Shown here: positions 1 to 12,397 of the stretch, piece after piece
Position numbering within the stretch: position 1 is the first letter of the stretch
How the letters are laid out: each line of letters starts with the position of its first letter
Source of the DNA: Candidatus Woesearchaeota archaeon
Lineage (GTDB): Archaea > Nanobdellota > Nanobdellia > Pacearchaeales > GW2011-AR1
Direction: 5' to 3'
Length of the DNA: 12,397 nt
Assembly (NCBI GenBank): GCA_964360985.1
Contig: CAYHYK010000020.1
Span: 1 to 12,397, forward strand
Made by a program: the position numbers and the translations under genes
The notes under the pieces: model-generated
The model's input: the letters and a program-made list of their open reading frames with translations, nothing else
What the model was told of the DNA's origin: nothing
Database searches by the model: none

Positions 1-659
1 AAAGATTGGCTTATAGAGGAAGAAGCGCTGAAAATATACGCGCTATATTTATTACACACGAACATATTGATCATGTTAGAGGGGTTGATGTTATTGCAAG
101 AAAACTAAATATTCCCGTGTTTACAACAAAGGGAACTTCTGAGAGCTGCTTTTTATGTTCTGATGATCAACTAGTAAATATAATTCAAAACAATTCTATT
201 ATTAAAATAGGAAAAATAAAAATAGAAACTTTTTCAAAGTCCCATCATGCGAGCGACCCTGTTTCTTACAATGTGATTTATGATAAAAAAGTAAGTATTG
301 TTACAGATGCGGGTTATGGATGCAAAAATATAAAGAAAAATATATCTGATTCTGATTTTTTGATAATGGAGGCCAATTACGATGAAGATATGCTTGACAA
401 TGGTCCTTATCCTCCTCATCTTAAAAAATTAATAAGTAGCGATGTAGGTCACTTATCAAATAAGCAGGCAGCATTATGTGTAGCTGAAAATTGTTCGGGA
501 AGATTAAATAATATTTTGCTAGCTCATTTAAGCAAGACGAATAATACTCCTTCTGTTGCTTTGGATACTTTTGAATCTTTGATAAAATTAAGAAAGGACA
601 TATCTCCTTTAATTGATGTTTCTGTGAGAGAAGAAGCAAGTAAATTGTTTAGAATTTAA
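1..659 (+). CDS. MBL-fold metallo-hydrolase (YycJ/WalJ-like), 5'-partial
   Basis: The frame stays open to the window edge, so the TTG at 6 in the ORF track is probably internal. Zn-binding HxHxDH motif present as THEHIDH. It is followed collinearly by SKSHHASDP, VTDAGY, EANYDEDML..GPYPPHLKKLISSDVGHLSN and LAHLS, the motif set of YycJ-type beta-lactamase-fold proteins. Roughly 50-60 N-terminal residues appear to lie outside the window. Confidence 0.85.
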   Translation, partial: RLAYRGRSAENIRAIFITHEHIDHVRGVDVIARKLNIPVFTTKGTSESCFLCSDDQLVNIIQNNSIIKIGKIKIETFSKSHHASDPVSYNVIYDKKVSIVTDAGYGCKNIKKNISDSDFLIMEANYDEDMLDNGPYPPHLKKLISSDVGHLSNKQAALCVAENCSGRLNNILLAHLSKTNNTPSVALDTFESLIKLRKDISPLIDVSVREEASKLFRI

Positions 660-680
660 TATTCATTTATCACTAGAATC

Positions 681-692
681 TTTTTATATAAA
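681..692 (+). promoter_or_regulatory. Archaeal TATA box (TTTTTATATAAA) for the LamG-domain gene; predicts a leaderless or near-leaderless mRNA
   Basis: TTTATATA at 683-690 ends 20 nt before the ATG at 710. This spacing matches a TATA centred about -26 from a start site at or next to the ATG. The T5 at 681-685 could also terminate the upstream MBL gene. Confidence 0.45.
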
Positions 693-709
693 TTAAATCT
701 GTTTTATTT

Positions 710-2233
710 ATGAAAAGGAGGCATATTTTGGCAATTTTAATTGGTTTTTTATTCTTAATTAGTATTTTTTTATTTTTATATAGTCCTAGGCTTTTGGGAT
801 ATGTTACTTTTGGAGATCCTTATTTTAACACTTGTTTAATTAATTTAGTAGATAATTTTTCTCCTTTGAATTCTAAATCTATTGTTTATCTGAAATTTAA
901 TAATCTATCTTCTTATGGAGAATATGATTTAATAGCATGTGATTTCTCTGGACATAATAATACTGCTCTTTTAATCAATCCTATATGGAATAGTTCTGGA
1001 GGGCCTTTTAATGATGGGGCTTTTGAATTTAAGGGGAATAATACTATTAATATTATTGATAGAGATGAATTAAGTCCTTCTACAAGTGGAGCATTTTCAG
1101 TTTCATTTTGGATTAAACCTTCTACATTTAATTTTGATGGAAATGTTTTTGATCACGTATGTGAATGTGCAGTTCATCCTGTTTCTAAATATTCTTCTTT
1201 TTTAGGAAACAATCGAGAATGGTATTTTAGAATATATAACGGGAGTGCAGTTGATGGAGGTACAAATAGACCGAAGAGAATTAGTTTTTATGTATTTAAT
1301 TTAACTGGATCTTTAGGAGCTGGTTCTTACTTTCAAGAGGATTTGAATGAAAGTGAATGGATACATGTTATAGGTGTGATGAACGGAACTCATACTTTTA
1401 TTTATAAAAATGGAATATTGAAAGACTCTGATCCAATTTCTAATTATGATATAACCATGGGGAATGGAAATGCACCTATAGTTTTAGGAGGAATATCTCA
1501 AGGAGGTTATTTCTTGGGCTATATGGATGAATTGAGAATATTTAATAGAACTTTGAATTCTAGTGAAATAAATGAATTGTATAATATTAATTTATCTGTT
1601 GTAGAGCATAGTTTGAATGTAGATATAGTATCTCCTGCTAATATTACTTATAACATTTCTAATTATTCTATAAATATAACTCTAGATGAAGAGGGATATT
1701 GTGAATATTCTCTTGATGGAGGAGTTAGTAATAATAGTTTATTATCTAATGATGATATTGAATTTGGTGTTTTGAAAAATGGAAGTGACGGAGGCTATAT
1801 GATAGAGACTTACTGCAATAATAGTTTAGGAGTCAAGAATTATACTGAAAGAGTTTTCTTTTCTATTAATGTGATAAATAATTCTAATTCTAGCGAGGAG
1901 ATTGTTTTAGATTCTGGAGATTCTGGAGGTTCAAGTTCTTCTGGATCTAGCTCTGGTTCAGACAGTTCAGGAGGAGGTTCAGGAGGGGGCGGTGGTGGAA
2001 ATGTTGTTGATGTTGAGGAAAATAGTGTTGAGGATTCAAATGAAGTTCCAGAACCAGAATCACACACTCCTTTGCCTGATGAAGAAACAGATTCTAATGC
2101 GGAAGGAAGTAGTTTAGTTGGATTGGCTATAAATGAAAATCTGGAGAGAAATAAAAGAAATATATCTGTGGCTTTGACAATTATTGTTTTAGCAGTTGGA
2201 GCTTTTGTTGTATATCTGAAATTTAGAACTTAG
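710..2233 (+). CDS. LamG (Laminin_G_3 / concanavalin-A-like) domain cell-surface protein with Ig-like module, Ser/Gly linker and C-terminal membrane anchor
   Basis: N-terminal KRR + hydrophobic signal/anchor (HILAILIGFLFLISIFLFLY). LamG signature FSVSFWIKP ... WIHVIGVMNGTHTFIYKNG ... LGYMDELRIFNRTLNSSEINELY. A beta-rich module follows (IVSPANITY...CEYSLDGG...YCNNSLGVKNYT), then DSGDSGGSSSSGSSSGSDSSGGGSGGGGGG, an acidic stretch, and the C-terminal TM ISVALTIIVLAVGAFVVYLKFRT. I count about 23 N-X-S/T sequons by hand. Confidence 0.8.
   Translation: MKRRHILAILIGFLFLISIFLFLYSPRLLGYVTFGDPYFNTCLINLVDNFSPLNSKSIVYLKFNNLSSYGEYDLIACDFSGHNNTALLINPIWNSSGGPFNDGAFEFKGNNTINIIDRDELSPSTSGAFSVSFWIKPSTFNFDGNVFDHVCECAVHPVSKYSSFLGNNREWYFRIYNGSAVDGGTNRPKRISFYVFNLTGSLGAGSYFQEDLNESEWIHVIGVMNGTHTFIYKNGILKDSDPISNYDITMGNGNAPIVLGGISQGGYFLGYMDELRIFNRTLNSSEINELYNINLSVVEHSLNVDIVSPANITYNISNYSINITLDEEGYCEYSLDGGVSNNSLLSNDDIEFGVLKNGSDGGYMIETYCNNSLGVKNYTERVFFSINVINNSNSSEEIVLDSGDSGGSSSSGSSSGSDSSGGGSGGGGGGNVVDVEENSVEDSNEVPEPESHTPLPDEETDSNAEGSSLVGLAINENLERNKRNISVALTIIVLAVGAFVVYLKFRT
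1908..2003 (+). repeat. Low-complexity Ser/Gly-coding tract with short tandem repeats (local GC spike)
   Basis: ATTCTGGAG occurs twice in tandem (1911-1919, 1920-1928). GTTCAGGAGG recurs at 1965-1974 and 1977-1986, and is followed by GGGGGCGGTGGTGGA. The tract encodes DSGDSGGSSSSGSSSGSDSSGGGSGGGGGG inside the LamG-protein gene. Confidence 0.6.
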
Positions 2234-3035
2234 TTATCCTATAACTATCAAATTCAACGTCCATAAAATCTGTTCTTATTCCTGTATATCCTTCTGATAA
2301 AATTGGAGAACTTGAATCTGTTGTCTCTAGAATCTTAACCCAGTTTCCTGTCCATCCTAAATCCATATATAGTTTAATATTTACTCGGCTTCCTATATTT
2401 CTTATTTCTGTTTTCAAACCGATCCATGTGTTTTTTGGAAGTAAACTTGGCTTTGATAGTCTATTGTATGTTCCAGAAAATATTTTTTCTGATACTAAGG
2501 TATAATATTTCCCATTAAGTTTCTTTTTTATTATTGCTTCTCCGTCTACCCTTACACCTGAATAATAAAGGGTGTCTCCTCCGCTTATATATCGGCTCAT
2601 TAAAAGAAGTCCATTATGTTCTGCCCTATTTGGACTTAAACTTAATTGATCCTTTTTAATGTTAAAATAGACACTTTGATTGAAATTCTGCCATTTTGAT
2701 CTGGAGACCATTCTAAATATATTCTGTGGATGGTAGCCATTGTCTGTATCTACAGGACTGGAAGCAAGATAAGTTAGGCGCCATGGATCGGTAGATGCTA
2801 AAGCCCCTTGAATTGTTTTTCCCCTACCGTTTAGAAGATTTAATTCTGCTCCTGAATTTAACCACCAGTATGGACTGGTACTAAGAGAGGATGATGCAGA
2901 TTCCTGTAGAATGCCTTCAGTATTAAATGAGTAGTGGAAAGGTGGAGTGATTATTGCTGCGGTTAAAGCTTCAGCTCTGACTAAAATTAAGAGAGTTAAC
3001 ACAGCTGCAAACACTAAAAAAAACCTCAATTTCAT
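2223..3035 (-). CDS. Secreted hypothetical protein, predicted concanavalin-like beta-sandwich; paralogous to the C-terminal domain of the neighbouring deacetylase
   Basis: Long ORF. I prefer the ATG at 3035 (MKLRFFLVFAAVLTLLILVRAEA, a classic signal peptide with an A-x-A-like site) over the TTG at 3050 used in the ORF track, because a TATA box sits 24 nt upstream of that ATG. No catalytic motif recognised. Alternating beta-strand-like pattern throughout. Its stop overlaps the 3' end of the convergent LamG gene by 11 nt. Confidence 0.7.
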   Translation of the reverse strand: MKLRFFLVFAAVLTLLILVRAEALTAAIITPPFHYSFNTEGILQESASSSLSTSPYWWLNSGAELNLLNGRGKTIQGALASTDPWRLTYLASSPVDTDNGYHPQNIFRMVSRSKWQNFNQSVYFNIKKDQLSLSPNRAEHNGLLLMSRYISGGDTLYYSGVRVDGEAIIKKKLNGKYYTLVSEKIFSGTYNRLSKPSLLPKNTWIGLKTEIRNIGSRVNIKLYMDLGWTGNWVKILETTDSSSPILSEGYTGIRTDFMDVEFDSYRITKF

Positions 3036-3058
3036 ACAAATATGAGACAAAAATATGC

Positions 3059-3065
3059 TATATAA
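3059..3065 (-). promoter_or_regulatory. Archaeal TATA box (minus strand CCTTATATAG) for the secreted beta-sandwich gene
   Basis: The minus strand reads TTTCCTTATATAGCATATTTTTGTCTCATATTTGTATG. The TATA ends about 23-24 nt before the ATG at 3035, implying a leaderless transcript from that ATG. Confidence 0.45.
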
Positions 3066-3120
3066 GGAAATAATATTCTCTAAAGATTGCTTTAGGAAAT
3101 AGAGGTTAGATTGATTTTAT

Positions 3121-3126
3121 AAAAAA
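3121..3126 (-). terminator. Oligo-T (T6) archaeal terminator candidate after the deacetylase gene
   Basis: The minus strand reads TAA GAAAAGAGCTAATTTTTTAT directly after the stop at 3139-3141. Oligo-T tracts are the usual archaeal intrinsic termination signal. Confidence 0.45.
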
Positions 3127-3138
3127 TTAGCTCTTTTC

Positions 3139-4767
3139 TTATATAGATATAATTATTCTATCTGTAGTTAAAGAAACTGGAGAGGATGGGTCCCAAACTG
3201 CAAATCCTATTCCGCCATTTGTAGGCATATCTTTAACATCTCTTGAAAGGATTACTTTTCCGTTGAATAGGCAGGATACTTTATCTCCATCTACTTTTAT
3301 TCCGACTTCGAAATTCTCATTTGGTAGTTTTAGGTATTTTATCCTTTTTGAAAATATATTTGTTTTTACATTGTTTACACTCTTAATTATTTGAAGGAAA
3401 TCTTTGGAGTATGTACAAGTTACATAGTCTGTAGGGCTAGAAATTCTGGCAATCATACTAAGTGCTTCTGCTTGATATTCTTTTACCTTAAGAGTGAAAG
3501 TGTAATTTTGCCAGGGGTAACTTCCATCTAAGAAAGTAAATGCACTTGTATCTCCAAGTTGGGAGAGAAGTGTTAGAGTTCCTTTTGTATCTATAAGTTT
3601 TCCTTCATGATCTGCAAAAGCTTTGAATTTTATATCTGAGTTAGTATCATATGGTAATTCTTTAGTTGTTCCAAATTCTAGATATTTCAATAGTTTTTCA
3701 CCTTCCCAGTTTGCACTTGGCTTAAGTCTCTTTATTAACGCTCTTTCTGTAGTAGATGGATAATTGAATGTATATCCTTCTCCAACCCAAGTTTGATAGA
3801 ATGCAAACTCAAATAATGAATTAACTGTAGAAATAACTACTTTTTGTGAGGAAGGATAATTAATTGTATCTTTTCCGTAATCTCCAAATGGATAGGCAAA
3901 AGTTGTGGAATTTACCCCAAATGTTTCTTTTAGAGCTAACTTTGCTTCGTTCATATCATTATAAATTCTTGTTTTAAATTCTTCATCTGTTTCAAGTCTA
4001 TTTTCTTCTGAAAGCCATAATTTATCGCTATAGAAATGTCCTTTTGTACCATCTTCTGCTATAACTGGGGTTCCATGACCTAGACCTGCATGTGTTTCTA
4101 ACTGCCACGTTCCACTATCAATCATTTTCTGAAGTTCAGCTATATTAAGATGGTATTTGTAGGTCTGTTTTTCTGGATTAAGAGATTCTCCAGTTATAAC
4201 AAACATAACTGCATTGTAATCTACTGCTTTTAATATTGGATCTGCGCCATAAAATGAGTCTTTTCTTCCATCGTCAAATGTTAATAAAAATGATTTTGCA
4301 GGTAATTGCTTTTCTCCTCTCATGAAAGCATTAAATTCTTCCATTTTTACAGTCTGCCATCCTGCTTTTTTTAGTGCAAACATTTGATCCTTAAATGTAC
4401 TTACAGATAGACTATAACCTTCTCCATCAGTTGATTCATCAGAATTTACTCCATGGTAGACTAATACTGGAATAGATTCTGCATAACCTAATTGTGTGGA
4501 ATCTATTAGAGCGTAGTTTTCCTGTGCTTGTAAAGATTCTGTATAATTCTTATATTCTAAAGAGTATCTATAGTAATTTAGACTTAAAAATGATAGTTTT
4601 AAATAATAATTACCTTTTTCATATGGGTCAAAATCAGTTATATTCTTTACAAGAGGAATATCTTCTCTATAATAGTCTATCGTGAATTGTCCGCCTATGA
4701 TTAGAATTACGAAAAAAGTTATCATTATAGTAAACATTAGTTTTATTTTAATTAGGTCGTCTTTCAT
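3139..4767 (-). CDS. Membrane-anchored polysaccharide de-N-acetylase (CE4 / NodB-homology, PgaB/IcaB-like) fused to a C-terminal beta-sandwich domain
   Basis: N-terminal TM (IKLMFTIMITFFVILIIGG). CE4 motifs in order: IPVLVYHGV, LLTFDDGRKDSFY (TFDD), ETHAGLGH (His-x4-His spacing), FAYPFGDYG. About 180 further C-terminal residues are beta-rich and non-catalytic. I prefer the ATG at 4767 (GGGGGA 7 nt upstream; TAATG overlap with the GT2 stop) over the TTG at 4782 in the ORF track. Confidence 0.85.
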   Translation of the reverse strand: MKDDLIKIKLMFTIMITFFVILIIGGQFTIDYYREDIPLVKNITDFDPYEKGNYYLKLSFLSLNYYRYSLEYKNYTESLQAQENYALIDSTQLGYAESIPVLVYHGVNSDESTDGEGYSLSVSTFKDQMFALKKAGWQTVKMEEFNAFMRGEKQLPAKSFLLTFDDGRKDSFYGADPILKAVDYNAVMFVITGESLNPEKQTYKYHLNIAELQKMIDSGTWQLETHAGLGHGTPVIAEDGTKGHFYSDKLWLSEENRLETDEEFKTRIYNDMNEAKLALKETFGVNSTTFAYPFGDYGKDTINYPSSQKVVISTVNSLFEFAFYQTWVGEGYTFNYPSTTERALIKRLKPSANWEGEKLLKYLEFGTTKELPYDTNSDIKFKAFADHEGKLIDTKGTLTLLSQLGDTSAFTFLDGSYPWQNYTFTLKVKEYQAEALSMIARISSPTDYVTCTYSKDFLQIIKSVNNVKTNIFSKRIKYLKLPNENFEVGIKVDGDKVSCLFNGKVILSRDVKDMPTNGGIGFAVWDPSSPVSLTTDRIIISI

Positions 4768-6158
4768 TATCTTGTCCCCCAAGCCATATTTCTAAGGTCA
4801 TATAAAGCATACAACATTATATATGAAAGAACAGTCATGTTTAGAATGGACCAGAGAATCATATATTTTCCATATTTCTCTATTGTGTATATATTGTAAT
4901 GCATAAAGAGCATTGTTGAAACTAAAATTATACCTACTACATAATAGAAAGGGGAGGTACCAAAGAAAAGAGGATTTAATATTAATGCTTTGAACGCGAT
5001 TATAGGAGTTAATAATGTTAAAACTATTAATGGAATAAAATATGTAAATGCGACAAATTTATCTTTCTTCACCAGGAAAGGAGTTATTTTAATTGAATTA
5101 ATAAGCCACCCTTTTTTCCATCTAACTTGCTGTTTTAAGAATGTTTTTAATTTATTTGGAACTACAGTGTAAGCTTTTGCATTTGCAACATAAATTGTTT
5201 TATGTCCCCCTCTTAATATCCAATTTGTCAATGCTCTGTCATCACCGAATATAATTGTTTTGCCCATGAATTTTTCATCTATCCATTTGTCCAAAATAGG
5301 CATAATGTAACTCTTTCTATAAGCAGAGAAACATCCAGAGCAACAGAAAACCATATCAAAAACACTTTCTGTTGCTTTCAATGTTCTGAAGGAAGTGAAA
5401 TAGTATGCAGCTTGCATTCTTGTCATTAAATTTTCATCTTTATTTGAAGGGTCAGTGTGACCTACTGTAGCACCCACTCTCTTATCTATAAATGGATTAA
5501 TTAATTCTTTTAGAGCATCCTTTTCAGGATAACTATCGCTATCTACTTGGATAACTATTTCTCCAAAAGATTTTTTGAAACCAACGTACATACCTATTCT
5601 TTTACCTTGATTTTTCTTGAAATCGATAATTTTTAATCTTCTTCCTGGACTATCTTTTTTAGCTCTATTCATTTCATTAAGAGTATTATCAGTAGAGCCG
5701 TCATTTATTGCAATAACTTCGATTTTATCTGCAGGATAGTCTGAATTTAAACAACTTGTAATTGTATTATAAATTGCTTTTTCTTCGTTTTTACAAGGTA
5801 CTACAAAACTAACTGTAGGGTAATAAGTGGATAATTTTTCTAATTTCTTTTTGTCTAATTTATTTCTATAATCTCTATAAAAGAATGAACCTAAAACTCT
5901 GCTCAACATAAAAGTAGTTATGAATATACTGTAGAAATAGATAAGATTTATTCCTGGGAAATTAATTATTTTTAATAGAACAACTAGAATTGTAAAGATT
6001 ATCAATAGAGTTGTATAAACGACTATTTCCAATTTACTTCTTTTTTGCTTTAGATATGTTGATTCTTTGTTTTGTGAAATATTATTTAGCTGAGAGTTTT
6101 CTTGGATGATATTTTTATTTGTAGAGTTTAAAGACTTACTTTCAATTTGTGATTGCAT
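4767..6158 (-). CDS. Processive family-2 glycosyltransferase, HasA / NodC / chitin-synthase-like membrane-embedded polysaccharide synthase
   Basis: Polar 40-aa N-terminus and two N-terminal TMs. Cytoplasmic GT-A domain motifs: VVPCKNEE, AINDGSTD, VDSDSY, CSGCFSAYRK, GDDRALTN, KQQVRWKKGW. At least three C-terminal TMs, and the protein ends in AWGTR. The motifs are collinear with recalled Streptococcus HasA (VDSDTY, CSGPLSIYRR, GDDRCLTN, KQQNRWNKS, EWGTR). Confidence 0.9.
   Translation of the reverse strand: MQSQIESKSLNSTNKNIIQENSQLNNISQNKESTYLKQKRSKLEIVVYTTLLIIFTILVVLLKIINFPGINLIYFYSIFITTFMLSRVLGSFFYRDYRNKLDKKKLEKLSTYYPTVSFVVPCKNEEKAIYNTITSCLNSDYPADKIEVIAINDGSTDNTLNEMNRAKKDSPGRRLKIIDFKKNQGKRIGMYVGFKKSFGEIVIQVDSDSYPEKDALKELINPFIDKRVGATVGHTDPSNKDENLMTRMQAAYYFTSFRTLKATESVFDMVFCCSGCFSAYRKSYIMPILDKWIDEKFMGKTIIFGDDRALTNWILRGGHKTIYVANAKAYTVVPNKLKTFLKQQVRWKKGWLINSIKITPFLVKKDKFVAFTYFIPLIVLTLLTPIIAFKALILNPLFFGTSPFYYVVGIILVSTMLFMHYNIYTIEKYGKYMILWSILNMTVLSYIMLYALYDLRNMAWGTR
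4775..4780 (-). promoter_or_regulatory. Shine-Dalgarno-like GGGGGA for the deacetylase, inside the 3' end of the GT2 gene
   Basis: The minus strand reads TTGGGGGACAAGATAATG, with a 7-nt spacer to the ATG at 4767. The ATG shares its A with the GT2 TAA stop. Confidence 0.5.
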
Positions 6159-7437
6159 TTAAACCCCTCCCAATACCCTCATAATATATGCTGGAGTTGA
6201 TTTGATTTAATTTTATACAGTTTTTTCCATCGATAAGGATTTTAACATTTTTCCAGTTCTTTATTGAAAGGAATTCTGCGTGGTTTGTTGCTATAATTAC
6301 ACCTACACAATTGTTTAATACGTCATTTAGCTTAGCATCAGAGTGACCATTAACATGAGGATCATGACAGATAACTTTAGCACCTAACTTAATTAATTCT
6401 TCTTTTATTTCAAGAGCTGGACTTTCCCTCATATCTCCAATATTGGCTTTATATGAAAGACCTAATATTCCTACTTTTGCGCCTTTCATTTTTATTCCTC
6501 TCTTGGAAAGGGCTGCAACTAATTTGTTTACAGTATATTTAGGCATTGAATTGTTAACTGATCTTGCTATTTTGAGGAATTTATGATTGAATCCAAGTTG
6601 TCTTGCTTTTTCTATTAAATAATAAGGATCTACTGGGATACAATGTCCTCCAACTCCGCATCCAGGATAGTGAGGCATGAAAGCGAAAGGTTTTGTTGAT
6701 GCTCCTCTTATTACTTCCATTATATCTATTCCGAAAAGATCGAAAAATTGAGCTAATTCATTAACGTAGGCTATGTTTATGTCTCTAAAAGTATTTTCAA
6801 CTATTTTTGTTGCTTCAGCAGCTTTCAGAGTTGAAACTTCATTGATATTTGCTTTAATGAATGAACGATAAAAATCAGCTGCTAATTTTGTTCCTTTTTT
6901 AGTTATTCCACCAATATTTCTAGGGATATTATAAACATTCCAGTTTTCATCTCCAGGGTTAATTCTTTCTGGACAATGTATTAATTCAAAGTCTTTTCCG
7001 CCTTTTAGACCTGTTTTTTCCAAAATAGGAAGCATAACTTCTTCTGATACACCAGGATTAACAGTGGATTCTAAAATTATAAATTGCCCTTTTCTAAGAT
7101 TTTTGGCAATTGATTCTGTTGCTTTAATTACTGGTGTTAGATCTGGTCTTTTTTTATGATTGACTGGAGTAGGTACACAGATTATAATAAATTTCATATC
7201 TTTTAGTATGGTGGAGTCGGTTGTGGCATTAATTTTAACTTCTTTTATATCTTTTGAAGCTTGTGCATCTTCAACTGGAGAAATTTTATTTTTTATTAAA
7301 TTTATCTTTTTTTCGTCTATATCAAGACCGAAAACATTATAATTTTTATTTCTTGCAATTGCACATGCTAGCGGGAAACCCACATAGCCCATTCCTATAA
7401 CTGCAACATTTGATTTGATTTGACTTTTGTTCATCAT
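6142..7437 (-). CDS. Nucleotide-sugar 6-dehydrogenase (UDP-glucose/GDP-mannose dehydrogenase family; motifs favour the UDP-N-acetylhexosamine WbpA/TviB/Cap5O-type clade)
   Basis: Rossmann start VAVIGMGYVGFPLA. Also ILESTVNPGVSEE, HCPERINPGD, the catalytic-Cys segment PGCGVGGHCIPVDPYYL, and the C-terminal UDP-binding-domain pattern VGILGLSYKANIGDMRESPAL. The start is either of two tandem ATGs (7437 or 7434). Confidence 0.9.
   Translation of the reverse strand: MMNKSQIKSNVAVIGMGYVGFPLACAIARNKNYNVFGLDIDEKKINLIKNKISPVEDAQASKDIKEVKINATTDSTILKDMKFIIICVPTPVNHKKRPDLTPVIKATESIAKNLRKGQFIILESTVNPGVSEEVMLPILEKTGLKGGKDFELIHCPERINPGDENWNVYNIPRNIGGITKKGTKLAADFYRSFIKANINEVSTLKAAEATKIVENTFRDINIAYVNELAQFFDLFGIDIMEVIRGASTKPFAFMPHYPGCGVGGHCIPVDPYYLIEKARQLGFNHKFLKIARSVNNSMPKYTVNKLVAALSKRGIKMKGAKVGILGLSYKANIGDMRESPALEIKEELIKLGAKVICHDPHVNGHSDAKLNDVLNNCVGVIIATNHAEFLSIKNWKNVKILIDGKNCIKLNQINSSIYYEGIGRGLNAITN
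6164..6171 (-). promoter_or_regulatory. Strong Shine-Dalgarno GGGAGGGG for the GT2 gene, embedded in the last codons of the dehydrogenase
   Basis: The minus strand reads GGGAGGGGTTTAAATG, with a 5-nt spacer to the ATG at 6158. The dehydrogenase continues 17 nt past this ATG, so translational coupling is likely. Confidence 0.6.
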
Positions 7438-7455
7438 TCTTCAGTAATAACTTTG

Positions 7456-7463
7456 TTTATAAA
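7456..7463 (-). promoter_or_regulatory. Archaeal TATA box (minus strand AGAAAGATTTATAAAC, purine-rich BRE-like 5' flank) for the dehydrogenase-synthase-deacetylase operon
   Basis: The TATA ends 19-22 nt before the tandem ATGs at 7437/7434, which fits a leaderless first gene of the operon. Confidence 0.45.
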
Positions 7464-7531
7464 TCTTTCTATTTTGTAACTACTGTAGAGATACATTATA
7501 TTTTTGAAATATATAATTAGGACGAGATAAA

Positions 7532-7539
7532 TTTATATT
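7532..7539 (+). promoter_or_regulatory. Archaeal TATA box (TTTATATT) for msrA
   Basis: It ends 22 nt before the ATG at 7561, with no Shine-Dalgarno in between. This is the same leaderless spacing seen at the other first genes in the window. Confidence 0.45.
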
Positions 7540-7560
7540 GGCTTTATTTTTATTTATTAT

Positions 7561-8046
7561 ATGAAAGAGGAAAAAGCTTGCTTTGGAGCAGGTTGTTTTT
7601 GGGGAGTTGAACTTCTATTCTCTAAAACAGAGGGAGTTATATCTGCTACATCTGGATACATGGGAGGGGATGAAAAAAAATATCCTAATCCTAGTTACGA
7701 GGAAGTTTGCAGTGATGAAACAGGGTATGCTGAAGTGGTGGAAGTAAAATTTAACTCTGAAAAAATTAAATATAAAGAATTAGTTAAACTATTCTTTGAA
7801 AATCATAATCCTACTACACTTAATAGACAGGGACCAGATTATGGAAGTCAATATAGATCGACCATATTTTATTATGATGAAAGCCAAAAACATATTGCTG
7901 AAAAAATGAAGAAAGAATATCAGGATATGATTGGAAAAGAAAGAACCATTTATACACAAATTGTTCCTGCAGTGACTTTCTTCCGTGCTGAAGAATATCA
8001 CCAGAAATATTTAGAAAAGAAAGGAATTATGAGTTGTCATATTTAG
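7561..8046 (+). CDS. msrA: Peptide-methionine (S)-S-oxide reductase MsrA
   Basis: N-terminal catalytic motif FGAGCFWGVE, followed by GY.GG....PSYEEVCS..TGYAEVV.V.F, HNPTTLNRQGPD.G.QYRS and AEEYHQKYL. Full-length minimal MsrA of 161 aa. Confidence 0.95.
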   Translation: MKEEKACFGAGCFWGVELLFSKTEGVISATSGYMGGDEKKYPNPSYEEVCSDETGYAEVVEVKFNSEKIKYKELVKLFFENHNPTTLNRQGPDYGSQYRSTIFYYDESQKHIAEKMKKEYQDMIGKERTIYTQIVPAVTFFRAEEYHQKYLEKKGIMSCHI

Positions 8047-8052
8047 TTTTTT
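8047..8052 (+). terminator. T6 tract directly after the msrA stop codon
   Basis: TAGTTTTTTAG: the T6 run fills the 4-nt gap to the convergent TrmB gene and overlaps its stop codon (TAA, 8053-8051 on the minus strand). Confidence 0.4.
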
Positions 8053-8785
8053 AGTCTTTTCCAACTTTGTCCCAGAGGTATTGAAAGTATCTTCTATAGT
8101 TCTCTGCGAGCTCTTTACTTTCTATCACAAATACAAATAGATTCTCTCCAAATAAAAACTGTGCTACTTTATACCCGTAAATTACTGTAACTGTTGGATT
8201 GCCTGAAAATTCAAGAGGTAATATTTTAACAGATCCTATATTTTTTATAAGCTTATCTCTCATCTCATGTCTAAAAAGATGATAAGATTTTATATTGTTT
8301 TTAATTCTCCTTTTATTCCAGCTTGCAAAAAATGCTGGAAACTTGGTAGGTACATAATTTCCAGATCCTATCCACCTTGCTTCTCTATAATTAAGCATGT
8401 CTTCCCAGACAGCCTTTATTCCTTCTGCACCTCTAAAAGTTTCTGAAGTTATTTCGATCTTTTTAGTGCTAAATTTTTCTATAAGTTTAGGTAGAATAAT
8501 TTCTACTTCTTCACCAATATTTACGAGATCTTTCTTCTTTTCTTCTATATATCCTATTATTTTACTAGGGTGTGTTACATTAAATCTTCTTTTCTTGTTT
8601 TCTTGAGTATAGTTAACAAGTCCTTTCTCTATTAATTTATTTAATATATCGTAAATGTTCCTTCTTTCCATACCAATCTTTTCATGTATTTTATTAACCT
8701 GGGAATTTCCTAATTCAAGGAGAGCAGAATAAATTTTTATTTCTCCTTCGGAAAGACCAATTTTTCTTAAGAGTGAGATGTCCAT
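8051..8785 (-). CDS. TrmB-family transcriptional regulator (winged helix-turn-helix)
   Basis: The N-terminus LRKIGLSEGEIKIYSALLELGNSQVNKIHEKIGMERRNIYDILNKLIEKGLV is the typical TrmB wHTH. A helical linker and a short C-terminal effector-like domain follow. 244 aa. Confidence 0.85.
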   Translation of the reverse strand: MDISLLRKIGLSEGEIKIYSALLELGNSQVNKIHEKIGMERRNIYDILNKLIEKGLVNYTQENKKRRFNVTHPSKIIGYIEEKKKDLVNIGEEVEIILPKLIEKFSTKKIEITSETFRGAEGIKAVWEDMLNYREARWIGSGNYVPTKFPAFFASWNKRRIKNNIKSYHLFRHEMRDKLIKNIGSVKILPLEFSGNPTVTVIYGYKVAQFLFGENLFVFVIESKELAENYRRYFQYLWDKVGKD

Positions 8786-8805
8786 AATATTTTATAAATT
8801 TTTGG

Positions 8806-8817
8806 CTATATATATTT
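8806..8817. promoter_or_regulatory. Near-palindromic TATA element (CTATATATATTT) in the divergent TrmB / beta-barrel intergenic region; possible bidirectional promoter core
   Basis: Read on the minus strand (AAATATATATAG) it ends about 22 nt before the TrmB ATG at 8785, which is the leaderless spacing. Read on the plus strand it would place a start site near 8838-8841. Confidence 0.35.
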
Positions 8818-8872
8818 ATGGTATTGTATTAGTACCACAAATGTTTAAGTACGATTCTAATTGGAAAAACCA

Positions 8873-9685
8873 ATGAACTTACAAAATAGAATAAAGAAAT
8901 TTATCTTCGGATCTGCCTTAGTCTTGGCTCTCATTCCTGGCAAGATAGAAAGCGATGATATTTACAAGGGAGTAAGAGGACCTACGAATTGGCAGGCTGA
9001 TCTAAGAGTAGGATATACAGAAAGAGAAGATCAAAAAGGCAACTTCACAAAAACATTCTCAAATAATGAGGTTTTGAAGTATTGGAACGGTGAAGATATA
9101 GGAATATTTGGCTTTGTCAATGTTCCAGCATATAAATCAATTGAAACAAACAATTCTAAAAGTGAAGGTTTTGGAGATTTAACTATTGGTTTAGGTCCTA
9201 GAGCTAAATTTGATTCTGAGAAACTAGGCTCCATTCACTTTATTTCTTACGCAGGAGTTAGTTTACCCACTGGAGATGAAAAGAAAACTCCTCCACTAGG
9301 GAATGATAGAATAGACTTTAGGAGTGGAATATTTGCCACATATTTAACTCCTGATAAAGGTATAGAAACAGACTTTTCTTTTGAACATAGTCTAGCAGGA
9401 ACTAATAGTAAAGGTGTTAGAGGACTAGACGAAATGTCTACTGGATTAATTGTAGGAACAAAATTGACGGATAATAATTTGTTTAGAATTGGTTTAGGGT
9501 TGACTTCTAGATTGAGAGAAAATGCAGAAAGTAAATTTGACTATTCATATGGATCTAGAGCGGTACTAAGAGTAACCCCTCCAAAAACAAACTGGCATGT
9601 TGAATTAATAGGAGACTATGATCTGGAAAGTAAAAATCTTCCTGAAGGTTTTGGAGCTAGTTTACAATTAAGAATTAACTTTTAG
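8873..9685 (+). CDS. Signal-peptide protein resembling a 12-stranded outer-membrane beta-barrel (MetA-pathway/'transporter' PF13557-like)
   Basis: I prefer the ATG at 8873 (MNLQNRIKKFIFGSALVLALIPG signal peptide); the ORF track starts at the TTG at 8861. About 12 amphipathic alternating segments, for example ADLRVGYTE, IGIFGFVNV, FGDLTIGLG, IHFISYAGV, FRSGIFATY, TDFSFEHS, GLIVGTKL, FRIGLGLTS, RAVLRVT, HVELIGDY. The C-terminal GFGASLQLRINF ends in Phe, as in a bacterial OMP beta-signal. The fold call is from pattern only. Confidence 0.55.
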   Translation: MNLQNRIKKFIFGSALVLALIPGKIESDDIYKGVRGPTNWQADLRVGYTEREDQKGNFTKTFSNNEVLKYWNGEDIGIFGFVNVPAYKSIETNNSKSEGFGDLTIGLGPRAKFDSEKLGSIHFISYAGVSLPTGDEKKTPPLGNDRIDFRSGIFATYLTPDKGIETDFSFEHSLAGTNSKGVRGLDEMSTGLIVGTKLTDNNLFRIGLGLTSRLRENAESKFDYSYGSRAVLRVTPPKTNWHVELIGDYDLESKNLPEGFGASLQLRINF

Positions 9686-10582
9686 ATTCTTATTCCTATT
9701 TAGTATCATTTTAGTATAAATTTCTTTTTTATATTTATTAAGGCAGTCAATAGAACAACATCCTTTATTTTTATCTTCGCATTCTGGACAGATATTGATG
9801 AGTAGATTACATTTTACATTGTTACAATTTTTGTATAGATCACATTCTTTTTTACAACAAACGCAATTAGTTATTTTTTTACTCTTTGAATCTACATTAG
9901 ATAATAGTCTTTCATCGAATACAAAACATTTTCCTTCCCAGATAGTATTTGGTAATTCTTGACAGAAAGTTATAATTCCACCTTCTAGCTGAGAAACATC
10001 TTTGAAACCTTCCTCTATAAGATATGCTGATGCTTTCTCACATCTTATTCCGCCAGTACAATACATAACTATTTTTTTATCTTTTTTATTTTTTAGCATC
10101 TTGGCAACTTTTGGGAATTCTCTAAAAGAACTTATTTTTGGAGTAACTGCATTTTTGAATTTACCAATTTTAGATTCGTAATCATTTCTGGCATCTAAGA
10201 CAATCATATCTTCTTTGTTTTTGTATAACTCTAGAAATTCTTTTGGAGAGAGATATTTTCCTTTATTTTTCATATTTACCTCTTTATCCAACCTTATTAT
10301 TTCTTTTTTTACTTTTACCATTAATTTCTTAAATGGATGAAAAGTACCTATTTCTTCTTTGAATACCATATCCGAGAAAGAAGGGTAACTTCTAAGAATT
10401 TTTTTATATTTATCAGTTTGTTTTTTAGTGCCTGAGACAGAACCATTAATTCCTTCTTTAGCTAATAGGATTTTTCCTAAAACTCCTATGTTTTTACATT
10501 CTTCTAAATGTCCTAAAGCTAATTTTTCTGGACTTGCGATATTTACAAATTTGTAATATAATAATATATGAATTTTTTCCAT
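9668..10582 (-). CDS. trhO: tRNA uridine(34) hydroxylase TrhO (YceA/UPF0176 rhodanese-domain protein)
   Basis: N-terminal YKF....P, [11 protein letters not shown], and the rhodanese active-site stretch [22 protein letters not shown] (near-identical to recalled E. coli YceA [21 protein letters not shown]). Also [10 protein letters not shown] and the Cys-rich tail C..C...C....NC.N..C.LL...C..C.....GCCS..C, which is also collinear with YceA. Confidence 0.93.
   Translation of the reverse strand: [304 protein letters not shown]
9725..9730 (+). terminator. T6 tract about 40 nt downstream of the beta-barrel gene stop, inside the convergent trhO coding region
   Basis: TTTCTTTTTTATATTTATT on the plus strand. 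The two convergent genes overlap, so there is no intergenic space and any terminator must lie within trhO. Confidence 0.3.
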
Positions 10583-10603
10583 AATTATTCATTGATGCTT
10601 GCC

Positions 10604-10610
10604 TTATAAA
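10604..10610 (-). promoter_or_regulatory. Archaeal TATA box (minus strand AATATTTATAAGG) for trhO
   Basis: It ends 22 nt before the ATG at 10582 with no SD motif in between, which is the leaderless spacing. Confidence 0.45.
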
Positions 10611-10681
10611 TATTATTCTGACTGCTATAAGTAGAAAAGACGCTTGATAGAAGTAGAACTAAGAAAACTTAGTGCTTTGAT

Positions 10682-10699
10682 ATAAATAAAAAATTAAAA
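10682..10699 (-). terminator. Oligo-T terminator region of the ribosomal stalk operon
   Basis: The minus strand immediately after the P1 TAA reads TTTTAATTTTTTATTTAT (a T4 and a T6). Confidence 0.5.
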
Positions 10700-10981
10700 T
10701 TAACCAAACAAAGCACTTAAACCAGCTGCAGATTCTGAAGGCTTTTCTTCTTTCTTTTCTTCCTTCTTCTCTGGAGCGCTAGACGCGGCAGGTGCTGCGG
10801 CAACTGCACTTGCATTTGCCAATTCAGATGCTATATCTACGCCTTGCAGGCTTGCAATCAATACTTTTACCTTTGCTTCGTCAACTTCAACGCCAGTAGC
10901 ATGAATCACTTTTTTTAGGTGTGCTTCATTTACAGGTTGTCCAAGCTTATGTAGCAATAAGGCTCCGTAGATGTATTCCAT
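10700..10981 (-). CDS. rpl12: 50S ribosomal stalk protein P1 (archaeal L12)
   Basis: [11 protein letters not shown]... N-terminal dimerisation domain, an Ala-rich hinge, and the [23 protein letters not shown] acidic/hydrophobic tail diagnostic of archaeal/eukaryotic P-proteins. GGAGG sits 10 nt upstream. Its ATG overlaps the P0 stop (TAATG). Confidence 0.95.
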
Positions 10982-11778
10982 TATTGTGTTTCCTCCTTAT
11001 GATTTTTGTTAATGAGACTTTCAATAGCTTTTTCTTCTGCATTGGCTTTTGCGAAAATATAAGAGATTGTTTCTTTACATACATATCCTATTTTTGCTGC
11101 AAAACCTAAAGATTTTCCTATTGCTGACCTTAATTCTTCAAAGGCAGACTTCTTATCTATTACAATATTAGCATAAACTTGGTCTGAAACTGAATCGTAA
11201 GCTGCAACCGGTATAAAACCTACTTTCATAGGGAAAATATTAAGTTTACTTAAAACTGAGGCAACATTTTCTTTAATTGGTTCTCCCTTTTTTGCTACAA
11301 CTACAGATTGTTTTATCGCTAGTTTTCCACCTTCTACTGCTACTTTAAGTCCGACTGAAGATAACTCTGAAATTGCTGGACCTGGAATAAGATCTGTTGG
11401 TCCAGGTTCTACTGTAATATCTTCAAAAGGGATATCTCCTGTTTTTGCTTTAGTAGGTGATTGATTGTCTGCTAAAATACCTGATAATTCAAAAGCATCT
11501 AGATCTGAGAAGAAAAGGGCGATATCTGCAGTAATATACTCTTTAATATTCTGTAATGCTCCTTTTTCGGTGGATGAAATTGCCCTTAGTATTAATGATT
11601 TCTTTGCAACTCTAATATCTACTTTTCCTCTTAGATTCTTTTTTATTGAATGAAATTGAGATGAAGGAAGGTTTTTTGTTGATACTATTAAAAGAGTTTT
11701 ACTATGTTTTATTTTATCTACTAAAGAACTAACAATTTTCTTTTTATCTGTTAAATTTGCAGTAACTAACTTTGACAT
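10981..11778 (-). CDS. rpl10: 50S ribosomal protein uL10 (P0), unusually short form lacking the conserved C-terminal stalk tail
   Basis: It sits between uL1 and P1. The N-terminal uL10 domain carries LVDKIK..KTLLIVS..NLPS.QF..IKK.LRG...IRV.KKSL. An inserted domain II is present ([21 protein letters not shown]...[12 protein letters not shown]). The protein ends ...[36 protein letters not shown] at 265 aa. Confidence 0.9.
10992..10996 (-). promoter_or_regulatory. Shine-Dalgarno GGAGG for rpl12 (P1)
   Basis: The minus strand reads AAGGAGGAAACACAATAATG. Confidence 0.6.
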
Positions 11779-11779
11779 T

Positions 11780-12397
11780 TTAATTTACCTCCACTCTTAT
11801 AGGTTTTGACATTGTCAATTTTATCATTACACTTTTGATATTATCTCTTTTCTTTGGCAAAGCGTTTGCAATTCCATTGTAAACTGCTTGTATATTCTCA
11901 ATTATCTCTTCTTGTTTCATACTTTCTTTTGCTACAGAAATTTTAACGCTTGCTTCTTTAACTCTTATTTTTAGTGATTTTGATATTTTTGTTAATTCGT
12001 TCTTTATTGCATCTGGAGTTTCATGCATAATTATTCCTAACTGAGGAGAAGGCATTTTACCTGCAGGACCTAAAATTTTACCAAAAGTTGTCGCTACTGA
12101 CGGCATTAATGGTGCAGCTGCAATGAAGAAATCGTACTGTTTTATTAAATTTTTAAGAGATTTTTTATCTTTATACTGTGCAAATTCTAGTTTTGAAATT
12201 GTAGGTAATAAATCAGACTTTTTATCTAAAAATCCGCAAACTTTCTTCTCTTTTACTTTATGAGGAACATTAATTATTGCACTTATATTTTCTTTTCTTA
12301 AGTCAAGACCTTTTAAATTTACAATTAAGTCTATAGACTGCGCGAATTTTCGCTTTTTCTCTTTAGCTAATTCTTCTAATGCTGATTTTACATTCAT
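11780..12397 (-). CDS. rpl1: 50S ribosomal protein uL1
   Basis: Has KRKF.QSIDL.VNLKG.DL.K...I, FIAAAPLMP.V....GKILGP.GKMP and IKVSVAKESM. The position upstream of P0/P1 matches the archaeal L1-L10-L12 operon. The ATG occupies the last three bases of the window, so the CDS looks complete (205 aa), but its upstream region is not visible. Confidence 0.93.
   Translation of the reverse strand: MNVKSALEELAKEKKRKFAQSIDLIVNLKGLDLRKENISAIINVPHKVKEKKVCGFLDKKSDLLPTISKLEFAQYKDKKSLKNLIKQYDFFIAAAPLMPSVATTFGKILGPAGKMPSPQLGIIMHETPDAIKNELTKISKSLKIRVKEASVKISVAKESMKQEEIIENIQAVYNGIANALPKKRDNIKSVMIKLTMSKPIRVEVN
11788..11792 (-). promoter_or_regulatory. Shine-Dalgarno GGAGG for rpl10 (P0)
   Basis: The minus strand reads GTGGAGGTAAATTAAAATG. 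The uL1 stop lies 1 nt before the P0 ATG. Confidence 0.6.

What the first reader, a model, noticed from the sequence alone, without database searches (positions are those of the whole stretch)
3139..7437. Translationally coupled sugar-dehydrogenase / HasA-like synthase / PgaB-like deacetylase operon: a synthase-dependent exopolysaccharide system in an archaeon
Seen: three minus-strand genes are welded into one translational unit. The dehydrogenase and GT2 overlap by 17 nt (6142-6158), and a GGGAGGGG Shine-Dalgarno for the GT2 is embedded in the last dehydrogenase codons. The GT2 TAA and the deacetylase ATG share a base (TAATG, 4769-4765), with GGGGGA upstream. A T6 run (3126-3121) follows the deacetylase, and one TATA box (7463-7456) precedes the first gene. 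The GT2 carries, in order, PCKNEE / INDGSTD / VDSDSY / CSGCFSAYRK / GDDRALTN / KQQVRWKKGW / terminal AWGTR. These are flanked by two N-terminal and at least three C-terminal hydrophobic helices. Established (recalled, not searched): Streptococcus pyogenes HasA has VDSDTY / CSGPLSIYRR / GDDRCLTN / KQQNRWNKS / EWGTR in the same order. The (G/E)(D/E)DRxLT, QxxRW and WGTR signatures are shared by class I hyaluronan synthases, NodC and chitin synthases, which both polymerise and translocate GlcNAc-containing beta-glycans. Synthase plus UDP-sugar 6-dehydrogenase is the hasA-hasB (streptococcal and chlorovirus) arrangement. Synthase plus CE4 de-N-acetylase is the PgaC-PgaB / IcaA-IcaB arrangement. 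Inference: this operon merges both logics. It should make and export an acidic and/or partly de-N-acetylated GlcNAc-based surface polymer without Wzx/Wzy or ABC exporters. I am not aware of a characterised archaeal system of this kind. For a small-genome, possibly host-attached archaeon, such a capsule or matrix polymer could matter for adhesion.
Basis: partly seen in the sequence, partly recalled or inferred. Interest (0 to 1): 0.8.

Follow-up and report, generated by a model that had tools for sequence, protein, structure and literature searches.

The report
Conserved surface-polysaccharide cassette in tiny archaeon
A small-genome archaeon carries a tightly packed, so far unstudied four-gene set, shared with hundreds of other ultra-small archaea and bacteria, that most likely makes, exports and chemically trims a sugar polymer built from N-acetylglucosamine for the cell surface.

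Summary
Three minus-strand genes, a sugar-nucleotide dehydrogenase, a membrane GT2 synthase and a CE4 deacetylase, overlap by 17 nt and by one base (TAATG), and all quoted motifs are present.

The GT2 is a processive, HAS/NodC/chitin-synthase-type enzyme. Hyaluronan synthases are its best structural matches, with Foldseek E 1e-22. It is not a HasA orthologue: in a rough tree it forms its own clade beside NodC+HAS and lacks a HAS-conserved arginine.

The dehydrogenase is not HasB-like. It belongs to the UDP-N-acetylhexosamine 6-dehydrogenase group. The deacetylase resembles PgaB only in its catalytic domain, where all catalytic residues are kept. It has no GH153 domain.

It encodes a secreted ConA-like jelly-roll protein of a family with no Pfam hit. 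It follows the deacetylase in about half of related loci and is sometimes fused to it.

The cassette is not unique. 528 reference genomes carry the synthase, mostly DPANN archaea and CPR/Patescibacteria. Some sources already auto-label it 'hyaluronan synthase'. I found no characterisation in the library searched.

Best reading: a synthase-dependent system for a GlcNAc-based, partly de-N-acetylated and possibly acidic surface polymer. It is a new variant of a known kind.

The parts
7456..7463 (-). TATA-box-like TTTATAAA preceded by a purine-rich AGAAAGA. Candidate promoter of the operon. The first gene is probably leaderless.
   Evidence: Sequence read. The element lies 19-26 nt upstream of the DH ATG at 7437. 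It is one of 4 copies in the window, 3 of which are intergenic and upstream of genes. Promoter function is inferred.
6142..7437 (-). Nucleotide-sugar 6-dehydrogenase, 431 aa, of the UDP-N-acetylhexosamine dehydrogenase group (WecC/Cap5O/TviB/WbpO-like). It is not the Ugd/HasB type.
   Evidence: Pfam N, central and C domains. NCBIfam scores: archaeal UDP-ManNAc DH 315 bits, TviB 271, WecC 237, against AglM 156, TuaD 154 and Ugd 74. Best PDB sequence hits are 4r16, Cap5O and 3g79. The Rossmann motif GMGYVG and the catalytic-Cys motif GGHCIPVDP are present.
6164..6171 (-). Shine-Dalgarno-like GGGAGGGG for the GT2, lying inside the last DH codons.
   Evidence: The GGAGG core is at 6170-6166, 7 nt before ATG 6158. 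The same motif and spacing precede the internal genes P1 and L10 of the ribosomal operon in this window.
4767..6158 (-). Processive membrane GT2 synthase, 463 aa. Layout: disordered N/Q/S-rich tail (1-40), 2 transmembrane helices, GT-A domain (about 110-335), interface helix with QQVRW, 3 transmembrane helices, and a C-terminal WGTR gating-loop motif.
   Evidence: Pfam Glycos_transf_2 and Chitin_synth_2. NCBIfam NodC 184 bits and PgaC 141 bits, both below cutoff. AlphaFold pLDDT 89.4. Foldseek top hits are Xenopus HAS1 (E 1e-22, TMq 0.71) and chlorovirus HAS. The family profile scores 143 and 129 bits on HAS against 42 bits on chitin synthase.
4765..4769 (-). TAATG stop/start overlap that couples the GT2 to the deacetylase.
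   Evidence: The same junction type recurs in related loci.
3139..4767 (-). Membrane-anchored deacetylase, 542 aa. Layout: N-terminal transmembrane anchor (about aa 10-30), a spacer of unknown fold (about aa 31-95), PgaB-type CE4 catalytic domain (about aa 96-340, nt 3748-4482), and a C-terminal domain of about 200 aa that is probably a ConA-like beta-sandwich (aa 341-542) with two conserved cysteines.
   Evidence: Pfam Polysacc_deac_1. NCBIfam hits only the N-terminal part of PgaB, 94 bits. Best PDB sequence hits are BpsB, PgaB and IcaB. H105, D165, D166, H226 and H231 are at least 95% conserved and align to PgaB H55, D114, D115, H184 and H189. The C-terminal domain has a weak 3keto-disac_hyd hit, E 0.035, and an hhalign match to the ORF2223 family at 39% probability.
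3116..3126 (-). TTTTTTATAAA. This is the T-run after the deacetylase stop (possible terminator) and overlaps a TATA-like element.
   Evidence: Function is ambiguous. Not tested.
3059..3066 (-). CTTATATA, a candidate TATA box about 27 nt upstream of ATG 3035 of the fourth gene.
   Evidence: Read. Inference only.
2223..3035 (-). It encodes a 270-aa protein with a signal peptide or anchor and a ConA-like beta-jelly-roll, from a family with no Pfam or NCBIfam hit. An alternative TTG start lies at 3050.
   Evidence: No Pfam or NCBIfam hit. More than 1000 homologues, and every source name among the 120 listed is 'hypothetical protein'. 692 cluster representatives among 1.84 billion proteins. AlphaFold pLDDT 94.6. 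Foldseek hits CBM66, legume lectins and GH131. It lies directly downstream of the deacetylase in 37 of 72 assessable loci. It is fused to CE4 in P0498, P0499, P0507 and P0379.
710..2233 (+). Loosely associated LamG_3 surface protein with N- and C-terminal transmembrane segments. It converges on the fourth gene.
   Evidence: Pfam Laminin_G_3. Homologues lie beside the cassette in L004/L015 and L008, and one ORF in L029 combines an ORF2223-type domain with a LamG-like region. Membership of the system is uncertain.

Best explanation
This is a four-gene, synthase-dependent surface-polysaccharide cassette for a cell with a single membrane.

Proposed mechanism (all steps are inferred by homology unless marked otherwise):
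1. The GT2 is a membrane-embedded processive synthase of the HAS/NodC/chitin-synthase type. It takes UDP-GlcNAc at a cytoplasmic GT-A site.
2. That site carries DxD (D206/D208), GDD (D306/D307), QxxRW (343-347) and a C-terminal WGTR gating motif.
3. The GT2 extrudes the growing beta-linked chain through its own transmembrane helices. No Wzx/Wzy, ABC exporter or outer-membrane porin is needed.
4. Outside the membrane, a type-II-anchored PgaB-type CE4 metalloenzyme removes some N-acetyl groups. This makes the chain partly cationic.
5. The C-terminal ConA-like domain of the CE4 and the separately encoded ConA-like jelly-roll protein (2223-3035) bind, retain or trim the polymer.
6. The upstream dehydrogenase oxidises a UDP-N-acetylhexosamine, either UDP-GlcNAc or UDP-ManNAc, to the uronic acid. 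I think this is used as a second donor, so that this organism's polymer is acidic or zwitterionic. I give that step about 55%.

What is shown here: the gene order, the couplings, the domain identities, the conserved catalytic residues, the fold similarity and the synteny.

What is not determined: the linkage (beta-1,4, beta-1,3 or beta-1,6), the chain length and the composition.
For: GT2:
- Full-length fold match to hyaluronan synthases, including the transmembrane region.
- Profile scores of 143 and 129 bits on HAS through to the WGTR motif.
- In a 100-replicate NJ tree it falls in a 100%-supported clade with NodC and HAS that excludes PgaC and IcaA.
- Invariant DxD, GDDR, QQxRW and W-T-R, plus conserved acceptor-site Cys and Gly, across 56 homologues.
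- WGTR is the essential gating loop of HAS (PMC11750622).

CE4:
- Its best solved relatives are all PNAG deacetylases.
- Its five catalytic and metal-binding residues are at least 95% conserved.
- An N-terminal anchor and a conserved Cys pair argue for an extracytoplasmic location.

Synteny:
- A deacetylase lies immediately downstream of the GT2 in 80 of 82 loci.
- The fourth gene lies directly after the deacetylase in 37 of 72 loci and somewhere in the locus in about 50.
- The dehydrogenase is adjacent in 21 of 71 loci.
- Rosetta-stone fusions of CE4 with the ORF2223 domain exist.

Link to a uronic-acid donor:
- The dehydrogenase is translationally coupled to the GT2 here and in relatives.
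- A different, Ugd-type dehydrogenase occupies the same slot in L017.

Behaviour as an exopolysaccharide system:
- A Paenibacillus homologue is a PilZ-GT2 fusion flanked by CE4 and GH18 genes.
- MASE1-PAS sensor proteins lie in 16 CPR loci.
- No exporter family is conserved in the neighbourhoods.
Against: - No biochemical data exist for any member of the family. The literature searches returned only a passing annotation in Parcubacteria MAGs.
- The GT2 is below every curated equivalog cutoff: NodC 184 against 550, PgaC 141 against 422. Product identity is therefore open.
- NodC, one of the two closest characterised families in the tree, makes short oligomers and not a polymer.
- Dehydrogenase adjacency is patchy, and DH+ and DH- synthases interleave. 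For example, L068 is 81% identical to DH-less L070. The uronic acid may therefore be dispensable or used elsewhere.
- The closest archaeal relatives use a different deacetylase family, DUF2334.
- The tree is neighbour-joining on 285 columns, has no chitin-synthase sequences, and uses fragments for two HAS sequences.
Confidence: 0.7

Rival explanations
1. It is a genuine hyaluronan system, equivalent to hasA-hasB. The GT2 alternates GlcNAc and GlcA, and the dehydrogenase supplies UDP-GlcA.
For: HAS enzymes are the best structural and sequence matches among solved proteins. The GDDRxLTN, QQxRW and WGTR motifs are HAS-like. JGI labels relatives 'hyaluronan synthase'. The carboxylate-contacting residues K177 and R341 of CvHAS are conserved as K186 and R346. 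Both lie in motifs (GKR, QxxRW) that I know to be common to processive GT2s, so they do not discriminate. One related locus, L017, has a Ugd-type dehydrogenase.
Against: The dehydrogenase scores far better on the UDP-HexNAc dehydrogenase models than on the UDP-glucose dehydrogenase models, the reverse of true HasB. The GT2 clade sits outside the HAS+NodC group. The HAS-conserved Arg348 is Ile353, and the GLYG motif is absent. A deacetylase has no role in hyaluronan synthesis, yet it is the most conserved partner.
Confidence: 0.07
2. It is a PNAG (beta-1,6-GlcNAc) system equivalent to PgaC-PgaB or IcaA-IcaB. The dehydrogenase is unrelated to the polymer.
For: The CE4 catalytic domain is closest to BpsB, PgaB and IcaB, including the PgaB-type insertion and the H-x4-H spacing. 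The GT2-then-deacetylase pairing mirrors ica and pga. PgaC is the second-best NCBIfam model.
Against: The GT2 groups with NodC and HAS to the exclusion of PgaC and IcaA, with 100% bootstrap. tblastn matches to PgaC stop at residue 350, whereas HasA and NodC align through to WGTR. No PgaD- or IcaD-like small partner is present. No GH153 domain is present.
Confidence: 0.12
3. It makes a plain chitin/chitosan-like beta-1,4-GlcNAc homopolymer or oligomers. The dehydrogenase feeds another pathway, such as N-glycans.
For: Pfam Chitin_synth_2 hit and the CSGCFSAYR motif. NodC is the best NCBIfam model. The Paenibacillus relative is clustered with a GH18 gene. Dehydrogenase adjacency is optional and is interleaved among near-identical synthases.
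Against: The dehydrogenase and GT2 are translationally coupled here (17-nt overlap) and adjacent in 21 related loci. Two different dehydrogenase subfamilies have been recruited to the same slot. Chitin synthases are much more distant than HAS, at 42 against 143 bits.
Confidence: 0.25
4. The GT2 is a non-processive dolichyl-phosphate or N-glycosylation glycosyltransferase. One relative is auto-named as an AglC-like glucuronosyltransferase.
For: An NCBI name on P0062. Weak NCBIfam AglG hit, E 3e-4. The N-terminal half of the GT-A domain matches many such enzymes.
Against: Those matches cover only residues of about 113-230. HAS, NodC and HasA align through QxxRW, the C-terminal transmembrane helices and WGTR. 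The fold search ranks HAS, BcsA and CHS first.
Confidence: 0.03

Closest known systems
Class I hyaluronan synthases (streptococcal and Bacillus pXO1 HasA, chlorovirus CvHAS, vertebrate HAS)
   Same: Membrane-integrated GT2 with two N-terminal transmembrane helices, a GT-A domain, interface helices and C-terminal transmembrane helices. Shares the DxD, GDDRxLTN, QQxRW and WGTR gating-loop motifs. Best Foldseek and profile matches. 31.7% identity to pXO1 HasA.
   Different: It forms a separate clade. Arg348 of CvHAS corresponds to Ile, GLYG is absent, and Ser345 corresponds to Gly or Ser. The protein ends at WGTR, without the helices TMH5-6 of CvHAS and vertebrate HAS. Its partner dehydrogenase is of the UDP-HexNAc type, not HasB. 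It always has a deacetylase partner.
NodC chitooligosaccharide synthase, with NodB
   Same: Best NCBIfam model, aligned end to end and ending at WGTR. 28-34% identity. It is also paired with a CE4 (NodB-homology) enzyme.
   Different: The score of 184 bits is far below the 550 cutoff. No NodA or NodIJ is present. The CE4 here is membrane-anchored, about 2.5 times larger and of the PgaB type, so it acts outside the cell. (From my own knowledge, not searched: NodB is a small cytoplasmic enzyme, and NodC has a single N-terminal transmembrane helix.) Here there are two N-terminal helices.
PgaABCD / IcaADBC PNAG systems
   Same: The logic is the same: a synthase plus an extracytoplasmic CE4 de-N-acetylase. 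The CE4 catalytic residues and insertion match PgaB and BpsB.
   Different: The GT2 lies outside the PgaC/IcaA clade. There is no PgaD or IcaD, no PgaA porin and no GH153 domain. ConA-like modules are present instead.
UDP-N-acetylhexosamine 6-dehydrogenases (WecC, Cap5O, TviB, WbpA/WbpO, P. horikoshii 4r16)
   Same: Best-scoring models and structures for the dehydrogenase. The catalytic Cys motif is conserved.
   Different: It is below all equivalog cutoffs (315 against 750, 271 against 592, 237 against 459). No WecB-type 2-epimerase is present in the cassette. The substrate, UDP-GlcNAc or UDP-ManNAc, is therefore unresolved.
CBM66, legume-lectin and DUF1080 ConA-like jelly-rolls
   Same: The predicted fold of the fourth protein: TM-score 0.76-0.79 normalised to CBM66, E 4e-9.
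   Different: No sequence-detectable relative in the PDB, Pfam or NCBIfam. It is about 100 residues larger than CBM66. It has about 36 invariant positions, many of them charged or aromatic, which is more typical of an enzyme or a very specific binder.

Membership tests
Processive membrane GT2 synthases (HAS/NodC/CHS/BcsA type) | GT-A domain with the DxD, GDD/TED and QxxRW motifs in order | tested here: met
   D206-S-D208, G305-D-D-R308 and Q343-Q-V-R-W347 are invariant in 56 homologues.
Processive membrane GT2 synthases (HAS/NodC/CHS/BcsA type) | Catalytic domain embedded between transmembrane helices, with overall fold similarity that includes the membrane part | tested here: met
   AlphaFold pLDDT 89.4, with 2 plus 3 transmembrane helices and an interface helix. 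Foldseek gives HAS1 at E 1e-22 and TMq 0.71 over 460 columns, followed by BcsA and Chs1/2.
Processive membrane GT2 synthases (HAS/NodC/CHS/BcsA type) | An open transmembrane glycan channel | not testable with these tools
Only conserved polar and aromatic residues in the transmembrane helices could be seen (R87, Y373, Y406, Y432).
Class I hyaluronan synthase | WGT(R/S) gating-loop motif | tested here: met
   W460-G-T-R463 lies at the C-terminus, and W, T and R are invariant. Its role is taken from PMC11750622.
Class I hyaluronan synthase | HAS-conserved residues beyond the generic motifs (Arg348 of CvHAS, GLYG motif) | tested here: not met
   Arg348 corresponds to Ile353, and the family consensus is KKGW-F/L-I-N. 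GLYG aligns to YSIF.
Class I hyaluronan synthase | Phylogenetic placement inside the HAS clade | tested here: not met
   NJ tree with 100 bootstraps. The DPANN/CPR family forms its own clade (85%, or 100% with the Paenibacillus sequence), beside a NodC+HAS group (75%). The method is rough.
Class I hyaluronan synthase | Partner UDP-glucose 6-dehydrogenase (HasB) | tested here: not met
   The window dehydrogenase scores 156, 154 and 74 bits on the Ugd-type models against 315 on the UDP-ManNAc DH model. pXO1 HasB scores 570 and 406 against 192.
NodC (TIGR04242) | Score at or above the curated equivalog cutoff | tested here: not met
   183.7 bits against a cutoff of 550.
PgaC/IcaA (TIGR03937) | Score at or above the curated cutoff, and clade membership | tested here: not met
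   141.4 bits against 422.3. It lies outside the PgaC/IcaA pair in the tree.
PgaB (TIGR03938) | CE4 catalytic residues His55, Asp114, Asp115, His184 and His189 | tested here: met
   H105, D165, D166, H226 and H231 align to them and are at least 95% conserved in 85 sequences.
PgaB (TIGR03938) | Full-length architecture with the C-terminal GH153 domain, and score at or above the cutoff | tested here: not met
   Only profile positions 4-218 of 621 match, at 94 bits against 322. The C-terminal 200 aa give only a weak ConA-like hit.
UDP-N-acetylhexosamine 6-dehydrogenase group | Better fit to the UDP-HexNAc dehydrogenase models and structures than to the UDP-glucose dehydrogenase ones | tested here: met
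   The pattern is consistent in the archaeal and CPR cassette dehydrogenases.
UDP-N-acetylhexosamine 6-dehydrogenase group | Substrate identity (UDP-GlcNAc, UDP-ManNAc or UDP-GalNAc) | not testable with these tools
   All equivalog cutoffs are missed. No 2-epimerase is conserved nearby.
Synthase-dependent exopolysaccharide secretion systems | Synthase and polymer-modifying enzyme co-encoded, without Wzx/Wzy or ABC export genes | tested here: met
   80 of 82 loci have a deacetylase directly after the GT2. Clustering of neighbouring ORFs found no conserved exporter; an ABC transporter occurs in only 6 loci.
Synthase-dependent exopolysaccharide secretion systems | Production of a secreted polymer | not testable with these tools
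   Requires an experiment.

The most novel reading that the evidence does not exclude
The cassette makes a previously undescribed glycosaminoglycan-like polymer. It would be built from GlcNAc/GlcN and an N-acetylhexosaminuronic acid, and so would be zwitterionic after partial de-N-acetylation. This polymer would be a shared envelope or attachment matrix of ultra-small episymbionts in both domains, DPANN archaea and CPR bacteria, spread between them by inter-domain gene transfer. The fourth gene would found a new jelly-roll family of polymer-specific glycanase, lyase or anchoring lectin.
Probability: 0.2. Interest if true: 0.8.

Novelty: new variant of a known kind. Interest (0 to 1): 0.6.

Why it matters
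DPANN archaea and CPR bacteria are thought to live attached to host cells. I found no description of the molecules that build their surfaces or mediate that contact in the papers I searched.

This cassette is one of the few compact systems with an interpretable function that is shared across both radiations. 528 species-level genomes carry the synthase motif pair, with 41-72% identity across the two domains among the 80 best loci.

If it makes a GlcNAc-based, partly deacetylated and possibly acidic polymer, three things follow:
- It would be, as far as I could find, the first synthase-dependent exopolysaccharide pathway described for archaea.
- It would be a candidate adhesion or envelope polymer for episymbionts.
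- It would be a source of a new glycosaminoglycan-like material and of a new carbohydrate-active protein family.

It also corrects a propagating automatic annotation ('hyaluronan synthase') that the evidence here does not support.

Tried and rejected
Literature:
- Eight full-text searches combined hyaluronan synthase, chitin synthase, PNAG and polysaccharide deacetylase with DPANN, CPR, Patescibacteria, Saccharibacteria and Woesearchaeota.
- They found only one passing mention of a 'hyaluronan synthase' annotation in Parcubacteria MAGs (PMC6064768).
- PMC9530719 and PMC9938205 were checked and are irrelevant.

Fourth protein (ORF2223 family):
- A sequence-profile search of the family against the PDB found nothing; the best hit was E 1.4 on a His-tag artefact.
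- Pfam at E up to 1 found nothing.
- An hhalign comparison between the CE4 C-terminal domain and the ORF2223 family gave only 39% probability. This is suggestive of a shared ConA-like fold but is not proof.
- Pairwise BLAST among the CE4 C-terminal domain, ORF2223 and the LamG protein was negative.

Relationship of the two deacetylase types:
- BLAST between the long CE4 and the DUF2334 proteins matched only the N-terminal anchor. They are treated as different families.

HAS specificity:
- I looked for HAS-specific carboxylate-binding residues. K177 and R341 of CvHAS are conserved here, but they lie in motifs (GKR, QxxRW) that I know to be common to processive GT2s, so they do not discriminate.

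Other checks:
- The viral fold library added nothing beyond giant-virus HAS- and CHS-like proteins.
- Rfam and tRNA scans of the window were empty.

Rejected readings:
- A non-processive Dol-P or N-glycan transferase.
- Chance adjacency of the genes. Synteny in 80 of 82 loci and the fusion proteins rule this out.

Full report
**1. Observation**

The window is AT-rich, about 30% GC. It carries archaeal-type ribosomal genes: P1 (TIGR03685), L10 (PRK04019 type) and L1 (PRK04203). The 'archaeon' premise therefore holds.

On the minus strand lie three ORFs:
- a 431-aa dehydrogenase, 7437..6142;
- a 463-aa GT2, 6158..4767;
- a 542-aa deacetylase, ATG 4767..3139.

- the 17-nt overlap;
- GGGAGGGG at 6171-6164, with its GGAGG core 7 nt from the ATG;
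- TAATG at 4769-4765;
- GGGGGA at 4780-4775;
- the T6 run at 3126-3121;
- TTTATAAA at 7463-7456.

GGAGG is over-represented in the window: 22 copies against 8.9 expected, and 0 of 200 shuffles reach 22. It sits 7-10 nt before three internal operon genes on this strand: GT2, P1 and L10. The first gene, in contrast, has a TATA-like element 19-26 nt upstream of its ATG and no Shine-Dalgarno sequence. That is the usual archaeal pattern of a leaderless first gene followed by Shine-Dalgarno-led internal genes.

TTTATAAA is not enriched overall, at 4 copies against 2.4 expected. However, three of the four copies are intergenic and upstream of genes.

There are two caveats:
- GGGGGA is forced by the conserved Trp-Gly-Thr codons of the GT2.
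- The T6 run is part of TTTTTTATAAAA, which could equally be a promoter element for the next gene.

**2. The three proteins**

- UDPG_MGDP_dh N, central and C domains in the dehydrogenase;
- Glycos_transf_2 plus Chitin_synth_2 in the GT2;
- Polysacc_deac_1 in the deacetylase.

*GT2: sequence and structure.*
- Its best NCBIfam models are NodC (184 bits, aligned end to end) and PgaC/IcaA (141 bits). Both are far below their curated cutoffs.
- Among solved structures, hyaluronan synthases are the best sequence hits. They align from the GKR motif to the terminal WGTR.
- With a 56-sequence family profile, HAS scores 143 and 129 bits. Chitin synthase scores 42 bits and cellulose synthase 36-39 bits.
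- An AlphaFold model built on that alignment is confident: pLDDT 89.4, pTM 0.87. It shows two N-terminal transmembrane helices, a GT-A domain, an interface helix carrying QQVRW, and three C-terminal transmembrane helices.
- Foldseek ranks Xenopus HAS1 first (E 1e-22, TMq 0.71 over 460 columns), then chlorovirus HAS, then BcsA and fungal chitin synthases.

*GT2: identity and tree.*
- tblastn against plasmids gives 31.7% identity to pXO1 HasA (164 bits) and 28-34% to NodC (about 145-150 bits).
- It gives 26-27% to PgaC (about 120 bits), and those matches stop at residue 350.
- It gives 35% to an uncharacterised Paenibacillus GT2.
- I built a neighbour-joining tree on 285 columns with 100 bootstraps. 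The family forms its own clade (85%, or 100% with the Paenibacillus sequence). That clade sits beside a NodC+HAS group (75%). Both lie inside a 100%-supported clade that excludes PgaC, IcaA and a haloarchaeal GT2.
- This tree is rough. It has no chitin-synthase sequences, and two HAS sequences are fragments.

*GT2: HAS-specific residues.*
- The HAS literature names GLYG, DxDT, GDDR, QxxRW and WGT(S/R) as the conserved motifs. It shows that WGTR is the essential gating loop (PMC11750622).
- The window protein has DxDS, GDDR, QQVRW and WGTR, but not GLYG.
[quoted passage not shown] It corresponds to Ile353 here, and Ile is the family consensus.
- The residues that contact the GlcA carboxylate, K177 and R341, are conserved. 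Both lie in motifs (GKR, QxxRW) that I know to be common to processive GT2s, so they do not discriminate.
- The GT2 therefore works like a HAS/NodC/CHS-type synthase but is not a member of any of those named families.

*Dehydrogenase.*
- It scores 315 bits on the archaeal UDP-ManNAc dehydrogenase model, 271 on TviB (UDP-GlcNAc 6-dehydrogenase) and 237 on WecC.
- It scores only 156, 154 and 74 bits on the UDP-glucose dehydrogenase models AglM, TuaD and Ugd.
- Its best solved relatives are the P. horikoshii UDP-ManNAcA dehydrogenase, Cap5O, and a Methanosarcina UDP-GalNAcA dehydrogenase.
- Cassette dehydrogenases from CPR bacteria show the same pattern. The true HasB of pXO1 shows the opposite pattern, at 570 and 406 against 192 bits.
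- The 'hasA-hasB' analogy is therefore only loose. The likely product is a UDP-N-acetylhexosaminuronic acid.
- No WecB-type epimerase is conserved nearby. This mildly favours UDP-GlcNAc as the substrate, but I could not resolve the question.

*Deacetylase.*
- Only residues of about 100-303 match PgaB, at 94 bits against a cutoff of 322.
- The best PDB hits are BpsB, PgaB and IcaB. They include the long PgaB-type insertion.
- H105, D165, D166, H226 and H231 align with PgaB H55, D114, D115, H184 and H189. They are at least 95% conserved in 85 homologues.
- The N-terminus is a Lys-flanked hydrophobic anchor. The C-terminal domain has two conserved cysteines. The enzyme should therefore face outward.
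- The C-terminal 200 residues are not GH153. They give a weak 3-keto-disaccharide-hydrolase (ConA-like) hit at E 0.035. One relative has that Pfam hit precomputed, and a Paenibacillus relative gives a weak Laminin_G hit.

**3. Surroundings and relatives: the unit is larger and widespread**

*Distribution.*
- The GT2 has 1269 homologues at E below 1e-10. The closest, at 59-72% identity, come from Nanobdellota, Nanoarchaeota, Woesearchaeota and Pacearchaeota MAGs. JGI names many of them 'hyaluronan synthase'.
- A scan of one genome per GTDB species found 528 genomes encoding a relative.
- Among the 80 best, about 17 are DPANN archaea. Most of the rest are CPR/Patescibacteria, with a few Anaerolineales and Actinomycetes. 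Identity ranges from 41 to 72%.

*Synteny.* I searched the ORFs of these loci with the window proteins. In 82 non-redundant loci:
- a deacetylase lies directly after the GT2 in 80 loci, made up of 66 with the long PgaB-type CE4 and 14 with a DUF2334 protein of about 300 aa;
- the dehydrogenase lies directly upstream in 21 of 71 assessable loci;
- a homologue of window ORF 3035..2223 lies directly after the deacetylase, on the same strand, in 37 of 72 assessable loci, and somewhere within the locus in about 50.

All-against-all clustering of neighbouring ORFs found no other widely conserved family. The exception is a MASE1-PAS sensor family present in 16 CPR loci. An ABC transporter appears in only 6 loci, and no Wzx/Wzy-like family emerged.

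*The fourth gene.*
- It has no Pfam or NCBIfam match.
- It has more than 1000 homologues, and every source name among the 120 listed is 'hypothetical protein'.
- It has 692 cluster representatives among 1.84 billion proteins.
- Its AlphaFold model is very confident, at pLDDT 94.6. It shows an N-terminal helix (signal or anchor) followed by a beta-jelly-roll.
- Foldseek gives CBM66 (TM 0.76-0.79 normalised to the target, E 4e-9), legume lectins, GH131, and the beta-sandwich of a GH43.
- A family profile finds nothing in PDB sequences.
- The domain occurs in tandem, up to three copies in one protein.
- It is fused to the C-terminus of the CE4 protein in P0498, P0499 and P0507, and it flanks the CE4 on both sides in P0379. 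This is Rosetta-stone evidence for a shared function and compartment.
- About 36 positions are invariant, many of them His, Gln, Asn, Arg, Asp or Tyr. That would suit either an enzyme (glycanase or lyase) or a highly specific lectin. I cannot decide between these.

**4. Further clues**

- In this window the fourth gene has its own TATA-like elements: CTTATATA at 3066-3059, 27 nt before ATG 3035, and TTTATAAA at 3123-3116. It may therefore be transcribed separately from the three coupled genes (inference).
- The closest archaeal synthases (L001-L016) pair with DUF2334, not the long CE4. The window's CE4 has one 61% relative, and otherwise 34-47% relatives that are mostly from CPR. The deacetylase slot has therefore been filled by two different families.
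- The dehydrogenase slot is also filled in two ways. L017, from an uncultured archaeon, has an AglM/Ugd-type enzyme there, at 224 against 98 bits. This argues that a UDP-uronic acid is functionally tied to the synthase.
- Against that, DH+ and DH- synthases interleave. Ten of 22 DH+ loci have a DH- nearest relative, and L068 is 81% identical to L070. The uronic acid may therefore be optional, or the gene may lie elsewhere in those genomes. I could not test this.
- The Paenibacillus homologue is a PilZ-GT2 fusion flanked by CE4 genes and a GH18 gene. This is what one expects of a c-di-GMP-controlled exopolysaccharide synthase acting on a GlcNAc polymer.
- A haloarchaeal plasmid carries a DUF2334-GT2 pair.

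**5. Mechanism**

The best-supported model is a synthase-dependent pathway suited to cells with a single membrane.
- Polymerisation from UDP-GlcNAc takes place in the cytoplasm.
- In this organism a UDP-HexNAc uronic acid is probably a second donor.
- The GT2 extrudes the chain itself.
- The anchored CE4 then partly de-N-acetylates the chain outside the cell.
- The two ConA-like modules bind, retain or trim the polymer.

Shown here: gene order, coupling signals, domain identities, conserved catalytic residues, fold similarity, synteny and fusions.

Inferred: substrates, processivity, topology and the roles of the ConA-like modules.

Unknown: linkage, chain length and composition.

The rivals are listed separately with their tests. 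They are true hyaluronan, PNAG, a plain chitin/chitosan polymer with an unrelated dehydrogenase, and a non-processive transferase.

**6. Novelty and verdict**

The kind of system is known: synthase plus extracytoplasmic deacetylase, as in pga, ica and nod, and synthase plus dehydrogenase, as in has.

What is new:
- the particular combination;
- a synthase clade distinct from HAS, NodC and PgaC;
- a UDP-HexNAc-type dehydrogenase partner;
- an unclassified jelly-roll partner family;
- a distribution centred on DPANN archaea and CPR bacteria.

I found no characterisation in the literature library. The only mention was a passing note of a 'hyaluronan synthase' annotation in Parcubacteria MAGs. The proteins themselves are already in public databases with generic or probably wrong automatic names.

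I rate this a new variant of a known kind, with interest 0.6.

Noticed in passing
window 8861-9685 (+): A 274-aa ORF with a signal-like N-terminus hits Pfam Phenol_MetA_deg (PF13557) at 38.6 bits against a cutoff of 22. To my knowledge this family consists of bacterial outer-membrane beta-barrel proteins, which is odd on an archaeal contig. It has no PDB sequence match.
   Followed up: partly
window 710-2233 (+): A LamG_3 surface protein with an N-terminal transmembrane segment, a Ser/Gly-rich linker and a C-terminal transmembrane anchor. Its 3' end overlaps the 3' end of the fourth cassette gene by 11 nt. Homologues lie next to the cassette in L004/L015 and L008. One ORF in L029 (10589-12271) combines an ORF2223-type domain with a LamG-like region.
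   Followed up: partly
window 6166-6170, 10992-10996, 11788-11792 (minus strand); 3116-3123, 7456-7463, 8791-8798: GGAGG sits 7-10 nt before the internal operon genes GT2, P1 and L10. TTTATAAA sits in three intergenic regions upstream of first genes. This suggests leaderless first genes and Shine-Dalgarno-led internal genes in this DPANN-like archaeon.
   Followed up: partly
L001-L016 (for example L003 7326-8288, L013 7245-8150): The closest archaeal relatives of the synthase are followed by a DUF2334 protein of about 300 aa, with a conserved 16-nt overlap, instead of the long PgaB-type CE4. This is a non-orthologous replacement in the deacetylase slot.
   Followed up: partly
L017 3102-4067: In an uncultured archaeon the slot upstream of the synthase holds an AglM/Ugd-type UDP-glucose dehydrogenase (224 bits on AglM against 98 on the UDP-ManNAc DH model). 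It is possibly truncated at 321 aa. It replaces the UDP-HexNAc-type enzyme.
   Followed up: partly
L085 (Paenibacillus cellulositrophicus plasmid NZ_CP045296.1) 2550-10180: This is the best homologue found among plasmid records, and it comes from a cultured isolate. It is a 625-aa PilZ-GT2 fusion, preceded by a CE4 gene and followed by a 589-aa CE4 gene and a GH18 gene. It could be a tractable model for the family.
   Followed up: partly
L069 12258-13331 and 15 other CPR loci: MASE1-PAS membrane sensor proteins recur within a few kb of the cassette in CPR bacteria. This hints at signal-controlled polymer production.
   Followed up: partly
L091 (Halorussus halophilus plasmid) 2688-5215: A haloarchaeon carries an overlapping DUF2334-GT2 pair. 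Its GT2 branches between the PgaC/IcaA pair and the HAS/NodC group in the tree. Cultured archaea may therefore also have related synthase-deacetylase pairs.
   Followed up: no
window 6039-6158 (GT2 residues 1-40): The window's synthase has a 40-residue extension rich in Asn, Gln and Ser, with pLDDT below 50. Relatives align only from about residue 37, so the extension appears to be lineage-specific.
   Followed up: no
L026, L027, L032, L034, L056: Contigs labelled as Gammaproteobacteria or Pseudomonadales MAGs carry cassettes indistinguishable from the CPR type. This could be mis-binning or recent transfer.
   Followed up: no

Follow-up and report, generated by a model that had tools for sequence, protein, structure and literature searches.

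A predicted COG4313-type beta-barrel protein and its divergent TrmB-type regulator in DPANN archaea

The barrel gene and its divergent regulator

The window, by which we mean the whole stretch of 12,397 nucleotides that was analysed, belongs to a genome of 640 kb in 39 contigs (80.6% complete, 2.3% contamination) of a very small DPANN archaeon from groundwater. The GC content stays near 31% across the window and does not change at the gene for the putative barrel protein. Downstream on the same contig lie the archaeal ribosomal protein genes already pointed out in an earlier sequence-only reading (Table 1), and the L10/P0 protein carries the archaeal/eukaryotic insertion domain. Three metagenome runs on groundwater, all from one study, contain this DNA, and one of them may be the source; among the public runs listed, none of RNA carries the sequence.

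Table 1. Positions of the cassette, its genes and sequence elements in the window
Feature	Position	Strand	Remarks
Segment of 2.65 kb absent at the same site in same-genus genomes	8047-10699		Holds regulator, barrel and TrhO-like rhodanese genes
TrmB/TrmBL2-like regulator, about 244-245 aa	8051-8785	-	Winged helix-turn-helix, long helix, PLD-fold C-terminal domain
TATA-like box of the regulator, A/T-rich	8807-8818	-	About 25 nt upstream of the start codon (8785); putative promoter; equivalent in related intergenic regions
Candidate palindromic operator TGGTATTGTATTAGTACCA (TGGT-N10-TACCA)	8819-8837	.	In the gap between the divergent promoters
TATA-like box of the barrel gene	8844-8851	+	Recognised in the sequence, 21 nt before ATG 8873; putative function
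Barrel gene, COG4313/PF13557-type, 12 strands, 270 aa	8873-9685 including stop	+	Open frame extends to TTG 8861
Sec-type signal peptide, residues 1-27	8873-8953	+	Basic n-region, hydrophobic core; predicted cleavage before a DD pair
Mature N-terminal segment DDIYKGVRGPTN, candidate lumen plug	8954-8989	+	Most conserved stretch of the family
Loop 2/strand 4 motif GFGDLTIGLG	9167-9196	+	Asp-x-Thr hallmark of COG4313; aligns with SGVGDLTLT of 4rl8
Loop 3 motif PTGD...LGNDRID	9266-9316	+	Pro-Thr-Gly hallmark of COG4313; aligns with APTGNY...NLGENR of 4rl8
Last strand ending LQLRINF, beta-signal-like	9647-9682	+	Terminal Phe; hydrophobics at -3, -5 and -7
TrhO-like rhodanese gene	within 8047-10699		In the segment with regulator and barrel
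Archaeal L1, L10/P0 and P1 genes	10700-12397		Same contig as the barrel gene, downstream

The open frame claimed for 8861-9685 on the forward strand exists, and its likely start is the ATG at 8873. We prefer this codon because a TATA-like box stands at a spacing that recurs in relatives (20-21 nt between box and ATG in L023, L024 and L030), and because the TTG at 8861, only 9 nt past the box, is too close to it. If the box acts as a promoter element, the barrel mRNA would be leaderless or near-leaderless.

The signal peptide reads as quoted earlier, and Ala directly precedes the conserved mature N-terminus in 87% of 76 family members. The conservation values that follow were obtained with 76 representatives. 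The 12-residue segment ahead of strand 1 has a mean column identity of 0.68, as compared to 0.4-0.55 in the strands, and its second and sixth mature residues are acidic and Gly, respectively; since the AlphaFold2 (AF2) confidence is below 50 here, we treat it as a putative plug. The GFGDLTIGLG segment is found where it had been noticed, and its G99, G101 and D102 are 82-95% conserved, while P132, R146 and D148 of the loop 3 motif reach 84-93%. At the C-terminus, which ends in LRINF as had been read, a terminal aromatic residue combines with alternating hydrophobics in the last strand, as in a beta-signal, and R267 and N269 are conserved in 97-99%. Terminal Phe is found in only 51 of 100 full-length relatives and about one quarter bear short basic extensions, hence the constraint on a C-terminal beta-signal appears relaxed across the family.

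A TrmB-type regulator had been suggested to be encoded divergently, and the gene found there matches the Pfam TrmB family (PF01978) at an E-value of 6.9e-18. The AF2 model of the protein (pLDDT 90.3) gave TrmBL2 (5bpd/5bqt, E about 1e-12) and TrmB (3qph) as best Foldseek matches, over the full length. Beyond the N-terminal domain there is no Pfam match, hence no TrmB sugar-binding family, and the C-terminal half has the PLD fold as in TrmBL2. The regulator thus shares the winged helix and a TrmBL2-like architecture with TrmB/TrmBL2 of Thermococcales (3qph, 5bpd), but it differs from TrmB proper, which has a sugar-binding domain, and it belongs to a large DPANN expansion: matches to the regulator family occur in 268 of 401 sampled genomes in the phylum, often in six or more copies. 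It should be noted that this count includes five unpublished genomes (G436, G437, G507, G515 and G568), and that all other results are independent of these.

In 10 of 14 related intergenic regions the candidate operator occupies the equivalent position between the two promoters, and some of the others have variants with a shorter spacer. In 10 of the 14 loci the layout is exact, with a TATA-like box, the palindrome, 6 nt, a second TATA-like box, about 21 nt and the ATG. A palindrome of another kind is seen at the locus L006, whose regulator alone is very divergent (27% identity). TGGT-N10-TACCA occurs once in the 640-kb genome; by chance, 0.07 sites would be expected in the window. The motif presumably differs from the glycolytic motif of Thermococcales. 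As the palindrome occupies the BRE/TATA position in both promoters, repression of both genes is most likely; the regulator would bind the palindrome and repress its own gene and the barrel gene until its C-terminal domain senses a ligand. We infer that the regulator is a dedicated one-component switch.

The two genes travel as a cassette. A divergent regulator stands beside the barrel gene in 9 of 10 genome loci and in 17 of 19 metagenome loci, the other two of the latter being cut off. Loci with similar barrels tend to have similar regulators: the pairwise identities of the two proteins are correlated (r 0.69), and none of 2000 Mantel permutations reached as high a value; the regulator is the more conserved partner, with a mean identity of 55% vs 41% for the barrel. 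Other neighbours differ between the loci. The ORFs that occasionally lie between regulator and barrel are mutually non-homologous, so the cassette has no third conserved component. The 304-aa ORFs downstream in G000 and G271 are unrelated, their equal length being a coincidence, and the orphan 364-aa protein P0138 has no homologues. Orthologous regulators are also found without the barrel; in one genome (G301) the regulator is paired with two solute-binding proteins, and in another (G418) with an orphan secreted protein that has an OMP-like C-terminus.

Family assignment and predicted fold

The sequence-only reading had guessed the Pfam family PF13557, and the HMM search bears this out, with 38.6 bits against a curated gathering cut-off of 22 (E 1.6e-9). 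In a broad alignment, 21 of 25 members pass the threshold of this family. The AF2 model, built from an alignment with 15 homologues, reached a pLDDT of 85.5 and a pTM of 0.77 and has 12 long strands over residues 40-269, in agreement with the postulated barrel of about 12 segments of the outer-membrane type. The Foldseek matches of this model are exclusively bacterial outer-membrane barrels. The top match in VIA-align was 4rl8 (4rl8_C; Z 23.7, rmsd 2.3 A over 231 of the 242 mature residues; TM 0.72 in Foldseek), followed by FapF (Z 22.9) and then by autotransporter barrels (Z 18-20). A narrow family profile did not match any PDB sequence, while the profile broadened with distant relatives detected 4rl8 at an E-value of 1.3e-9 and FapF at 2e-6.

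The structure 4rl8 is that of Pput2725 from Pseudomonas putida F1, one of the COG4313/PF13557 channels along with TcpY and SphA, and the DPANN barrel shares the Pfam family and the 12-strand barrel with these proteins. In Pput2725 a conserved cluster of residues in loops L2-L4 has been described, consisting of Asp92, Thr94, Pro119, Thr120, Gly121, Tyr123, Asn130, Asn134 and Asn166 (PMC4493636). Five of these nine are matched in the HMM alignment to 4rl8, namely the residues of the Asp-x-Thr motif in L2 and of the Pro-Thr-Gly motif in L3, whereas Tyr123 and Asn130 are replaced and Asn166, whose mapping is unsure, is apparently not kept. Glu2 and Gly6 of the Pput2725 plug (PMC4493636) are paralleled by the acidic residue at position 2 and the Gly at position 6 of the DPANN protein. 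The Sec signal peptide and the beta-signal-like last strand with Phe are common to both as well. Pput2725 further shows heat-modifiable migration in SDS-PAGE (PMC4493636). The DPANN subfamily has in addition signatures of its own, DDIFKGVRGPTxWQ at the N-terminus and RYNF at the C-terminus, and its partner is an archaeal TrmB-type regulator and not aromatic or sphingosine catabolic genes. The COG4313 channels are known from diderm bacterial outer membranes, where they are assembled by BAM, but the DPANN barrel is encoded by archaea, and the five carrier genomes searched gave no recognisable Omp85/BAM, POTRA or other Pfam-recognisable outer-membrane barrel.

FapF, the secretion channel for functional amyloid in Pseudomonas (5o65/5o67/5o68), is likewise a plugged barrel of 12 strands, and being second in structure and detected in sequence it raises the alternative that the DPANN protein is a pore exporting an unfolded secreted polypeptide or amyloid across an outer layer. 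FapF is a trimeric polypeptide transporter with an N-terminal periplasmic and coiled-coil region. The DPANN barrel has only about 12 residues before strand 1, leaving no room for such a part, no fap operon accompanies it, fap-like or amyloid subunit genes are not conserved nearby, and 4rl8 beats FapF both in sequence and in structure. We therefore find an export pore of this kind very improbable.

Amphipathic alternating strands had also been noted from the sequence, and in the model a hydrophobic outer face is borne out for 11 of the 12 strands: the hydrophobic side has mean Kyte-Doolittle values from about 0.1 to +2.4 and the polar or charged side from about -0.3 to -2.9, while the faces of strand 2 are without contrast. 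Nearly all conserved positions among the 76 representatives fall on the polar face (Q41, D43, R45, R110, R146, D148, R229, R233, H242, E244, R267 and N269). Going by the model, the conserved polar lumen, the conserved N-terminal stretch and the hydrophobic face would fit a membrane barrel with a functional, plugged lumen. The same pattern speaks to the alternative of a soluble barrel, secreted or attached to the S-layer, whose ligand would be hydrophobic, an idea to which the lack of a known second membrane and of detected insertion machinery would lend itself; most strands have the reverse of what it predicts, with the variable face hydrophobic and the conserved face polar or charged, and all strong structural matches are integral outer-membrane barrels. 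We consider a soluble barrel improbable.

A crude amphipathic-strand score did not distinguish the barrel from other ORFs, and a crude filter found no second OMP-like ORF in the source genome. When a stricter heuristic filter asks for a signal peptide, the absence of helices, an aromatic C-terminal residue and alternation in the last strand, the barrel ORF stands alone in the genome. Taken together, the identification as a functional, regulated barrel of the COG4313 type that is native to DPANN archaea is strong, and we hold it to be very probably right.

Distribution, ancestry and mobility of the cassette

An exhaustive profile search of 1.84 billion representatives gave 123 clusters, 104 of them at E <= 1e-10, and nearly all have a Sec signal peptide, an N-terminus of the DDIFKGVRGPT type and an end of the RYNF type. 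At 50% identity the subfamily comprises about 100 clusters, and all members whose context was inspected lie in DPANN genomes or beside a DPANN-type regulator. Bacterial PF13557 proteins are only distant relatives of this subfamily; in the ESM Atlas, the named entries that resemble it most are clusters of PF13557/SphA from Verrucomicrobiota and Bacteroidota. The named records of the family come from one Woesearchaeota MAG and one Nanoarchaeota MAG. A neighbouring orphan bears the NCBI label 'Nanoarchaeota archaeon'. A contig scan with the single barrel protein as query gave no match, and the full family alignment is too variable for pattern scans.

Genome sampling covered the order and the phylum of the window. 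Within the order, the barrel was found in 3 of 155 genomes of the same family and in none of the 4 of the same genus, and in the sample of the phylum in 7 of 400 genomes, which belong to seven separate families. Carriers thus make up about 2% of the sampled genomes and include at least 11 independent DPANN genomes. Relatives of the same class are located on contigs of 94-536 kb from near-complete genomes, one copy being on the 536-kb contig of a genome in two contigs that is 97% complete. Pairwise identities are either above 99% or at most 62%; the copy in the window is 60% identical to a metagenome copy and 36-39% identical to the same-family copies.

From msrA to the P1 gene the distance is 87 bp in one same-genus genome (G107), about 420 bp in another (G084) and 2.65 kb here, and in G084 the rhodanese gene sits on a different contig. 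The flanks of the segment are without direct or inverted repeats and without tRNA genes. The three copies from the GTDB family of the window do not form a clade (AU p 2.4e-52). As the cassette is missing at its site in same-genus genomes and the tree contradicts the taxonomy, it is accessory and moves horizontally among DPANN archaea. From these sequence comparisons we conclude that the barrel belongs to an old DPANN subfamily shifting between DPANN lineages and is not a fresh bacterial import. The suggestion that a bacterial outer-membrane protein had been acquired horizontally has to be amended: the subfamily is distinct and DPANN-linked, and the copy in the window looks like a cassette handed on from one DPANN lineage to another.

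The same data bear on whether the gene could be an artefact or a relic, brought in by bacterial contamination, by a binning error or as a decaying recent transfer. The family is otherwise bacterial and the relative in G187 has an in-frame TAA, which would suit such an origin. Against it, the gene sits on one contig with archaeal ribosomal genes, the family is found in many independent DPANN genomes and partly on long contigs, and the GC content of the barrel loci spans 28 to 45%. The frames are intact, conservation extends to the motifs, and barrel and regulator have evolved together, in line with the view taken from the sequence that the gene is regulated and not decaying. We regard an artefact or relic as extremely improbable.

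Membranes, insertion and a possible role

In textbooks, integral membrane proteins of the beta-barrel type identify the outer membranes of bacteria, mitochondria and plastids, and their insertion is thought to require an insertase of the Omp85 family. We searched five carrier genomes (80.6-97% complete) alongside control genomes, which were detected. Omp85 was not found in the carriers, POTRA gave one sub-threshold match only, and none of six further outer-membrane barrel families turned up, among them OMP_b-brl, FadL, OprD, KdgM and Gcw_chp; the BamA/Omp85-like genes or further barrels that had been proposed as a check elsewhere in the genome were hence not recognised. As neither Omp85 nor POTRA was found, insertion of the barrel would be spontaneous or proceed by an unknown factor. 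Subunits A and B of the ATP synthase were not found in 4 of the 5 carrier genomes searched, which weakens the objection that a barrel would leak an energised membrane.

To our knowledge no lipid layer beyond the cytoplasmic membrane is known in the DPANN group to which the carriers belong. Double membranes have been reported for other archaea, namely ARMAN, Altiarchaeum, Ignicoccus and Methanomassiliicoccus (PMC4243693), so that an outer membrane of their own in the barrel carriers is not absurd. One accessory cassette cannot, on the other hand, suffice to define an outer membrane.

In the mechanism that we propose, the barrel would be exported by Sec and fold without BAM into a lipid layer at the surface of the archaeon, which may be its sole membrane or else an outer layer that has so far escaped notice. 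There it may form a gated passage for small solutes that are amphipathic or hydrophobic, by analogy with what has been proposed for the bacterial relatives. We favour the archaeon's own surface since the cassette is without a delivery or attachment partner, since the putative plug and the lumen resemble a selective channel, and since related regulators presumably control uptake proteins. A point against it is that it is hard to see what a cell with a single membrane would gain from a channel that passes hydrophobic molecules. The complete reading, a DPANN-native, regulated and N-terminally plugged COG4313/PF13557 channel that is inserted without BAM at the surface of the archaeon itself, we would put at about an even chance.

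The main competitor is a pore directed at a host, which the sequence-only reading had listed beside a horizontal acquisition and an unusual envelope without choosing among the three. The secreted barrel would enter the membrane of an attached host cell and provide a gated route by which the symbiont could obtain metabolites or lipids that it is unable to synthesise. The carrier genomes, at 0.5-1.6 Mb, are of the DPANN symbiont type, neither BAM nor further recognisable outer-membrane proteins were found in them, and tight regulation would suit expression triggered by contact. The very short loops of the modelled barrel should also make spontaneous insertion cheaper. The transfer of barrels between membranes has precedents, as Neisseria PorB reaches mitochondria and Bdellovibrio PopA the inner membrane of the prey (PMC12228718). 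Both are outer-membrane-type barrels that reach a membrane without BAM, as the DPANN barrel requires, but their producers are diderm bacteria in which BAM assembly comes first, and in family and oligomeric state they are unrelated to the DPANN barrel. What speaks against a host-directed pore is that the varying flanks contain no conserved gene for a delivery system, an adhesin or a toxin-like protein, that the putative plug and the lumen, both conserved, look more like those of a selective channel kept closed by default than those of a lytic pore, and that the pairing of the orthologous regulator in G301 with solute-binding proteins points to uptake by the symbiont itself. On balance we judge a host-directed pore to be unlikely, while giving it real weight beside the archaeon's own surface.

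Beyond this locus we speculate, with considerable doubt, that DPANN archaea of the Woesearchaeota/Pacearchaeota type might place bacterial-type barrels in an outer layer of their own or in a host membrane without Omp85/BAM, the COG4313 cassette then being one of several exchanged and individually regulated barrel families.

In the literature we found no description of COG4313/PF13557 proteins or of a verified barrel porin in DPANN or other archaea. The sole mention is one sentence on a possible PopA relative in Altiarchaeales. What the present analysis adds is a DPANN barrel family with sequence homology to a solved bacterial channel, its dedicated TrmB-type regulator, a candidate operator and the mobility of the cassette.

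A conserved member of a channel family of solved structure, regulated and passed between archaea in which no Omp85 insertase was recognised, offers a handle on how barrels may be assembled in cells without BAM, and on the envelopes of uncultured DPANN archaea and their contact with hosts. Direct comparison with the characterised homologue (Pput2725/SphA) is possible, and the regulator can be tested on the candidate operator in vitro. If the wider speculation on several exchanged barrel families is true, barrel membrane proteins would occur in a third kind of cellular environment, after diderm bacteria and organelles.

Neighbouring genes and genomes of the barrel carriers

The convergent neighbour of the barrel gene, a UPF0176/rhodanese (TrhO-like) gene, lies within the same 2.65-kb segment as the barrel and its divergent regulator, and this segment is missing at the site in other genomes of the genus. 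A homologue of the TrhO-like gene was found in genome G084 on another contig, with 70% nucleotide identity. Elsewhere in the window, adjoining a polysaccharide gene set, a secreted protein of 275 aa without Pfam match ends in ...FDSYRITKF; it passed the filter for signal peptide and aromatic end, and the alternating last strand is absent.

ATP synthase A/B subunits (PF00006) were not detected in four of five barrel-carrying genomes searched (G000, G134, G074 and G350), one of these being a 97%-complete two-contig genome, while the same search gave a match in all 14 control genomes.

Locations of the features described (aa, amino acids)
Feature	Location	Strand	Genome
UPF0176/rhodanese (TrhO-like) gene	window 9668-10582	-	
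275-aa secreted protein	window 2223-3050	-	
Intein-split PEP-utilising enzyme	L032:13652-16678	-	
Barrel copy with in-frame TAA	L008:3753-4415	-	G187:C22
P0138, 364-aa secreted protein	L043:4522-5616	-	G418:C35
Regulator orthologue and tandem Peripla_BP_6 genes	L044:5838-8791		G301:C3
Tandem regulator copies (example)	L047:3466-7302		G493:C2
Shorter subfamily member	L015:1018-1647	-	G516
Shorter subfamily member	L014:1477-2178	+	G366

Two single loci among the cassettes were also recorded. A 112-kb metagenome contig with the regulator-barrel cassette carries in addition a PEP-utilising enzyme, of the PEP synthase or PPDK type, that is split by an intein containing a LAGLIDADG domain. In G187 the in-frame TAA is found close to the 5' end of the barrel gene: either this copy is a pseudogene or the assembly is wrong at that point. 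The regulator beside it is intact.

The regulator family and its other partners

The 245-aa TrmB/TrmBL2-like family is strongly expanded across the phylum, with matches in 268 of 401 sampled genomes and at least six copies in many of them, and the copies are frequently tandem, each divergent from a different small gene. A 59%-identical orthologue of the regulator in G301 is divergent from two solute-binding protein genes, with no barrel. In the Nanoarchaeota genome G418 the divergent partner of a 63%-identical orthologue is the orphan P0138 in place of the barrel. The signal peptide of P0138 resembles that of the barrel family and its C-terminus (...VVVDLDYKF) is OMP-like. It showed no Pfam match and no homologues among 5.8 billion proteins searched, and a profile comparison revealed no similarity to the barrel family. 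P0138 could represent another type of barrel.

A shorter subfamily

The shorter proteins of G516 and G366 (209-233 aa) share with the barrel family the signal peptide and an N-terminal DFYxGFRGP..Q.D motif, and lack the GFGD and PTGD loops. The G516 gene belongs to an operon that, here too, is divergently oriented to a TrmB-like paralogue, so cassettes of this type may be more common than the 2% of sampled genomes counted.
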